Shown here: positions 1-64,000 of the stretch, in pieces
Layout of the letters: each line of letters starts with the position of its first letter
Numbering within the stretch: the stretch's first letter is position 1
Assembly (NCBI GenBank): GCA_031962025.1
Contig: JAVRKW010000008.1
Strand: one strand, 5' to 3'
Origin: Pseudothermotoga sp.
GTDB lineage: Bacteria > Thermotogota > Thermotogae > Thermotogales > DSM-5069
Length of the DNA stretch: 64,000 nucleotides
The notes under the pieces: model-generated
Seen by the model: only the letters and a program-made list of their open reading frames with translations
Told to the model about the DNA's origin: nothing
The model's database searches: none
Position numbers and translations under genes: made by a program

Positions 1-363
1 TTCAGTTATCCACTGTGCCAGTTCGACGCCTATGAATCTACCGGGAAGTACGAGTACATTCGCATCATTGTGTGATCTTGCCAGTTTCGCCATCTCTGGA
101 AACAAACAGAGTGCGGCACGTATGCCTTTTATTCTGTTTGCCGCTATGCTCATACCAATACCTGTACCGCAAACCAGTATTCCAAAATCCGCATTTTTGG
201 TTTTTATGTCTTCTGCCACCTTTTTTGCAAAATCCGGATAATCAACGGCATCTTCGGAATAAGTCCCTTCATCAAGGACTTTGAAATTTCTGGATACCAA
301 AAACCCTTTCAGCGCCTCTTTAAGCCTGAACCCGGCGTGATCTGACCCAAGGGCGATTTTCAA
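1..363 (-). CDS. rpiB: Ribose-5-phosphate isomerase B (3' end cut off by window edge; not in ORF track)
   Basis: Manual translation from TTG at 363: MKIALGSDHAGFRLKE...VDYPDFA...GILVCGTGIGMSIAANRIKGIRAA...ARSHNDANVLVLPGR, the RpiB/LacAB motifs. Confidence 0.93.
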   Translation of the reverse strand, partial: MKIALGSDHAGFRLKEALKGFLVSRNFKVLDEGTYSEDAVDYPDFAKKVAEDIKTKNADFGILVCGTGIGMSIAANRIKGIRAALCLFPEMAKLARSHNDANVLVLPGRFIGVELAQWITE

Positions 364-369
364 TCGCAA

Positions 370-723
370 TCACTCTCCCAAAAACACTTTTAACGCTTCC
401 TGAACATTTTCACGAATGGAGAAAATCGAATCCAGCGATGTCATTTTAAAAATCCTTCTCAAGTTGCTCTCAAGACCGCAGAGTACAAGAGCACCACCGT
501 TCATTCTACATGATCTCTGAAGGCTTATCAAAACACCGAGTGCCGTACTGTCCATGTAATTAACCTGAGATAGATCAAGAATGATGTTCACTTTACCTTC
601 CTGTACAAAGTTATTTCTCATATCCTCTTTAAAATCCATGGCGTTGCTCATATCAATTTCTCCGGTTGGACGAATTATCCAGACATTTTTGATATTGGTC
701 ACGTCATAAAGTTTTTTATCCAT
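370..723 (-). CDS. Anti-sigma factor antagonist (STAS domain, SpoIIAA/RsbV-like)
   Basis: GEID...ILDLSQVNYMDSTALGVL motif with phosphorylatable Ser. Confidence 0.9.
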   Translation of the reverse strand: MDKKLYDVTNIKNVWIIRPTGEIDMSNAMDFKEDMRNNFVQEGKVNIILDLSQVNYMDSTALGVLISLQRSCRMNGGALVLCGLESNLRRIFKMTSLDSIFSIRENVQEALKVFLGE

Positions 724-1315
724 AGATTCTTATCACTCCCACTATCTTTCCGATGATTTTCACTCGCGTCGAATCTAACTCTAAGGGCTTCAATTTGGAA
801 TTTGCAGGCTGAAGAATCACCTTTTTCTCCTCAAAATATACCCTTTTCAGAGTGCTTTCAGTGTTATCTATCAATACAGCCGCTATATCACCGTTTTCAA
901 CAAATTCCTGTTTTCTAACGACTATATAATCTTTGTCGATTATGTGTTCTTCTACCATGCTGTCGCCTTTCACTCTGAGCAGAAAATGCTCAAAACCGCT
1001 CTTCACCATACTGATAGGAACTTCAACAAGTTCAGTTGGATTTTCTATCGCTTCGATTGCAGTTCCTGCGGCAATGGTGCCTATCACGGGTAATCTGACT
1101 GATTCAGATCTACTGAGAATTCTTATGCTTCTTGCTCTTCTGCCTCTGGTGATATAGCCCTTTTTTTCCAGCGCATCAAGGTGAATCATCGCACCTCTTG
1201 GAGTTATACGAAAAGCCCTTGCGACATCTCTGACACTTGGAGGGTATCCATGTTTATCTACATAGGAAACAACAAAATCGTAGACCTTTTTTTGCCTTTC
1301 TGTCAATTCCTTCAT
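716..1315 (-). CDS. lexA: SOS repressor LexA
   Basis: N-terminal wHTH (LTERQ..GYPPSVRDVA), Ala-Gly cleavage site (IAAG), GDSM Ser, TLKR Lys. Confidence 0.96.
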   Translation of the reverse strand: MKELTERQKKVYDFVVSYVDKHGYPPSVRDVARAFRITPRGAMIHLDALEKKGYITRGRRARSIRILSRSESVRLPVIGTIAAGTAIEAIENPTELVEVPISMVKSGFEHFLLRVKGDSMVEEHIIDKDYIVVRKQEFVENGDIAAVLIDNTESTLKRVYFEEKKVILQPANSKLKPLELDSTRVKIIGKIVGVIRIYG

Positions 1316-1689
1316 GTATCAAACACCACCTTCAGGATTATCTTACCTTCTTTTTGTGCAACTTTCAATTCGTGATACGTGAGAGCTTTCAATTCTATGC
1401 CGTGAAGTTCAGAAAAACCGACAAAGTCACAGTACAAAAGATTGCCGATTCTGCAGTTATTTGGAAAGAGTTTTCGTGCATCGATCATGTATATCCAGTC
1501 ATTGACTGTGTCAAAAACCATATCTTCAATTTCTTTGATCGGATACTCTTTTTGAAAAAAAACATCTTTTTTGAGCACCGGTCTGTAGTTGTCCTTTAAG
1601 ATCTCTATCAGGTCAGTAAAAAGCGATTCGAAACTGTCGCAGATCAACTCGTATCTAAGGTCCGCCGTGTGATCTAATTCTCTGTACAT
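1312..1689 (-). CDS. Archease family protein
   Basis: N-terminal [10 protein letters not shown] and C-terminal LKALTYH...VVFDT archease motifs. Confidence 0.88.
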
Positions 1690-4100
1690 GATTCTACCAC
1701 CGCGAAACGGGAAACTTCATCTGATTCTGAAAGTTCAACTATTTTGACTCCTCTGGCTGTTCTGCTCAGCAAACTCACCGTTGAAACCTTGAATCTTATA
1801 GATTGACCATTTTTGGTCATTACTATCACATCGGAATCTGGATTGGTTACCACATCTATACCGCACAAATAACCAGCCTTTTCCACACCCGGCATTGTTT
1901 TTATTCCAACACCGCCTCGAGTCTGAACCCTGTACTCACTCAGTTTAGAACGTTTTCCGAAACCTCTCGCCGTTATGGTGAGAATCTCGCAGTTTTGATC
2001 AGAAACATTCACCATACCAACCACTTCATCTGCTTCTCTGAGTTTGATACCTGTAACACCCATGGCACTTCTACCCATCTGCCTGACCTCTTTGAGCTGG
2101 AATCTTATGGACATTCCGTGTTTTGTCGCAAGGATTATGTGATCGTTCTCGTCTTTCGACAGTCCCGCAGCGACAACTGTATCGCTGTCCTCAAAGGTTA
2201 TTGCTCTGATACCGCGACTTGTAACATTTTCAAATTCTTTCAGCGGTGTTCTTTTTATCTTTCCATTTTTGGTCACCAGAACCAGATCACCCAGCCATTC
2301 GTCAAAAGAGATCATAGTCAGCACAGATTCATCTTCTTCCAGATTCAGATAAAGCCTCACCGGTTTTCCTTTGCTATCTCTCCCGGTGATCTCTATCTCG
2401 TAATTCTTCAACAGATAAGCCTTGCCTTTTGACGTAACAAACAGGGTCTGAGAGTGCGTTTTACTTGTACAAACATTGAGTATTTCATCGTCTTCAGCCG
2501 TCCTAACACCGACGATACCCTTGCCTCCCCTTTTCTGACTGCGATAATCTTTCAAACTGGTGGATTTTAGATAACCTTTCTCGGTCAATGTGATCACTAT
2601 CTCTTCATTCGGTATCAGGTCTTCTGGCATATATTCCAATTCATCAGATGCGTTTTCGATCTTTGTCTTTCTTCTATCACCATATTTTTTCTTGAGCTGT
2701 TCAAGTTCCTGATACATAACTTCGTAAACTCTTTCATCGCGTGTGAGAATGTCTTTGACATCCTCTATCTTTTTGATCAGTTGAGAATATTCACTCTGGA
2801 GTTTTTCGACTTCAAGACTTGTCAGTCTGCCAAGTCTCATGTCAAGAATGGCTTTTGCCTGTTCTTCTGTTACAGAAAGAGTCTCAATCAGGTTTTTCGT
2901 GGCATCATCGCTGTCTTTACTCGATCTGATTATGTCCACCACTACACCAAGAGCCCTCGCGGCTTTCATAATACCTTCTACCACATGTGCCCTTTTCGAA
3001 TATACATTCAGTTCATACTGAGATCTTGCTCTGATCACATCATATCTGTGTTTTATGAATGCTTTGAGTAATTGAGAAAGATTCATCAACTTTGGCTTTC
3101 GGCCGTCGATCACAAGCATCTGAACGCCAAAAGACGTCTGCAAAGATGTATGTTTATACAAATTGTTCAATATGATGTTGTAATTTGCGTTTTTTGGAAA
3201 CTCTATGACGATTCTCGTACCGCTTTTGTCTGATTCATCTCTGATGTTTTTGATCATCATTTTTGGATTTCTTTCGGCATAGGCGGCTATTTCTTCTATC
3301 AGTGCGGCTTTGCTGACATTGTAAGGTATCTCGGTTATCACAAGTTTGTCGTATTTCTTGCCCTCTTCAAACTCAACCTTGGCTCTTAAAATTATCCTGC
3401 CCTTTCCGGTTGCATAAACCTCTGGCAGTTCGCTGGCATTCACAACCAGCGCACCTGTTGGAAAATCTGGACCTTTGATCTCTTCAAGAAGTTCAGAAAT
3501 GGTCGCATCCGGATTTCTTATCAATTTCTGTATGGCGTTTATGACTTCTGTCATATTATGCGGTGGTATGCTCGTTGCCATACCAACTGCTATACCATTT
3601 GCACCGTTGATCAGAAGATTTGGCACCTTCGCCGGCAGGACAACAGGTTCATCGAGCGAATCGTCGAAGTTTTTCATCATCGGTACAGTTTCTTTGTCAA
3701 GATCCTGCAGCATCTCTTCGGCAAGTTCTGATAACTTTGCCTCGGTGTACCTCATGGCTGCTGGCGGGTCTCTGTCTATGGATCCAAAATTTCCCTGACC
3801 GATCACCAGTGGATATCTCATCGTGAACAGCTGAGCAAGTCTTACAAGTGCATCGTACACAGAAGCATCACCGTGGGGATGGTATTTTCCCAGAACCTCT
3901 CCGACAATTCTTGCACACTTTTTGGATTGAGCGTTGTGGGTCAGTCCCAGTTCATACATCGCGTAGAGTATTCTGCGCTGAACTGGTTTCAATCCGTCGC
4001 GCACATCGGGAATCGCGCGCCCGATGATGACGCTCATTGAGTAATTCATGTAAAGTTCTACGAGTTCTTCTTCTATGTTTTTTGGAAGAACATCTGCCAC
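1674..4100 (-). CDS. gyrA: DNA gyrase subunit A
   Basis: [15 protein letters not shown] catalytic Tyr, GyrA-box QKRGGKG, beta-pinwheel repeats. Confidence 0.97.
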
Positions 4101-4112
4101 TTTTAGACCCTC

Positions 4113-5996
4113 CTATGAGATCGTTGCGCCGGGTGCAATGTCTCCATCCACAGTCAAGATTCTCAGATTGACGCCGTCTTTTGCCGCAAGCAGCATTCCC
4201 TGTGATTCAACACCCATGAGCTTGGCTGGTTTGAGATTTGCGACTATAACGATGGTTTTGCCAACAAGATTCTCAGGTTCGTAATACTTTGCTATTCCAG
4301 CCACGATCTGTCTCTGTCCAAGTTCACCAACATCGAGTATAAGCTTGAGCAATTTATCAGATTTTGGTACTCTTTCAGCCGAAAGCACCTTTGCCGTTCT
4401 CAACTCGACTTTCTTGAATTCGTCAATTTCTATGACGTTAACATTCTCCATCTTTGGCTCACTCTCCTTTTTTTCAAAACTGAATTCCTTCTTCTCAAAC
4501 AAAGGCTTACCATGAATCACTTTTACAGATGGTTTCAGAACACCCCACTTATCGAGAAATTCTCTGGAAGGTTTTGAGTCAAAACCAAGTCTTGTCAGAA
4601 CCTCCCTGGATGAGTCAGGCATCACAGGCGAAAACATCACGGCAACCTTTAACAGAGCTTCACACACGTTGTATAAAACCGTCGAAAGTTTTGAAAAATC
4701 CTTTTGTTTTGCCAAAACCCAGGGCTTTTTTTCGTCAAAATACTTGTTTGAAAGCATCAAAACTTCCAGAATCTTTTCTACAGCCTGTGTCAAAGAGTAC
4801 TCGTCCATCAATTTTTGATATTCTTTGATGCGTATCATAACGTCCTGTTTGAATCTCTCATCGACATCGTCGCTACCTTCACAAGCAGGTAAGATTGATG
4901 AATAGTGCTTTTCCACCATCGCAAGGGTCCTGTGCAACAAATTACCGTAATCATTTGCCAGATCCGAGTTCAACCTGTTTACGAGATTTTTCTCGGAGAA
5001 ATCTCCATCTTTACCGAAGTTTATGTCTCTGAGAAGGTAGAATCTGAGAACATCGTTGCCGTACTTTTCAATGAAATAAGTTGGATCTATGGCATTACCT
5101 AAGGATTTTGAAATTTTCTGTCCATCGACTGTTAGCCAGCCGTGGGCGAAAACAACCTTTGGCAAAGGCAGTCCCACAGACATCAACATGGCAGGCCAGA
5201 CGATGGAGTGGAAACGATTTATCTCCTTACCTATCAGATGTAAATCAGCCGGCCAGTATTTGTTGAACTTTTCCATATCAAACGGATAACCAATCGCAGA
5301 AACATAGTTTATCAGTGCATCGACCCAGACGTATATAACATGCTCCGGGTCATTCGGCATCGGAACTCCCCATTTGAATGTGGTCCGCGTTATACTCAGA
5401 TCTTTCAATCCACCTTGAAGTATTTTGAGCATCTCGTTCCTGCGAAAATCTGGCTGGACAAAGTCTGGATTTTCCTCATAATGCTTTAAGAGTGCATTTG
5501 TATATTTCGAGAGCCTGAAGAAATAGTTTTCCTCACTTATATACTTCAACTCTCTGCCACAGGAAGGACAGAGTTTTTCAGCACCTATTTCATCCTCGTT
5601 CCAGTAAGTTTCGCACGGTACACAATACCAGCCTTTATACTCACCTTTGTATATATCACCGTTTTCTAACATTTTCTTGACAAAATACTGGACTACTTTC
5701 ATGTGGTTTTCATCTGTGGTTCTTATAAAACCATCATTGGTGATCCCAAGCCTATTCCAGAGCTTTTTGAATCTACCCGCGAGCTCGTCGCAGAAATCCT
5801 GTGGGCTTTTGCCAGATGCATTCGCGGCTTGCAAAATCTTCTGACCGTGCTCATCTGTACCGGTGAGAAAAAAGACGTCATATCCCATCATGCGTTTATA
5901 GCGCGCTATTATATCGGCAACTATCGTCGTGTAAGCACTGCCGACATGGGGATCCGAGTTGACATAGTATATCGGTGTAGTGATATAAAACTTCAG
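4113..5996 (-). CDS. metG: Methionyl-tRNA synthetase with C-terminal tRNA-binding domain (probable CTG start at 5996; ORF track extends to 6080)
   Basis: FYITTPIYY, HVGS (HIGH), CVPC/CPSC Zn knuckle, KISKS (KMSKS), C-terminal OB domain; GGAGG 8 nt upstream of CTG. Confidence 0.96.
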   Translation of the reverse strand: MKFYITTPIYYVNSDPHVGSAYTTIVADIIARYKRMMGYDVFFLTGTDEHGQKILQAANASGKSPQDFCDELAGRFKKLWNRLGITNDGFIRTTDENHMKVVQYFVKKMLENGDIYKGEYKGWYCVPCETYWNEDEIGAEKLCPSCGRELKYISEENYFFRLSKYTNALLKHYEENPDFVQPDFRRNEMLKILQGGLKDLSITRTTFKWGVPMPNDPEHVIYVWVDALINYVSAIGYPFDMEKFNKYWPADLHLIGKEINRFHSIVWPAMLMSVGLPLPKVVFAHGWLTVDGQKISKSLGNAIDPTYFIEKYGNDVLRFYLLRDINFGKDGDFSEKNLVNRLNSDLANDYGNLLHRTLAMVEKHYSSILPACEGSDDVDERFKQDVMIRIKEYQKLMDEYSLTQAVEKILEVLMLSNKYFDEKKPWVLAKQKDFSKLSTVLYNVCEALLKVAVMFSPVMPDSSREVLTRLGFDSKPSREFLDKWGVLKPSVKVIHGKPLFEKKEFSFEKKESEPKMENVNVIEIDEFKKVELRTAKVLSAERVPKSDKLLKLILDVGELGQRQIVAGIAKYYEPENLVGKTIVIVANLKPAKLMGVESQGMLLAAKDGVNLRILTVDGDIAPGATIS

Positions 5997-6179
5997 AAAA
6001 ATCACCTCCACTGCTTTTTTTATTTTACCGCATTTTCGTCGTTTTTCAGCGCTGTCAACCCAATTTTCTACAATATGCAAAAAAATGTACTCTTTTCTAA
6101 ATTTTTCTTGCCTTTTCTATTTGTCAGGGCACCTATTGCAAAATGTCCGTTGCTTGTTAATTTTAAAAGATAATCGAAA

Positions 6180-6224
6180 GGCTTTTGCCACCGGCTGAAG
6201 CTGAATAAGCGGCGGGTAGTTGAC
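6180..6224 (-). mobile_element. Orphan IS200/IS605 (IscB-type) end / truncated omega-RNA 5' remnant
   Basis: Minus strand GTCAACTACCCGCCGCTTATTCAGCTTCAGCCGGTGGCAAAAGCC; the first 10 nt are identical to the IscB element left end at 17878, followed by a GC-rich hairpin and a GGC-AAAA-GCC mini-hairpin. Confidence 0.55.
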
Positions 6225-6264
6225 TATAAGAAAATTTCAACTCACATTGAGTTTTGCTTAAAAT

Positions 6265-7824
6265 TCACAGCCAAAAAACATCATCCAAAATCACCTTTTG
6301 TCCCCATCGACTCACAAACCACTGTTTATTTGTAGTGTGAACGGGCAGTATCAGATCTGGATTCAATTCATTTATGATCTGTTCAAGTTTTGCAGCCCGA
6401 ACATGTCCCGAAGCGTGGAATTGTTTTGTGAATTTTGCTTGACCATTTTCATCAATTTCAAAACCGTATGTTTTTATGGAAAACCTTTTGATCCAGTTGC
6501 CGAACCTTAAAAAATCCATCTGTTGTTCTTCTGTATATGCTTCGCTCGAAGAATGAATGTAAATCGATCCTTTCAGGACTTCTTCGTCCAGATCGAGTAT
6601 ATTGTGAAAATCCCAGTAACCTGCCGAGATCATGTAATTCGAAGGTTTTAAATTGATCAACTGTGGTAATAACAAAATCCCATCGGCTTTTGCTTTTTCC
6701 ATAATTTCTTTTTCGAGACCGGCGAACGACGATTTGGCTGTGTGAAACACCCTCACATGTTCCATTTCTCGATCAGACAACCTCCAGATCGGCTCAACTT
6801 CACCCATTTTGACAAGATAGGCATAATCCTTTGGCATTAAAACAAGCGACCTGTCTGTCTGCATTGCGATTTTCAAAAAACTCATCAACCTTTCAAGGTG
6901 TTTCACGGAAAAATCGACTATCACAAGCCTGTCAGTATTTTCAACAAGTTCAAGTGCATTCAGATAAACATCTCTTTCATTAGCCGATACGTCCTCTCTT
7001 GACACAGTCGTTCCTTCTGTGATCAAAAGCAAAGGGCGTTTGTCTTTTAAAAACTGGAAAAAATTTTCAGTTCTCTTTGAGAGATCAAGCCTTTTTTCTC
7101 CCAAATTCTGTTTCCAGAAAATTTCTTCTTCATCTGTCTCGGGTCCTGTCCGAAAATCTCCGGTATAGGCAACCCACCAGTCATCTACTTTTACAACTAA
7201 ACCTGCCGCTCCGATCACCGAATGATAAACAGGAAGGACATATAACTCATCTTTCCACAGATCCGCAGAACGCAATAAAATGAAATAATTCTCATCCAGA
7301 TCACACATGCCAGAAGAACTGCTGTGCACGCATATTTTTCTTTTAATATATGCCTTTTTCTCCGTTTTGAGTACATCAAATCTGTATATATCGTCTTCCT
7401 GCGGTCTTTGCCTTTTTCTCAAATACAGTTCATTCCACACTTCCTGTCTGATTTCAGCGTTGGTCCTGAGAATGGCAAGTGTTTCATTGGTGGTCAATAT
7501 GGGTATTGTCTCACTTATCAAACCGTTCAAGCCAGTGTGATCTTCATGACCATGGCTTAAGAAAAGAAAATGCACGCGTTCATTCGTTCCAAATTCAGGT
7601 GGCTCAAGATCCTTTCTGTATATGTTGAGCTTTGGTAAAAGCCCGAGTTTTAGAAGATCATGCAAAATCTTGCCAGTACGTGGTTTCAAGTATTCCTCAA
7701 AATACAAAGACCACTTTGAGAAATTCAAACCAAAGTCCAGAAGAAAACCGTCATTTGAATTATCAACAATCAGGATTTTATTACCACCTATACAGTCATA
7801 CCCATCCAAAACGCTGATTTTCAA
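6265..7824 (-). CDS. MBL-fold/beta-CASP metallo-hydrolase, RNase J-like
   Basis: IGGNKI, LLDFG, SHGHEDH, YTGDFR, ITEGT, HASGH motifs; TTG start after GGAGG (ORF track start 7842). Confidence 0.82.
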   Translation of the reverse strand: MKISVLDGYDCIGGNKILIVDNSNDGFLLDFGLNFSKWSLYFEEYLKPRTGKILHDLLKLGLLPKLNIYRKDLEPPEFGTNERVHFLFLSHGHEDHTGLNGLISETIPILTTNETLAILRTNAEIRQEVWNELYLRKRQRPQEDDIYRFDVLKTEKKAYIKRKICVHSSSSGMCDLDENYFILLRSADLWKDELYVLPVYHSVIGAAGLVVKVDDWWVAYTGDFRTGPETDEEEIFWKQNLGEKRLDLSKRTENFFQFLKDKRPLLLITEGTTVSREDVSANERDVYLNALELVENTDRLVIVDFSVKHLERLMSFLKIAMQTDRSLVLMPKDYAYLVKMGEVEPIWRLSDREMEHVRVFHTAKSSFAGLEKEIMEKAKADGILLLPQLINLKPSNYMISAGYWDFHNILDLDEEVLKGSIYIHSSSEAYTEEQQMDFLRFGNWIKRFSIKTYGFEIDENGQAKFTKQFHASGHVRAAKLEQIINELNPDLILPVHTTNKQWFVSRWGQKVILDDVFWL

Positions 7825-7983
7825 CTCATTTCCCTCCAACATTTATGATGCCACAACATCTTGCCAAAAATTCCTGAGAACCCCGCTGGATTTCAAATTT
7901 TGCAAATTGCCTGTGAACTTGATTTATCCGGCAAGAAAAATGTAAAATAAAAACGCCACAAACTTTCGACAGGGGGTGTAAAC

Positions 7984-9285
7984 ATGAAGCGTTTGATCCT
8001 GGTTGTTCTTTTTGTGACCTTCCTGGTTATTTTCGCAACCGCAAAAACAACCATCACGTTCTGGCATGCTATGAGCGGAGCAAATCTCACAGCCCTTGAA
8101 CAAATCGTCAAAGATTTCAACGCCACTCATCCAGACATCGAAGTTGTGCCGGTTTTTACTGGAAGCTATGCGGAAACACTCACCAAAGCCATTGCGGCTT
8201 ACAGGAACAACACACAGCCGCACATAGTACAGGTATATGAAGTTGGCTTGCAGACGATGCTTGACAGTGGAGCCATCGTACCGGTTTTCGAGCTGGCTGA
8301 ACCAGATTTTGACTGGGGCGACATAGTTGTACCCATTCTGAATTACTATTCTGTGGATGGAAAACTCTATTCAATGCCGTTCAATTCATCAACAGCGATT
8401 CTATATTACAACAAAGACATCTTTCAAAAGGCTGGTCTTGATCCAAACAAACCACCAACAACCTTTGACGAGGTCTTTGAATATGGAAAGAAAATAGTTG
8501 AATCAAAAGCTGCCCTGGGTGGTATTGCCTTTGGCTGGCCTGCATGGGTGTTTGAGCAAATGCATGCAATTCACGCTCAATTTTATGCCAATAACGAAAA
8601 CGGAAGAAAGGCAAAAGCAAGCGAAGTTTACTTCAACAGAGATTTCGGTGTGAAAGTTTTCAGCGAATGGATCAAATGGGCGCAGAATGGCGTGCTCGTT
8701 TATGGTGGAAGAGAATACAATGCCAATAATGCATTTTTGGCAGGACAGGTGGCAATGCTCATTCAGTCCACATCCTCAGTTGGTTCAATAGAAAGCAAGG
8801 CTAACTTCAAAGTCGGTACAACTTTCCTGCCAAGAATACCCGGATATCCAAAAGGAAACTCGGTCATCGGCGGTGCAACTCTGTGGGTAATGAAAGGCAA
8901 ACCGAAAGAGGATTACAAAGCAGTCTGGGAATTTTTGAAATACGTTGCAAAACCGGAAGTTTCCCAAAAATGGCACAAAGCCACAGGGTATTTCCCGACC
9001 AGTAACAGTGCTTTGAAGGCACTGCTCGATGAAGGCTGGTTCTCAGAACACCCAAATCATCTGACCGCTTTTCTGCAGATTTTGAGTGGAATTAACAGAC
9101 CGGAATCTCAAGGTGTGAGACTTGGCAATTTTGTTGCAATAAGAGATGTTGTGGATTCCGCGTTCGAGAAGGCACTGCAGTACAAAGGACCGGATATTGA
9201 AAAAGTAGCAAAAGCCATACTCGATGATGCTGCAAAACAGTGTAATCAAATTCTCAAAGATTACATTTCGCTGTATGGCAAATGA
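7984..9285 (+). CDS. ugpB: ABC transporter substrate-binding protein, sn-glycerol-3-phosphate (UgpB) type
   Basis: Signal peptide, ITFWHAM, QVYEVG, SMPFNSSTAILYYNKD, IGGATLW, WHKATGYFP. Confidence 0.8.
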   Translation: MKRLILVVLFVTFLVIFATAKTTITFWHAMSGANLTALEQIVKDFNATHPDIEVVPVFTGSYAETLTKAIAAYRNNTQPHIVQVYEVGLQTMLDSGAIVPVFELAEPDFDWGDIVVPILNYYSVDGKLYSMPFNSSTAILYYNKDIFQKAGLDPNKPPTTFDEVFEYGKKIVESKAALGGIAFGWPAWVFEQMHAIHAQFYANNENGRKAKASEVYFNRDFGVKVFSEWIKWAQNGVLVYGGREYNANNAFLAGQVAMLIQSTSSVGSIESKANFKVGTTFLPRIPGYPKGNSVIGGATLWVMKGKPKEDYKAVWEFLKYVAKPEVSQKWHKATGYFPTSNSALKALLDEGWFSEHPNHLTAFLQILSGINRPESQGVRLGNFVAIRDVVDSAFEKALQYKGPDIEKVAKAILDDAAKQCNQILKDYISLYGK

Positions 9286-9290
9286 TTCAC

Positions 9291-9308
9291 AGGGGGCTTC
9301 TGCCCCCT
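9291..9308 (+). terminator. GC-rich stem-loop just after the SBP gene (mRNA stabiliser or partial terminator)
   Basis: AGGGGGC-TTCT-GCCCCCT followed by TTT. Confidence 0.55.
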
Positions 9309-9336
9309 TTCTGGTTAAAAATGGATGGTGATTTGA

Positions 9337-10218
9337 GTGCACAGCAAATTCCCAAACAAAATCATGCCATATATTCTTTTACTACCATCTATAGTGGTCA
9401 TAGTGATCTTCTTTTTGATACCAACAGTCCGTTCGATATACCAGAGTTTTTTCAGAGTATCGCCTTTTGGTGATCGCCGCATTTTCGTCGGATTTGGGAA
9501 TTTTTCAAGACTTTTCAACTCACCAGCGTATGTTGATAGCCTTGTAAGGACATTGATCTTTGCCGGTTCTGTTGTCTTAATTGGTCTTGTCTTTTGCATC
9601 ATCGTCGCCGCTTTGCTCAATCAAAGACTCAGAGGAATGACCATCTACAGAACCTTTTTCATATGGACATACGCGATTTCTCCTGCAATAGCAGGCACTC
9701 TGTGGGCTTTGATGTTCAATCCAGCGACAGGTCCCGTGGTCTATCTTGTGAAACTGCTCAGTGGCAGGACGATCAACTGGATGAACGATGGAAACCTTGC
9801 TCTGGCTATCGTCATTATTGCTGCTGTGTGGAAAATGATGGGATACAATATAATCTTCTATCTTGCAGGTTTACAGACTGTCCCAAATGAACTTCTGGAA
9901 GCGGCGGCAATAGACGGTGCAAATGGAATAAAGAGATTCATCAAAGTAACTTTGCCATTACTTTCACCAACAACATTTTTTCTGCTCATAATGAACATGC
10001 TGTATGCCTTCTTTGAAGTTTTTGGCTTGATCGACATAATGACAAAAGGCGGTCCAGGTAATGCAACGGAGATACTGGTGTACAAACTGTACAGAGACGG
10101 TTTCATTGCTATAGACATTGGTTTTGCATCGGCTCAGTCGGTGGTACTGTTTATTTTCGTGACGATACTGACAATTTTGCAATTCAGATATACCCAGCAA
10201 AAAGTCTTTTATGGTTAG
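9337..10218 (+). CDS. ugpA: Carbohydrate ABC permease, UgpA type
   Basis: Multiple TM segments, EAA motif (LLEAAAIDGA). Confidence 0.8.
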   Translation: MHSKFPNKIMPYILLLPSIVVIVIFFLIPTVRSIYQSFFRVSPFGDRRIFVGFGNFSRLFNSPAYVDSLVRTLIFAGSVVLIGLVFCIIVAALLNQRLRGMTIYRTFFIWTYAISPAIAGTLWALMFNPATGPVVYLVKLLSGRTINWMNDGNLALAIVIIAAVWKMMGYNIIFYLAGLQTVPNELLEAAAIDGANGIKRFIKVTLPLLSPTTFFLLIMNMLYAFFEVFGLIDIMTKGGPGNATEILVYKLYRDGFIAIDIGFASAQSVVLFIFVTILTILQFRYTQQKVFYG

Positions 10219-11058
10219 GTGATGTACGTGAGGGCTTACAGAAAACAGAAAATTCAGGTATACACGATACTTACTATCCTGACTCTCGTAGTGATGTTTC
10301 CAATCTACTATGCGTTTGTCATGGCAACACTCAGTTCAATTGAGTCTTACAGTTATCCCCCAAGATTCACACCGGGCACTCATCTTCTGGAAAACATGAA
10401 AGAAGCTTGGAAAAATGCCAAAATGGGCAGGTTGATGTTCAACAGTGCTTTTACTGCAACCGTAGTGGCTGTGGCAAAGATATGTTTTTCAATCCTTGCG
10501 GCTTTTGCTTTTACCTACTTCGGGGATTTTAAGGGAAAATATTTGTTTTTTGGGCTCATACTGATAACCCACATGTTGCCACTTCCGGTAAGGCTTCTTC
10601 CAACGTATGATATGATGAAAGCCTTCGGGTGGGTGAACACTTACTACGCTCTGACTATACCGTTTTTTGCAAGTGCCACCGGCACACTTTTGTTCAGACA
10701 ACTTTTTCTCACCGTTCCACCGTCTCTTGCCGACGCCGCAAGAATAGATGGTGCCGGACCGATTAGATTTCTCTGGCACATTCTCATACCCCTTTCTAGA
10801 ACCAATATGGGTGCTTTGTTTTTGATTGAGTTCAACTATATATGGAACGAATACCTCTGGCCACTTGTGATAACCACCACAAAAGAAATGAGAGTCGTAC
10901 AGATAGGAATAAAAATACTTCTGGCATCTGAAGCCCAGGCTGCCGACTGGAACATAATAATGGCAGGAACAATTATGGCAATGCTGCCGCCTCTGGTAAT
11001 GCTGTTAATCTTTCAAAAAACGTTCATGGAAGGTTTCAGCATGAAAGAAGAAAAATGA
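10219..11058 (+). CDS. ugpE: Carbohydrate ABC permease, UgpE type
   Basis: TM segments, LADAARIDGAG EAA loop, WNEYLWPL. Confidence 0.8.
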   Translation: MMYVRAYRKQKIQVYTILTILTLVVMFPIYYAFVMATLSSIESYSYPPRFTPGTHLLENMKEAWKNAKMGRLMFNSAFTATVVAVAKICFSILAAFAFTYFGDFKGKYLFFGLILITHMLPLPVRLLPTYDMMKAFGWVNTYYALTIPFFASATGTLLFRQLFLTVPPSLADAARIDGAGPIRFLWHILIPLSRTNMGALFLIEFNYIWNEYLWPLVITTTKEMRVVQIGIKILLASEAQAADWNIIMAGTIMAMLPPLVMLLIFQKTFMEGFSMKEEK

Positions 11059-11062
11059 AAAT

Positions 11063-11410
11063 TCAGCTTGAGCTGACAACAAAACTCATTTTCAAAATAG
11101 ATTTTCCTTTATCATAATCGATCTGCACTGATTTCACCAACATTGAAATGAGCATTAGGTCCTCATCCGAACCGTATTCACCGGCTAATGGTAGATAATA
11201 ATACGCCATTTCCTCGTGGCTTTCAACTTTAAGATAACTCTCAAGAAGTTGAAGATCCTGATCACTCAGCATGACATTTGCTTGTATCACAACCAGAATA
11301 TCATCCTTCTGGGCATTGATATCTATATTCAGTTTTTGAGCAGATCTTGAAAAAAGAAACCTCATCAACTGCGTGGACAGTTTTGTTATAACTTCGATCT
11401 TTCTTGGCAT
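11063..11410 (-). CDS. Hypothetical protein (115 aa), coupled to upstream membrane protein gene
   Basis: Clean ORF starting 3 nt after the stop of 11414..12646; no recognised motif. Confidence 0.7.
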   Translation of the reverse strand: MPRKIEVITKLSTQLMRFLFSRSAQKLNIDINAQKDDILVVIQANVMLSDQDLQLLESYLKVESHEEMAYYYLPLAGEYGSDEDLMLISMLVKSVQIDYDKGKSILKMSFVVSSS

Positions 11411-11413
11411 AAC

Positions 11414-12646
11414 TCATTTTCCCCCCTTGCGAAGAACTTGAATGAGCGGCACCAAAAACATGGCAACCAGTCCTCCCGCAAAACCATTGTTGTAAAGATT
11501 AAGACCACCGTGTAAAAATCCCACGTTGTTCACCACGGCAGTGTGAACAAAACCGGCTATTATACCCCAAACCGGTCCGAATTCACCGGCAATGGGTGCA
11601 AGGGTTGTTCCAAACAGCGCAGCCAAGACATTGTTTGGTTCGCTGAGACTGTATTTATTGGTCACAGCGCTGATAGTCACTCCTATGACAATCGGTAAAA
11701 CATTTCTTGGATGTTTACCAAATGCCGAAAAACCCACCACTGTCATGATGCCTCCAATCGTAGGACCATTCAATTGACTGCCTGTTAAGAGCACATACAG
11801 GGTCATTAAAAAGCCAAGAATTCCCATGTTGACAAGTGTTATGGGAAAACCTTCCATTATGATGAAATCGCTGACAAGTCTGCCGGAATGTTTCATCAGT
11901 TTTCTGTAATTTTTGAAAGATTTTCCATTCAATTTCCAGCCATAATACGTGAGTGAAAAAAAGATCAAAAACATGAAAATAGACAGTAAAAGATTGTTCC
12001 CGCTTGACCAGACCATTCTGGAAGGTATTTCATACCCATAGGTTCTCATAAACGCGGCGGCAACCATGCCTATCATTCCACAGGTAAAACCTATATTGTA
12101 CAGATTGTAGCCTTTGTGGACTGTTAAAAAATGAGCGGCAAGGTCTGTCAGGAAAAAACCAATGGCTATCGCCACGACGTATGAAAATACCACCTGTTTA
12201 AATCCGCTCACCGGCAAGAAAAACGCAAGCTGTGTTACAAGGGGTGATATGGCTGTGCCAAAGTACGACACATAAATATATCTGGCAAATGGTTCGCGTT
12301 TATAAAGAGAGTAAAGATAGACTCCTATGATTATGGGCCAGACATTGAAGATGTTCTTGCCAAAAAGTGCAAAACCACCGACGGTGAGAACACAGGCAAA
12401 AGACAGACCGGTAACGGGAAGTTTCAAAAGCTGGAGCAACCAGGTGAAAATGACCATCAAAAGACCCGAATTGACAAACGCCGCCGAAATACCACCTATT
12501 TGAATGTAATCCGTCAAAAGATAATCTGGCACAGTGACAATTTTCACCAAATTTCTGCACAGATCAACCGGATGCCATAACCCACCTGTTATCAGACCAA
12601 AAACGATAAAAGCCAAACCGATTGAATAAAGAAAAGTTCTTCGCAT
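11414..12646 (-). CDS. Polytopic membrane protein, DUF1576-like with internal duplication
   Basis: About 10-12 hydrophobic segments; repeated GGFALFGKN/GFSAFGKH, FGTAISP/FGTTLAP and GYNLYNIGF/GLNLYNNGF motifs. Confidence 0.75.
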   Translation of the reverse strand: MRRTFLYSIGLAFIVFGLITGGLWHPVDLCRNLVKIVTVPDYLLTDYIQIGGISAAFVNSGLLMVIFTWLLQLLKLPVTGLSFACVLTVGGFALFGKNIFNVWPIIIGVYLYSLYKREPFARYIYVSYFGTAISPLVTQLAFFLPVSGFKQVVFSYVVAIAIGFFLTDLAAHFLTVHKGYNLYNIGFTCGMIGMVAAAFMRTYGYEIPSRMVWSSGNNLLLSIFMFLIFFSLTYYGWKLNGKSFKNYRKLMKHSGRLVSDFIIMEGFPITLVNMGILGFLMTLYVLLTGSQLNGPTIGGIMTVVGFSAFGKHPRNVLPIVIGVTISAVTNKYSLSEPNNVLAALFGTTLAPIAGEFGPVWGIIAGFVHTAVVNNVGFLHGGLNLYNNGFAGGLVAMFLVPLIQVLRKGGK

Positions 12647-12745
12647 AAAAGACCCCCTTTGTTTTTCTAATTCATTTATACCAGAAGTAACTGTATAAAA
12701 GTGCTATAGTTATTGGTGATGAAAAATTTAAATGGGGGAATGAAG

Positions 12746-13174
12746 ATGGGAAAAAAACTAACCGTAAAGGATAGAGAAAGGTGTATAGGCTGTTATTCCT
12801 GCATGTTTGCGTGCAGTAGAGCATGGCACAATATCATTGGCATAGAAAAAGCGGCACTGAGAGTAAAAAATTATCCTGGAATTGAAGGAGCTTTCTCGGT
12901 GAGAGTTTGTCAGGCTTGCCTTGACCCAGAATGTGCGCAGGTTTGCCCAACAGGTGCTCTGAAACCGTCAAAAAGAGGTTATGGAGTTGAACTGGAAAAG
13001 GAAAAATGCACTCACTGTATGAAATGCGTCAAAGCATGCAGTGCGGGTGCATTGCAGTGGGACGAGGAAACAAAATTACCCCTGCCATGCCTGCACTGTG
13101 GAATCTGTGTGATGTACTGTCCGACAAATGTTTTGCAGATGCAGGAGGTGATAGTCAATGTACAGAATGCTTGA
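12746..13174 (+). CDS. 4Fe-4S dicluster ferredoxin-like subunit (partner of AOR)
   Basis: Four Cys clusters: CIGCYSCMFAC, CQACLDPECAQVCP, CTHCMKCVKAC, CLHCGICVMYCP. Confidence 0.9.
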   Translation: MGKKLTVKDRERCIGCYSCMFACSRAWHNIIGIEKAALRVKNYPGIEGAFSVRVCQACLDPECAQVCPTGALKPSKRGYGVELEKEKCTHCMKCVKACSAGALQWDEETKLPLPCLHCGICVMYCPTNVLQMQEVIVNVQNA

Positions 13175-14924
13175 AATAGATCTGAGCACTGGTGAAACAA
13201 CAGTCAAAGACATATCTGAACTTTTCTCAAAATTCATAGGTGGTACAGGAGTTCTGACCTACATGGCTTTTAAAGAATTAACAAGCCACCTTGACCCTCT
13301 ATCACCACAGGCACCCATTTTCTTTGGTATAGGACCTTTCAACTGCTATTTTCCAAGTGCCTCAAAAACCATAGCCATCTTCAAATCTCCTCTGACAGGT
13401 GATCTCGGCGAATCGCACGCCGGTGGAAGACTCTCAATGGCAATGCTCGCCGCCGGATTTCATGTGATCAGGATAACTGGTAAAGCAGAAAAACCTGTTT
13501 ACTTATCAATAGATAATGAAAGGGTGAATCTGGTCCCGTGCCGATCTTTGTGGGGAAGGAGTGCTCTTTCCGTAGAACGAATCTTGCGTGAGAAGGAAGA
13601 CACAAGAAAAGGCAAAAAAAGCATCATGAGGATAGGACCTGCCGGGGAGAGATTATCACCGATTGCCTGCGTCACCGTCGATTCGTCAAGGCATTTTGGA
13701 AGACTCGGACTGGGTGCAGTCTTGGGATCCAAGAATCTCAAAGCAATTGTGATCTCAGGAAACAGATATGCATCTATTTCGAACAAGAAAGAATACCAGG
13801 CATTCTACAACGACCTATTCAAAGACCTCGCTTACTCGGAAAATACTTACAAATACAGAGACCTTGGAACATCTGCAAATGTCATACCACTTTCAAAAAT
13901 ACACAGTCTACCGACGAGAAATTTCTCTCAGGGTTTTTTTGAAAGTGCTCAGAGAATCAGTGGAGAATTTTTTGCAGATAATTTCCTTGCCCAGCAGATA
14001 TCATGCTCACACTGCCCAATCGGATGTATCCACATTGCAACATTGAGAGAACTTTTTGCAGACCCTCACATGTACAAGACAATAAAAGTTTCTTACGATC
14101 ACGAATTGATCTACTCGATAGGTTCAAACCTGAGTATAGCGGATGCATCAGAAATTCTGAAGTTGTTGCAATTCATCGAACGACAGGGCTGGGATGCCAT
14201 AAGTATCGGAGTTGTGCTGGCATGGGCAACAGAAGCCTTCCAGAAAGGAATAATCAATCTCTCACACACCGATGGTCTTGCACTGAGTTTCGGTGATAGC
14301 CAGACCTATATGAAAGTTCTGGAAAATATCGCATCTACTAAGAATGAGTTCTACCAGGATCTTGAAAAAGGTGTTTACCACTGTGCAAAAAAGTACGGAG
14401 CAGAGGAATTGGCAATACACTTCAACAAGAACGAAGCACCCGGTTATATGACAGGACCGGATGCCTTCGTGGGTTATGCAGTCGGTGTGAGACATTCTCA
14501 TCTTGATTGTGCCGGCTACAGTACTGATCAAAAGTTTCTGGGAAGAGATCAGGATCCTGAAAAGGAAGTCAAAATGATGTACGAAGAATCGCTCTGGAGA
14601 ATGGTTACCAACTCACTGGTTACCTGCCTTTTTGCGCGCAACACTTACACACCGAACATCGTCGAAAAAGGATTAAAACTGCTCGGATACGATGTAGATT
14701 TGCAATGGCTCGCCAGAACTTCTCGACTCATCCACGGAATGAAATATCTGCTCAAAGAAAAACTTGGCTTTGAATTTGAAAAACTTGAACTTCCAGCAAA
14801 ACTCACCAGAATCTATACTGGTAGAGGGATGATAACTACAGATGACTTCAAAAATAGAGTGAAAATTTATGAAAAATTGGTCCAGCAGGACAAGCAACTT
14901 GCAAAGGAGTTACTCACAAATTAA
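13158..14924 (+). CDS. Tungsten-dependent aldehyde:ferredoxin oxidoreductase family protein
   Basis: KSPLTG..GESHAGG, IGPAGE, GLGAVLGSKNLKAI, CSHCPIGC, D(A)IS.G motifs of the AOR family. Confidence 0.88.
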   Translation: MYRMLEIDLSTGETTVKDISELFSKFIGGTGVLTYMAFKELTSHLDPLSPQAPIFFGIGPFNCYFPSASKTIAIFKSPLTGDLGESHAGGRLSMAMLAAGFHVIRITGKAEKPVYLSIDNERVNLVPCRSLWGRSALSVERILREKEDTRKGKKSIMRIGPAGERLSPIACVTVDSSRHFGRLGLGAVLGSKNLKAIVISGNRYASISNKKEYQAFYNDLFKDLAYSENTYKYRDLGTSANVIPLSKIHSLPTRNFSQGFFESAQRISGEFFADNFLAQQISCSHCPIGCIHIATLRELFADPHMYKTIKVSYDHELIYSIGSNLSIADASEILKLLQFIERQGWDAISIGVVLAWATEAFQKGIINLSHTDGLALSFGDSQTYMKVLENIASTKNEFYQDLEKGVYHCAKKYGAEELAIHFNKNEAPGYMTGPDAFVGYAVGVRHSHLDCAGYSTDQKFLGRDQDPEKEVKMMYEESLWRMVTNSLVTCLFARNTYTPNIVEKGLKLLGYDVDLQWLARTSRLIHGMKYLLKEKLGFEFEKLELPAKLTRIYTGRGMITTDDFKNRVKIYEKLVQQDKQLAKELLTN

Positions 14925-14957
14925 CCCGTTGAAATTGAGCTTGCTTTGGTAAAAGAA

Positions 14958-16214
14958 TCAGCCGTCGATCAGAGCAACAATCAGATCATTGACATTTGTG
15001 CCCGTCGGACCAGTGATTAGAAGGTCATCACTGGCTTTCAGTGCGTTATAAGAATCGTTGTTCAAAAGCATTTTCACAGGATCAATTCCAAATGATCTAA
15101 TCTTTGCGCAGGTTGTGCCGTCTACTATTCCACCTGCCGCATCGGTTGGTCCATCAGTTCCATCGGTACCGGCGGAACAGATCACAATATTTTCAGTCCC
15201 ATCTATTTCAATGGCTGCCGAAAGCGCCAGTTCCTGGTTTCTGCCACCCTTACCAGTTCCCCTCACCTGTACAACTGTCTCGCCACCAAGTATCAGCGCG
15301 GCAGGTTTTGAAACGGGTCTGTTGTTTTGCAAAATTTCCTTTGCAACAGAAGAAATGAACCTACCAGCTTCTCTTGCTTCGCAAGAAAGCGTGGTGGTAA
15401 GGATCATCGTGTTGTATCCAAGTTGTGTGGATATCTTCTGCGCATTTTCACAGGCAATTTTGATACTGCCTATCACATAGCTCTGAACATTGGACAGATG
15501 CTTGGGTGTCTCTTCCTGCAACTGTTTGAGAATATAATCATCAACTTTTATATTGTACTTCTCGATTATGTTCATCGCCTGCTGACTTGTACTGGAGTCT
15601 GGCCAGGCAGGACCGGAGGCAATGCTATCGAGCCTGTCACCAAGAACATCTGATAGAACAAGCGAGATCACCCTGGCAGGGTAAACTCTCTGCGCAAATC
15701 TTCCACCTTTCACCGAGGAAAGGTGTTTTCTGATCGTGTTTATCTCTACAATACTCGCACCACTTTTTAAAAGCTGCTCTGTTAAATCCTGCAGTTGATG
15801 CAACGAAATATCTCCTTTTGGTTTTTCAAAGAGCGCAGATCCACCACCGGAGATTAAAAACAAAACAGTGTCATTCTGTGTCAAACCATCCACAATCTGC
15901 AAAGCTCTCTGCGTGGCAATGATTGTGTTCTCATCAGGTACAGGATGCCCGGCTTCGTAAATTTCAAGACCATCTATCTGCCCCTGACTGTGACCGTATT
16001 TGGTGATAACTATTCCCTTTGATATTTTGCTTTTAAGAATTTCTTTTGCACTTTTTGCCATTCTCCAGGCTGCTTTACCTATAGCAACAAGCACGATATT
16101 TGTTGAAATGTCCATATTTACAAGAGCTTTTTCAACCAGTTTATCCGGTAAAACAGACTCTATCGTCTCATTTACTATTTTCATGACATGCTCTCTGAGC
16201 TTCTCATTTGCCAT
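14958..16214 (-). CDS. Glycerate 2-kinase (MOFRL family)
   Basis: IGKAA, EAGHPVPD, ISGGGSALF, SDVLGD..IASGP, GGETVV..GGRNQE, GTDGTDG, TGPTGTNVND. Confidence 0.92.
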   Translation of the reverse strand: MANEKLREHVMKIVNETIESVLPDKLVEKALVNMDISTNIVLVAIGKAAWRMAKSAKEILKSKISKGIVITKYGHSQGQIDGLEIYEAGHPVPDENTIIATQRALQIVDGLTQNDTVLFLISGGGSALFEKPKGDISLHQLQDLTEQLLKSGASIVEINTIRKHLSSVKGGRFAQRVYPARVISLVLSDVLGDRLDSIASGPAWPDSSTSQQAMNIIEKYNIKVDDYILKQLQEETPKHLSNVQSYVIGSIKIACENAQKISTQLGYNTMILTTTLSCEAREAGRFISSVAKEILQNNRPVSKPAALILGGETVVQVRGTGKGGRNQELALSAAIEIDGTENIVICSAGTDGTDGPTDAAGGIVDGTTCAKIRSFGIDPVKMLLNNDSYNALKASDDLLITGPTGTNVNDLIVALIDG

Positions 16215-16246
16215 CAGATCTGATCCTCCCTTTGACCAGCTTTACC

Positions 16247-17578
16247 TTACTGGCACATGGTGGCTCCAACATCTAAATGCTGGAGAGGAAATGTGCCGGA
16301 AATTTTTGGTCGTTCTAATTCGTAACTGTACCCATCAAACCGCTGAATTACCCTGCAGTATTTGTAAGATATTCCCTGAACAATCCTTTTCCCATTTCTG
16401 CCCTTTATATCAAAATATCCACTACTTCTACATGCTACTGTTCCTTTCCATGTACCTTTGTACTTACCTCTTTTGACTACTGCCCTTACCATATCACCTG
16501 TCTGAAAACCAAAGAAAAATTTCTGTCTTGCTCTGTGCCCTATAGCAAAACCATATTTATTGACATTTGCCATTTGTCTTGTGCCTCTACCTTTTGCTGT
16601 TACATGTAAAATAGTTTTTGTCTTAAACCAAATCCTTTCAGGCGTTGATTGCCCTATGCAAATTGCGTCAAAATGATGATCTTTGGGTAAACCTAATTTA
16701 GCTCTGTTCATCTTTGTCAATACACCACTTCCACATTCTATTTGAAGTCCTGTTCTTTTTAGAACTTCGTATATCTTCCATCTTGTGGAGTTAACTAATG
16801 AACAGTCTTTTAAGGGTTCTTTGACAAGTTTCTGAATTTCAGCATACCCAAATTCTTCTGCTGTCCTATTTCCCTTTTTCTGATTGCACTCATGGCAGGC
16901 TATAACAAGGTTATCTATTCTATCTGTCCCACCTCTTGATTTTGGAATGACATGTTCTATTTCCAGGGGCACATTTGTAGCTCCACAGTACACACATCGC
17001 CTGTTGAACTTCTCTAACAGATACTCTTTTATCTCATATCCTAAAAGTGTTCCTTGTTGATATTCCACACCTGAAATTTCTGGGTTCCTTAATTTTTGTG
17101 TATCAAATTTGGCATTCTCGTACGAAATAGCATTAACAGGACACAGTTTACATAGCCTTTTTACCCACGTTTCAATGTTGTTTACTCTGCTTTTTAGTGT
17201 TGGTGGTAACCGATCTTTGTCCCTTTTCCTGTTCAAAAACCTTGGTTTTCTATACCTTGTTTTTCTACTTCTCCTGCTGTGTCGTAGATTGCGCCTTGTG
17301 TCCATCTTCTCTTTTATGTCTGTTTTGTGATGCAGTTGCATCATGAAGATTACTTCAGAATTGTTTTTCAGTATAGCGATGCCTGTGTGCTTGCTCCCGT
17401 AGTCTATTTTGAGTCTATAGTCTGGTTTGAATGTTGAGGTATCTTTTAGATCTTTGAGCCGTATAGTGAAAGGATAGATTCTGTGTACAACTGCTTTTCC
17501 TTCTTTTAGAAGTTTTCTGGCAACTGCTTCATGGCACGGTGATAAAGGTTTCTTGTTCTTGTTCAATACAAATACCAT
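16247..17578 (-). CDS. iscB: RNA-guided endonuclease IscB (443 aa from ATG at 17578)
   Basis: PLMP-like KPLSPCH, RuvC-I IDYGSKHTG, Arg-rich bridge helix, RuvC-II YENAKFD, HNH CVYC..EHVIPKSRGG..NLVIACHECNQKKGN, RuvC-III HHFDAIC; AGGAGG SD. Confidence 0.95.
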   Translation of the reverse strand: MVFVLNKNKKPLSPCHEAVARKLLKEGKAVVHRIYPFTIRLKDLKDTSTFKPDYRLKIDYGSKHTGIAILKNNSEVIFMMQLHHKTDIKEKMDTRRNLRHSRRSRKTRYRKPRFLNRKRDKDRLPPTLKSRVNNIETWVKRLCKLCPVNAISYENAKFDTQKLRNPEISGVEYQQGTLLGYEIKEYLLEKFNRRCVYCGATNVPLEIEHVIPKSRGGTDRIDNLVIACHECNQKKGNRTAEEFGYAEIQKLVKEPLKDCSLVNSTRWKIYEVLKRTGLQIECGSGVLTKMNRAKLGLPKDHHFDAICIGQSTPERIWFKTKTILHVTAKGRGTRQMANVNKYGFAIGHRARQKFFFGFQTGDMVRAVVKRGKYKGTWKGTVACRSSGYFDIKGRNGKRIVQGISYKYCRVIQRFDGYSYELERPKISGTFPLQHLDVGATMCQ

Positions 17579-17878
17579 TTTACAGAGTTTTCCTCCTTCT
17601 CCAGTAGGTTTTAAATCTACTGGGTGACGCACAGGCTGGACTACACCTGTATCTCCCATCGCCAATGTTATCCCTGTTTGTTATGTACAGACCACTGTCC
17701 CTACCACTTCAGGACTGTTTAAGCCTGTACGGCATTGTCTGGAGCTTGGGACGCACCCCAGAGTGCCATGACAGGGATAACGTAGGAACATCGTCCCCTT
17801 GTCCTTCGGGTCAGTCCCTTAGGCTGGTCAACCAGGGCTCCTTCAAGCCTCCGCCTCTATAGGCGGGTGGTAGTTGAC
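16251..17878 (-). mobile_element. Non-autonomous IS200/IS605-family IscB (OMEGA) element, no tnpA
   Basis: Left end GTCAACTACC plus hairpin CCGCCT-ATAG-AGGCGG; right subterminal hairpin 16264-16285; joining the flanks restores the host gene end TTT TTG|GTA AGG TAA. Confidence 0.85.
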
Positions 17879-17894
17879 CAAAAATCGGCTACCA
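17600..17894 (-). ncRNA. omega-RNA (HEARO-type) scaffold with 5' flank-derived guide; 3' boundary approximate
   Basis: Hallmark segments GTCAAC...GTTGACCAGCCTAAG, CTACGTTATCCCTG pairing with CAGGGATAAC, TTAAACAG, GACAGTG, AACATTGGCGATGGG directly upstream of iscB. Confidence 0.85.
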
Positions 17895-18400
17895 GCATAA
17901 GCACCCAGGATGTTGAATATTAAATCCAACATGGTGTCCTGCAACCCTCTTTGTGCATTAAGTGAGAAAAACTCATCTGCTATAAATTCTGCTATCTCCC
18001 AGATAATTCCAGCAAAATTGGTGAGCAGAAATGAAATGAAAACTGCTCTTTTTTTATCTAATTCAGCTTTCCAAAATTTCGAGTTTGTTGCCACAATGAA
18101 ATAGAAGAAAATCGATCCAAGAGCTGAGCCCACAAAATGCAAGCCCTTATCAAAAAATGGTACAGAATCATAGAAACCCAGAAACTGACCAAAAAACGAA
18201 TGAAGGAGTATATGAATTCTAAATAGTGTTTTCAAATTCTGCGGAATTTGCTGGTTCACGGTTTTTTCATAATAAAATTCAGGAATACTGCCAAAAAAGA
18301 AAACAAGATAACCCACACTCTGAACAATCTTCATTCGAAGTACTGAAAAAACTACAGGTATAAAAGAAATGGCAATGAGCGATTTATCTAAAAGCGACAT
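17843..18400 (-). CDS. Hypothetical integral membrane protein (DUF2238/VanZ-like); C-terminus supplied by the IS left end
   Basis: Hydrophobic; FDKGLHF, WEIAEF..D, DTMLDL..N..GA motifs; last residues VNYHPPIEAEA are encoded by GTCAACTACC... Confidence 0.7.
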   Translation of the reverse strand: MSLLDKSLIAISFIPVVFSVLRMKIVQSVGYLVFFFGSIPEFYYEKTVNQQIPQNLKTLFRIHILLHSFFGQFLGFYDSVPFFDKGLHFVGSALGSIFFYFIVATNSKFWKAELDKKRAVFISFLLTNFAGIIWEIAEFIADEFFSLNAQRGLQDTMLDLIFNILGAYAGSRFLVNYHPPIEAEA

Positions 18401-18468
18401 ACTTGACCTTTCTGCTGTCTCAAAGGTACCTTTCATTCCTGTTCACCCATTTTAGGATTATAACATAC

Positions 18469-18495
18469 AAAAAAGGCTGCCTTCCGGCAGCCTTT
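18469..18495 (-). terminator. Intrinsic terminator after dctP
   Basis: AAAAGGCTGC-loop-GCAGCCTTTT stem with a U tract on the minus strand. Confidence 0.7.
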
Positions 18496-19458
18496 TCATT
18501 GTGCCAAAACTTCGTCCCAGGTTGTGACGGGCCAGGTGGTCTTAAAGAGTTCCTCAATGGCAGGTTTTGCCATATCTCTAATTTTTTGAAGAATCGAAGG
18601 TTCAAGAGTGATTACTTTCATACCATTTTTTTCAAGCTCAGCTATGATGTTACTTTCGTTGTCTTTTATTTTTTGCGTAGCCCATGCGCAGACTTCATCT
18701 ATAATTGTTTCAACAAGCTGCTGGTCATCTTTGGACAATCTTTCATAAGTTGTCCTGTTCATTGTAACCCATCCCACTCCACACAGGTGGTTCGTTAGAG
18801 TGAGATAAGACTGTACTTCGTACAATTTGAAAGACAGTATCTGAGTCAGATCTCCTTCAGATGCCTCTGCTCTCTTCTCTTTAAGTGCCTGATAAAGCTC
18901 TGTCAGAGGCACAGTAACGGGTTTTGCTCCAATTGCCTCCCATATCTTCACCCAGGTTGGTACAACTGGCAGTCTCAATTTAATATCCTTGAGGTCTTCT
19001 AAATCATAGATGGGTTTGTTCGAAGTGAATTGCCTGTAACCACGATAGACCGTCCCGAGGCATATCATATTACCTTTCTCTGCCACCTGAGCTTTTGCCT
19101 TTTGACCAAGAGGACCGTTCCAGACTCTTAAAAAGTGTTCGTAATCTTTGATTATAAAAGGTGCGTTGACAAAAAAATACTGTGGTGCGAACACTTCAAC
19201 AGGACGTCCACCTGTGAATTGAAGATCGACAATACCTTGAGAACACTGGTTGTTCACATCTTCTTCCGAAGCCTGACCGATGATCAGCTCAACACTGATA
19301 CGCCCATTGGTTTGAACTTCGATTTTGTTTTTGAACAGCTCCATGGCATCAGCCAGTACATGACCTTTCTGGAATGGTGTGGAAGCTTTGAGAGTGATCT
19401 GTGCACTGAAGGTAACTATTGAAAAAAGTACCACCAGGACAAAAATACATCTTTTCAT
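18496..19458 (-). CDS. dctP: TRAP transporter substrate-binding protein (DctP family), orphan
   Basis: Signal peptide, GYRQFTSNKPI..DLKDIKLRLP, GAKPV..LTELYQAL, YEVQ.YLTLTNH. Confidence 0.87.
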   Translation of the reverse strand: MKRCIFVLVVLFSIVTFSAQITLKASTPFQKGHVLADAMELFKNKIEVQTNGRISVELIIGQASEEDVNNQCSQGIVDLQFTGGRPVEVFAPQYFFVNAPFIIKDYEHFLRVWNGPLGQKAKAQVAEKGNMICLGTVYRGYRQFTSNKPIYDLEDLKDIKLRLPVVPTWVKIWEAIGAKPVTVPLTELYQALKEKRAEASEGDLTQILSFKLYEVQSYLTLTNHLCGVGWVTMNRTTYERLSKDDQQLVETIIDEVCAWATQKIKDNESNIIAELEKNGMKVITLEPSILQKIRDMAKPAIEELFKTTWPVTTWDEVLAQ

Positions 19459-19516
19459 CTCTAATCCCTCCTACCCAGAAGATTCTCCCAAGATACACCC
19501 CCACACGGCTTGAGGG

Positions 19517-20698
19517 CTAATCGATTTTCACTTTTCTTTGTAGCTGAGCGGAGACATAAGCAGCGTAAATTACCTGGACAGTCTGTTTGGCAAGATCAAA
19601 ACCAGATATGGGTTCTCTGTTCTGGAGTACAGCCAGTGCAAAATCTTTCATTTCCTGAGGATAACCTCTCGTCCAGAATTCATCTGCCGATGGGAAACTG
19701 TAACCCGCCTTGGTTTCAAGTTTTTCACAAATGTACTCATCTTTCCAGACATCTTCACCAGGCGCAAAAGCAATCATAGAATCGTTCGGAGTCATATTGG
19801 CAATGATCATGCCGTTTGACGCGTACAGTTCCATTCTGTTTTTCACACCACCAAGGCTCAGATCTGTTGAAAATATAGTGGCTTTTGAACCATCCTCGAA
19901 ATCGATAACAGCTATCGACCAGTCTTCGACGTCTTCCCAACCCGTTGCAACGTGGCAGGGTCGATTTCTCAGAGTTTCCATCTTCGTGAGGGATGCCACC
20001 TCTCCCATTACTGCAACAGGTTTTATTGGTTTACCATAACGTACAAGCCCCTCAAAATGCTTTATGTGCAATGCAGCACCTATTGGATGAGAGCCAAGCC
20101 TCATCAAACTCCCCCCACCTGATGTTTTCCACTTTCTCGAATAAGATGCCTGTGAACCCGAATGACTGCACTCGGCTCTCAGTTCAAAAACAACTCCATC
20201 CGAAGCTTTGAGCATCTTCTTCATTTTTTCGATCGCAGGTGCATAAACCCAGTTCTCTGCGTACATAAACTTGATTGCGGAATTTTTGAGCCTCTTTTCC
20301 AATAAGCCGATCTTTTCAAGAACCTTTTGATACATCTCTGATTTAGGTATCTCTATTCCCACTCTTTCCAGTTCAGGATGGTCTTCTCCGTAGTAACCGA
20401 GTAAGGGCTTTTCACATATTACATGTTTTCTGTTTTCACACGCACAAAGAATCACCGAATCATGCAAATTTGTAGGAGTACATATATCGACAACATCTAT
20501 TCGATCACTCATACACAATTTTTCAAAATTATCAAATACAAGCGGGATATCATATTGAGCAGCGAATTTTTCTGCATTTTCTCTTCTCGATGCGCAGACA
20601 CCGACGACTTCTATATATGGATAATTCTCTCTAAAAGCAGCCATATGAATCTTCGCTATGAAACCAGCTCCAGCTATTCCTATGCGAACCTTTTCCAC
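19517..20698 (-). CDS. Gfo/Idh/MocA family NAD(P)-dependent oxidoreductase
   Basis: GIAGAGFIA Rossmann motif, HVICEKP, GGGSLMRLGSH. Confidence 0.9.
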   Translation of the reverse strand: MEKVRIGIAGAGFIAKIHMAAFRENYPYIEVVGVCASRRENAEKFAAQYDIPLVFDNFEKLCMSDRIDVVDICTPTNLHDSVILCACENRKHVICEKPLLGYYGEDHPELERVGIEIPKSEMYQKVLEKIGLLEKRLKNSAIKFMYAENWVYAPAIEKMKKMLKASDGVVFELRAECSHSGSQASYSRKWKTSGGGSLMRLGSHPIGAALHIKHFEGLVRYGKPIKPVAVMGEVASLTKMETLRNRPCHVATGWEDVEDWSIAVIDFEDGSKATIFSTDLSLGGVKNRMELYASNGMIIANMTPNDSMIAFAPGEDVWKDEYICEKLETKAGYSFPSADEFWTRGYPQEMKDFALAVLQNREPISGFDLAKQTVQVIYAAYVSAQLQRKVKID

Positions 20699-20709
20699 AA
20701 AAATACCTC

Positions 20710-21807
20710 CTACAAAACGAGAATGTCTGGACGAACGAATCTGGTACCATTAACCTGCAGTTCTATCTTTGGAAATACAAATGGTTTTGTTATCATAACA
20801 GGTCCAGATTCGGTGATTATAAAACCATCTTCTGACTTTGTGCCGCTGATAGTTGGATTCCAGCAGAAAGCCTGATTTTTCCTCACAAGTTCTTCGCAGG
20901 TGGGTGTTACTCTTATATCTCGTGCGTAATATCCCATAGGTCCACCCTGGTGGTGCAATTTCCATTCATCAGGATAACCACGCTTTTTGTATTCTTCGAT
21001 CGCTGTGAGAACAGGTATGTTCATTTTCTCACCGATCTTTGTTTTTTCAATCATTGCACATTCAATTTCAACATTTTGCCTGTACTGATGAAGAAAATTC
21101 TCCGGTATTTTTCCAAAATAAACCATGCGAGTAACAGTTGTGATTAAACCCCTGTATCTGGCATTCACGGAAACCATCACAGATCTCTCGATTTTTTTCA
21201 TCGTCGGAATCGGATGGCGGTACAATTTTGCCCTTTCATCGGCTGCAATCATAAAACCTGTGGGATCTATTCTGTACTTCCACAGTTCTGCGCTGATCCT
21301 TCCGGCAATTTCTGCTTCACTATCACCCGGCTTTGTAAACAACAAAATGCTTTCAAGAGATCTTGAAAGTTTCTCACCAAGATACAGATACCGTTCGATT
21401 TCAGCTTCTGTCAATTCATATCTCAATTTATTCAGATCAGATTCAACGTACTCAAACCCACCGATGGGCGTATCTGAACCAACAGTACCAGTAACTATTT
21501 TTCTCACTATATCTAATTCTTTATTCTCAAACCATTCGTATGAAATCACCTCAAAACCAAGTTCACTTACCTCCTCATCTCTCATCCTGGGCGATTCAAT
21601 ACGGTTTGTTATCACATAACAGTTGTCTTTCGTCACGAGAACAGAAGCAACTCCCATCTCCGTGGCTATCCCGACCATGTTCAGTCCACCGGCGGTTATC
21701 CAGGAAAAATTCGGCTGTTTTCTGAAAAGAACTGCCGGCAAATTCTTTTGCTCGAGAAATTGTCTGACCCTTTTCAACTTGAGAGCGACTTCCTCCAACC
21801 TGTTCAT
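20710..21807 (-). CDS. M24/creatinase-fold (pita-bread) hydrolase with degenerate metal site
   Basis: N-terminal creatinase-like domain; C-terminal YRGLITTVTRM, HHQGG, WNPT, GTKSED segments. Confidence 0.8.
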   Translation of the reverse strand: MNRLEEVALKLKRVRQFLEQKNLPAVLFRKQPNFSWITAGGLNMVGIATEMGVASVLVTKDNCYVITNRIESPRMRDEEVSELGFEVISYEWFENKELDIVRKIVTGTVGSDTPIGGFEYVESDLNKLRYELTEAEIERYLYLGEKLSRSLESILLFTKPGDSEAEIAGRISAELWKYRIDPTGFMIAADERAKLYRHPIPTMKKIERSVMVSVNARYRGLITTVTRMVYFGKIPENFLHQYRQNVEIECAMIEKTKIGEKMNIPVLTAIEEYKKRGYPDEWKLHHQGGPMGYYARDIRVTPTCEELVRKNQAFCWNPTISGTKSEDGFIITESGPVMITKPFVFPKIELQVNGTRFVRPDILVL

Positions 21808-23309
21808 GAACTGACAGCCCCTTTCTTTTTTGAAGATGCATAAGAACCCAGCAAGCTGAACACCACAGACAGCAATGCCAGAATCAGCAATGTCAGCGAT
21901 ATGGGACGTTTAAAAACTATTGTCCAATCGTTCTTTGAAACCAGCAGAGCTCTGTTCAAATTCTGTTCTGCCTCTGGACCAAGAATCATACCAAGTACAA
22001 GCGGCGGCATTGGGAAACCACCTTTCCTCAATAAATACCCTATAACACCAAATATCAGTGCAACAGCCACATCGTAAAGGTTGTTTCTGAGCGAGAAAGA
22101 ACCAACGATACACAGTACTAAAACTATTGGCATCAATATCCTGTCAGGAATTTTCAAAATATTTGGTGCTACAACGATTGAAGCAAAACCAACCATGAGC
22201 ATCAGAAATTGAACAATGAACCAGCCGGCGAATATTGTGTAAATCATATCAGGATTCTGCGAAAACAAAAGAGGACCTGGTCGCACCCCTATGAGTATCA
22301 GTGCGCCTAACATCACTGCGGTAACAGCATCTCCAGGTATGCTCAAAGACAGCATTGGCACCATCGCTCCACCAGTGACTGCATTATTCGCCGTTTCACA
22401 TACAGCGACACCTTCAAGGGCACCCTGACCGAATTTCTCTTTGTTCTTTGACCATCTACGAAGTTCATTGTAAGCAAGAAATGTAGCAATAGTCCCACCC
22501 GTCCCGGGTATCACACCTATGACTGTACCTATCACAATACCAAACAAAATAGGTATCAGAATCGAACGAAACTCTTTCCGATTAAGCCAGAAACCAGCAA
22601 CGGATTTTGTAATCTGCTGTGCCTGTTGTCTTCTCTCAAGTTTATCTATAACCTCTGCGACCGCAAAGACTCCTATCAATACTGGAAGAAATTCAAAACC
22701 ATTCTCCAATTTTGGGATACCAAGAGTCAATCTTTCAGTGCCTCTGATGTTATCAATACCAATCATTGCGAGCAGCAATCCCAATAAACCAGAGATTGCA
22801 CCTTTTAAAAGACTTTTCCCAGATACACTTGCGATGATAGTCAACCCAAAAACAGCCAGCGAAAAATACTCGGCAGGTCCAAACTTCAGTGCCATCCTCG
22901 CGAGAAATGGTGCAAGAAAAACCATACACACTCCACTCGCAATTCCACCAACAAATGACCCAATCAGAGCCGCACTTAAAGCTTTCCCTGCTTTACCCTG
23001 TTGTGCCAGGGGATATCCATCCAGAGCTGTTGCGGCGGCAGAGGGAGTACCCGGCGTTCGAAGTAAAATTGCAGATATAGACCCACCAAACATTGAAGCA
23101 CAGTACATCCCTATAAGCATCAGCAGTGCTACTTTTGGATCAAGATAATAAGTAAAAGGAAGAAGAAGAATTATACCCATCGAAGAAGTTACTCCAGGTA
23201 AAGCACCAACTATTACACCACCAATAACCCCTAAAAGCATTAACATGAAATTCGAAGGCTGCAGAGCGATTTTTATCCCTTCAAGCCAGTAGTTAACCAT
23301 CTCATGCAC
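21804..23309 (-). CDS. tctA: Tripartite tricarboxylate transporter large subunit TctA
   Basis: GALPG, GGSISAILLRTPGTPSAAATALDGYP, ETANNA, LSIPGD motifs. Confidence 0.93.
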   Translation of the reverse strand: MHEMVNYWLEGIKIALQPSNFMLMLLGVIGGVIVGALPGVTSSMGIILLLPFTYYLDPKVALLMLIGMYCASMFGGSISAILLRTPGTPSAAATALDGYPLAQQGKAGKALSAALIGSFVGGIASGVCMVFLAPFLARMALKFGPAEYFSLAVFGLTIIASVSGKSLLKGAISGLLGLLLAMIGIDNIRGTERLTLGIPKLENGFEFLPVLIGVFAVAEVIDKLERRQQAQQITKSVAGFWLNRKEFRSILIPILFGIVIGTVIGVIPGTGGTIATFLAYNELRRWSKNKEKFGQGALEGVAVCETANNAVTGGAMVPMLSLSIPGDAVTAVMLGALILIGVRPGPLLFSQNPDMIYTIFAGWFIVQFLMLMVGFASIVVAPNILKIPDRILMPIVLVLCIVGSFSLRNNLYDVAVALIFGVIGYLLRKGGFPMPPLVLGMILGPEAEQNLNRALLVSKNDWTIVFKRPISLTLLILALLSVVFSLLGSYASSKKKGAVSS

Positions 23310-23312
23310 CTC

Positions 23313-23762
23313 TCAAAAAGAAAAATGAGGCAGAGGAACTTTAAAGATTTCCGAAAAAATGTAATATACAAGAAAAGTCGTGCCGATACTTACAACAATA
23401 TTCAGAAAAAACCTCTTCATACCAAAAATATATGCCGCACTGAAGACAAAAAATGGAGTAAGCCATAAAAAACCTATCACGTCAAGTAGCAGAACATAAA
23501 CAGCAAACAAAACAATCAACGCAATGAATTTTTTCACAAAATCAGGATCAATTCTCCCATCAGAAACTTTCTGTTTTGTAAAAAGGCTTTTGATTATCAA
23601 AGCAACACCACAAATCATCATAGCAATAGTTATGAGTCTTGGAAAATCAGCAGGACTGAGACCTCTTTTCACAGGTTTTATTCCAATTGTACTCAGGAAG
23701 AAAATCAATCCTGTGAGTGTTACTGCTGAGCCAGAAATTAAATCAGACTTCTTAACTGCCAT
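23313..23762 (-). CDS. tctB: Tripartite tricarboxylate transporter small subunit TctB
   Basis: 4-5 TM, P..FP motif, C-terminal F.VPLP; lies between tctC and tctA. Confidence 0.88.
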   Translation of the reverse strand: MAVKKSDLISGSAVTLTGLIFFLSTIGIKPVKRGLSPADFPRLITIAMMICGVALIIKSLFTKQKVSDGRIDPDFVKKFIALIVLFAVYVLLLDVIGFLWLTPFFVFSAAYIFGMKRFFLNIVVSIGTTFLVYYIFSEIFKVPLPHFSF

Positions 23763-23779
23763 GAGTTATCCTCCGACAA

Positions 23780-23801
23780 TCTCCGCCCCGAAGGGCGGAG
23801 A
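23780..23801 (-). terminator. GC-rich stem-loop after tctC (probable mRNA stabiliser)
   Basis: TCTCCGCCC-loop-GGGCGGAGA. Confidence 0.55.
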
Positions 23802-23806
23802 AAGAT

Positions 23807-24775
23807 TCATTTACCATATTTTTCACCGAGTTTCTTTGTTTTCATGAGATTTTCCCAGAACTGATTCTGCTGTCTGACGAAATTCTGGAAAGTTGCAGAG
23901 TCCATGTAAAATAAAACACTACCAAGCTCTTTTGCCTTCGAAACGAACTCCGGATCATCCATGCATTTTTTGAAGATATCATGCAGTGCTTTAATTGTTT
24001 CAAGCGGAGTTCCTCTCTGTACAGCAACGCCGCGCCACATACCTAATCTGAAATCGTAACCCTGTTCGAGGGCAGTTGGTGCATCTGGGAAGACGCTCAA
24101 TCTCGTTGGTCCCATAACGGCAAGAACTCTCAATTGTCCACTCTGGACATTTGTCACTCCCTCTGGAGCGGCAGCCATCACACAATCAACGTGTCCTCCT
24201 ACAAGCGCCGTGACAGCCGGTCCTCCACCATTGTAAGGAACATGCACAAATTTAACACCGACAAAATCTTCAAAAGCAACTGCAACAAGGTGGTTACCAC
24301 CGCCAGCACCACCATTGCCCATGGTAATTGTCTCGGGATCTTTGCGTGCAGCTTCGATCAAATCACTGAGTGTTTTATACGGTGAATCTGCCCTTACCAG
24401 TATGTAACTTGGGTCGTTGACGATGTTAATAACCGGCACAAAATCATCAACGGTGAATTTAACCTCGCTCCAGTGAATCTTGGTTATAATTGGTGTCGCC
24501 AAAGAAAGCAGTGTGTAACCGTCTGGTTTTGCGTTTAAGAACTCCATCGTTCCTGTTACCGCACCAGCACCCGGTACATTGTTGATGACAAGTGGTTGAC
24601 CGTTGGCGTATTTTGGAAAAACCGTTGCTATTGCCCTGAAAAGTACATCAGTTGCCCCACCGGCTGACCACGGGACAATGATAGTCACAGGTTTTGTGGG
24701 AAAATCCGCTGATACTACCATGACAGGGATAAACGCAACAACTAATAAGGCAAGCAAAATCATCCTACTTCTCAT
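23807..24775 (-). CDS. tctC: Tripartite tricarboxylate transporter substrate-binding protein TctC/Bug
   Basis: FPTKPVTIIVPWSAGGATD, NVPGAG, KPDGYTL, HVPYNGGGPA..GGHVD. Confidence 0.92.
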   Translation of the reverse strand: MRSRMILLALLVVAFIPVMVVSADFPTKPVTIIVPWSAGGATDVLFRAIATVFPKYANGQPLVINNVPGAGAVTGTMEFLNAKPDGYTLLSLATPIITKIHWSEVKFTVDDFVPVINIVNDPSYILVRADSPYKTLSDLIEAARKDPETITMGNGGAGGGNHLVAVAFEDFVGVKFVHVPYNGGGPAVTALVGGHVDCVMAAAPEGVTNVQSGQLRVLAVMGPTRLSVFPDAPTALEQGYDFRLGMWRGVAVQRGTPLETIKALHDIFKKCMDDPEFVSKAKELGSVLFYMDSATFQNFVRQQNQFWENLMKTKKLGEKYGK

Positions 24776-25101
24776 ATACTACACCTCCCCCTTAAAAATA
24801 ATTTTTTCTTTACACCAACTATTTTACTATCTGTAAAAGAATTTTATCCAACCAATGTTTCACGTATGCAACCTTGGTATTGTTTATATTACAATAATAT
24901 TACTTAAAAGCAACAAAACTATTACTCCGTAACCTGTGCAAGATCTCAGTCGAATTTACAAAAATGTAGTTTCCACAGAATTTTTTCTGAGTAGAGTCTT
25001 CCGGTTTGAATGAAAAATCACACAAATTGAATGATATAAACTATAATATATTCACCATCAACCCTGAACAGTATTTGTAAAGAATTTTATGTTTTACAAA
25101 G

Positions 25102-25110
25102 TGGTATACT
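25102..25110 (+). promoter_or_regulatory. Extended -10 promoter element for the pilus operon
   Basis: TGgTATACT 22 nt upstream of the pilC ATG. Confidence 0.45.
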
Positions 25111-25132
25111 ATATGACAAAGAAGGTGGCTGC

Positions 25133-26326
25133 ATGGCTTTTTATAAATACACCGCCGTCGATAAAACCGGCAAGAGAGTAAAGGGTGTTTTAGAAGCCGA
25201 TAGTGAATCTCAAGTCATAGATTTGCTGAAAAAAAGGCAGTATGCTGTTTTAAAAGTCGAACGTGCAAGCTCAAGGAAAGAACATGTGTTCTTCGGTATA
25301 TCACTTGCCGAACTTGTGATCTTCTCAAGACAGCTTTCAACAATGGTCGGTGCTGGTGTGAGAATAAAAGATGCACTGGCAATACTTTCAAACCAGATGG
25401 TTTTCTCAGGTAGATTTCGAAAAATCATCACACACCTTGTTATCTCACTGGAAACCGGTTCGACTTTCTCTGAGGCTTTGAGGAATGAGAAAGTCTTTGA
25501 TTCGATTTTCATAAACCTGGTTTCTGCGGGCGAAGAAGGTGGAGTTTTAGACAAATCACTCGAAAAAGCAGCTGATTTTTATGAATCTTCTAAACGTTTA
25601 CAGGATGAAGTTAAATCAGCCATGGCTTATCCAATATTCGTCCTGATATTCGCAATAGGTGTGATATTTATAATATCCTTTTATATACTGCCAAGATTGA
25701 TCAGTGCCTTTGGAACCATTCCGACTTCAGGTATCATAAACTTTCTCATCAAAACCAACAGGTTTTTGAGCACCCACTGGCTTGGCTCAATAATAACGGT
25801 TGCTCTTGTAGCTGTGGGATTGACGATTTTTATGAGGACAAGGTTTTCAGCTTATGTGAAAGAATTCCTTTCAAATCTATTTCCGCCAGCCGCTAAATTG
25901 CGAAAGATGATGGGTATTGAGCGCTTTTGCAGAGTGCTCTCCGTGCTAACAGGCAGCGGTGTTTTACTGACAAAAGCCGTTGAGATGGCTGCCGCGGCTT
26001 CAAACAGTCCACGAATCATAAATAAAAGCAAGCAGGTGAGCGAGAGAGTCAAAGAAGGTGCCAGTTTGAGACAGGCAATGATAGAAGCGGGAATCTTTCC
26101 TCAAATTGTCTATGAACTGGTAGGCACGGGAGAAGAAACGGGAAAACTCGAGGAAGTGCTCGCAAAGGTCGCTGATTTCTATGAGGATCAGTTAAGGGTT
26201 GGTGTGAAGAAACTGGTGTCTTTGATCGAACCGATGCTGATCGCCGGAGTTGGCGGATTCATAGCCTTTATGGCTTTCACGATGTACAGCACCATCTTTC
26301 AATTGCAGCAGACAATTGGAAGGTGA
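25133..26326 (+). CDS. pilC: Type IV pilus/T2SS inner-membrane platform protein (PilC/GspF)
   Basis: FYKYTAVDKTGKRVKG.LEA, two GspF repeats (AGEEGG.L / GEETGKLEEVL), EP.LI. Confidence 0.92.
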   Translation: MAFYKYTAVDKTGKRVKGVLEADSESQVIDLLKKRQYAVLKVERASSRKEHVFFGISLAELVIFSRQLSTMVGAGVRIKDALAILSNQMVFSGRFRKIITHLVISLETGSTFSEALRNEKVFDSIFINLVSAGEEGGVLDKSLEKAADFYESSKRLQDEVKSAMAYPIFVLIFAIGVIFIISFYILPRLISAFGTIPTSGIINFLIKTNRFLSTHWLGSIITVALVAVGLTIFMRTRFSAYVKEFLSNLFPPAAKLRKMMGIERFCRVLSVLTGSGVLLTKAVEMAAAASNSPRIINKSKQVSERVKEGASLRQAMIEAGIFPQIVYELVGTGEETGKLEEVLAKVADFYEDQLRVGVKKLVSLIEPMLIAGVGGFIAFMAFTMYSTIFQLQQTIGR

Positions 26327-26332
26327 GCGCAT

Positions 26333-26734
26333 TTGTTAATAGAAACGCTCATCAAAATCATCGTGGTTCTTGGTTTCATATGCTCTATGCTTTACAGTCT
26401 TTTCTGGATAGACAAGATAAAAAATGAAGTTCAACCTTATTACATCAAATGTACCGTTTTCAAAGCTTTAGAATGGGTGGACGGTGAGATACCAGGAGCA
26501 GTAACAGTTGGACAACATGAAAAAGGTGTTAGAATCAGAGCAGTTCCAATCAAGAGTGAAAGACAGGCAAAATCACTTTCAATTCAAATAGACAGCCGTG
26601 TATCAGTAAAGGGAAAAGACAATCTGGCTATAGAACTTTCACCAAACGGTGTTCTGAGAGCAGGAACTGTTGAAGCATCTGACTGGACAATCACATTTCC
26701 ACCTGTTGTGGCAAAGATAAATGTAAAGAGGTGA
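26333..26734 (+). CDS. Pilin-like/pseudopilin-like protein
   Basis: N-terminal LIE plus hydrophobic helix; lies in the pilus operon; no canonical prepilin leader. Confidence 0.45.
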   Translation: MLIETLIKIIVVLGFICSMLYSLFWIDKIKNEVQPYYIKCTVFKALEWVDGEIPGAVTVGQHEKGVRIRAVPIKSERQAKSLSIQIDSRVSVKGKDNLAIELSPNGVLRAGTVEASDWTITFPPVVAKINVKR

Positions 26735-26738
26735 TTGA

Positions 26739-27725
26739 ATGCAAATATTCCACAAAATGATCACAGCGATAGATATAACAAGCCGCTATGTGGCGGTTGC
26801 AAGAGGCAGAAAATCCAGGGGTATTTTGTCCTTAATACAGAGCTTTTACAAAGATCTCAAAAAAGATGAAAATCCATCTGAAGTACTCACAGAATTTGCT
26901 AAAAAGATCAAACCTGATGTCGAAGACATCGTTACTGTGAATTTTCCAAATGAAAGTCTACTTTTCTACACCATAGACATACCACCAGCCCTTGCACCGA
27001 AAGAAGATAGAGATTATGCTCGAACTGAAGTTTCAAGATTGTTGAATCTACCAGCTAATGAAATTACTGTGGAAACGATCAGAAACACATTGAACAAGAT
27101 GCTCGTTGTGGTTTCAAGAAATAAAGACATAAATGAAACTGTTTCCACAGTCGCTCAGGCAGGTTTTACGGAGCCAGATGTCGTCTTACCCGACCTATTT
27201 AAATATCTCCAGATACTCCAACTGCCTACCAATTCCACATCTGTTCTATTGCTTTTCACCCCTGAGTACGGTGCGGTTGTGATATTCATATCAAAAGTTC
27301 CTGTGGCAGTCAGAAGTTTTGCATACTCAACGTGGGAAGTGACAGATATCATCTTGGAAGAAACCGGTATTACACAGGAAGATATCTACAAAAAGGCGGA
27401 TGTATTGAACGAATCAAATATTTCATCTCTAGCAAATTCATTATTGGCAGATCTACCTTACACTGTGGAGCGCGAGATAATATTTCTATTGAACACCGTG
27501 TTGTCCGACACATCTATAAGAGAAGTGTCTAATTTCTATGTTCTGTGCGATCCACCGGCATTGGCTGAATTTTACGTGAGAGCTTTTAACCAGTTTGAAT
27601 CCTTCCAGGGTAAGGTTGAAACTGCCAAGTTTTCTGTAAAATTTGATCAGGTGGGAATCGGTGTACTTGGGCTTCTTGTGAGGGGTGGTGCTGAGTTTGG
27701 AAAAAATAAACTTGTACAGGCGTAA
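26739..27725 (+). CDS. PilM-like actin-fold assembly protein
   Basis: N-terminal AIDITSRYV motif; position before PilN/O/P/Q-like genes. Confidence 0.6.
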   Translation: MQIFHKMITAIDITSRYVAVARGRKSRGILSLIQSFYKDLKKDENPSEVLTEFAKKIKPDVEDIVTVNFPNESLLFYTIDIPPALAPKEDRDYARTEVSRLLNLPANEITVETIRNTLNKMLVVVSRNKDINETVSTVAQAGFTEPDVVLPDLFKYLQILQLPTNSTSVLLLFTPEYGAVVIFISKVPVAVRSFAYSTWEVTDIILEETGITQEDIYKKADVLNESNISSLANSLLADLPYTVEREIIFLLNTVLSDTSIREVSNFYVLCDPPALAEFYVRAFNQFESFQGKVETAKFSVKFDQVGIGVLGLLVRGGAEFGKNKLVQA

Positions 27726-28275
27726 AAGGCAGATACTGAAATTTTCGTCCTTTCTCGTATTATTGATAGCGCTCCTTGCTCCGGTTTTTGCGGTCAGATT
27801 CACCAGCGAATTTTACAAAAAATCCGTGATAGATTCTCTCAAATCACAGCACAGCTATGTACTGCAAAAGTACAAAATCGAGTTGAGTGTACCTGAAATA
27901 AAAAACCAACTGAACAATGTGATCACTCAAAATCAAAATCTCTACACTTTGAGCAGAAAACTGCAGGACAGAATAGACTTACTTGAAACCCACATGGTAA
28001 AATATTCCAACAGCAGCAGCCACATAAAGGAAGTATTGAGCCTGTGGAACAAGGATCAAAAAGACTGGATGATGCTTTCACAGATGGTCTTTGACGGGCA
28101 GTTTTTGCTCACAATCTACGAACTGTACCAACCAAGCTTACAGCCAACAGCTGAGAAACTTTCCCAGAAGTTGATTGACCTTGGTTACAAAGTTGACAGA
28201 TTGGTGGAATACAACACTTCGATGAGCTTTTTGTCAATGCAGCTTATGAAAATCACTGTTCAGGGCAGGCGATGA
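27685..28275 (+). CDS. PilN-like bitopic protein
   Basis: INL + basic + single TM + coiled coil; operon position. Confidence 0.5.
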   Translation: MVLSLEKINLYRRKRQILKFSSFLVLLIALLAPVFAVRFTSEFYKKSVIDSLKSQHSYVLQKYKIELSVPEIKNQLNNVITQNQNLYTLSRKLQDRIDLLETHMVKYSNSSSHIKEVLSLWNKDQKDWMMLSQMVFDGQFLLTIYELYQPSLQPTAEKLSQKLIDLGYKVDRLVEYNTSMSFLSMQLMKITVQGRR

Positions 28276-28742
28276 TCATGCCGCGCAGATTTTCAATTTT
28301 ACTGACTGTTTTAATTTTCGTGGTCTTTGCCGCCTATTTTGATATCTACGACTACTTTAGATTCAGCAGTCTTTCCAAAAAGATCGATGCCGAACTTGTC
28401 AGGCTACTTGAATACGATAAAAATGTCACGGCGAAAAAAGATTACATTGACCAGCTTGAGAAAACGATAGAACCGAAGATAAAATTAAACCAGATCAAAA
28501 ACCTTGCAAGCAAACTTGGATTGAATTTCACAACAGATAAAGACGGAACGTACATCATACAGGGAGAAAGTTCATCTGAGGATTTTTCAGATATACTTTA
28601 CATGATCCTGAATTCAGCAAATGTGAGCATAAAATCGCTGACAGTTACGAACAATCTCAAAGTTCCAGTAGAGATCTCTGGTATTACAGGCAAAGGTTCT
28701 GTGAATTTCAAAATCGTTTTTACGGGTGTGATGGTTGAATGA
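28272..28742 (+). CDS. PilO-like bitopic protein
   Basis: Single N-terminal TM, coiled coil, ferredoxin-like end; operon position. Confidence 0.45.
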   Translation: MIMPRRFSILLTVLIFVVFAAYFDIYDYFRFSSLSKKIDAELVRLLEYDKNVTAKKDYIDQLEKTIEPKIKLNQIKNLASKLGLNFTTDKDGTYIIQGESSSEDFSDILYMILNSANVSIKSLTVTNNLKVPVEISGITGKGSVNFKIVFTGVMVE

Positions 28743-29209
28743 ACAGAAGAATCGTTTTTCTATTGATCTTACTGGCTGGTGTGTGGAGCGGAGCCATCTA
28801 TTTTCTGTTTTTCTATGCAAAGACGCCAAAACCTGTCAGTGTCGTTCAGACCAGTCAGCAAATCCCACCGCTCAGAAGAAGGTTAGGACCAGAAGATTTG
28901 AAAAACATATCGCAAAAATTTCAGCAAAACGTGCAAAAGATAAACCCGCTTGAACCTTATTCGCTGAAGTTCGATAAAGAAAAACTGAACGCCGATATGC
29001 TTTCATTGATTGAAACCCTTCCTGGTTATAAATTTTCAGGTTATGCAAAAGGCGAGAACGACAGGTTCATCCTTTTGAGTAGCGGCGGTCAGGTTTTCAA
29101 AAAATGCCTGGACGATATTCTGGATGGAAGGTATCTGATTCTGCATGTAACGAGTTTTGCCGTTGCAGTTTTAGATCTGCAAACCGGAAATCTGTTAACA
29201 ATAAGGTGA
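28739..29209 (+). CDS. PilP-like protein
   Basis: N-terminal TM, NPLEPY motif, directly before the secretin. Confidence 0.45.
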   Translation: MNRRIVFLLILLAGVWSGAIYFLFFYAKTPKPVSVVQTSQQIPPLRRRLGPEDLKNISQKFQQNVQKINPLEPYSLKFDKEKLNADMLSLIETLPGYKFSGYAKGENDRFILLSSGGQVFKKCLDDILDGRYLILHVTSFAVAVLDLQTGNLLTIR

Positions 29210-29221
29210 GGGGGGACATAT

Positions 29222-32200
29222 ATGAAAAAAACCCTTGTGCTGGTTTTTGTACTATTGATAACCATTCTGTATGGAGCGCAGATTACCAGTATCAGTCCGA
29301 TCTTTCAAGATGGACAGGTAACCTTTCGCATCGACACAGATGTGAACCTTTCCAAGGACAATGTTTTTGTCGAGAAAAACGCCGCAGGTTCACTTGTTTC
29401 GATTCACCTTAAAAATGTGAATCTATCAAGCTCTCCTTTCTTCTTACCTGTTGCCTACGGACCCGTTGATTCATTGAGGGCTATTGGTACCTACCAGGGT
29501 TCACTGGTTCTATTTCAACTATTGATACCAAAAGAACCATTGATCGAATTTGATGGAAAAACTCTGAAAGTGACTTTTAAAGGTTCTGAGAAACATATAG
29601 ATCTTGCTTTAACCGAAGGAAGCAATCTTGAAACCGCCGTGAAATTTCTGGCAGAAGAGCTCAATTTGAACGTTGTTCTGTCAGACACGGTGAAAGCGGC
29701 TAAACTGGCTCTGAAACTTTCGAACATAACACCGGAAGAGGCTCTGAGAAACATATTACTGACCATCAGAGTGGGCACAGAGCCGATGGCTTACAGCTAC
29801 ATGCCAGATGGTACACTGCACATAGGAACGAAAAAAGAGATCTCCCAGAGATTTGCTCAGTTCTGGGGTATATACGAAGCCAGCGAAGACATCGTTCAGA
29901 AGATAGAAAAAATCCTTTCTCCAACAACCGTCATGACTTACCTGCCAAACAAAGCACTGCTGTTCATTTACGGAGATATTTACGAACAAGAACTGATTTC
30001 TAAGATACTTTCTGTTACACCACCTTCTGTCACAAGAGAAATCACCGTATCTGCACCAGTAGAAGATGTTTCAAAACTGCTCAATTCACTGAAGAACGTT
30101 TACACCTTCCAGTTCAATCTCCTTGAAGGACTTGATAAATTCATAATCACCGGTGACTCCAAGACAGTTCAGACCGTCGTGAATTACGTATCACAACTGG
30201 AAGAAAGATTTAGAAAATCACAGACAGAAACATCTTCAGTTGAGCAGACAAAAACACAACCACAGGTGCAATCAAAACAGATCAAGGTGATATATCCAAA
30301 GGAAGCTTGCGATGTTCTTAAGGCAATTGGAATCGATGCTGTGCAATTACCATTTGGTGTACTGGAGCTCAAAGGATCACAGATTCAATTAGAAATCGCA
30401 CAGGGTGTGCTGAATGACCTTGGTTTTACAGGAACGGCAGAGGTTGAACTTCTGGATATTCCAAAGCAAATACAGCAAAAGGTCTTATCAGCACTCAGTG
30501 TGGTCTTTGATGTACCTTCATCGCGGTTTGTCGATTTGCAGGAAGGTCTGTTTGTCATAGCTCCATCAGAGATCAGAAAAGGTATTAAAAATATCGCCTC
30601 TGAACTAACCCGATTTTATTACACTCTCAGGCAGTCTGAAGTTTTCTTCTTGAATGATGAGCAGACAGCAGCGCAGATATCACAGATACTGAATCAAATA
30701 TATGGAATAGAGAGCGTCACAGTTCAAAACATCCTCAAAATCACCGGATCCGAGGAAGATCTGAACAAAGCCAGAACCTTTCTCAGAACATTTGTCAAAG
30801 ATAGATTTATAAGAACTGTAAATGTCTCATTCAGCGATGAAACTTACAACGAAGTCAAGACACTCATAGAAAAAACACTTGATGTCAAAGTCGAAGCCAA
30901 TCTAAAATCCCTTGGAGTTGTTCTAATCAGCTCCTATAACCAGGACGATCTGCAAAAAGCCGTAGAGGAATTGCAGAAGATTTATTCGTCAATCACACCT
31001 GTCGCTGCTCAAAAAATAGTAAAAATCGTACCACTGGTTGAAAAATTCAATTTTGAGGATGCAAAATTATCACTCTCAAAACTGTACGAAGTAGATCTTG
31101 AAAAAACAGATCTGTTTTACATAATGACGGGTGAGGAAGAAAAGATACAAGAAGCTGAAAAGTTCCTGGAAAGGATTAGAAATTACTTGCACAAGGAAGA
31201 AACCTACACCATAGTCCAGGTCCCAGAAGGCTTCGAAGCAAAAGATATATCAGATATATTGAGCAAATTAACACAAATCAACATTTACACGGCAAATCGG
31301 ATGATGATATTGCACGGTGAAAAACAAGCAATAGAAAAAGCACAGGATTTTCTGAATCAAATTCAAGTTGTCGTGTCCAAGATAAAACCAGAAGAACCAA
31401 AAACAGAGTCGATTGTGAGAATCCTTGAATATAGAGAAGATATACCTGATGATGAATTCAAAAGTTTCTTACAATCCATTAATAACAACACGAAATTCGA
31501 TGCGTTTCCAAAACTTGGTGTAGTTGTCTTCTCTGGTACATCCTTAGATGTACAAAAGGCAGTCGAAGAGTACGAAAAATTCTCTGAAAAAATCAAGCAA
31601 AAAGCCGAAGCACAAAAAGTGGAAAGTCAGCCGATCCAAATAAAAAGAAATCCAGATGAAACCGTTTCGATCAAATGCGATAACAAACCATTGAAAGAAC
31701 TGATATCAAAAGTGGTGGAAGAATTGGGAGTATCATTTGTTTTTGTAAACACACCGGATGAAAATGTGACAATGAACATCTCATCTATAAACTGGGAAGA
31801 TTTTAAGAAGTTCATTGAAGAACAGTATGGATATTCTTTCATTGAAACCAAGGATATCACAGCACTTGTCAAACCAAAGCCTGTTGCGGACACAACCCCA
31901 CAGCAAAAATTTGTATACACACTGCCGCACAACCTTGACAGAGTTAAATCTTTGGTTGAATTCTACGGTGGAAAAGTATACGTGGACGATTTGAAAAATC
32001 TCATCGTAATAACCGGGTTGAGCAAAGAAAATATTCAGCAGATAGAGAGCCTGATGCAGGATATCTCAAAACCAATGAAGCAGGTTGAAATTGAAGCAAG
32101 GTTAGTGGACAGGTCTTTGATAGACAGTTTGGAAAGATCTTTCTCGTTCAGCATATCTTTACCGGGTATTGTGAATCCCGAGATAAGTCTCAGCGATTCA

Positions 32201-32767
32201 GAGCTGAATATCACAACAAGTGTGATAAATATGTTTGACTACCAGAGATTATTATCTTTTCTCAAGGATGCTTCTGTGACTGTTTCTTCAAAAATAAATG
32301 ATTCGAATAATTTGAACAATATTCTGGCAAGTCCAAGAATCGTAACAAGCAGTGGTAAAGAAGCAAGAATATTAATAGGAGACAGAATACCATATCAAAC
32401 AGTCGATCAAAATGGCAATGTCTCGGTGAATTTCTTAGATACAGGTATAGAGCTTAAAATAACTCCATACGTACAAAACGATGGAACTATTGAACTCAAT
32501 GTGTTCACCAAAGTCAGCAAGGCGACCTACTATCCGAACATAAGTATACCCGGTGAAAGCACGCGCGAAGCACAAACACAGGTAACCATCAAAAACGGTG
32601 ACACGCTGGTGATTGGTGGTCTGATCAGAGAAACAAATGAACAAACTGATTCAAAGATACCCGTTCTTGGAGACTTACCTTTCATCGGACAGCTTTTCAG
32701 AACCAAAACTGAACAAAAAGACAAGCGCGAGCTGATAATTTTCATCACAGCTAAGGTGATAGAATGA
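29222..32767 (+). CDS. pilQ: Very large secretin (PilQ/GspD family, 1181 aa)
   Basis: C-terminal secretin domain (ILASPRI, GDRIPY, DTGIELKITP, GDTLVIGGLI, IPVLGDLPFIGQLF) after many N-domain-like segments. Confidence 0.88.
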   Translation: MKKTLVLVFVLLITILYGAQITSISPIFQDGQVTFRIDTDVNLSKDNVFVEKNAAGSLVSIHLKNVNLSSSPFFLPVAYGPVDSLRAIGTYQGSLVLFQLLIPKEPLIEFDGKTLKVTFKGSEKHIDLALTEGSNLETAVKFLAEELNLNVVLSDTVKAAKLALKLSNITPEEALRNILLTIRVGTEPMAYSYMPDGTLHIGTKKEISQRFAQFWGIYEASEDIVQKIEKILSPTTVMTYLPNKALLFIYGDIYEQELISKILSVTPPSVTREITVSAPVEDVSKLLNSLKNVYTFQFNLLEGLDKFIITGDSKTVQTVVNYVSQLEERFRKSQTETSSVEQTKTQPQVQSKQIKVIYPKEACDVLKAIGIDAVQLPFGVLELKGSQIQLEIAQGVLNDLGFTGTAEVELLDIPKQIQQKVLSALSVVFDVPSSRFVDLQEGLFVIAPSEIRKGIKNIASELTRFYYTLRQSEVFFLNDEQTAAQISQILNQIYGIESVTVQNILKITGSEEDLNKARTFLRTFVKDRFIRTVNVSFSDETYNEVKTLIEKTLDVKVEANLKSLGVVLISSYNQDDLQKAVEELQKIYSSITPVAAQKIVKIVPLVEKFNFEDAKLSLSKLYEVDLEKTDLFYIMTGEEEKIQEAEKFLERIRNYLHKEETYTIVQVPEGFEAKDISDILSKLTQINIYTANRMMILHGEKQAIEKAQDFLNQIQVVVSKIKPEEPKTESIVRILEYREDIPDDEFKSFLQSINNNTKFDAFPKLGVVVFSGTSLDVQKAVEEYEKFSEKIKQKAEAQKVESQPIQIKRNPDETVSIKCDNKPLKELISKVVEELGVSFVFVNTPDENVTMNISSINWEDFKKFIEEQYGYSFIETKDITALVKPKPVADTTPQQKFVYTLPHNLDRVKSLVEFYGGKVYVDDLKNLIVITGLSKENIQQIESLMQDISKPMKQVEIEARLVDRSLIDSLERSFSFSISLPGIVNPEISLSDSELNITTSVINMFDYQRLLSFLKDASVTVSSKINDSNNLNNILASPRIVTSSGKEARILIGDRIPYQTVDQNGNVSVNFLDTGIELKITPYVQNDGTIELNVFTKVSKATYYPNISIPGESTREAQTQVTIKNGDTLVIGGLIRETNEQTDSKIPVLGDLPFIGQLFRTKTEQKDKRELIIFITAKVIE

Positions 32768-33603
32768 AAAGACCTGCTGTGGTAGCCGGCAGCTTTTATC
32801 CAGATTCGATTGACAGGTTGAAATCCACCATCGAAGAATGTTTTCTGTCGCCGATTGGTCCTGGATATATTCCAGAAAAGATCGATAAATTGCTCGAACA
32901 GAATCTGGCAGTGATTGTGCCGCATGCAGGTTATGTTTACAGCGGACCTGTTGCGGCACATGCCTATGCTCAAATCGCCAGATCTGGAAAACCAGAACTC
33001 GTGGTTCTAATTGGTCCTAACCACACCGGATTTGGCTCACAGGTGAGTGTCTGGAATCAGGGTGAATGGCTCACTCCATTTGGATCCTTGCAGGTACACG
33101 AACAAGCCGCAGAGATATTTCTTCAAAACTGCGATGAAGCTGCTGCCGACTGGCAGTCACATATGTACGAACATTCGCTTGAAGTTCAACTGCCTTTTTT
33201 GCAGTATCTATTCGGTGAATTCAAGATATTGCCTATTTGCGTTTCCCCGGTTTTTATAAACACCTGCCAGAAGATAGCATCTGCTCTTGATGAGATCGCA
33301 AAAAAATATTCATCGGTTCTGTTTGTTTTTTCGACAGATCTCAACCACTATGAAAATGATCAAATAACAAATCAAAAAGATCAATGGGTGATAGAGAAAA
33401 TAAGTCAAAAAGATCCTGTGGGACTTTACACCGTGGTTGCAAAACAGAAAGTGACAATGTGCGGTCTTTCATCGATTGCAGCTTTGCTCTTTATGAAATA
33501 TTTTGGCAGACCAAAACTGCTGAAACACGCAACAAGCGGTGATGTTACAAAAGACAGAACACAGGTAGTTGGGTACGCCAGTTTCATCTGCGAACGAGCC
33601 TGA
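32764..33603 (+). CDS. amrB: AmmeMemoRadiSam system protein B (MEMO1 family)
   Basis: KRPAVVAGSFYP, PHAGYVYSG, GPNH, EHSLEVQLPFLQ, STDLNHY, TMCG, VVGYAS. Confidence 0.92.
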   Translation: MKRPAVVAGSFYPDSIDRLKSTIEECFLSPIGPGYIPEKIDKLLEQNLAVIVPHAGYVYSGPVAAHAYAQIARSGKPELVVLIGPNHTGFGSQVSVWNQGEWLTPFGSLQVHEQAAEIFLQNCDEAAADWQSHMYEHSLEVQLPFLQYLFGEFKILPICVSPVFINTCQKIASALDEIAKKYSSVLFVFSTDLNHYENDQITNQKDQWVIEKISQKDPVGLYTVVAKQKVTMCGLSSIAALLFMKYFGRPKLLKHATSGDVTKDRTQVVGYASFICERA

Positions 33604-35026
33604 AAAGTTCAGAAAGTTCAGAAAATTTGAGTAATTTGCATATCAACATATAAATCAGCATACCAAACAGGACAAGAAAAATAGTGTAAAGTCTCGATGT
33701 ACTGAAAAAAGACAAAATCAGTACACCTGTGGTCATGACGGCTGATGCACCAAATACTTTTGCAATATAAACCCAATCAAACCTTGGTTTGACCTTGTAA
33801 ATCAGATAGAGCATTCCACAAAAACCCGCGATAGATGTTGCCGCAGCAATTCCAGCCACTTTGAATGTGAGTCCGAGTGCGAAATCCAAAATACCATTTA
33901 CTGTGAAAGAGATAACCGTCGCTTTGAACGGCGTTTTCATATCCTTCTTTGCATGGCAGGCTCTTGAAAGAACAGCCATGATCGAGTAAAGCGGTAATCC
34001 CATTGAATAATAAAACAAAACCACACTTGTTCTAATGGTATCCTGATGAGTGAAGGCACCATGCTGGTAAACAAGAACGATTAATCTTTCGCTCAAAGCC
34101 ATTAAACCAGCCATCGATGGCACAGTCAGGAACAACGATAGCTTCACCGAGTCAAAAAGGTGCTTTTCAAAACTCTGAGCTTCATTCACCATCATGGGCA
34201 GAACCACCGTTGCCATAGCAACGCCGAACACACCAAATGGCAATTGATAGAATCTATTGGCATACTGCATGGCTGAAACATTACCCGGTCCAAGCAAAGA
34301 AGCGACATTCACATCAATCAGAACGTTGAACTCCGAAACTGTCATAGCCAAAAGAGCCGGAAAAAACAGTTTCAAAAACTCCTGAATACCTTCAAAACCT
34401 ACCTTGTATTTGAACCCGACTTTTTTTGAGCCGGGTATCAAACAAATAAACATGAAAAGTCCACCAAGCGTAAAACCCAGAGTTGGACCAACCGTTCTGA
34501 CCCTGAAGATATCCGCAAATAATGTCCCTGTGATCACACCTATATTCATCAAAGTTGGTGAAAGTGCCGGAACAAAAAAGATGTTGTGAGAATTCTGGAT
34601 GGCGTACAGAACAGCCCACAAAAAGATGAAAACCACAAACGGCATACTTATTCTCGAAAGTGATGCTGAAAGAATCTTGGTCTGTTCATCGGCACCACTG
34701 GACAGCACCATCGGTACGATCTGTGGGAAGATCTCGATTAAAATCGTCAGCGAAACTGTCACAATCCCAAGCGTTGTGATAACAGAGGAAGCAAATTCAT
34801 TGCTTTTGTTTTTCTCGTTGTACAGAGGTACAAATGCCGAAGTCATTGCACCTTCGGCAAAAGCCCGGCGAAGCAGGAATGGAAAGGAAATGGCAATCAC
34901 ATAGGCATCGAATTCCACACCTGCACCGAATTTATGTGCAAGCAACATATCCCGAATTAATCCGCTCACCCGGGAGATCATAGTTGCTATGGCAAACAAA
35001 AAGCCATATCTGAGCATCTGTGTCAT
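33584..35026 (-). CDS. murJ: Lipid II flippase MurJ (MviN)
   Basis: SRVSGLIRD, AFAEGA...AFVP, YANRFYQLPFGVFG. Confidence 0.93.
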   Translation of the reverse strand: MTQMLRYGFLFAIATMISRVSGLIRDMLLAHKFGAGVEFDAYVIAISFPFLLRRAFAEGAMTSAFVPLYNEKNKSNEFASSVITTLGIVTVSLTILIEIFPQIVPMVLSSGADEQTKILSASLSRISMPFVVFIFLWAVLYAIQNSHNIFFVPALSPTLMNIGVITGTLFADIFRVRTVGPTLGFTLGGLFMFICLIPGSKKVGFKYKVGFEGIQEFLKLFFPALLAMTVSEFNVLIDVNVASLLGPGNVSAMQYANRFYQLPFGVFGVAMATVVLPMMVNEAQSFEKHLFDSVKLSLFLTVPSMAGLMALSERLIVLVYQHGAFTHQDTIRTSVVLFYYSMGLPLYSIMAVLSRACHAKKDMKTPFKATVISFTVNGILDFALGLTFKVAGIAAATSIAGFCGMLYLIYKVKPRFDWVYIAKVFGASAVMTTGVLILSFFSTSRLYTIFLVLFGMLIYMLICKLLKFSELSELFRLVRR

Positions 35027-35029
35027 TTT

Positions 35030-36232
35030 CTATCTCTTTTCTGAATACGCTTTTAGACCTAAAGCCAGAATTTTCACAGCATCACGAAGTTTTTCCTGAT
35101 CAAGTACGTACGCGATTCTGATCTCATTCAAACCCGCATTTGGAGTTACATAAAAACCATCCAGCGGAGCCACCATGGTTGTTTTGCCTTCTACTTCAAA
35201 ATCAGACAGCATGAATTTGACAAATTCCTCAGAATTGTCCACGGGAAGTTTCACGGAAACATAAAAAGCTCCATGTGGCTTTTTGAAAACCGCTCCTTCT
35301 ATTTTTTTCAGCTCTTCATAAACTGCATCTCTTCTTTTTCTGTATTCTTCTCTGATCGCTTCGGTGTAATCGTCGTTGAGCTTCAAAAGCCCGATCGTTG
35401 CATACTGCGAAGTCATGGAAGGGCACAATCTTGCCTGAGCAAATTTCAGTGCGGCTTGATAGTATTCTCTGTTTTTGGTCAAAAAGGTACCTATTCTTGC
35501 TCCACATGCGCTGTATCTTTTGGAAATGCTGTCCACAACAATGGTTTTATCGATGATCCTGTCAAAGGTCATCATAGATATTGCTTTGTAGCCATCAAAG
35601 GTGAATTCTCTGTAGACTTCATCGGAGATCACACAAAGGTTTTTCTCAAGAGCCACATCCGCAATTATCTGAAGCTGGTGTTCATCATAAACAGCTCCTG
35701 TCGGATTGCACGGGTTAGAAAAAATTATGGCTTTTGTTCTGGGACCTATCTTTTCAAGAAAGGCTTCTTTTCTGGGTACAGAGTAGCCATCTTCCGGATA
35801 TGTCCTGACTGGAACCAGTTTTATTCCAAGCTGTGCTGCAAAACCAGCATAATTGGCATAGAAAGGTTCCAAAACCAGTATCTCATCATCCGGGTCTGCA
35901 ACAACAGCCATGGCAAACAGTACGGCTTCGCTTCCTCCATTTGTCACGATGATCTGGGAAGAAGACACATGCACGTCGAATTTTTTATAGTACTCTGTGA
36001 AGGCTTCACGAAGCTCCAAAAGCCCTGCGGAATGAGTGTAAGCAACGACCTTTGGTTTGTACATCTCTGCATATTCAAAATAGACAGCGGGAGTTGGAAT
36101 ATCAGGTTGTCCGATGTTCAGATAATAAATCTTTTTACCTTTTTTAGCAGCTTCTTCTGCAAATGGTATTAATCTTCTTATGGGACTTGCAGGAGCCTGC
36201 TGTGCCCTGTTAGAGATATTCATCATGCTCAC
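35030..36232 (-). CDS. PLP-dependent aminotransferase class I/II (aspartate aminotransferase-like)
   Basis: LNIGQPD, NPCNPTG, SDEVY, SISKRYSACGARIG. Confidence 0.92.
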   Translation of the reverse strand: MSMMNISNRAQQAPASPIRRLIPFAEEAAKKGKKIYYLNIGQPDIPTPAVYFEYAEMYKPKVVAYTHSAGLLELREAFTEYYKKFDVHVSSSQIIVTNGGSEAVLFAMAVVADPDDEILVLEPFYANYAGFAAQLGIKLVPVRTYPEDGYSVPRKEAFLEKIGPRTKAIIFSNPCNPTGAVYDEHQLQIIADVALEKNLCVISDEVYREFTFDGYKAISMMTFDRIIDKTIVVDSISKRYSACGARIGTFLTKNREYYQAALKFAQARLCPSMTSQYATIGLLKLNDDYTEAIREEYRKRRDAVYEELKKIEGAVFKKPHGAFYVSVKLPVDNSEEFVKFMLSDFEVEGKTTMVAPLDGFYVTPNAGLNEIRIAYVLDQEKLRDAVKILALGLKAYSEKR

Positions 36233-37386
36233 CTCCAGATTTGCATTATATGAAACTTCAAATATCTCGTTTCCGGTACATCGAGTAAAACCGGATGATC
36301 AGCCGGTTGAGATCCTCTGTAAAGTATACATGCTTGAACTTTACAATCTTCTGCAGAGTCCTGTAAAACCTGCTCGAAATCCTGTTCTGATAGAACTTGT
36401 GTACAGCACGAACTGACCAGAATACCAGGCTTTTTCAACAATTTCATCGCTCGAAGATTTATCTCTTTGTGACCTCTTTGGGCGGAAATTTTTGAACTTG
36501 AAGATTTTGCAAAAGAAGGTGGGTCAAGTACGATAAGATCGTATTTTTCCTGTGAAGATTCTTTTCTCAACCAGTCAAAAGCATTTTCCCTTATCAGTTC
36601 ATACCGCCCATCAAAACCATTCAATTTCAAAAGTTGCTCGGCGATACTCAAAGAACGTTCCGAATAGTCGATCAGTTTCACATGTTTTGCACCGTATTTC
36701 AACAGATGCAGGGAAAAATTACCTGTGTAAGAGAACACATCCAGACACACCCTGTCTTTTGCATATGGTAGAACGGCTCTTGCGTTGTACCTTTGATCCA
36801 GAAAGGCACCGGTCTTTTGACCTTTTAAGTCTGCAGCAACTGTCAGATCCTCTGAGCGATAAAATATCACTTCTGGTCCTGAGCCATAAAGCCATTCACA
36901 GATCTGACTTAATCCCTCTTTTGACCTCACGGGAGAATCAGATTTCTCGTAGATACCACTGATTTTCAGTTTTTTCAAAAGGGTCTTCACAATCAGGTCC
37001 TTGAGTTTTTCCATCCCAAGGGTGTTGATCTGAACAACCAGATATGAATCGTATTTATCGACGATCAAACCGGCGAGCCAGTCAGACTCACTGTAAATCA
37101 ACCTGCAAGCTTGTTCAGAATTGAGTATGTGTTCACGTCTCTTTATGGCTTGATCGATTCTTTCCTCGACGATTCTTTGAGCTGTTTTCGGTTGAGTTGT
37201 CAAAAGCCGAACAGTTATCTTTGACTTTGTGTTTATGTAACCGCGACCAAAGAACTTCCCGTTCTGAAGAAGAACATCTACAAGCTCTCCTTCTTCAAAT
37301 TCTCCATCTATTCTGGATATTTCAGTAGAATATATCCATGGATGATAATTTCTCCTATTTTTGTTCAGAACAACGTATGCACTAAT
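36229..37386 (-). CDS. rlmI: RlmI-like SAM-dependent rRNA methyltransferase with PUA domain (open frame extends 61 codons beyond the ORF-track start; possible ATT start)
   Basis: Upstream frame reads HPWIYSTEI..GELVDV..GRGYIN.KSKITVRLL; GQKTGAFLDQR, LDVFSYTG, DPPSFA, YLK motifs. Confidence 0.85.
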   Translation of the reverse strand: MSAYVVLNKNRRNYHPWIYSTEISRIDGEFEEGELVDVLLQNGKFFGRGYINTKSKITVRLLTTQPKTAQRIVEERIDQAIKRREHILNSEQACRLIYSESDWLAGLIVDKYDSYLVVQINTLGMEKLKDLIVKTLLKKLKISGIYEKSDSPVRSKEGLSQICEWLYGSGPEVIFYRSEDLTVAADLKGQKTGAFLDQRYNARAVLPYAKDRVCLDVFSYTGNFSLHLLKYGAKHVKLIDYSERSLSIAEQLLKLNGFDGRYELIRENAFDWLRKESSQEKYDLIVLDPPSFAKSSSSKISAQRGHKEINLRAMKLLKKPGILVSSCCTQVLSEQDFEQVLQDSAEDCKVQACILYRGSQPADHPVLLDVPETRYLKFHIMQIWR

Positions 37387-38470
37387 TTGTCCTCATCCTC
37401 TCGTATAATTTTCTGATGCTCGATTCATCAAATGTACCACGTGTGAACTGTATATGTTTGGCACCAATGGCTCTTTTTACCCATTTTTCGAGTTCTTCAT
37501 CATCGATCTGCAATTTGATTTTTAAACCGCACGATGCAATAAAATCTTTGATATCACCAAAGATCTGATTGATCTTTTTCACCTTCTGGGGAACTTCATC
37601 TTGTGCTGCTTGAACAACAACATCGAGAAATGCGGCCGTTGCATCGCCATGTCTGATTCCTTTGAATGTGCTCAGAGGATATCCAAGTACATGGGCAATA
37701 GTTGTACTTGTCTGACTTATCACCATGCCAGCCAGGCATGAAGCCAGAGACATGGCTGATCTGGCTTCAAGGTCATTTTGATTTTGAAGAACTTTCGGCA
37801 GATTTTCCTTTATCATCTTCATCGCTTCCTGCGCATACAGATCAGACATCGGGGTAGCCCTCTTTGAGAGAAAACCTTCCACCGCATGGCATAACGCATC
37901 AAGACCTGTTGATCTTGTCAACGACACGCTCATACTCACGGTATAAGAAGGGTCCACCATAGCAATAACAGGGAAAATCACATCATGTGCAAATCCCCTT
38001 TTAAAACCACTATCATCTGTGAGAACTGAGTACTGAGTCACTTCGCTACCCGTTCCAGATGTCGTTGGGACAGCTATTATGGGAAGCGATGAACTGTACT
38101 TAGAGGCATCGTACAAATCTTCCACGGACAGGGATTTATTTTTCAAAAGAACAGCTATTGCCTTTGCCGAATCAAGTGGACTGCCGCCGCCTACACCTAT
38201 GACAAAATCGAAATTCTGTATTTTACATTCTGCTACTGCCTCTCGAATGTGATCAAATGTGGGATTTTCTTCTATTCTGTCGTACACGTAAAATTCTATT
38301 CCCAGAAATTCGAGTGCATCTTCAATATCATTCAAAGACCCATTTATCCTGGATGAACTTTTACCCGTTACAATTAAAGCCTTTCTTCCAAAATTTTTGA
38401 ATATCTCCCTGTTTTTCTCAACTACTTTCTGTGAAAAGAAAACCCTTGTTGGCATGAAATATTGCCACAT
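37382..38470 (-). CDS. Iron-containing alcohol dehydrogenase family protein
   Basis: GGGSPLD, PTTSGTGSEVT, DALCHAVE, H..GYP...HG. Confidence 0.92.
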   Translation of the reverse strand: MWQYFMPTRVFFSQKVVEKNREIFKNFGRKALIVTGKSSSRINGSLNDIEDALEFLGIEFYVYDRIEENPTFDHIREAVAECKIQNFDFVIGVGGGSPLDSAKAIAVLLKNKSLSVEDLYDASKYSSSLPIIAVPTTSGTGSEVTQYSVLTDDSGFKRGFAHDVIFPVIAMVDPSYTVSMSVSLTRSTGLDALCHAVEGFLSKRATPMSDLYAQEAMKMIKENLPKVLQNQNDLEARSAMSLASCLAGMVISQTSTTIAHVLGYPLSTFKGIRHGDATAAFLDVVVQAAQDEVPQKVKKINQIFGDIKDFIASCGLKIKLQIDDEELEKWVKRAIGAKHIQFTRGTFDESSIRKLYERMRTN

Positions 38471-38482
38471 TTTCGATACCTC

Positions 38483-39166
38483 CTAAAAAGAAAGTTTATC
38501 ACTTTTGTACCGCCATTTTTGAGAAATCAGATGTGCAATTCTTGTTGGTTCCGGTAATCTGTAGGATGTACAGCACTTCATGACGATATCGATCGACGAC
38601 TCAAGATCAATCATATGACCGGGTGAAACAAAAACGGGTTTGAATTTGCTGTGAGTCCTGAGAACAGCACCGATGATTTGATCATTATCGTCATACAGAT
38701 ATTCATAATCTCCCTTCTTCAAACCCGGTTCTTTGTATTTGCCGTAAAGATGGGACTTTGCAACACCTATCGTGGGAAGCTCCAGAAAAAGCCCCATGTG
38801 TGCTGCTATACCCATGTGCCTTGGATGAGCAATCCCCTGTCCATCAAACATAACCACATCTGGTTTTGACCGCAGTTTCTCCCATGCCTTGAGAAAAGCA
38901 GGACCTTCTCTGAAGGCAAGCAGTCCGGGGATATATGGAAATGAAATTTGAGAACTTTCTGTGACGTATTCGACCATCTGCATCGATCTGATATCCATTA
39001 CCACTATAACTGCATATCCCTGATCAACTCTGGGAAAAGACAGATCCACACCGGCTATTAGCTCTGCGTTTTTCAGCGGTAATTGTTTGAGTAACTGTCT
39101 CAACCTCAACTGTTCTTGCTTAGCCTGTTGCGGTGTCAGATCCCATGAATGAAGTTGTCTCATCAC
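38483..39166 (-). CDS. nfi: Endonuclease V
   Basis: AGVDLSF, FPYIPGLLAFREGP, FDGQGIAHPR..GIAAH, GVAKS, PEPTRIAH. Confidence 0.96.
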   Translation of the reverse strand: MMRQLHSWDLTPQQAKQEQLRLRQLLKQLPLKNAELIAGVDLSFPRVDQGYAVIVVMDIRSMQMVEYVTESSQISFPYIPGLLAFREGPAFLKAWEKLRSKPDVVMFDGQGIAHPRHMGIAAHMGLFLELPTIGVAKSHLYGKYKEPGLKKGDYEYLYDDNDQIIGAVLRTHSKFKPVFVSPGHMIDLESSIDIVMKCCTSYRLPEPTRIAHLISQKWRYKSDKLSF

Positions 39167-40350
39167 TTGATCACCAGCACAACTGCGTCGTATGGAAACG
39201 ATGGATATATCCTGTTTTCAGACATTTTCTTTATGATAGATAGATACTGTGCAAAGGTGTCCTGATCCGAAGACAGTTTGAAAACAAAATCGTAATCTGG
39301 ATATACTTTTTTTATCAGAGACTTCACTTCTTCCTGATTTGTTCTGTTGAGAATTATAACTGTGTTCCTATTAGAACTTATTCCCACATCTTCCCACACA
39401 ATTTGATTTGGTAAAACACCGGCGTTCTTATTCCACAGGTCCTGAGTGCGCACAAGAAATCCCCTTGATTTGTCAGATGAACAGTTTATCAAAAGAACGC
39501 TCGGTGCTGACTTTTTCTGAGAAATGTTCAAAGAAGAGAGAGTATTTTTATAATCGACAATTCTTTGCGTGTCTACGACCACATCACCATCTTTGTTGAT
39601 CAAATACGGAAAGGACACAAAACCAATACTCATGTTCTTTTTCAAACGCAAGAAAAGATAGATCAACTCACCTATATCCATATTCATGGAAACACTCTTT
39701 CGAACACTCAAGAACATAGATGCGATCTGCAAAACATCAAGACTCCTTGCCTTGTCAGCAAGTTTTATCAAAACCTCTTTTTGTCTCTCTATTCTTGCAA
39801 GATCACCCATTGCCTCTCTACGATACCTTATGTAAGCGAGTAATTGGTCTCCCATCATTTGATAAATCCCGGGTTGAAAGTCGATGTAAAGGTTTTGAAC
39901 GCTATCTGTATACTTCATCGGTTCTTTCACCTGTATTTCTATCGGTCCAAGTCTATCGCCAAGGTATTTGAAAACCTCGTAGTTTATAATCGCATATCCA
40001 TCGATTTCGATGCCCAATAATTGCTTGATCACTTCCTCAAGACCTTTTATACCAGATCTCTCATACAGTGAATTTATCTTGTTTGTGCCGATCAACAAAT
40101 CTCTGGGAATATTGCTTATTAGAACCTTTCCAAGCTGGTGGTCGATTAACACAACCATGATTGCATCTGTCCTGACCGTTTTCTCTATAATGGCATCTGT
40201 TCCCACAACGAGCAAACAATACGGATTTTTTTCAACCTTTTTGTATAGAATCTGCATCAATATTCTGCCCGGCACCAAAAAACCAAGTACGAGCACAAGA
40301 ACAGTAACGGCAACGGTCGAAAGTAGGATAATGAATGTTGACTTTCGCAG
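39163..40350 (-). CDS. LCP (LytR-CpsA-Psr) family protein (probable CTG start at 40350; ORF track extends to 40449)
   Basis: N-terminal TM, LLVVGTD, RTDAIM, SNIPRD, KINSLY, YIRYR, DLARIERQ. Confidence 0.9.
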   Translation of the reverse strand: MRKSTFIILLSTVAVTVLVLVLGFLVPGRILMQILYKKVEKNPYCLLVVGTDAIIEKTVRTDAIMVVLIDHQLGKVLISNIPRDLLIGTNKINSLYERSGIKGLEEVIKQLLGIEIDGYAIINYEVFKYLGDRLGPIEIQVKEPMKYTDSVQNLYIDFQPGIYQMMGDQLLAYIRYRREAMGDLARIERQKEVLIKLADKARSLDVLQIASMFLSVRKSVSMNMDIGELIYLFLRLKKNMSIGFVSFPYLINKDGDVVVDTQRIVDYKNTLSSLNISQKKSAPSVLLINCSSDKSRGFLVRTQDLWNKNAGVLPNQIVWEDVGISSNRNTVIILNRTNQEEVKSLIKKVYPDYDFVFKLSSDQDTFAQYLSIIKKMSENRIYPSFPYDAVVLVIK

Positions 40351-40411
40351 TTTGTGCACCTCCAATGGAATTTTACCATTCAAAGTTGTACAATTTGTAT
40401 ATGGTAGCGGA

Positions 40412-40816
40412 GTGATACAGTTGCTTTTGCTTAAATTGGTCATTTTCACAGTATTGAGCCTGATACTGATAAAAGTTGCAAGAAAATCATTAAAAAGCCA
40501 GAAACCATTGAAATCACAGGTACAAAAAACCTTTCAGGAAAATGGCTGGAGCTGCTCAATGCACACCTACTACGGTAAAAGCTGGATAGCCATTTACAAA
40601 AGATTGCTGCAAAGGCAGGTAGTCCTTGTCAATGAGGACGTGCTCACATTCGACGATCTGAGAAAGGCTGTGATCATTTCACTACTGTCAAATGTGAATC
40701 AGATGAGAATATACTGTTATCAGATCACTCCCCATACCAGGAAAGCAATCCACATGCTCTCAAAATCTCGAAGACTTCATGGAATAAAACTCACCTCACG
40801 GGAGCTTATAAAATGA
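40412..40816 (+). CDS. Hypothetical membrane-anchored protein (3' part of the 268-aa ORF)
   Basis: GTG start, N-terminal hydrophobic helix, stop overlaps the start of the next gene (ATGA). Confidence 0.5.
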   Translation: MIQLLLLKLVIFTVLSLILIKVARKSLKSQKPLKSQVQKTFQENGWSCSMHTYYGKSWIAIYKRLLQRQVVLVNEDVLTFDDLRKAVIISLLSNVNQMRIYCYQITPHTRKAIHMLSKSRRLHGIKLTSRELIK

Positions 40817-41289
40817 CAATAATGGTAATACTGTTAGCGATTGTTCTGATCATCGCACTGTATTTGATCTTCAAAAAAAGACCACCAAAATCATCGGATC
40901 TGAGGAAAAAATGGCAGAATGGTTTCAAAGATGGATGGGCTTTTGAACAGTTTATGGCAGATCTTTTTAACAGCCTTGGATACAGAGCCATCGTGACCAA
41001 GGGATCCCATGATTTTGGAGCCGATCTGATTGTCAAAAACAAAAGGACTACTTATATTTTTCAGGTGAAATACTACAGCAACTCAATATCACCAAAGGCA
41101 CTCGAAGAAGCTCTCATGGCAGCAGCATTGTACGGAATTGATAAAATAGGAATAGTCACCAACGGTGAGATACCTCAGGCTGTAAAAAACTTCGCCGAGC
41201 AGATTTGCAGAAAAACTTTTGTCAAAAAAGTTGCCTTGATAGGTAGACCAGAGATAGAAAAGATGCTAAAAGGAGAAAAACCCATTTGA
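40813..41289 (+). CDS. Membrane-anchored Mrr-like (PD-(D/E)xK) restriction endonuclease
   Basis: N-terminal TM; FEQFMADLF..LGY, D.GADLIV, QVKYY, ..TN motifs of Mrr_cat. Confidence 0.8.
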   Translation: MTIMVILLAIVLIIALYLIFKKRPPKSSDLRKKWQNGFKDGWAFEQFMADLFNSLGYRAIVTKGSHDFGADLIVKNKRTTYIFQVKYYSNSISPKALEEALMAAALYGIDKIGIVTNGEIPQAVKNFAEQICRKTFVKKVALIGRPEIEKMLKGEKPI

Positions 41290-42563
41290 TTAGGAGGGAT
41301 TTAACCGTGAGAGACTACAGGCAGATCCCTATATGGAAGGATGTAACACCACAGGAATGGAATGACTGGCACTGGCAGTTGAGCAACAGAATAATGGATC
41401 TTGAAACACTGCAAAAAGTTGTCAATCTGACCGAACAGGAACGGGAAGGTGTTAAACATTCTCTGAAGTTCTTGAGAATGGCTATAACACCTTACTACGC
41501 GACTTTAATGGACCCAGACAACCCAAAGTGCCCAGTGAGAATGCAGGCTATTCCAACTGCCAAAGAACTGAACATTTCCAGCGAAGAGATGGCTGATCCA
41601 CTACACGAAGATGTCGACTCACCAGTCAAAGGATTAACACACAGATATCCAGATCGAGTGTTATTGCTGGTAACAGATCAATGTTCGATGTATTGCAGAC
41701 ACTGCACCAGAAGAAGATTTGCCGGAGAAACCGACGCACCGCTTCCCGAAGAATATCTGAACAAAGCCATTGAATACATAAAAGATAACAAAAAAATCAG
41801 AGATGTTCTGATCTCAGGAGGAGATCCTTTAACCCTTTCAACTGAAAAACTGGAGAGTATAATTCGCAGAATCAGAGAAATAGATCACGTCGAGATCATA
41901 AGAATAGGTACACGTGTTCCGGTTGTACTGCCGATGAGAGTGACTGAAGAGCTCGTCAATATGTTAAAGAAATATCATCCAATATGGATAAATACACATT
42001 TCAACCACCCAAAGGAATTCACCGAGCAGTCAACCAGAGCTCTTGCAATGCTGGCAGATGCCGGTATCCCGCTTGGCAATCAGAGCGTTTTGCTCAGAGG
42101 AATAAATGATTGTCCGCAAATTATGAAAAAATTGGTACACGAACTGGTGAAAAACCGCGTACGGCCGTATTACATATACCAGTGTGATCTCTCCAGAGGT
42201 CTGTCACATTTTAGAACCACTGTCTCAAAGGGTATAGAGATTATAGAATACCTCAGAGGTCATACGTCGGGTTTTGCCGTGCCAACGTATGTGATCGATG
42301 CACCCGGTGGAGGAGGAAAAATCCCGATTGAACCCCAGTATCTGGTCTCGATGGGTGAAGGAAAAGTCGTGATCAGAAATTACGAGGGAGGTTTCTTTGT
42401 GTACCATGAACCAAGAGATTACAAAAGCGAATGCAGTGAAGATTTCATCGAAGAGGAAAGAAAAAGTCAGGATGGTATTGCTTCGCTGTTAACAGGTAAG
42501 CGCAGGTACTTGATTCCCAAGGAAAGCGACAGAATTCGGAGGTCAAAAAATTGGCAAGAGTGA
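41286..42563 (+). CDS. kamA: Lysine 2,3-aminomutase (radical SAM, KamA family)
   Basis: W.DWHWQL, GLTHRYPDR, CSMYCRHCTRRR, SGGDP, PYYIYQCD, DAPGGGGKIP. Confidence 0.92.
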   Translation: MIRRDLTVRDYRQIPIWKDVTPQEWNDWHWQLSNRIMDLETLQKVVNLTEQEREGVKHSLKFLRMAITPYYATLMDPDNPKCPVRMQAIPTAKELNISSEEMADPLHEDVDSPVKGLTHRYPDRVLLLVTDQCSMYCRHCTRRRFAGETDAPLPEEYLNKAIEYIKDNKKIRDVLISGGDPLTLSTEKLESIIRRIREIDHVEIIRIGTRVPVVLPMRVTEELVNMLKKYHPIWINTHFNHPKEFTEQSTRALAMLADAGIPLGNQSVLLRGINDCPQIMKKLVHELVKNRVRPYYIYQCDLSRGLSHFRTTVSKGIEIIEYLRGHTSGFAVPTYVIDAPGGGGKIPIEPQYLVSMGEGKVVIRNYEGGFFVYHEPRDYKSECSEDFIEEERKSQDGIASLLTGKRRYLIPKESDRIRRSKNWQE

Positions 42564-43438
42564 TTTACGTTGTAGGCAACACGAAAAACGCAGGCAAAAC
42601 AACTGTTGTTAAACATCTATTACGTGAAATGGACAGTGTCTGTGTTACGAGCATTGGCTTTGATGGAGAAGAGACCGATAATATAACTGGCTCACCAAAA
42701 CCCCTGGTGGATTTAAAAGCCGGCGACTTTGTCCTGACCTGTGAGAAGTTTCTCGATGGTTTACACTTTTCAATAATCGAAGCAATCGATGAAAATCCCC
42801 TGGCTGGAACTGTTTTTCTGGCTCAGTCCATACTTTCCACCCATGTGATGATTGCCGGAGCAACACCCAGAGCCATCGAAATCACGGCCAGAAAAAATTG
42901 TTTTGACACGCTCATAGTCGACGGTGCCTTGGATAGACTTGTGCATGCCGGATTCATCGAAGATGCACATATCATTTTTGTTATTGGTGCACAGCAGGGA
43001 GAAATAGAATTTCAAAGATCTGTTGAGCGTGTCCTTGGAGCGATTCAAATACCACTTGCACCGCAGTTTGTGCGGGAAATGTTCAAAGATTGTAACAGCG
43101 TCTGTGGATTGAAAAACAACGCGGTGGAAAAAATCAGTCTATCACTGCTGGATAGTAAAATTTCAGGCAATTACGACTGGGTTTTTGTCCCCGGCGTACT
43201 CACAGAAGAAGTGGTGAGAAAATCTTGCCAGATAAAATTCTGTCTGGCAAACCCTTTTTCTTTCTTCGGAAATCCTTTGAAATTTGATAATATATATACC
43301 GTGAAGAACTTACAGCTTGACAGGGTGTATGTGAACCTTTTCGACAAACCGTGGCTAAAGCAAAAGTTTTTAAAGATTGTGAAATCATTCGGGTATGATG
43401 TATACGATGTACTTTCTGTTGACTCTCAGGAGGGATGA
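42551..43438 (+). CDS. Hypothetical KamA-associated protein with P-loop-like motif
   Basis: GNTKNAGKTT, TSIGFDGE, VDGALDR; overlaps the kamA stop. Confidence 0.65.
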   Translation: MARVIYVVGNTKNAGKTTVVKHLLREMDSVCVTSIGFDGEETDNITGSPKPLVDLKAGDFVLTCEKFLDGLHFSIIEAIDENPLAGTVFLAQSILSTHVMIAGATPRAIEITARKNCFDTLIVDGALDRLVHAGFIEDAHIIFVIGAQQGEIEFQRSVERVLGAIQIPLAPQFVREMFKDCNSVCGLKNNAVEKISLSLLDSKISGNYDWVFVPGVLTEEVVRKSCQIKFCLANPFSFFGNPLKFDNIYTVKNLQLDRVYVNLFDKPWLKQKFLKIVKSFGYDVYDVLSVDSQEG

Positions 43439-43441
43439 AAA

Positions 43442-44542
43442 ATGAAAATCATCGTGGAGGCAAGTGAACTTTCGAATAAGATCTCCATTGTCTCAAAAAC
43501 CGTACCTTCAAAGACGATCAAGCCAATAATGGCATGCATTCTTTTCGATGTCTCGCAAAATGGTACATACTTACATGCTACCGATCTGGAAACCGGTGTC
43601 AAGGCACGTCTTGAATGTGAGCCAGACACCGAGGGAAAATTTGCCGTTGATGCAAAAATCCTCTATGAAATAGTTAAAACTCTGCCAACTGAAGGAAAAA
43701 TTCAGTTGAATCTTTCATCAAACCTGCTGTCTCTTGAGTGCGGACGCAGCAAATTCAGAGTTCCCACCATGGATCCGAGCGAATTTCCAGAAGTATCTTT
43801 ACCATCAGGTGGATACGCATTGAATATAGAAGCCAAAACACTTTCAGAAATGATTGAAAGAGTAATCTTCTGCGCTGCCAAAGATGAATTCATGCGAAAC
43901 CTCAACGGCGTTTTCTGGGAAATTGGAAACGGCTTTCTCAGGTTAGTAGCTTCTGATGGCTTTCGCCTGGCTCTGGCAGAAGAAAGGCTCTCAGCACAGA
44001 GTGAATCAAGTTTCTTGATCTCGCTCAAGAGCATGAAAGAACTTGAGAGCATACTTTCAAACTGCTCTGAAACAACCATAACCATTCAATACGATGGAAA
44101 ACGATTATCTTTGAGCACTCCAAATATAGAAACAGTTATGAGAGTAGTGGAAATAGAATTTCCAGATTACAAAAAAGTCTTACCCAAAGCCTTCAAAAGC
44201 AAGGTAATTCTTCCAAAAAACGATCTGATCGAAGCACTCAGAAGAACAATGGTCATAGCAAAAAGAGGCAGCGAATCAGTTAAGGTCGAAGTGAGCGAGG
44301 ACACATTATCGCTGAGCAGCAGAAGTCCAGATTCCGGTGAAATGAACGAAGAAATTCCGGCCAGAAAAGAAGGCGAAGACATTGTTGCCGCATTTAATCC
44401 TATTTTCCTGATGGAGGCTCTCAGACATATTCACACAGATGAAGTTGAATTCAACTTTGTGGACAGTACAAGTCCATTGCAGGTAAATCCGCTGAATGTG
44501 GAAGGATACCTGTACATAGTGATGCCTATAAGGATAGTTTGA
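43442..44542 (+). CDS. dnaN: DNA polymerase III beta sliding clamp
   Basis: ATDLE, LNGV, VASDGFRLA, FPDYKKV, YIVMPIR. Confidence 0.96.
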   Translation: MKIIVEASELSNKISIVSKTVPSKTIKPIMACILFDVSQNGTYLHATDLETGVKARLECEPDTEGKFAVDAKILYEIVKTLPTEGKIQLNLSSNLLSLECGRSKFRVPTMDPSEFPEVSLPSGGYALNIEAKTLSEMIERVIFCAAKDEFMRNLNGVFWEIGNGFLRLVASDGFRLALAEERLSAQSESSFLISLKSMKELESILSNCSETTITIQYDGKRLSLSTPNIETVMRVVEIEFPDYKKVLPKAFKSKVILPKNDLIEALRRTMVIAKRGSESVKVEVSEDTLSLSSRSPDSGEMNEEIPARKEGEDIVAAFNPIFLMEALRHIHTDEVEFNFVDSTSPLQVNPLNVEGYLYIVMPIRIV

Positions 44543-45381
44543 TCATGAAAATACTCTGTGAAAACGTCAGCAAATCTTTTCGGACCAAAAGAGTTCTTGA
44601 AAACATCAGCTTTCAATCGCAAGAAAACTGCGTAGCAATTCTGGGAGCCAACTCAGCAGGTAAAAGTACTTTGCTGAAAATCTTTGCCACCATTCTCAAG
44701 CCCGACAATGGTTCTATAGAAATCGATCAGATCGATGTGATAAAAAAACCTGCGAAAATCAGACAGATGCTCAGTTTTGTGCCGGAAAATCCTTCATTAT
44801 TGAAGGAATTGAGTCCTGTCGATAACATAAAACATTTTGCCTGTCTGAGAAAACTGTCAGTCGATCCAAAACAGATCATGGAGAAATTCAGCATACCATT
44901 CACGAACAATCCTGTCAGAAACCTTTCTAAGGGCATTCAACAAAGGTTGATGCTCGCCATCTCTTTGATGGCAAAGCCGAAATTGCTGATACTTGATGAA
45001 CCCACAGATGGTCTTGATCGCGAATCAAAACAGCTTTTCTGGAAAATGCTCATTAAGATGAAAGATGAAGGCACGACAATATTGCTTAGTACACACGATG
45101 AAGAAGAAGTACTGGCAGTCGCAAGTTATTTGATCATACTGGATAAAGGCAAGGTTCTTTTCGCCGGACAGGTGCAAAATCTCCCTGTGGGAAAATTCTA
45201 CGCCGTTCAGGTTGAAGGAACTTTCCCACAAAACCATATTCTGTCGAACCTGAATGGAAAAACTGTAGTACTGGCAAAAGACGAAGAATTACCAGAACTG
45301 GTCAATCAGTATAAAATTTTGAATGTTAAGAGCATCGGTCTGAGAGAAATCGTCGAGCTTAAGAATAAACATTTGCTATGA
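44539..45381 (+). CDS. ABC transporter ATP-binding protein (multidrug/CcmA-like)
   Basis: GANSAGKST, LSKG, LLILDEPT, STH. Confidence 0.9.
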   Translation: MIMKILCENVSKSFRTKRVLENISFQSQENCVAILGANSAGKSTLLKIFATILKPDNGSIEIDQIDVIKKPAKIRQMLSFVPENPSLLKELSPVDNIKHFACLRKLSVDPKQIMEKFSIPFTNNPVRNLSKGIQQRLMLAISLMAKPKLLILDEPTDGLDRESKQLFWKMLIKMKDEGTTILLSTHDEEEVLAVASYLIILDKGKVLFAGQVQNLPVGKFYAVQVEGTFPQNHILSNLNGKTVVLAKDEELPELVNQYKILNVKSIGLREIVELKNKHLL

Positions 45382-46090
45382 AATTTTTCGCATTTTGGGA
45401 GATCGGCTGAGTGAAAAAGCTAATTGGGTCTGAATCTTCCACGATGACACCGTCCTCCATGTACAGTATTCTACAAGCCACACTTTTTGCAAAGCTGACC
45501 TCATGAGTTACCACTACCATGGTATGACCTTCTAAGGCGAGTTTTTTCATCACTTGGTTCACTTCCCCAACCAGCGTTGGATCGAGTGCCGAAGTTGGTT
45601 CATCAAAAAGTATGAGATCTGGTTTCATTGCCAGCGCCCGTGCTATAGCCACCCTCTGTTTCTGACCACCCGAAAGTTGCGATGGATAGCTGTGTTCTTT
45701 TTCAGACAATCCAACGATCTTTAGGCATTCTCTGGCTATCTGACAAGCCTGATCTTTCGAGAGCTTTTTAACCTTTATCAAGCCGAGCATGACGTTCTCC
45801 AGAGCAGTCATGTGGCTGAAAAGATTGAAATGCTGAAATACAAAACCAATCTGCGATCTCACCTGCCTGAGGATCGATTGATCATTAACAACCTTTTGAC
45901 CTTTAAAGAAGATCTCACCTCTGTCTGGCGGGATTAAATAATTTATCGTCCTGAGCAGAGTTGATTTGCCAGCACCCGAAGGTCCCATTATGACAACAAT
46001 TTCTCCTTTCTTCACCTCAAAAGAGACACCTCTTAAAACCTGCGTTTTTCCATAACTTTTGTGGACATCAACAACTTGGAGCAAGCTCAT
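45359..46090 (-). CDS. Polar amino-acid ABC transporter ATPase (GlnQ/HisP-like)
   Basis: GPSGAGKST, VFQHFNLF, LSGGQKQRVAIARALAM.P, FDEPTSALDP. Confidence 0.93.
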   Translation of the reverse strand: MSLLQVVDVHKSYGKTQVLRGVSFEVKKGEIVVIMGPSGAGKSTLLRTINYLIPPDRGEIFFKGQKVVNDQSILRQVRSQIGFVFQHFNLFSHMTALENVMLGLIKVKKLSKDQACQIARECLKIVGLSEKEHSYPSQLSGGQKQRVAIARALAMKPDLILFDEPTSALDPTLVGEVNQVMKKLALEGHTMVVVTHEVSFAKSVACRILYMEDGVIVEDSDPISFFTQPISQNAKNFIANVYS

Positions 46091-46806
46091 GGTATGGCAA
46101 GCCTCCTTTCCAACCAGTTGCCAAGCACCGAGAGAATACTGGTAATGCCGACGTAAAAAATCGCTATGGTCAGATAGCTTTCAAAAGAAGCCAGCGTCTG
46201 CGTTCCAACCTGTCTACCAGTCATGGTCAATTCCGCCAGAGCTATGACAGATGCCAATGAACTGTCCTTTACAAGGCTGATAGACTGTCCAACAAGAGCC
46301 GGTAATGAAATTCTGATGGCTTGTGGAAAATGAATATATAAAAACACCTCAAATTTTGTCAAGCCCAAAGAAAAACCAGCCTCAAGTTCTCCTTTATCAA
46401 CTGCATCAAGACCGGAGCGAATAATCTCGGCAAGGTATGCACCCTCAAAAGCTGACAGTCCAAAAACCGCCGCCCAGAATCTATCAAAAGGCAGGATACT
46501 GCCAAGACCATAGTAAGTCAGAAGTATCACAACTAACAGCGGAGTATTCCTGAAAAAGAAAATATAGAGTATGGCAAATTCCCTGAAAATTCCCGAAGAT
46601 CTTCTCATCAATGCAAAAACCATTCCAATCAAAAGCGATATGAGCAGTGAAAAACCACTCAAATTCATGGTTGTAAACAACCCGTGCAGGAACACTGCAC
46701 GGTATTTAAACACAACTGTCCAGTTGAATGGATAAACCTGAGCTATTGAAAAATAAATCGCGAACAAAACGACCCCTGTAATGAGTACCGCATAAACTTT
46801 CTTCAC
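46087..46806 (-). CDS. Polar amino-acid ABC transporter permease
   Basis: FRNTPLLV, AYLAEIIRSG, EAG.SLGL, KDSSLASVI. Confidence 0.92.
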   Translation of the reverse strand: MKKVYAVLITGVVLFAIYFSIAQVYPFNWTVVFKYRAVFLHGLFTTMNLSGFSLLISLLIGMVFALMRRSSGIFREFAILYIFFFRNTPLLVVILLTYYGLGSILPFDRFWAAVFGLSAFEGAYLAEIIRSGLDAVDKGELEAGFSLGLTKFEVFLYIHFPQAIRISLPALVGQSISLVKDSSLASVIALAELTMTGRQVGTQTLASFESYLTIAIFYVGITSILSVLGNWLERRLAIP

Positions 46807-46822
46807 TATCGCACCTCCAAAA

Positions 46823-47581
46823 TCAATCGCCAATGAGCCATTTTTTGTAAAGCTCATCTATCAAACCTGTGGTTTTAGCCCACTGAACAAAGGTATCAAG
46901 CCATCTGAGTGTTTCAAAATCACCTTTTCTCACTGCGATACCCAGATCTTCCAGACTGAGCAATTCCTGAACCATTCCCAGTGTGTCATATTTCTGCGTG
47001 AGAAACTTCACGTAGATCGAATCGTTAACCATGATATCTGCGCGCTTTGACACAACCTGAAAGGCTGCCTCATCCATTGTTGAAAAGGTCAGTATCTTTG
47101 CCTTTGGAAACATCCTTCTTGCCGTGAATTCTCCCGTGGTACCAAGCTGAACAGCTATGGTTATCTGTTTTTGAGAGAGTTCCTGATAAGTCGGTGGTGT
47201 TTTAAAACTGGTTTTGTTATATAATATAGCCTGTCCGACAGTTAAATATGGTATCGAAAAATCCACTTTCAGAGCGCGTTCGGGTGTAATTGTCATACCG
47301 GAAAAGATCATGTCGAATTTCCCAGAAAGAAGAGCCGGTATGATACCATCCCAGTTGACAATGACAAACTCCACTTTAACACCGAGAATTTCCGCCATCT
47401 TGTTAATCAGTTCAACTTCAAGCCCGACGCGCTCACCTTTCTCATTTGTGCCATATAGCGGCATGTAACCCTCGTCCTGACCGATTCTCAAAACACCTCT
47501 TTTTTGAATATCTTCGATCAAAGAAGCAAAACTCAGTACCACGACCAGAACCAAAACCACTGCCACTAAGAACCTTTTCAC
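46823..47581 (-). CDS. Polar amino-acid ABC transporter substrate-binding protein (family 3)
   Basis: Signal peptide, RGVLRIG, G.EVEL, WDGIIPAL.SGKFD, TITPERA.KVDFS.PY, VQLGTTG. Confidence 0.92.
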   Translation of the reverse strand: MKRFLVAVVLVLVVVLSFASLIEDIQKRGVLRIGQDEGYMPLYGTNEKGERVGLEVELINKMAEILGVKVEFVIVNWDGIIPALLSGKFDMIFSGMTITPERALKVDFSIPYLTVGQAILYNKTSFKTPPTYQELSQKQITIAVQLGTTGEFTARRMFPKAKILTFSTMDEAAFQVVSKRADIMVNDSIYVKFLTQKYDTLGMVQELLSLEDLGIAVRKGDFETLRWLDTFVQWAKTTGLIDELYKKWLIGD

Positions 47582-47598
47582 CTCGACCACCTCCATAT

Positions 47599-47633
47599 AA
47601 AAAAACCGGGCTGTTTTTCACAGCCCGGTTTTT
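47599..47633 (-). terminator. Intrinsic terminator/attenuator immediately upstream of the SBP Shine-Dalgarno
   Basis: AAAAACCGGGCTGT-GAAAA-ACAGCCCGGTTTTTTT followed by ATATGGAGG. Confidence 0.85.
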
Positions 47634-47777
47634 GTTTCCTACCTATCAGGTGGCATCTAACGAAGTACCACCCGGGGGATCAACCGGGCTGTACCTCGTA
47701 TGATGCTTTATTTCAACTATTGAAGGTTGGAGCCAGTAGTAAAAACCAGTCACAACTAAGCCACCTTTCAATCTGTT
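47634..47777 (-). promoter_or_regulatory. Structured 5' leader with protector hairpin, antiterminator segment and 35-aa uORF (candidate attenuator or riboswitch)
   Basis: Long hairpin 47653-47706; ACAGCCCGGTT duplicated at 47682-47692 and in the terminator 3' arm; uORF GTG 47753 to TGA 47646. Confidence 0.6.
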
Positions 47778-47783
47778 TGCATA

Positions 47784-47812
47784 ATCATACTATGACAAAA
47801 ACTGTTTGTCAA
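47784..47812 (-). promoter_or_regulatory. sigma70-type promoter with overlapping palindromic operator
   Basis: TTGACA-17 nt-TATGAT; TGACAAA-N5-TTTGTCA inverted repeat at 47793-47811. Confidence 0.8.
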
Positions 47813-47819
47813 GAGTCAA

Positions 47820-49151
47820 TCACAACCCACTACCTGCCACATCGATATTTTCAATCAAAACAGATGGGAAATAATTAGAACCTGAAACCAGTTCCGAATC
47901 ATTGCCAACTTCTTCAATCTTTTTGAGCAGCTCAAGAATATTTCCAGAAATGGTTATCTGCTCAACAGGCTTTACAATTACACCGTTTTCAACATAATAT
48001 CCCAGTGCACTGACGGAAAACTCTCCAGATACGGTCCTGACTCCTGAGTGCAAACCATCAAGAGCAGTTATTATCAAGCCTTTATCGAGTTGTTTTATCA
48101 GCTCTTCATAGGTTTTGTTTCCCGCTTTGACAACGACATTCAGTGGGACACATTTATAAGTGAAGACATTGCCAGTTGGTTTGACGTTGTCTTTTTTCGC
48201 AGATTTCAACGAGTGAAAATACGTTGTCAGAATACCCTGATCGATGAAAGACTTTCTCCTTGTGGGAACACCTTCATTGTCAAACGATCTCTTTATCGGT
48301 GCTTTTTCAAAAAATGGATCATCTACAACGGTGAGTTTCTCACTGGCAATTTTCGAGTTGAGTTTGCCTTTCAATGGAGACAGACCTTTTTGAACTGATT
48401 CCGCCGAAAAGATCGGCATGAAGGCTGAAAACAGTTCCGAAAAGACATCACGCCTGAGAATCGCCCTGTACTTACCACTTGGAATGCTCTCTGCTCCAAG
48501 TTGAGAAAGTGCTTCCTGCGCCGCCTCAGCAACTATCTTCTCTGGATCGATCTGGTCCGGTTTTGATCCAAATTGAACCTTGAAGCCTCTTTTTGGTTTC
48601 TTGCCATCTGATGCAACAAGATACAGATAAGCCACACCAAGACCTGCGCTTTCCGAAAGATCGAGTCCTTTTGTGTTGAATATACAAATCTCATACTTTT
48701 CGTGAGAATATGCACTCATAATTACCATCGCAATGCGCCTGTCGCGCGCCATCGCTTTCTGCTCCATAGCCTTTGCAAGGTCGATTTTGCTCTTAACTGG
48801 AACTTTTTCAAATTCATCTTCAAAATGCTGCGGCTCGAGATACTCACCAGAACCATTATGAACAGAATCTTCTTCCAGCGTATCTGTCACAAGAAGATTC
48901 TCATAGGCACTATCCACCAGAAATTCAGCAGATTTTTCATCGATGATTTCACACGATGAGAAAGCGGCTTTTGAACCTTTGAGCCCTTTGAATGTAACTT
49001 GGAAAGAATCTGCATCGGTGTAATTGTCAACATTTTGTTTGCTCACAACTACGCCAAATTCCCTGTTTCTCATAAAACGCAGTTCACACTCATCAAAACC
49101 CTTCTTTTTTGCATAAGAAAAAACTCTGTCTTTGAAATCTTCTATTCTCAT
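47820..49151 (-). CDS. pmbA: TldE/PmbA family protein
   Basis: FDNEGVPT, LTTYFHS, GEFSVSA, EQITISGN..ELLK; no HExxxH; follows tldD. Confidence 0.88.
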   Translation of the reverse strand: MRIEDFKDRVFSYAKKKGFDECELRFMRNREFGVVVSKQNVDNYTDADSFQVTFKGLKGSKAAFSSCEIIDEKSAEFLVDSAYENLLVTDTLEEDSVHNGSGEYLEPQHFEDEFEKVPVKSKIDLAKAMEQKAMARDRRIAMVIMSAYSHEKYEICIFNTKGLDLSESAGLGVAYLYLVASDGKKPKRGFKVQFGSKPDQIDPEKIVAEAAQEALSQLGAESIPSGKYRAILRRDVFSELFSAFMPIFSAESVQKGLSPLKGKLNSKIASEKLTVVDDPFFEKAPIKRSFDNEGVPTRRKSFIDQGILTTYFHSLKSAKKDNVKPTGNVFTYKCVPLNVVVKAGNKTYEELIKQLDKGLIITALDGLHSGVRTVSGEFSVSALGYYVENGVIVKPVEQITISGNILELLKKIEEVGNDSELVSGSNYFPSVLIENIDVAGSGL

Positions 49152-50536
49152 TTGCTTCGCCCCCCAACTATGAGCTCAGTCACCCTGATCGTTGGCTGCC
49201 CAACATCTGCCGGGATGCTACCAGAAATAGAACCGCACATTCCCTGACCACGTTCCAGGTCATTTCCAACCATATCAATCTTTTGTATTACTTCAGAACC
49301 TTTACCTATGAGCGTTGCGCCGCGAACAGGTTTGGTTATCCTGCCTTTTTCTATCAGATATCCTTCTGCAACGGCAAAATTGAATTCGCCTGTGGCTGGA
49401 TGTACCGAACCACCGCCCATTCTCTTTGCGTATAATCCATATTCTGTTGCGGAGATTATCTCTTCTGGTAAATACTTTCCTGGAAGGATGAAGGTGTTGC
49501 TCATTCTCGAAGTTGGTGCAAATTTGTAATTTTGCCTTCTGCCACATCCATTGGGCTGAATACCCATCTTTCGTGCATGGAACCGATCAACCAGGTATGT
49601 TTTGAGAATACCATTTTCTATGAGCAAATTTCTTCGTGTCGGGATTCCTTCGTCGTCTATGTTGTTAGATCCCCACGCATTCGGTATTGTGCCGTCATCA
49701 ACAGCAGAGACACATTCTGATGCTATCTTCTGACCTATCTTACCTGCAAAGACAGACGCACCTTTTGCAACAGAAGTCGCTTCCAGTGCGTGACCACATG
49801 CCTCATGAAAGATAACCCCACCAAAGGCATTTGCAATGACAACCGGCATTTTACCGGCAGGTGCATATTCTGCTCTGACCATTCTGTCTGCGATTCTTGC
49901 CGCTTCAACACCCACGCTGTAAGGATCAATTATGTTAAAGAACTCGATTCCCATGGCTGCCCCCGGACCGAAAAATCCAGATTCCTGTTCTGAATCCTTT
50001 GATGCAACAGCGTTGACCATTAACCTCGTCCTGACACGACGATCCTGTGAGATCAACCCTTCTGAATTTGCTATGAAGACCTTCTGGTCATAATCCCAGT
50101 ATCTCACAACAACCTGACTTATGAGACTTGAATAATTTTTTGCCCCTTCGTGTGCCTTTTTCATCACTCTGACTTTTTCAGACTTTGAAACCTCCTGAGG
50201 ATAGAAAAAAACAATATGGGAGTTTTTGACATCTTCTTTGATCATGTTAATCGATCTTTCAAAATTACCTTGGATTTCAAGGGCATCTATCAATCTATCG
50301 AGCATCAAAAAAAGCTGATTTTGTGAAAAATCATTTGTGTAGGCATAAACCTGCTGCTCACCCTTGAAAATCCTCAAGCCAATCCCAAACTCACGCCCAC
50401 TGCTTGCTGTCTCTACCCTGCCATCGATCATCGTCATCTCTGTGCTCACTCTGTCTTCTGCAAAAATCTCCACAAAATCTGCTCCCTTGCTGATGCCTTT
50501 GTTAATCAACCCCTCAACGACTTTGCTGTCTATCAA
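49148..50536 (-). CDS. tldD: TldD family metalloprotease
   Basis: GVIFHEACGHALE, DDEG, PTSRMSNT, GMCGS.SG..P..VGQP. Confidence 0.93.
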   Translation of the reverse strand: MIDSKVVEGLINKGISKGADFVEIFAEDRVSTEMTMIDGRVETASSGREFGIGLRIFKGEQQVYAYTNDFSQNQLFLMLDRLIDALEIQGNFERSINMIKEDVKNSHIVFFYPQEVSKSEKVRVMKKAHEGAKNYSSLISQVVVRYWDYDQKVFIANSEGLISQDRRVRTRLMVNAVASKDSEQESGFFGPGAAMGIEFFNIIDPYSVGVEAARIADRMVRAEYAPAGKMPVVIANAFGGVIFHEACGHALEATSVAKGASVFAGKIGQKIASECVSAVDDGTIPNAWGSNNIDDEGIPTRRNLLIENGILKTYLVDRFHARKMGIQPNGCGRRQNYKFAPTSRMSNTFILPGKYLPEEIISATEYGLYAKRMGGGSVHPATGEFNFAVAEGYLIEKGRITKPVRGATLIGKGSEVIQKIDMVGNDLERGQGMCGSISGSIPADVGQPTIRVTELIVGGRSK

Positions 50537-50628
50537 ATAACTCACCTCCTACAGTAATTGTACCACTCAATTTCTTAGCAGAGCTAACTAAACCATTATC
50601 TGCTAAAATCAACCACAGAGGTGAAAAA

Positions 50629-51702
50629 GTGGAATTTGTAGCTTTATGCAGTGCGGGACTTGAAGGTGCCGTTTGCGCCGAGTTAAGAAAACTTGGCTTG
50701 AAAATAAAAATGGTCACAGCAGGACACGTACATTTTTATGGACAGCTACAAGATATCCCCGAACTGAACTTGAAACTGAACAGCGCAGATAGAATAATGA
50801 TACTCATGGCATCCTTCCAGGCTCAGAATTTTGACGATCTTTACAGTGGAACCTACAGCGCACAGTGGCAGCAGATTGTTCACAAACACGGAAATCTCAC
50901 GGTTGAAAAGGTCAAGGTTAGAAACTCAAAACTTTCTGCAACCGGTGCCATTGCATCTGTTGTAAAAAAAGCCATTTACAACAGAATAAAGTCCGATGGT
51001 ACGACCGATGGAAGAAATTACCCTTTGTATATTTATCTGAAAAATGACATTGCATCAGTGATGATTGATACGACAGGAAAAGATGCGTTGAACAAAAGAG
51101 GATATAGAATCAAAACCTCGGCTGCACCGCTGCGTGAAACAATAGCAGCAGCATTGATTTTGCTCAGTCACTGGGATGAGAAAACCACTCTTGTGGATCC
51201 ATTCTGCGGAAGTGGCACAATACCAATCGAAGCTGCAAGAATGAGTCTTAAGATTTTAAACAACAAAAGATCTTTTGCCTTCCAGCAATGGCCCATATTC
51301 AGTGATTTTTCCATCAACATCACAGAAAATTCCAGCACAAATCACATCATTGCCATGGGTTTTGATAAAGACAAACAGATACTCAAAGTTGCAAGCCAGA
51401 ATGCTCAGAGAGCTGGTGTGAAAAACAATATAATCTTCCAGAATATAGCTTTTGAAGATCTAAAGACATTCAAAGGTCGTTTTCACGTCTTGACCAATCC
51501 ACCTTTTGGAATCAGATTGAAAGAAGGTGATTCAAAATTTTACAGAAACCTTCCAAGGTTGAGAGAGCTGTTTTTAGATTCAAAGGTCTGTCTGATCACG
51601 CCAAAAGAAGATCTGGAAAAATTCTTTGGTGAAAAGGCAGTCAAGAAATTCAGGTTTCAGAACAGCGGTATCTGGACATGGTGTTACATTTTTGATAAAT
51701 AA
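50629..51702 (+). CDS. THUMP-domain rRNA (guanine-N2) methyltransferase, RlmL-like
   Basis: GLEG..AEL, LNKRGYR, APLRETIAAA, DPFCGSGTIPIEAA, NPPFG. Confidence 0.88.
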   Translation: MEFVALCSAGLEGAVCAELRKLGLKIKMVTAGHVHFYGQLQDIPELNLKLNSADRIMILMASFQAQNFDDLYSGTYSAQWQQIVHKHGNLTVEKVKVRNSKLSATGAIASVVKKAIYNRIKSDGTTDGRNYPLYIYLKNDIASVMIDTTGKDALNKRGYRIKTSAAPLRETIAAALILLSHWDEKTTLVDPFCGSGTIPIEAARMSLKILNNKRSFAFQQWPIFSDFSINITENSSTNHIIAMGFDKDKQILKVASQNAQRAGVKNNIIFQNIAFEDLKTFKGRFHVLTNPPFGIRLKEGDSKFYRNLPRLRELFLDSKVCLITPKEDLEKFFGEKAVKKFRFQNSGIWTWCYIFDK

Positions 51703-51725
51703 AAAAGGGGCAAATGCCCCTTTTT
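51701..51725. terminator. Bidirectional intrinsic terminator between convergent rlmL-like gene and rpoC
   Basis: AAAAAAGGGGC-AAAT-GCCCCTTTTT. Confidence 0.85.
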
Positions 51726-54700
51726 ATGCCATCTTTTCAGCTTCTGCCGCTCTTGGAGTTTCTTCTATCTGGATATTCGCAAAGGTCTCAAGACCGGTAC
51801 CCGCAGGTATGAGCTGACCGACTATGACATTTTCTTTCAAACCTTCTAAGAAGTCTACACTACCTTCCACAGCAGCTTCTGTGAGAACCTGAGGTGTCTG
51901 TTGGAACGACGCGGCGCTCAGCCATCCTTTTTGTTCCAAGGAAGCCTTTGTTATTCTCAAAAGTCTTCTTCTGTATCTCATAGGTTCTTTCGGTGCTATC
52001 TGATAGAAAGTTGGTTTGCCCTCGTCGTAGATACAGACTTCTTTTACTCCTGCCTGAATCGCTTTCTCAAGTACTTCTTCAACCAGTTCTGTTCCTTCGG
52101 CTGCTATTTCCTCGATCTGATCACCAATCTTTGCAACTATCTTTTTTGCGAGAATCTTACCAAGCACAAAATTCTTGTTGCTCTGAACATTTGCATTGGC
52201 TTTCAATATCTCTTCGTTTATTTTCTCGGCTTCGGAAATAGCCAGAAGTTGACCGGGTAAGTAGTCTGTATCACCTGGATCGATGACTTCAACCTTTCCA
52301 AGCATCTGTTTTATGATGATCTCAAAGTGTTTATCGTGTATTTCAACACCCTGTTCCACGTAAACCTTCTGCGTTTCCGTGAGTAAATACATTGCTGTCG
52401 CCTCAACTCCAAGAGTATCCATCAACTTTCTCAATCTCACAGCGCCGGTTGTTAGCATCATACCCGGTAATACCTTCTGTCCTACTCTAACCTTGACCTT
52501 TGTTTTGTCGGGGACTTCATACTCGTGTATACCGCCAAGGTAATCCTCGATGTATACCTTCTGTTTACCGTCAACATCCTTTATATCTTTCACAAAACCG
52601 GCTTGTAGAGCGAAAACTCCTTCTGGCTCTTTGAGCTTTTTCCTTGCTTCGAAAAGCTCCTCTGCTCTCGGTAGACCTTGTGTGATGTCGGCAGTTGTTG
52701 CTATACCACCTGTGTGGAATGTTCTCATCGTAAGCTGAGTTCCCGGCTCACCTATAGACTGCGCGGCAATTATACCCACTGCTTCACCAACCTGCACGAT
52801 CTTGTGGTTAGACAGATCCATACCATAACACATCGCGCAGACTCCTTTTTCAGCTTCACATGTGAGCACAGAGCGAATGTAGATATTCGGTCTCACCATG
52901 ACACGACTGATGCCATTTTCTTCGAGTAATTTTGCCGTCGTTTCGTCTATTTCTTCCTGAAACACAAGTAGCTGTTTTTCTCCTTTGTTGTCATTCAAAT
53001 CCTGCTGTGAAATAGTCCCTACTACCGGGTACATTTTTATCTTCAAAGATCTTCTGCCTGCGTTTCTTGCCGTTCTCACAACATCCCATGTGAGTTCTGT
53101 TCCCACTTCTAAATAAGTACCATCTGTTCGTACCTCTTCTGCCAGTTCAGAGTAACAGTGAGGCAAGTGCAAGCTCTGTAAATCCAGCGTCTGTTCAACA
53201 CAAACTGGAACAGACACAGTGTAATTTGCAAGAAATTCGGCATCGTCATCAGAAAGCATTGTGTTTCTGAGATATTCTCTACCGGTCTGTGGATTTTTCA
53301 CAACCTCTCCGGTCAGTGGATCAAGGACATCTTTTGCCAGAGTCCTTCCAAAGAGAAAATCTTTCAGTTTTTGTACATCCAAATTGTCACTGCTCACGAG
53401 TTTAATGGCTTTTATACCATTTTCTGTACCACAATCGGTTGTTGTTATGACCACACTCTGAGAAACATCCACCAATCTGCGTGTTAAATAACCAGCCGAA
53501 GATGTTCTCAATGCTGTGTCTGCCGCACCTTTTCTTGCACCGTGCGTTGAGATGAAAAATTCCATGCTGGTTAGACCTTCACGGAAGTTTGAAATGATCG
53601 GTATTTCGATAGTTCTACCAGATGGGTCTGCCATCAATCCGCGCATTCCCGCAAGTTGTTTGACCTGATCTATGTTACCCCTTGCACCTGAATTAACCAT
53701 CATATACACCGGATTGAACGGATTTTCACCAAGAGCACTGTAAGTTGCATTCTGAACATCTTCTGTGGCTTTGTTCCATACCTTTATTATTTCTCTGTAT
53801 CTTTCCTCAAAATTGAGAAATCCCTCGTTGAACTGATCTTCAATGTACTCCACTTTCTGTCTGGCTTGTTCAATTATCTGGTTTTTCTTCGGTGACACTA
53901 TTAAGTCTTTTAGAGAAATCGTCAGTCCGGAAACTGTGGCATAATGGAAGCCAAGGTCTTTCATGTCGTCCAGTAAGTCTGCTGTGGCATCGATACCGTG
54001 TCGCTTGAAGGTATCATATATCACGTTTTTGATTTCTTTTTTGCCGAAGGTACGTTCATAATCTCTCAGGTCTGGCGGGATGATTTCGTTGAGAATGATC
54101 CTTCCAACTGTTGTTTTGACTATCTGTTCTTTATCATTAATTCTCACCTTCGCCAGTACCGGTGTGTGAAGCTTAACATATCCCAGAGAATATGCGAGTA
54201 CAGCCTCTTCAGTTGATCCAAAACGATATTTTATTTCCTGTGGTTTTACCTTATCAAAATCATTTCCTACAGCCGTCAGATAGTACACTCCGACGATTAT
54301 ATCCTTACCTGGCATCGATATCGGTTTTCCATGTGCCGGTGATATTATGTTATATCTGGAAAGCATCAAATATTTTGCTTCAGCCTGTGCAGCAGCCGAA
54401 AGTGGCACATGCACTGCCATCTGGTCACCATCGAAGTCAGCATTGAACGGTGGACAAACAAGCGGATGAAGCTGGATGGCATTACCTTCTATCAGCTTTG
54501 GCTCAAAAGCCTGTATGGACATCCTGTGAAGTGTAGGAGCTCTGTTGAGCAAAACCGGATGACCTTTTATAACCTCTTCAAGTATGTCCCATGCCTCAGG
54601 CATTTCTTTTTCTATTATTGCTTTTTTCATTTTACGAGCCGCTTTGCTTGACTCTCCACCTTCTTCAAGGAGTTTTGACAGGACGAATGGCTTGAACAAT

Positions 54701-56676
54701 TCCATAGCCATCTTCTTCGGCAGACCGCACTGATGTATCTTCAATTCAGGACCAACAACTATAACGGCTCTACCGGAATAGTCCACGCGTTTTCCCAGAA
54801 GATTTCGTCTGAATCTTCCCTTTTTACCCTTAACAAGATCAGTCAGAGATTTGAGCGCTCTACCATTTCTATCTGCAACAGCCTTACCAATCCTTCCGTT
54901 GTAAATGAGACTGTCAACTGCCTCCTGAAGCATTCTTTTTTCGTTTCTTATAATAATATCCGGCGCATTGAGCTCTAAGAGCCTTTTGAGCCTGTTGTTT
55001 CTGTTTATAACTCTTCGATAAAGATCGTTCAAATCTGTAGTGGCAAACCTGCCTCCATCTATCTGAATCATGGGTCTGAGTTCAGGTGGAATAACGGGTA
55101 CGACCTCCAGAACCATCCATTCTGGTCTTGCATTGGATTTGATCAAATCTTTCACGATCTTCAACCTCTTCAAAAGCTTCAACGCTCTTCCACTGCTCTT
55201 TGGAAGCTGGGACAGTTCTGATTCGATCTGCGCTTTGAGTTTTTCTAAATCGATTTTTTCGAGCAATTTTTTGACTGCTGTTGCACCATAGTGAGCCTCT
55301 ATCTTGCCAGGATACAGTTCTCTATAAGCTTCGTATTCACTCTCGGTTATGATCGAACCAACGGTTAAACCAGTTTTCTTTGAGAGCTCTTCATCGATTT
55401 CTGTGATGGCTACTATGGGCCTATCATTCTCAACCTCTGCCTCAACTGTGAATTGATCAGGATAGTGTTCCTGGAAAATCTTGTACTCGTGGGCAGACAG
55501 TACCTCGTCTTCAAACAGAAACCTATCTGCCAAATAATCTCCTGCCTTGACTGTATCACCGTCATTGACGTATGCCAGCGCACCTTCAAAGATTGGGTAT
55601 TGTTTTTCCTGAATGACCTGTTCGATATACAAAGTACCAGCCGAAAGAACTTCATAAGTGCCGTCTTCCATCGGTCTGACATTTAGATCTCTGCCGAAAA
55701 CCACCCTACCAGAACCCGGGCTCTGAACAGGCTGAATTGTACCGGCACTCAAAAGTTCATCGGCAGCTTTTACTTTGCTACCATTTTTGACCATTACCCT
55801 GACACAGTACGGAATAGTCACAGTAACAGGCTGTTCTTTGCTGGTAGCAAGTGGTTTGACTGTCATGGTAGAAGCGAGTTCGTCTATCTCAACAGATCCG
55901 TCAAAAGGCGCATAAAACGGCGGAATCTGTTTCTCAGCAACCAGAAGAGTGTCTTTTTCAACCATCTGGTCGTTTTTCACCAAAAGGATCATACCCGGTT
56001 GAAGTTGGATGGGTATACGCTGATTGTTTCGAACTATTATCCAGGTGATTTCCCTTCCAGTGTTACCTTTTTCAGTTTTAATTTTGATTTCACCGTCGAT
56101 ATCAGATACAACAGGCGATTTTGGATTTTTAACGGTAACTGCCATCTCTGCTTCAAAATCCAGAGCATTTTTGTAAATCTCATACTCGGTCTCATACAGC
56201 ACATCACCAGCAGCAAATTGAGTCTTTTTTGGGTCAATAATCACATAGGAACGCTCGATAATCCTTCTACTGCCGTGGTATATGATATTTTCAAGATCTC
56301 GTGCCGGTATATTCAACAGCGTGGAAAGCACGCTCGGACTGCTTTTCAAATACCATATATGTACAACTGGAGCTGCCAGTTCTATATGTCCCATCCTTTT
56401 TCGACGTGCTTCTTTGGATTCTACTCTCACACCGCATCTTTCACATACAGTTCCCTCGTATTTTTTGCCTTTGTACTTTCCACAAACGCATTCGTAATCT
56501 TTTGTCGGTCCGAAGATTTTCTCGCAAAACAATCCGTCACGTTCTGGCTTGAAAGATCTGTAATTGATGGTCTCAGGTTTTTTAACTTCTCCACTGGACC
56601 AGCTTCTTATTGTTTCAGCAGAAGCTATACCAACCTTGACAGATGCTATTTTTCTCTTAAAAGTAGATATCGCCAT
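51724..56676 (-). CDS. rpoC: RNA polymerase beta' subunit (1650 aa, with lineage-specific insertions)
   Basis: KPETINYR, Zn-binding Cys motif, [25 protein letters not shown]. Confidence 0.98.
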
Positions 56677-56702
56677 TTATTTTTCCCTCCTCGGCAACCT
56701 TT

Positions 56703-59700
56703 TCAAACCCGGTCGATATCGACTTCGTTGCCACTTTCATCAAAAACTCTCACATCGAGTGCCAATCCTCTGAGTTCTTTTATCAGCACGCGGAAGCTTT
56801 CAGGTATACCGGGTTCAGGTATGTTCTTGCCTTTGAGGATAGCCTTGTAAACCTCATTTCGACCCTTGATGTCATCAGATTTAATTGTCAGCATTTCGTT
56901 GAGAGTATGCGCGGCTCCATGGGCTTCCAGTGCCCAGACTTCCATTTCACCAAATCTCTGGCCACCGAACTGGGCTTTACCACCGAGTGGTTGCTGGTGT
57001 ATCAAAGAATAAGGACCAGTAGCACGAGCGTGTATCTTGTCTTTTGCGATGTGAATGAGTTTCATCATGTAGATACATCCAACGACTATAGGCTCGGCAA
57101 ATGGTTCTCCTGTTCTACCGTCTCTGAGCACGACTTTACCGGTAGTTTCCTGTTCGCTGTCTCCCTCATCAAGCCCAAGAACTCGTCTTTCTTCATAGAG
57201 CCACGGAAGAATTTCGTTCTCTTTGGCACCGTCAAAAACAGGCGTTGCAAACCAGTTGTTTGTCAACTTTGCCAGCCATCCAAGATGAGTCTCCAGAATC
57301 TGTCCCACATTCATTCTCGACGGAACACCAAGTGGGCTGAGAACTATCTGGACAGGTGTACCATCCGGTAAGAATGGCATATCTTCCTTCGGCAGGATTT
57401 TGGAAACCACACCTTTGTTTCCATGCCTTCCTGCAAGCTTATCTCCAACTTCAAGTGTTTTTCTGCATGCAACATAGACTTTCACAAGCTTGTTAACACC
57501 TGCTCCAAGGTCCGCTACATCTTCTTTGTCGAACACTTTTACATCTATGACCCTTCCGTCGGTTCCGTGAGGTAATCTGAGTGATGTATCTTTGACGTCC
57601 TTACCGCGTTCACCAAAGACAGACCTTATGATCTTCTCTTCGGGAGTCGTTTCACCCTCACCCTTTGGTGTTACTTTACCAACAAGGATGTCCTGCGGTC
57701 CAACATAAGCACCTACTCTGACGATACCATTCTCATCGAGGTTTCTCAAAAGCTCTTTGCTTACGTTCGGAATATCTACTGTTATTTCTTCAGGACCAAG
57801 TCTTGTATCCCGAGCCTGAGTTTCATAAACTTCGATATGAACGGATGTGAATGCGTCTTCCTCCAGAAGCTCCTCGCTTACAAGGATCGCATCTTCAAAG
57901 TTATAACCTTCCCATGGCATAAAGGCTACCAGCACATTTTTACCCAGGGCAAGCTCTCCCATATCCGTTGCAGGACCGTCAGCAATGACATCCCCTGCTT
58001 TCACCACATCTCCTATATTGACTATTGGTCTTTGATTCACCGTTGTATCCTGGTTGGTGCGTATGAATTTCATCAAATGATACTCATCCAGAACTGGCTT
58101 GCCATCTTTGACAACAGGTTTACCATCTTTATCGATTCTCTCAATGACAATTCTTCTTGCGTCAACTTTTCTGACTATTCCATCGTGCTTGGCTAACACA
58201 ACATAACCTGAATATAAAGCCGCATCGTATTCAATACCAGTAGCAACAAATGGTGCCTCTGGTTTTACAAGTGGCACAGCCTGTCTTTGCATGTTGGAAC
58301 CCATCAGAGCCCTATTGGCGTCATCATGTTCGAGAAATGGAATAAGCGCTGTAGAAACACTCACAATTTGTTTGGTTGAAACATCCATGAATTGAACTCT
58401 TTCTCTATCAACATACTGAACTCTTTCCATGAATCTCACAGGTACTTTTTCATCCACTATGTTCCCATCTTTGTCAACTTTCACTGTGCATGGAGCAATG
58501 TTATAGTGTTCTTCTTCATCCGCTGTAAGATAAACTATCTGGTCTGTCACACGACCGTTGACAACTTTCCTGTAAGGTGTTGTCAGAAAGCCGAACTTAT
58601 CAAGATCTGCGTACACTGCCAGAGATGTTATCAAACCTATATTCGCACCTTCAGGTGTTTCTATGGGGCACATTCTTCCATAGTGAGAATGATGAACATC
58701 TCTGACCTCAAATCTGGCTCTTTCGCGTTTCAACCCACCTGGTCCCACAGCAGTCAAACGGCGTTTGTGAGTCAACTCTGCCAGAGGGTTCACCTGTTCC
58801 ATAAACTGTGAAAGCGGGCTGGTGGCAAAAAACTGGTTGATACTTGCAATTATGGTTTTGACATTTATCAAACTCTGGACAGATATCTTGTCCAGTGAAT
58901 TATAAAGGGTCAAACGTTCCTGTATCAATCTCTGAGCGCGGGAAAAAGCCCTTTCAAATTCAAGTCTTATCAATTCACCAACGGTTCTCACTCTTTTGTT
59001 TCCAAGATGGTCCTTTGTGTCCATTATCTCCGGATTCCTGCTGACATCCAGTAAATATCTTGTGGCAAGAACAATATCAAGTGTCGTGAGAACAGGATCT
59101 GTAGACTCGTAATCTCTCTTCTCAGCCTCTTTTTCTGGAACTCCCTCAATCTGCACAAGGTATTTTTTATATGCCTGATTCAATCTTTTATTTATTTTGT
59201 ATCTTCCAACATCTGACAGTTCAAATCTCTCGGTATTGAAATATAGTCCTGCAAGATAAGCTCTGGCTGCATTAACTCTTGGAATCTCTCCAGGCTTTAG
59301 TTTTCTAAATATCTCCATGTGTGCTTTGTCCGAATCAACTTCACCATAGGAATCTATCATCTTTTCAAGTGTTTTCTGTGCCGCGGGATGTGCCCTCACT
59401 ATAGTTGACAGTTTCGACTCTAAAATGGCTTTTGCAGCGGCTTTGGTCAGAACACCACCTTTTTCAACTACCTTTTCTCCATCGATGACAACATCTTGCA
59501 GGATAATCGAGCCAACAGCCTTTTCCATGGTGTATTCATCATCAGCATCTATTTGCTCGGGGAAAAGCTCCAAGATTTTCAAATTATCTTCATAACCAAG
59601 TGCTTTGAACAACAGGAAAAGATTTATTCGTCTTTTGCGGTCGATCCTTGCGTAGAACATATTTTCTGCCGTGTGATAGAGTATTTCCAGCCAGGCACCT

Positions 59701-60221
59701 CTGACTGGCAAGAAATGTGCAACGTATATGGGTGCATTCACCTGAGTTTTTGGAATCTCATCCACAAAATAAACACCAGGTGCTCTCACCAGTTGGCTTA
59801 CTACAACTCTTTCGGCTCCGTTGATGATGAAGGTACCGTTCTGAGTCATGTAAGGTATCGAACCGAGGAACGCATCGTCCTGACGCATCTCACCACTGTT
59901 AACATCTGTAATTCTCACTGTTGCATAAACAGGAACCGTGTAAGTTAATCCCTTCTGTTTGCATTCCTCAACTGGTGCATTTGGTTCTCCTATCTTGGTC
60001 GAGACGAATTCCAGTAAAAGTCCCTTTTCACCTCTTTTTAAGTCACCTTTATGTGGTTGAGAACTGATCGGAGAGAATTTCTTGAGGACTTCCATTATGC
60101 CATTCTCTAAGAAATCTCTGTAGGAATCGATCTGCATGGATATGAGGTTAGGTACCTTTACTGCGTCCTGTATGCGACCGAAGGTGAGTCGTTCCCTTCT
60201 TCCATATCGAACGGTTCGCAT
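56703..60221 (-). CDS. rpoB: RNA polymerase beta subunit
   Basis: [66 protein letters not shown]. Confidence 0.98.
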
Positions 60222-60315
60222 CAAATCACCCCATTTTGTGGTAAAATCTTCTCAGGAGCAAAAAGACAAGAAAAACACAGAGTAGCAGAGACACCAAAAT
60301 ATGTTAACACAAAAC

Positions 60316-60344
60316 AACCTATACCAGCGTAGCTGGTATAGGTT
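60316..60344 (-). terminator. 13-bp perfect stem-loop between rplL and rpoB (terminator/attenuator)
   Basis: AACCTATACCAGC-3 nt-GCTGGTATAGGTT followed by a U-rich run on the minus strand. Confidence 0.75.
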
Positions 60345-60382
60345 TGATACATATTTTTTGCCATCAAGAAAAGCTATTCACA

Positions 60383-60775
60383 TTACTTCAAAGTAACCTC
60401 TGCTCCTGCCTCTTCAAGTTTCTTTTTCATGTCCTCTGCTTCATTCTTTGGTACACCGCTTTTAACAATAGCATCGGGGCTTCCTGCTTTTTCAACAAGG
60501 TCCTTTGCTTCTTTCAAACCGAGTCCTGTTATTTCCCTTATTACCTTGATAACTCCTATCTTGTTTGCACCAAAGCTCTTCAGTATCACATCAAATTCGT
60601 TCTTCTCTTCGGCTTGAGCCTGTGGAGCGGCACCCGCAGCTGGAGCAGCAACAGCAGCAACTGCAACAGGAGCAGCCGCTGTGACACCGAATTTTTCCTC
60701 AAGAGCCTTGACAAGCTGAGCAAGCTCAGCAACTGTTAACTTTTCAATTGCCTCAACAATTTGTTCTACAGTCAT
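60383..60775 (-). CDS. rplL: 50S ribosomal protein L7/L12
   Basis: [15 protein letters not shown], Ala-rich hinge, [12 protein letters not shown]. Confidence 0.97.
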
Positions 60776-60790
60776 TTTACCACACCTCCA

Positions 60791-61333
60791 CTATTGTGAT
60801 TTCTTTTCTTTCACAGCGTTCAAAACGTATACGAGTTTTCTAATAGTTCCATTCAAGACATAAACCAGGTTGGTAATAGGTGCCTGCAGTCTTCCGAGTA
60901 CCATCGCGTAGAGTTCTTGTTTTGTCGGGAGATTTGCCAGACTGCTAACCTGTTCACCTTCAAACCATTTTCGCTCCAGATAGACACCCTTGAAGATCCC
61001 TTCAAGTTTTCTTTCTTTTGCAAATGAATTGATAATCTTTATTGCTTCGATTGGGTCATCGGAGCGAACATACAAAACCGCTGTTGGTCCAGCCAGAACT
61101 TTCTCAAACTCATTTGGATCATAACCAACTTCCGTCAGTGCTTTACCTATAAGTGTGTTTTTGGCAACAGTAAAATGAGCTTTTCTCTGATATTTGGAAT
61201 AAATCCTGCGTCTGATTTCTCTCATTGTTGCCACATTAAAACCCGTGTAGTTCACAAATAATATCATCGAAGAATCGCTGAATTCTTCTTTGAGTTTTTT
61301 CAATATCTGTTGCTTTTGCTCTTTTGTTATCAA
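60791..61333 (-). CDS. rplJ: 50S ribosomal protein L10 (TTG start at 61333)
   Basis: VAKNTL, GPTA, LANLPTKQEL; GGAGG SD before TTG. Confidence 0.95.
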   Translation of the reverse strand: MITKEQKQQILKKLKEEFSDSSMILFVNYTGFNVATMREIRRRIYSKYQRKAHFTVAKNTLIGKALTEVGYDPNEFEKVLAGPTAVLYVRSDDPIEAIKIINSFAKERKLEGIFKGVYLERKWFEGEQVSSLANLPTKQELYAMVLGRLQAPITNLVYVLNGTIRKLVYVLNAVKEKKSQ

Positions 61334-61352
61334 CTTCGCACCTCCTTCCAAC

Positions 61353-61465
61353 AAAAAAGGTCTCTTACCCAAGAAGAGACCCCACGCCACAAAAAGCGTA
61401 ATCTGTAACTTTGCCTCGGTAGGCGGGGAGTACCTCTTCTTATAACCTACTTTCTTCGGCGTTCT
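61353..61465 (-). promoter_or_regulatory. L10 leader (L10-(L12)n autoregulatory RNA) with downstream terminator hairpin
   Basis: CCGAAGAAAGTAGG...CCTACCGAGG kink-turn-type motif followed by GGTCTCTT/AAGAGACC plus a U tract. Confidence 0.75.
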
Positions 61466-61473
61466 TATTCACT

Positions 61474-62178
61474 TTACTTTGCCGCTTCAAGATCAGCCTG
61501 ATCGAGTTTTATTCCAACTCCCATCGTGGAAGTCACAACGACTTTCTTTATGAACTGTCCTTTGACTCCTGCTGGTCTGAGAGCTATTATCTGCTTATAA
61601 GCAGAAATCAGATTATCCTTCAGTTTGGAAACGTCAAAGGATCGCTTGCCGATTGGAACATGCAAACAACCGGTTTTGTCGCTTCGAACTTCTACTCTTC
61701 CCATTTTGAATTCTTTAACTGCTGACACAACATCTTCAGTCACAGTACCCGATTTTGGCGATGGCATCAAACCGCGCGGACCGAGTATCTTTCCCAGCTT
61801 ACCTATGGATTTCATCATGTCTGGTGTCGCTATAGCCACATCAAAATCCGTGAAATTCTCATTTGCTATCTTTTCAACCAGCTCATCGCCGCCAACATAA
61901 TCTGCCCCGGCTTTTTTTGCTTCTTCAGCCTTGTCACCCTTTGCAAAAACCAGAACTCTCACAGTTTTACCTGTTCCGTGCGGAAGTACAATTGTGCTAC
62001 GAACCTGCTGTTCTGGTCTTTTTGTATCTATGTTGGTTGACATGTGCAATTCTATGGTCTCATCGAACTTTGCCGTGGCTGTCTGCTTTACCAGGTCAAG
62101 GGCTTCGTCAATTTTATAAAACCGTGTTCTGTCAACTTTGCTTCTTATTTCCTGATATCTTCTGGAGTGCTTCGGCAT
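61474..62178 (-). CDS. rplA: 50S ribosomal protein L1
   Basis: [39 protein letters not shown]. Confidence 0.97.
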
Positions 62179-62198
62179 ACGCCTCCTCCTTTCCAAAA

Positions 62199-62624
62199 TC
62201 ACTCTACTACTTCGATTCCCATGCTTCTGGCTGTGCCTTCAATTATCTTAACCGCTGCCTCAAGATCGTTGGCAGTCAGGTCGGGCATCTTTATCTTTGC
62301 AATTTCTTCTAACTGCTTTCTGGTGACTTTCCCGGCACTCTTTCGCTTTGTTTCACCAGAACCTTTTTCAAGTCCAGCGGCTTTTTTCAACAAAAACGAT
62401 GCTGGTGGTGTCTTGACAACAAAACTGAAAGATCTGTCTTCATAGACCGTTATGATAACCGGTAAAATCATACCGGCTTTGTCAGCAGTCTCGGCATTGA
62501 ACCTTTTACAAAATTCCATTATGTTGACTCCTCTCTGACCTAAAGCAGGTCCAACAGGAGGAGCAGGAGTTGCCTTACCAGCAGGAAGCTGCAACTTAAC
62601 TTCTGCAACAACCTTCTTTGCCAT
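62199..62624 (-). CDS. rplK: 50S ribosomal protein L11
   Basis: [31 protein letters not shown]. Confidence 0.98.
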
Positions 62625-62641
62625 TCAGTTTCCCTCCTTTG

Positions 62642-62666
62642 GTGGTCTGGGAATATTCCCTCCCAC
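62642..62666 (-). promoter_or_regulatory. L1-binding translational operator upstream of rplK
   Basis: GTGG-GA-GGGAA-TA-TTCCC-AGA-CCAC hairpin with asymmetric internal loop, directly before the rplK SD. Confidence 0.7.
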
Positions 62667-63731
62667 TCATTGAATCTTCTCTACCTCTGAAGTCTTGACG
62701 GTTACCGGTGTTTCCCTTCCAAATATCGTAACTGCAACGCGCAGTTCTTGTTTTTCTGGATCTATCTCTTTAACCACTCCGGCGAAATCCTCAAATGGTC
62801 CTGAAGTTATTTTCACAACATCACCAACGTGAAAACCGAACTCAACTTTGACCGGTCTTGCTTTTTCTTCGTATGTCTCTAACCCCGCAAGCCTTAAAAT
62901 GGCACGGGCTTCTTTTGGTTTCAATTCCAGAGGCTGTCCACCAGACGAAACGAAATCTATTATATTCGGCACAGTCTTTGCAAATTGCCACGTATCATCG
63001 TTCATCATCATCTCAACGAAAATATATCCAGGAAACAATCTTCTTTTGTGAGTTTTGGCTATTCTAATCTCTTTTCGAGTCCCAAGATCCACTATCTCAA
63101 CACGACCACTTGAATCAGAATAGATTTTTCTGCCTTCTGCAAGAAGCTCCCCATTTTTTACTTTTTTACCTTTACTGACCTTTTGCGAGTCAAAAACTTC
63201 TAAAGGAATGTGATATACATCTATCTCTCCATCTTCTCTCTGAACTTCGACGCGTTTAACTCTTTCGTTTTCAACTATCTTTCCATCGAGTTCACATATA
63301 TACTCAAAATCCTTTGTCAATGGCATGCCCTGTTTTATACGAGCACCAACTTTTATACCAGTTTCAAGTTTTGATCCCTCTGGCAAAAAATAGGTTTTGG
63401 AATATTTTCTGTCTATAGTTTCAACAACAATTTTTCTGTAATTTCTGATGTTAACTATCGTACCACTGTGTCGAGCATGTATTGCCGGCTCTTCAGCGAG
63501 TAAATCACCTTTTTCAACATCAGAACCGTTTTTTACATTTATTTTTGCATTCAAAGAAACAGCATAGCGTTTCACAGACTTCGCAGTGGCATCGAGAATC
63601 GTTTCCTCTGGAACCAGTATTCTACCGAAAAAACGATCAGAACCTGTCGACTTTATCTTAGCCTCCAGGTTTTCCTTTGCTGCCTGTTCAAAACCCGCCA
63701 TGGTTCTCAAAATGAACCACTTTTTTCTCAC
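62667..63731 (-). CDS. nusG: Transcription elongation factor NusG with large Thermotogae-type insertion
   Basis: KWFIL, LFPGYIFVEM, KOW GDVVKITSGPFEDF, VTIFGRETPV. Confidence 0.95.
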   Translation of the reverse strand: MRKKWFILRTMAGFEQAAKENLEAKIKSTGSDRFFGRILVPEETILDATAKSVKRYAVSLNAKINVKNGSDVEKGDLLAEEPAIHARHSGTIVNIRNYRKIVVETIDRKYSKTYFLPEGSKLETGIKVGARIKQGMPLTKDFEYICELDGKIVENERVKRVEVQREDGEIDVYHIPLEVFDSQKVSKGKKVKNGELLAEGRKIYSDSSGRVEIVDLGTRKEIRIAKTHKRRLFPGYIFVEMMMNDDTWQFAKTVPNIIDFVSSGGQPLELKPKEARAILRLAGLETYEEKARPVKVEFGFHVGDVVKITSGPFEDFAGVVKEIDPEKQELRVAVTIFGRETPVTVKTSEVEKIQ

Positions 63732-63736
63732 ATATA

Positions 63737-63934
63737 TCACCCTATACCTAAAGCCTTAAGCAACGCCCTGATACTCCCTGAAAATAGCATATCGAGCAAG
63801 AAGAAATATACTCCCATCACAAGAAGTATCAAGATAACCACAGAAGTAGAGGTCAACAGCTCATTTCTATTGGGCCAATGAGTCTTTTTTGCTTCACTGA
63901 AAACTTCTTTGAAAAACTTTTTGATCTTTTCCAT
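63737..63934 (-). CDS. secE: Preprotein translocase subunit SecE
   Basis: FFKEV..E.KK.HWP..EL plus one TM; upstream of nusG. Confidence 0.93.
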   Translation of the reverse strand: MEKIKKFFKEVFSEAKKTHWPNRNELLTSTSVVILILLVMGVYFFLLDMLFSGSIRALLKALGIG

Positions 63935-63960
63935 CCGTATCCCTCCAGGATACAAAAAAT

Positions 63961-64000
63961 TGGCAGGGCCGGCAGGAGTCGAACCCGCAACCCCCGATTT
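63961..64000 (-). tRNA. tRNA 3' half (T-arm, acceptor stem, encoded CCA), likely tRNA-Trp; anticodon lies outside the window
   Basis: Minus strand ...GGGGGTTGCGGGTTCGACTCCTGCCGGCCCTGCCA; Trp identity inferred only from the position upstream of secE. Confidence 0.85.

Follow-up and report, generated by a model that had tools for sequence, protein, structure and literature searches.

A probable OMEGA-type IS200/IS605-family element carrying iscB and an omega-RNA in a Pseudothermotoga genome

Gene content of the element and its host locus

The minus strand of a 64-kb stretch of Pseudothermotoga DNA (the window) carries an OMEGA element of 1,633 bp (16246..17878) made up of an omega-RNA scaffold, iscB, a subterminal hairpin, and a 6-nt tail; omega-RNA and iscB are its entire gene content. 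DNA similarity to the copy in Anaerocellum is 85.5% over 17881..16246 and to the copies of the P0018 group of relatives and of Fervidicola is ~79.5% over 17878..16248. A repeat search of the window turned up neither another copy nor a fragment of the element.

The iscB coding sequence (16247..17578, minus strand) runs from an ATG at 17578 to a stop codon at 16249-16247 and encodes 443 aa. The product scores 439.6 bits against the NCBIfam model NF040563, guided_IscB ("RNA-guided endonuclease IscB"; cutoff, 175), and Pfam identifies RRXRR (4e-70) and HNH in the ORF. The split-RuvC residues D59, E154, H301, and D304 align with D61, E193, H340, and D343 of OgeuIscB (7xht), and the HNH catalytic residue H209 aligns with H247, which distinguishes the protein as an IscB from IsrB; the roles of these OgeuIscB residues have been described (PMC9640706). 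HNH residues N223 and N232 were assigned from conserved motifs, CxxC...CxxC motifs are also present, and the protein has a C-terminal TAM-interacting region. Residues 2 to 45 align to the PLMP domain of OgeuIscB, TbaIscB, and HfmIscB, with PLSP (11-14), not PLMP, as the motif. The dN/dS ratio of iscB against two relatives is about 0.09, an average over the entire divergence from them, which shows that the gene is under purifying selection. The public gene call (P0016) has 470 aa and starts within the omega-RNA; the annotated length of an 87%-identical homologue is 443 aa. Exact-sequence look-ups with the 443-, 470-, and 472-aa versions of the protein returned zero records.

Directly upstream of iscB and on the same strand lies the omega-RNA scaffold (17647..17878), with the guide at its 5' end, an arrangement also found in 17 relatives. 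The scaffold matches the full Rfam HEARO model RF02033 (model positions 1-211) with 142.9 bits (E = 8.6e-30; gathering score, 83). Compensatory changes occur across 14 relatives in 44 of the 61 consensus pairs, and the fold has a z score of -4.24. The scaffold begins with the transposon-end motif GTCAA (TTGAC on the opposite strand). RF02033 lacks downstream structural elements, and a continuation past the model is typical (Meers et al., PMC10055086). The omega-RNA in the window probably continues ~60 nt beyond it, in a segment (17585..17649, minus strand) with hairpins at 17649-17632 and 17623-17601 followed by the iscB ribosome-binding site GGAGAAGGAGGA. Both hairpins appear in the minimum-energy fold, and the first is also backed by the alignment fold.

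The guide segment, TGGTAGCCGATTTTTG (17879..17894, minus strand), is 16 nt of host DUF2238 coding sequence immediately 5' of the scaffold. IscB guides are ~16 nt long (PMC9640706) and are encoded beyond the transposon end (PMC10055086). The only perfect match to the guide in the window is its own site; a match with two mismatches within iscB (17204-17219, plus strand) is followed by TCCCTT, which is not a TAM, and was set aside as chance. As for promoters, a single candidate emerged, at 18235-18207, and it fits the consensus weakly.

Imperfect subterminal hairpins without terminal inverted repeats, a trait of IS200/IS605 elements, are found at both ends, where single-stranded DNA folds have z scores of -2.6 to -4.7. 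The iscB-distal hairpin (16252..16297; GGCACAT...CTCCAGCAT-TTAG-ATGTTGGAG...ATGTGCC) corresponds, in plus-strand orientation, to the TnpA "left end", with DNA folds of z = -3.3 and -2.6, and its stem covaries among relatives (CTCCAGC/GCTGGAG versus CTCCAAC/GTTGGAG). A regular-expression screen for HUH/Y1 transposases found none in the fetched loci or the window, but it was too strict to serve as evidence. A Pfam scan of small ORFs took its place, and in it 0 of the 10 ORFs of 115 to 158 aa in the 64-kb window matched Y1_Tnp. Autonomous IS200/IS605 elements require an HUH Y1 transposase, TnpA; because none was found within the element or among these ORFs, the element is nonautonomous, as are about 98% of iscB loci (PMC10055086).

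The flanking genes are 70 to 71% identical to Pseudothermotoga proteins, and a proteome-composition formula places the optimal growth temperature of the heat-loving host near 56 C. The element lies in the orientation of the DUF2238 gene that it interrupts, was inserted in the last codons of that gene, and splits it from the overlapping downstream DUF4147 gene. The 5' part of the DUF2238 (PF09997) membrane-protein gene (17879..18436, minus strand) now runs into the omega-RNA, which supplies 11 tail residues and the stop codon (17845-17843), while the stop of the displaced 3' end (VKLVKGRIRSDGK*; 16204..16245, minus strand) overlaps the DUF4147/MOFRL ATG (16214) by 11 nt. The gene order DctP-DUF2238-DUF4147 is common to the window and a Pseudothermotoga MAG, where the IscB element is absent from the syntenic site. 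In the uninterrupted Pseudothermotoga locus (L131/L132), DUF2238 ends ...IKTQRGLIHGK* and has an 11-nt overlap with the DUF4147 ATG. The informative syntenic locus was reached solely through the DUF2238 homologue P0002; no DUF2238 adjoining DUF4147 homologues was found in the closest species-representative genomes (L041, L042, and L102).

The initial annotation had described a complete IscB/omega-RNA element in a Thermotogae-type genome, and the HEARO and IscB models together with the Pseudothermotoga-like flanks agree. Its HEARO-type omega-RNA was recovered by the covariance search (RF02033, 142.9 bits), its intact IscB frame with RuvC D, E, and H/D and HNH H/N/N residues by the OgeuIscB alignment and motifs, and its hairpins at both IS ends by the DNA folds. 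The absence of tnpA that it noted holds for the element and for the 115- to 158-aa ORFs of the window, and the guide that it placed at about 17894-17879 is indeed the 16 nt upstream of the scaffold. The locus is a real, intact, nonautonomous IS200/IS605-family OMEGA-type IS carrying only an omega-RNA and IscB; taken jointly with the boundaries, TAM, and mechanism set out below, we consider this reading likely. Elements of this kind are well known, other thermophiles have already yielded annotated and tested examples, and the present copy is another member of the family.

Boundaries, empty site, and TAM

Read in the direction of iscB, the left end can be fixed exactly, since each of the 17 relatives begins GTCAAC after unrelated flanks. 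On the basis of the family comparison and the restored host reading frame, we place the putative right boundary at 16246|16245, 5 nt past the 16251|16250 of the initial annotation. Four independent P0018-group insertions have common sequence through ...GGCGGTGAA and diverge straight after, and the same pattern of sharing and then diverging is found in Methanosarcina (CGTGAA), Methanohalobium (CGTGAA or CGTGAT), and Acidaminobacter (ATGAA). Sequence common to independent insertions of relatives ends in GTGAA, ATGAA, or GTGAT, summarised as [G/A]T[G/A]A[A/T], and the window aligns with the relatives as ...AGTAAG|GTAAA. The empty site would then be ...GATTTTTG|GTAAAGCTGG, and the element-free joint at 17879|16245 is expected to read ...GATTTTTGGTAAAGCTGG / ...CCGATTTTTGGTAAAGCTGGTC. 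The predicted TAM, GTAAA (16241..16245, minus strand; TTTAC on the plus strand), comprises the 5 nt of host sequence that directly follow the 3' end of the element.

In silico excision at 17879|16245 gives a host protein ending ...DGK* with an 11-nt overlap, as in L131/L132, and restores the gene without duplicated bases, i.e., without a target-site duplication, in keeping with IS200/IS605 elements, which insert beside a conserved motif of 4-5 nt, the TAM. By itself, the frame criterion is satisfied by any junction offset from 16245 by 3n in either direction; the in-frame junction 16249|16248 was rejected because relatives have common sequence well past the equivalent point. The junction rests on the 70%-identical orthologue and the family comparison, since the collections searched held no conspecific genome or empty allele.

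The tail between hairpin and TAM is 6 nt in the window versus 8 to 12 nt in relatives, which leaves room for slight erosion of the element end. The closest relatives have GTGAA, a single-base difference from GTAAA. The TAM of GstIscB, determined experimentally, is TTCAT, or ATGAA on the IscB strand (PMC10055086), and OgeuIscB needs purines at TAM positions 3 and 4 (PMC9640706). All family TAMs seen here have a purine at position 3, where GTCAA has a pyrimidine. An IS608-style pairing rule between the TAM and the bases (TACT or TAAT) that lie 5' to the hairpin foot was tried and dropped, as the two did not covary across four subfamilies. The right-end 17-mer had 0 matches in viral contigs and 27 in genome contigs: the known Fervidicola copy and 26 stretches with no known IscB link, which are taken to be chance matches.

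According to the initial annotation, the element ended at 16251, with an empty site ...TGGTAGCCGATTTTTG|GTAAGGTAA, a TAM of GTAAG, and an iscB stop codon supplied by the flank. GTAAG does stand immediately after the hairpin foot, K-T-A-R-G is likewise found at that position in relatives (GTAGG, GTAGC, and TTAAG), and the host gene would stop at once (...SRFLVR*). However, the element cannot end at 16251 because the four independent P0018-group insertions share 9 more nt (GCGGTGAA) past the equivalent position, and the conservation of K-T-A-R-G is explained by the iscB stop codon. The junction at 16251 implies an empty allele ...TTTTTGGTAAGGTAAAGC, whereas the preferred junction implies ...TTTTTGGTAAAGCTGG. 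The former yields ...VR* in another frame, wrong against the ...HGK* of the orthologue, and loses the conserved 11-nt DUF4147 overlap; moreover, in all 13 homologues the protein extends 10 or more residues past the SRFL position. We consider an end at 16251 improbable.

The empty site ...TTTTTG|GTAAGGTAA is thus replaced by the ...TTTTTG|GTAAAGCTGG that the family and the syntenic locus give. Taking the TAM from the flank 3' of the insertion point accords with the published rule (PMC10055086), and the core of the proposed GTAA(G) is retained; the family comparison and host frame point to GTAAA as the full TAM. A 2-nt boundary ambiguity that had been read from GT at both junctions is not real, as the left GT lies within the GTCAAC that is invariant in the 17 relatives. 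The likeness would instead reflect the similarity of the transposon-end motif GTCAA to the predicted TAM GTAAA.

Proposed mechanism, alternatives, and significance

The mechanism that we propose draws on the family and the literature. The element would have inserted as single-stranded DNA 3' of TTTAC (plus strand) through a Y1 TnpA acting in trans; a tnpA lies near just about 1.5% of iscB genes (PMC10055086). Read-through transcription from DUF2238 would produce an omega-RNA with the 5' 16 nt, TGGTAGCCGATTTTTG, as guide. IscB scaffolds derive from the transposon right end, with the guide outside (Meers et al., PMC10055086), and omega-RNA transcription must start from a co-oriented upstream gene (PMC10055086). 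The IscB-omega-RNA complex would recognise and cut the joint lacking the element (TGGTAGCCGATTTTTG and then GTAAA), after which the element would be restored by recombination with an occupied copy. The occupied site would be spared, as the guide match there precedes GTCAA, with a pyrimidine at TAM position 3. In the Geobacillus system, GstIscB cuts the donor joint, TTCAT serves as both TAM and insertion motif, and a change of one TAM base is enough to prevent cleavage (PMC10055086). The homing role put forward in the initial annotation is this published model and no new idea. Present mobility, and hence a donor joint to cut, remains a supposition because the 64-kb window holds no tnpA and one copy of the element.

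No Y1 transposase and a single copy in the window would also suit an intact element that is immobile here, with no TnpA in trans, a shortened end, and no donor joint for the nuclease to cut, and that survives only because it has had too little time to decay. A tail shorter than those of relatives fits this account, as do the absence of tnpA from most iscB loci (PMC10055086) and the position of the closest relatives, among the matches listed, in Bacillota thermophiles, which suggests horizontal arrival. However, there are zero lesions in the ORF, catalytic residues, omega-RNA, or hairpins; the dN/dS ratio of 0.09, though averaged over the whole divergence from relatives, indicates long-term selection; and a tnpA could lie in the genome beyond the 64-kb window. 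On balance, we think immobility somewhat unlikely. A single-copy locus without tnpA might instead house an IscB domesticated for the host, for example, in RNA-guided regulation or defence, and no longer working for the transposon. Its nuclease residues are intact, unlike those of known nuclease-dead domesticated relatives, the transposon ends, transposon-end motif, and TAM-adjacent insertion are all kept, and the guide is a mere flank of the insertion site. The host operon junction is disrupted, with no integration into host regulation, and the element is missing from the syntenic site in the Pseudothermotoga MAG; domestication is very improbable.

It is plausible that the IscB is thermostable. 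More tentatively, it may be a naturally thermostable protein of 443 aa with the five-base TAM GTAAA (G/A-T-R-A-A). Were this so, discrimination between occupied (GTCAA) and empty (GTAAA) sites would hang on one base, pyrimidine or purine, at TAM position 3, and the locus would offer a clean natural system for self versus nonself discrimination by an OMEGA nuclease as well as a compact tool for high-temperature genome editing (Thermotogae and Caldicellulosiruptor). The locus may also yield a compact nuclease for the genetics of thermophilic anaerobes.

The sense of novelty in the initial annotation was overstated, as annotated IscBs from thermophiles and Thermotogota and an active GstIscB already exist. 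IscB has been annotated in the Thermotogota in Fervidobacterium islandicum, and at least 7,974 proteins are IscB homologues at E <= 1e-30; IscB naming by NCBI is automatic. The weight for basic knowledge is small, with IscB/omega-RNA elements known in thousands, present in Thermotogota, and characterised from a thermophile. The value of the locus is modest: guide, TAM, transposon-end motif, both boundaries, and pre-insertion host sequence are all readable in one place. The 85% DNA identity with copies in Anaerocellum, Fervidicola, and a phage- or plasmid-like contig adds a further case of transfer between Bacillota and Thermotogota.

Comparison with known systems

Among the matches listed, the closest relative is the IscB of Anaerocellum (Caldicellulosiruptor) danielii (P0017; loci L121-L124), with 87% amino acid identity and the same length of 443 aa. 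The 85.5% DNA identity to this copy extends over the entire element, including the omega-RNA and end hairpin. The A. danielii copy is already annotated as "RNA-guided endonuclease IscB" and has the same architecture with no tnpA nearby. It differs in host phylum (Bacillota) and in insertion site, hence in guide, and it has a 12-nt tail and a GTGAA flank, compared to 6 nt and GTAAA in the window.

ISGst5 of Geobacillus stearothermophilus, which encodes GstIscB, is likewise an IS605-type element of a thermophile with iscB and an omega-RNA (PMC10055086). As in the window, the guide is encoded beyond the right end and the other end abuts a 5-nt TAM; ISGst5 is the model in which donor-joint cleavage was shown experimentally. 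The TAMs are TTCAT (ATGAA) for GstIscB and TTTAC (GTAAA, inferred) for the window. A cognate TnpA is known for the Geobacillus element, whereas none is known for ours. IscBs of related Bacillaceae thermophiles are 65 to 68% identical to the window IscB; GstIscB itself was compared by description.

OgeuIscB (PDB 7xht, 7utn, and 8csz) is distantly similar to the window IscB (E = 1.2e-23). The two share the domain order PLMP, RuvC-I, bridge helix, RuvC-II, HNH, RuvC-III, WED, and TI, the same catalytic residues, and a HEARO-type omega-RNA. OgeuIscB has 496 aa, compared to 443 aa here, originates from a mesophilic gut metagenome, and recognises NNRR as its TAM. With respect to HEARO RF02033 itself, the window RNA matches the full model well above the gathering score, its helices covary, and there is no notable difference.

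The TnpB-encoding IS200/IS605 elements, such as ISDra2 and IS608, belong to the same superfamily and follow the same logic, in which the TAM is the insertion motif and the guide is derived from the flank. The target of IS608 is TTAC, which the TTTAC in the window resembles. In contrast to IscB, TnpB possesses just a RuvC domain. Its omega-RNA is encoded 3' of the gene, with transcription arising inside the element, and the TAM is found on the 5' side of the target.

Sequence and structure of the omega-RNA and IscB

The initial annotation described an intact IscB with an omega-RNA and hairpins at both element ends, and Rfam, Pfam, NCBIfam, residue mapping and DNA folds confirmed this. The covariance-model check proposed there returned a full-length match to the Rfam HEARO model (RF02033, positions 1-211) at 17878..17647 (-), scoring 142.9 bits (gathering score 83). 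The iscB frame (-) starts at an ATG at 17578, 70 bases 3' of this match, and runs for 443 codons to 16247. Its product contains Pfam RRXRR (4e-70) and HNH domains and scores 439.6 bits with the NCBIfam equivalog "RNA-guided endonuclease IscB" (cutoff 175). The best matches among solved structures are all IscBs, including TbaIscB (1.7e-47) and OgeuIscB (1.2e-23). The catalytic residues of OgeuIscB (RuvC D61, E193, H340, and D343; HNH H247; Kato et al., PMC9640706) align with D59, E154, H301, D304, and H209 of the window protein, whose PLMP motif reads PLSP. Single-strand DNA folds place a hairpin at each element end (z of -2.6 to -4.7).

Aligning and folding the omega-RNA region of 14 elements yields 61 consensus pairs; 44 of these show compensatory changes. 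For iscB, dN/dS is 0.093 when compared with the Anaerocellum copy and 0.089 with a copy from the metagenomic group P0018. Covariation and dN/dS show that omega-RNA and iscB have both been kept by selection. The public call of this IscB (P0016, 470 aa) begins at an ATG within the omega-RNA, adding 17579-17659 (-). The 443-aa start has a GGAGG ribosome-binding site and agrees with an annotated 87% homologue, and the 27 additional codons are probably an annotation artefact.

Among the nearest relatives, the Anaerocellum danielii copy shares 87% amino-acid and 85.5% DNA identity with the window over 17881..16246. DNA identity is ~79.5% over 17878..16248 for both the Fervidicola ferrireducens copy and the P0018 group, which comprises several independent insertions. 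In A. danielii (L121, 5027-5197), the element sits between a SpoIIM gene and a 172-aa ORF, with two tRNA genes ~700 bp downstream. An 87-kb ENA contig (loci L125 and L126; also L161; coverage ~1675) contains, 8.7 kb apart, two copies of an IscB element of 78% identity. It encodes ParB-methyltransferase, Bro-N/ANT, and PLD-like proteins and is probably a phage or plasmid; if so, it is a plausible carrier of IscB elements between phyla.

Element ends, guide, and TAM

GTCAAC starts the element in the window and in 17/17 relatives examined, and the sequence 5' of it is unrelated. Because this start is invariant after unrelated flanks, the left end is exactly G17878, and the guide is TGGTAGCCGATTTTTG at 17894-17879 (-), as originally named. 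At the right end, independent insertions within a subfamily are identical for a stretch past the hairpin foot ATGTGCC and then diverge. The tail shared up to this point is AGTAGGCGGTGAA at four P0018 insertion sites, ...TTTATCGTGAA in Methanosarcina, ...TCTCGTGAA or ...TCTCGTGAT at four Methanohalobium sites, and ...(C/G)ATGAA at three Acidaminobacter sites. Single copies in Anaerocellum (...GAGGGTGAA, then A), Fervidobacterium (...GGAGGTGAA, then A), and Fervidicola (...GCGCGATAAA, then C) fit the subfamily pattern; the window reads AGTAAGGTAAA, then GCTGG. In two Clostridia copies (L006 and L008), the common sequence extends 3 nt beyond GTGAT (...TTTGTGATTTG) before diverging, reflecting either a different TAM in that subfamily or chance agreement of two flanks.

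IS200/IS605 elements target the conserved motif that closes the shared stretch, and this motif serves as the TAM. By homology, the TAM of the window element would be GTAAA (16245-16241; TTTAC on the plus strand) and its last base G16246. The TAM determined for GstIscB, TTCAT, is ATGAA on the IscB strand, the same as the motif adjoining the native element (Meers et al., PMC10055086).

An uninterrupted Pseudothermotoga MAG locus (L131/L132) has the same gene order as the window (DctP, DUF2238, DUF4147/MOFRL) without the insertion. Its DUF2238 protein ends in ...GRLLIKTQRGLIHGK, with an 11-nt overlap between the stop codon and the ATG of DUF4147. Joining the window in silico at 17879/16245 gives ...GSRFLVKLVKGRIRSDGK and again an 11-nt overlap (GATGGCAAATGA versus CATGGTAAGTAA). 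By itself, the reading-frame test allows junctions that differ from 16245 by a multiple of three; adding the family comparison leaves 16245 as the sole junction, so that the empty site reads ...TGGTAGCCGATTTTTG/GTAAAGCTGGTC. The junction first proposed (16250) shifts the frame to end in ...SRFLVR and a stop; tails run at least 10 residues past that point in 13/13 homologues. That right boundary and its empty site are contradicted by the family comparison and by the frame and overlap of L131/L132. The accompanying TAM, GTAA(G), differs in its fifth base and boundary, and its GTAA core survives only because the final five element bases (GTAAG) almost repeat the TAM.

Host genome and insertion context

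The interrupted gene (17843-18436) encodes a DUF2238/PF09997 membrane protein whose nearest homologue, from a Pseudothermotoga MAG, is 70% identical. The DUF4147/MOFRL product (14958-16214) shares 71% identity with a Pseudothermotoga sp. protein and 67-68% with proteins encoded in Thermotogaceae and Fervidobacterium MAGs. Judged by such identities, the genes flanking the element are Thermotogae-like. No conspecific sequence was found in the collections searched, where the window's proteins form single-member clusters. The Zeldovich composition formula, which reportedly relates IVYWREL fraction to optimal growth temperature, gives a value near 56 C from a fraction of 0.417, which fits a moderate thermophile.

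The insertion swapped the last 13 DUF2238 residues for an 11-residue tail, VNYHPPIEAEA, from the omega-RNA (17843-17878, -). It also abolished the 11-nt stop/start overlap with the glycerate-kinase-like DUF4147/MOFRL gene (16204-16245, -), and probably removed translational coupling between the two. Elsewhere, a 158-aa ORF at 40813-41289 (+) combines a predicted membrane segment at its N terminus with an Mrr_cat restriction-endonuclease domain (3.7e-17), and an ordinary ribosomal protein L10 leader (Rfam, 47.1 bits; gathering score 44) lies at 61344-61477 (-), 5' of rplJ-rplL-rpoB-rpoC.

Proposed mechanism and comparison with known systems

In the model of Meers et al. (PMC10055086), the transposon right end forms the IscB scaffold; with the guide encoded beyond the element, omega-RNA synthesis requires transcription from a co-oriented upstream gene. 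After TnpA excision, the nuclease cleaves the scarless donor joint, forcing recombinational restoration of the element (PMC10055086). Each anatomical feature of the window element fits this model. The element lies inside DUF2238 in the same orientation, and a weak promoter-like site is present at 18235-18207. Omega-RNA would be transcribed from DUF2238, and IscB would cut the donor joint left by TnpA, with the element restored through recombination. No Y1 transposase was found among ten window ORFs of 115-158 aa, the element itself is too small for such a gene, and no second copy was found within the 64-kb window. If TnpA were also missing from the rest of the genome, the element would be a stranded passenger and its nuclease would lack a natural target in this genome, a reading we consider rather unlikely. 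A nearby tnpA accompanies only about 1.5% of iscB genes (PMC10055086), and an element without it is the norm.

The GT initially noted at both junctions is present, and its cause is the transposon-end motif GTCAA, which resembles the TAM GTAAA and differs at position 3. Positions 3-4 are purines in every family TAM seen, and pyrimidines there are sterically excluded in OgeuIscB (PMC9640706). A pyrimidine at TAM position 3 could plausibly spare the occupied locus (GTCAA) from cutting. Within iscB, TGGTAACCGATCTTTG at 17204-17219 (+) has 2 mismatches to the 16-nt guide, and the bases after it, TCCCTT, do not resemble a TAM. Allowing up to 3 mismatches, chance alone would yield ~0.5 matches across the window, and this site is probably a coincidence.

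The element shows every defining feature of IscB, HEARO, and a non-autonomous IS200/IS605 element that could be tested. The initial identification, guide, and GTAA core stand, and the new results are corrections to the right boundary, the empty site, and the TAM. The window IscB is a candidate thermostable nuclease with predicted cleavage activity; the literature searched held no paper devoted to thermostable IscB apart from Meers et al. (PMC10055086). The element is real and ordinary: IscB was already known in Thermotogota (Fervidobacterium islandicum, 56% identity), the 87% homologue was already annotated, and an IscB from a thermophile has been characterised experimentally (PMC10055086).

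Follow-up and report, generated by a model that had tools for sequence, protein, structure and literature searches.

The question raised by this locus is how an amino-acid ABC transporter operon can be expressed when an intrinsic terminator ends only four nucleotides (AUAU) ahead of the GGAGG Shine-Dalgarno (SD) sequence of its first gene. The operon lies on the minus strand of a 64,000-nt stretch of Pseudothermotoga sp. DNA, the whole of which is referred to as the window in the following. A first-pass annotation had described a promoter, a leader and a terminator in this order and had proposed an attenuator resembling those of the trp and his operons, and every element that it listed is indeed present on the minus strand where it had been placed (Table 1). 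We conclude, with a probability of roughly 80%, that the region is a ribosome-mediated (leader-peptide) transcription attenuator ahead of a three-gene operon for a cationic-amino-acid importer, a notion that is in agreement with a conserved upstream open reading frame (uORF), reading frame and His codon, with covarying helices and with the absence of the leader from Rfam. Switches of this kind are known, although not yet listed for Thermotogota.

Table 1. Positions of the leader elements and operon genes within the window.
Feature	Position	Strand	Details
Sigma-70-type promoter	47784..47812	(-)	-35 TTGACA 47812-47807, 17-nt spacer, -10 TATGAT 47789-47784
uORF SD	47761..47767	(-)	AAGGTGG, 7 nt ahead of the GTG start
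Leader-peptide uORF	47646..47753	(-)	35 codons plus TGA, MTGFYYWLQPSIVEIKHHTRYSPVDPPGGTSLDAT; GTG 47753, TGA 47648-47646
Control codons	47700..47708	(-)	AAG CAU CAU (K16 H17 H18), alignment A2
Protector (anti-antiterminator) hairpin	47653..47706	(-)	GCAUC/GAUGC, ACGAGGUAC/GUACUUCGU, GCCCGG/CCGGGU
Element A, 5' strand of antiterminator helix P1	47682..47692	(-)	ACAGCCCGGUU, same sequence as terminator 3' arm
Inner antiterminator helix P2	47647..47674	(-)	CGGGUGGUA 47674-47666 with UGCCACCUG 47655-47647
Intrinsic terminator	47599..47633	(-)	5' arm AAAAACCGGGCUGU 47633-47620, loop GAAAA, 3' arm ACAGCCCGGUUUUU 47614-47601
Substrate-binding protein gene	46823..47594	(-)	SD GGAGG 47594-47590; listed ATG 47596; polar/cationic amino-acid ABC importer
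Permease gene, same operon	46857-46087	(-)	
ATPase gene, same operon	46090-45359	(-)	

The promoter, in which 11 of 12 positions match, obtains the top score of a 5-kb scan and transcription likely starts near 47777; furthermore, the arrangement TTGACA...TAnnAT is present 5' of every orthologous leader displayed. A second promoter 3' of the terminator had been named as an observation that would speak against attenuation, and there is no room for one. Since the SD of the binding-protein gene is located at 47594-47590, the gene probably starts at GTG 47581, in the same frame as the listed ATG 47596, and it is followed by the permease and ATPase genes, the reading frames of which overlap (45359..46857). 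The sequencing runs containing this sequence are, according to a run search, metagenome DNA only.

The uORF had been read as a 35-residue peptide starting at GTG with an SD-like AGGTGG, and it is present as such, although an in-frame TTG at 47771, 5' of the GTG, would yield 41 aa. Frame, SD and start are kept across its relatives: about 22 distinct Thermotogota loci, belonging to Pseudothermotoga, Kosmotogaceae, Petrotogales-like genomes and other Thermotogaceae MAGs, all carry a promoter, an SD with a start codon, the same frame and an invariant His, and an SD-preceded in-frame start is found at least 8 codons ahead of the His codon in 13 of 13 representative leaders. Shuffled leaders reach the same combination of SD and in-frame ORF in 0.5-12.5% of cases per leader, which amounts to about 1e-20 for the combined set if the leaders are taken as independent. 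The two His codons of the window (H17, 47705-47703, and H18, 47702-47700) fall within the 5' part of the protector base (GCAUC, 47706-47702), and H17 is the His that is invariant throughout the phylum, located 16 nt ahead of the antiterminator core GCCCGG. The claim of tandem His control codons at the protector base thus holds with regard to their position and to H17, but the second His is variable, being replaced by P, Y, V or K in relatives, although HH or HHH runs occur in most clades. In alignment A2 columns 7-8 are invariant and column 9 is T or C, leaving only the synonymous change between CAT and CAC, and the sole indel within the shared coding part is 3 nt long, in accordance with the conservation of frame and His codon that the first-pass annotation had proposed to check across divergent leaders. 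In addition, His makes up 7.8% of the leader residues (27 of 344), CAY is more frequent per position in frame than out of frame, and the uORF stop is always located within the loop or 3' arm of P2 in every long leader of alignment A2; in the window the UGA overlaps the 3' arm.

The RNA itself is likewise conserved, and the entire leader folds much more stably than its shuffled versions (z = -6.6, 0 of 200). An 11-mer had been reported to occur both in the leader and in the 3' arm of the terminator and to be able to form an antiterminator, and this repeat is confirmed: ACAGCCCGGTT is found at 47692-47682 and at 47614-47604, with its complement at 47630-47620 (element C, part of the terminator 5' arm), and, allowing at most one mismatch, it has three matches in the 64 kb against 0.51 expected, a count reached in 0 of 100 shuffles. 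The protector, which had been described as burying the antiterminator strand, consists of 25 bp (-32.8 kcal/mol), and the terminator of 14 bp, a 5-nt loop and a U7 tract ending at 47599 (-23.8 kcal/mol); the latter is missing from the list of a dedicated terminator scan, yet appears in every fold. The earlier annotation had missed the conserved inner helix P2, which competes with the protector. All three structures covary in the orthologous leaders and score above their shuffled and slid controls. In the protector 73% of the cells are paired, with a score of 0.258 against at most 0.119 in slid controls, and in the terminator 91%, with 0.227 against at most 0.082 and compensatory changes in 5 pairs. 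The antiterminator formed by P1 and P2 is paired in 82% (0.267 against at most 0.135 in slid controls, and 0 of 500 shuffles, where the slid control is the fairer one since the sequences of A2 are related and the shuffle control therefore overstates significance). Taken by itself, P1 is 87.5% paired and its flanking pairs covary, and P2 is 76% paired with both sides changed in 6 of 11 pairs; the pairing between A and C is however weak (6-8 bp including G-U pairs) in the Petrotogales-like clade. Both the protector and the terminator are also predicted independently by RNAalifold, which places the His codon itself among the paired nucleotides of the protector base.

These elements suggest the following course of events, in which we infer the stalling, the folding order and which amino acid is sensed (His for this window). 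A ribosome would load on the uORF soon after transcription has started. By default the protector would form in the nascent RNA and hide both element A and the 3' arm of P2, leaving C free to pair with D, and the resulting terminator would halt transcription just ahead of the ribosome binding site of the transporter. If charged tRNA-His is scarce, the ribosome is expected to stall with H17 or H18 in its A site, and its footprint, reaching about 12-13 nt downstream, would melt the lower and middle protector along its 5' strand while stopping short of A. The freed 3' strand of the protector could then form P2 and thereby draw CCGGGU off A, which would pair with C to give a nested two-helix antiterminator that prevents the terminator and allows transcription of the operon. 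With plentiful His the ribosome would reach the stop codon and occupy the 3' arm of P2, and without P2 element A would re-pair with its protector partner and the terminator would form. The 1:2/2:3/3:4 geometry claimed previously is upheld insofar as the alternative helices covary, but liberating the antiterminator also requires P2.

Before D has been made, protector and antiterminator are iso-energetic both at 37 C (-51.9 versus -53.0 kcal/mol) and at 65 C (-22.6 versus -22.8 kcal/mol), and when the part covered by the ribosome is removed the antiterminator becomes the minimum-free-energy structure (-31.5), P2 accounting for -15.1 kcal/mol against -12.6 for the residual top of the protector. 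The effect of full translation was addressed by equilibrium folding of three states, namely without ribosome, with a ribosome at the His codon and with one at the stop. For three relatives (L038, L041 and L072), whose short tandem units have textbook geometry, a ribosome at the stop is predicted in silico to cut antiterminator pairing from 0.82-1.0 to 0.01-0.54. In the long leaders A and C are paired in all three states, including the one with the ribosome at the stop, because the bulk of the ribosome and the order of folding are outside such a model; for these leaders the effect of full translation would instead follow from a steric and kinetic argument.

Several other explanations have been considered. 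That the hairpin simply terminates tldD/pmbA, the genes upstream, and that the remainder is chance would be in keeping with the fact that pmbA ends at 47820 without a terminator of its own ahead of the leader, but its probability is close to negligible, since a near-consensus promoter separates pmbA from the hairpins, since the whole leader is kept at loci whose upstream sequence differs, and since the transporter would be without a promoter of its own past the terminator. A metabolite riboswitch, a T-box or a protein-binding antitermination leader with an incidental uORF is likewise made highly improbable by the pattern of conservation: all conserved nucleotides of A2 are located in the competing helices, the His codon or the stop codon, there is no conserved junction or loop that could provide a pocket, and the poorly conserved 5' part nevertheless always remains an SD-preceded ORF in the right frame. 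The strong conserved fold could be taken to favor such an RNA, and the AGGUG/CACCU closing helix, on which the first-pass annotation had based its alternative of a ligand-binding riboswitch, does appear in the minimum-free-energy structure at 65 C, but this alternative finds no counterpart in Rfam. No match for the leader was obtained when the whole window was searched at the gathering score, in line with the earlier impression that it matches no known riboswitch class, and at E-values up to 10 the region 47450-47950 gives only the sub-threshold matches SSRC10, NsiR1 and Thr_leader (wrong strand), all driven by the terminator, whereas the models His_leader (RF00514), T-box (RF00230) and Lysine (RF00168) give none even at an E-value of 10. 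A T-box had been suggested by the likeness of GGGUGGUAC to T-box sequence, but the stretch is the 5' arm of P2, and repeated triplet motifs of the HutP or TRAP type are not conserved in the alignment.

It could also be argued that the peptide acts as a TnaC/SpeFL-type arrest peptide, which acts with a free amino acid inside the exit tunnel to stall the ribosome and thus reads the ligand rather than tRNA charging. The residues 3' of the His are indeed similar across the long-leader clades ([KR]-[WYL]-x-[CSR]-[PLS] ... G-[GS]-[TS]) even though third codon positions vary there (GGU GGU ACU, GGC GGC ACC or GGC AGC ACA), and D-P-P-G-G is found in Pseudothermotoga. The same nucleotides however form A, B and P2 and covary as RNA helices, which sufficiently explains the conservation of the peptide motifs; these are moreover missing from the short relatives, which share the His run only, and the PPG varies even within the genus (YSPGG in L001). 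Furthermore, stalling induced by a ligand would normally activate a gene at high ligand levels, a logic that does not suit an importer, and we consider such a peptide very unlikely. A less improbable reading, but still an unlikely one, is that the same attenuator senses lysine or the basic amino acids collectively and that His is kept mainly for the pairing of its CAU, columns 7-9 of A2 pairing with columns 57-59 in the protector. Orthologous transporters of Thermotoga-like genomes carry a lysine riboswitch (RF00168) at the same position (100.7 bits in L005, with further examples), the residues that presumably contact the ligand, as we assign them from the LAO-binding protein, are invariant between the binding proteins regulated by the L-box and those regulated by the leader, and in the single-His clades the His has Lys on both sides, with 3-4 surrounding Lys codons (KKHVK, KKHKK), and would make a weak sensor of His alone. 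The leaders of Kosmotogaceae, Petrotogaceae-like genomes and Marinitoga on the other hand read HHH, HH or HVHH, some being entirely without Lys around the control position (MPHHRLW in L011, NHHHLR in L042), the window has two His codons against one Lys, and the invariant His changes synonymously only, although other triplets could preserve the pairing.

The preferred reading therefore remains attenuation at His codons, which in some clades may be complemented by a lysine input from the adjoining Lys codons. The long-type peptides share the pattern [KH]-H-x-x-[KR]-[WY]-x-[CSR]-P ... G-[GS]-T. It is a long shot that they constitute a TnaC/SpeFL-like nascent-chain sensor for cationic amino acids combined with an intrinsic terminator or, in a milder version, a dual attenuator responding to both His and Lys charging, in which case the adjacent mixed control codons would explain why sister genera have a lysine riboswitch in its place. 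As to the transporter itself, stalling on His had been taken to imply histidine import, and while a His-codon attenuator is supported, this substrate is probably too narrow, because of the lysine riboswitch of the Thermotoga-like orthologues and because of the ligands of related proteins. The binding protein is a member of the Lys/Arg/Orn/His family (TIGR01096 Lys/Arg/Orn family, 3e-42). Its best solved relatives are AncCDT-1 (2e-62), whose ligands are Arg, Orn, His and Lys (0.3-6.7 uM), and Ws0279/3k4u (8e-51), a lysine binder; the importer probably takes cationic amino acids as a class.

Attenuation by leader peptides is textbook knowledge, but most documented cases come from Proteobacteria, Actinobacteria and a few Firmicutes. 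A 2004 abstract by Vitreschak et al. in FEMS Microbiol Lett reportedly mentions attenuators in Thermotogales, and no description of the present leader family was found in the literature searched. The closest parallels are reminiscent of it in parts. In the hisL leader of the his operon of E. coli and Salmonella (RF00514), the His control codons are likewise found where the first hairpin begins, more than four segments can pair, a stalled ribosome sets off a chain of re-pairing that ends in the antiterminator, and the intrinsic terminator precedes the first structural gene directly. The window however does not match RF00514 in sequence or structure, hisL has seven His codons as compared to one to three in the Thermotogota leaders, its helices are serial (A:B, C:D, E:F) rather than nested as in the window, where a long protector opposes a P1 that encloses P2, and it controls biosynthesis and not an importer. 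The trpL leader of E. coli shares the two adjacent control codons, the 1:2/2:3/3:4 logic and the dependence of the antiterminator on the position of the stop codon, but has four segments only, whereas in the window the 5' strand of the antiterminator is part of the protector 5' arm and P2 is needed for its release. The lysine riboswitch of lysXY-type transporters similarly has a terminator at its end and represses an importer once its amino acid is in ample supply, but it is an aptamer that binds its ligand directly without translation. His-leaders of Firmicutes, predicted by comparative genomics only in the Bacillus cereus group, Peptostreptococcaceae and Erysipelotrichales, control his operons and/or the histidine ABC transporter hisXYZ and also consist of a His-codon peptide followed by attenuator, antiterminator and terminator hairpins, but they have three to five His in a row as compared to two in the window and occur in a different phylum (PMC9413887).

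A collection-wide search with the pattern GCCCGGT-N34-64-CCGGGC-N3-12-GCCCGGTTTTT returned 69 stretches, among which the 6 from Thermotogota are loci already known and the remaining ones are unrelated GC-rich gene ends, and it revealed no copy ahead of other genes. A covariance model (R1) searched against the window and 28 loci has one strong match in the window, at 79 bits, which is itself a member of the seed; the best scores outside the family (L090, 37 bits; L098, 29 bits; L103, 23 bits) come from loci that the same pattern had picked out and are not regarded as credible members. A scan of the window for further small leaders combining an HH-containing ORF with a T-run gave only chance ORFs inside genes. 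Short relatives also exist, as tandem units at Petrotogaceae-like loci and as single copies in Marinitoga, and the leaders of L038, L041, L072 and L042 carry HHH or HVHH.

The locus defines a conserved and covarying family of His-codon attenuators, absent from Rfam, in the Thermotogota, a deep-branching and thermophilic phylum. Its nested design locks a CCGGGC/GCCCGG core by three mutually exclusive pairings in addition to coding, and in Petrotogaceae-like genomes two complete leader-peptide attenuators are even stacked in tandem. Control of the orthologous importer differs between lineages: Pseudothermotoga, Kosmotogaceae and Petrotogales-like genomes place a His-codon attenuator ahead of it, Thermotoga-like ones a lysine riboswitch. 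This natural swapping of sensors hints that several cationic amino acids are transported. Finally, such a mechanism would imply that, at the temperatures at which these thermophiles grow, transcription and translation are coupled tightly enough to permit attenuation.

In its logic, which it shares with the known his/trp-type attenuators, the leader preceding the importer operon is most likely an attenuator of that type, and everything said here of its function is what we infer. The first-pass annotation was right about the anatomy of the leader in every particular, since promoter, uORF, protector hairpin, repeated 11-mer and terminator are all found at the positions claimed for them. The promoter begins the intergenic region after pmbA, whose stop codon lies at 47820, and the binding-protein gene probably starts at GTG 47581, in the same frame as the listed ATG 47596. 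Matches to the 11-mer with at most one mismatch number three in 64 kb against 0.51 expected, a count that none of 100 shuffles attained, and the leader folds with z = -6.6 relative to shuffles. A perfect 7-bp inverted repeat, TGACAAA-N5-TTTGTCA (47793-47811, minus strand), overlaps the -35 box and spacer of the leader promoter; it is present in the relative locus L001, degenerate in L004 and L002, and may be a candidate operator for a DNA-binding regulator acting besides attenuation.

Features of the leader in the window, with columns in the alignment of 22 orthologous leaders (A2), and tandem units in relative loci
Feature	Position	Strand	A2 columns	Remarks
Sigma-70-type promoter	47812-47784	minus		TTGACA-17-TATGAT; top-scoring in 5-kb scan
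SD of uORF, AAGGTGG	47767-47761	minus		~24 nt past likely transcription start (near 47777)
uORF, 35 codons	TGA at 47648-47646	minus		GTG start 7 nt after AAGGTGG
Codons 16-18, AAG CAU CAU (K-H-H)	47708-47700	minus		
Protector	47706-47653	minus	4-10:56-62, 13-28:37-52	25-bp interrupted hairpin; -32.8 kcal/mol
ACAGCCCGGTT, element A (antiterminator 5' strand)	47692-47682	minus		
Element C (within terminator 5' arm)	47630-47620	minus		complement of ACAGCCCGGTT
ACAGCCCGGTT, element D (terminator 3' arm)	47614-47604	minus		
Antiterminator P1 + P2	A:C, 47674-47666:47655-47647	minus	19-30:88-99, 38-48:56-66	
Terminator	47633-47599	minus	86-98:105-117	14 bp, 5-nt loop, U7 tract; -23.8 kcal/mol
SD of binding-protein gene, GGAGG	47594-47590	minus		4 nt past terminator
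Tandem leader-peptide units	L038 426-661; L041 1221-1448; L072 117-343			Petrotogaceae-like loci

Searches of genome and metagenome collections with the binding protein and a protein alignment gave about 60 loci, at which the orthologous gene is preceded by either of two leader types, a lysine riboswitch or a leader like that of the window. The latter is shared by Pseudothermotoga, Kosmotogaceae, locus L010, two further clades of Thermotogaceae and the Petrotogales-like MAGs. Each of them has a promoter of the form TTGACA...TAnnAT, an SD and start codon for a uORF 24-36 codons long, and, a few nt 5' of the SD of the gene, a terminator with CCGGGC...GCCCGG. The short relatives L038, L041 and L072 carry two complete units in tandem (e.g. 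MVNINTNKKLNNHVHHKLVAR and MVFRNIFLNYHHHKYIKARL), with HVHH in the first and HHH in the second and with SD, start, stop and terminator in each, while Marinitoga lauensis (L042) has a single short unit (…NHHHLRCGLMLTP). In L038 the genes 3' of the tandem units are two binding-protein paralogues and then a third ORF, probably a permease.

The reading frame over the conserved core is identical in every clade of A2, the sole indel in the shared coding part being 3 nt, and stop codons are usual in the other two frames of the representative leaders. The N-terminal parts of the uORF are unalignable between clades; an SD-preceded in-frame start at least eight codons 5' of the His codon is found in 13 of 13 representative leaders and in 0.5-12.5% of the dinucleotide shuffles of each, and the combined value of ~1e-20, which assumes independence, overstates the case since the loci are related. 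Of the tandem His codons proposed by the first-pass annotation, the first (columns 7-9) is invariant apart from CAT/CAC variation, but the second is not conserved: L002 has P, L046 has Y, and other clades have V or K. Of all leader residues 7.8% are His; HH, HHH or HVHH occurs in Kosmotogaceae, Petrotogaceae-like loci and Marinitoga, and the single-His clades have Lys around the His (KKHVK, KKHKK). In Pseudothermotoga the leader peptide furthermore has an EF-P-type slow motif, D-P-P-G-G, whose codons fall exactly on element B (47670-47683, minus strand); the motif is missing from L001 (YSPGG) and other clades.

Three mutually exclusive structures drawn on A2 all scored above slid and shuffled controls: the antiterminator (82% of cells paired, covariation 0.267 against 0.135 for the best slid control, both sides changed in 10 pairs), the protector (73%, 0.258 against 0.119) and the terminator (91%, 0.227 against 0.082), with 0 of 500 shuffles reaching the value in each case. 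Unguided RNAalifold likewise returned protector and terminator, the His codon being paired with columns 57-59. The most informative helix is the inner antiterminator helix P2, which had been missed: its sequence differs by clade (GGUGGUA/UGCCACC, GUAGCA/UGCUGC, GCAGCA/UGCUGU, AGCACG/CGUGCU, GGCAC/GUGCU), and the uORF stop codon invariably falls within its loop or 3' arm. The GCCCGG/CCGGGC core is invariant since coding, protector, P1 (the A:C helix) and terminator all hold it simultaneously.

Before D is transcribed, the window leader has iso-energetic protector and antiterminator states (-51.9 versus -53.0 kcal/mol at 37 C, -22.6 versus -22.8 kcal/mol at 65 C), and folding order and the ribosome would therefore set the outcome; since the protector is local and transcribed first, termination would be the default. 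When H17 or H18 occupies the A site, the ribosome would mask ~12-13 nt on its downstream side, a stretch made up of the lower and middle protector's 5' strand that stops just short of A. Removal of the covered part makes the nested antiterminator the MFE structure (-31.5), with P2 at -15.1 versus -12.6 for the residual protector. A ribosome at the stop codon would instead occupy the P2 3' arm and block P2, whereupon A would re-pair with CCGGGU and the terminator would form. For the short tandem units, such a ribosome lowers antiterminator pairing in silico from 0.82-1.0 to 0.01-0.54, but the effect is not reproduced by equilibrium folding of the long leaders, since ribosome bulk and kinetics lie outside that model, and this step appears to be the weakest part of the proposal. 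The uORF SD AGGUGG (47761-47766, minus strand) is complementary to the P2 3' arm CCACCU (47648-47653, minus strand); the two pair in the 65 C MFE structure of the full leader, corresponding to the AGGTG/CACCT closing helix proposed earlier, and could thereby make the ribosome-binding site of the uORF inaccessible once transcription has terminated.

A riboswitch, a T-box or a protein-binding leader is unlikely, since Rfam release 15 has no match at the leader at gathering score, no conserved unpaired nucleotides are able to make a pocket, and the unconserved 5' part stays an ORF in the correct frame in all cases. At E-values up to 10 only sub-threshold, terminator-driven Rfam matches appear, and His_leader, T-box and Lysine are absent; the leader is thus no member of Rfam His_leader, and the ligand-binding riboswitch entertained in the first-pass annotation is not supported. 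An arrest-peptide sensor in the long leaders is possible though improbable, and is not needed, since the conserved residues coincide with covarying helices and are missing in the short relatives. A plain pmbA terminator is ruled out because a promoter intervenes and the leader is conserved where the upstream sequence differs. The his/trp-type attenuator that we favor differs from the his operon attenuator of E. coli and Salmonella in its nested helices, few control codons, importer target and phylum, Thermotogota. No description of this leader was found in the literature searched, but the locus may have been predicted before, since Vitreschak et al. 2004 reportedly mention attenuators in Thermotogales in their abstract.

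The three overlapping genes downstream encode a polar-amino-acid ABC importer, with a family-3 substrate-binding protein, a permease and an ATPase. Identity of 89-92% between the binding protein and Pseudothermotoga MAG/genome proteins places the window in a Pseudothermotoga-like organism. The top family match of the binding protein is TIGR01096 (Lys/Arg/Orn subfamily); its GQD-EG-Y-MP motif we take to be Asp11 and Tyr14 of LAO-binding protein, holding the cationic side chain. The presumed ligand-contacting positions are identical in the riboswitch-regulated L005 and the leader-regulated orthologues. The closest solved relatives are AncCDT-1 (2e-62), whose Kd is 0.3-6.7 uM for Arg, Orn, His and Lys, and Ws0279/3k4u (8e-51), the ligand of which is lysine (bioRxiv 10.1101/157495). 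For the window (K-H-H) and the HHH clades histidine is the obvious reading of the codons, in agreement with the His-leader attenuators of Proteobacteria and several Firmicutes, whose targets are his operons and/or a histidine ABC transporter (PMC9413887). A broader range of cationic amino acids for the importer, with a lysine input in some lineages, is suggested both by the lysine riboswitch in front of orthologous genes and by the variants in which a single His lies among Lys codons.

The riboswitch is found at the Thermotoga-like loci L005, L020-L027, L037 and L047-L055, where the binding-protein orthologues have 62-71% identity; RF00168 scores 100.7 bits at L005 2748-2933, the sole Rfam-scanned locus among them, the others being near-identical by eye only. 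The sensor is swapped at one locus, a lysine riboswitch standing in place of a leader peptide. The riboswitch and binding-protein locus L026 (JAMOPD010000220.1), labelled Thermococcaceae archaeon, is nearly identical to L024 and L027, both of them Thermotogaceae MAG loci, and is probably a binning contaminant.

Elsewhere the window holds a full-length HEARO RNA (RF02033, 142.9 bits; 17647-17878, minus strand), an RNA associated with IscB/HNH-type transposon-encoded nucleases, a ribosomal protein L10 leader (RF00557; 61344-61477, minus strand) at 47.1 bits, slightly over the gathering score of 44, and a 1650-aa ORF (51724-56676, minus strand) that lies upstream of tldD/pmbA by a few kb.

The interest of the leader lies mainly in the exchange of riboswitch and attenuator at orthologous loci and in the tandem leader-peptide units, and a leader-peptide attenuator would furthermore imply coupling of transcription and translation in thermophiles.
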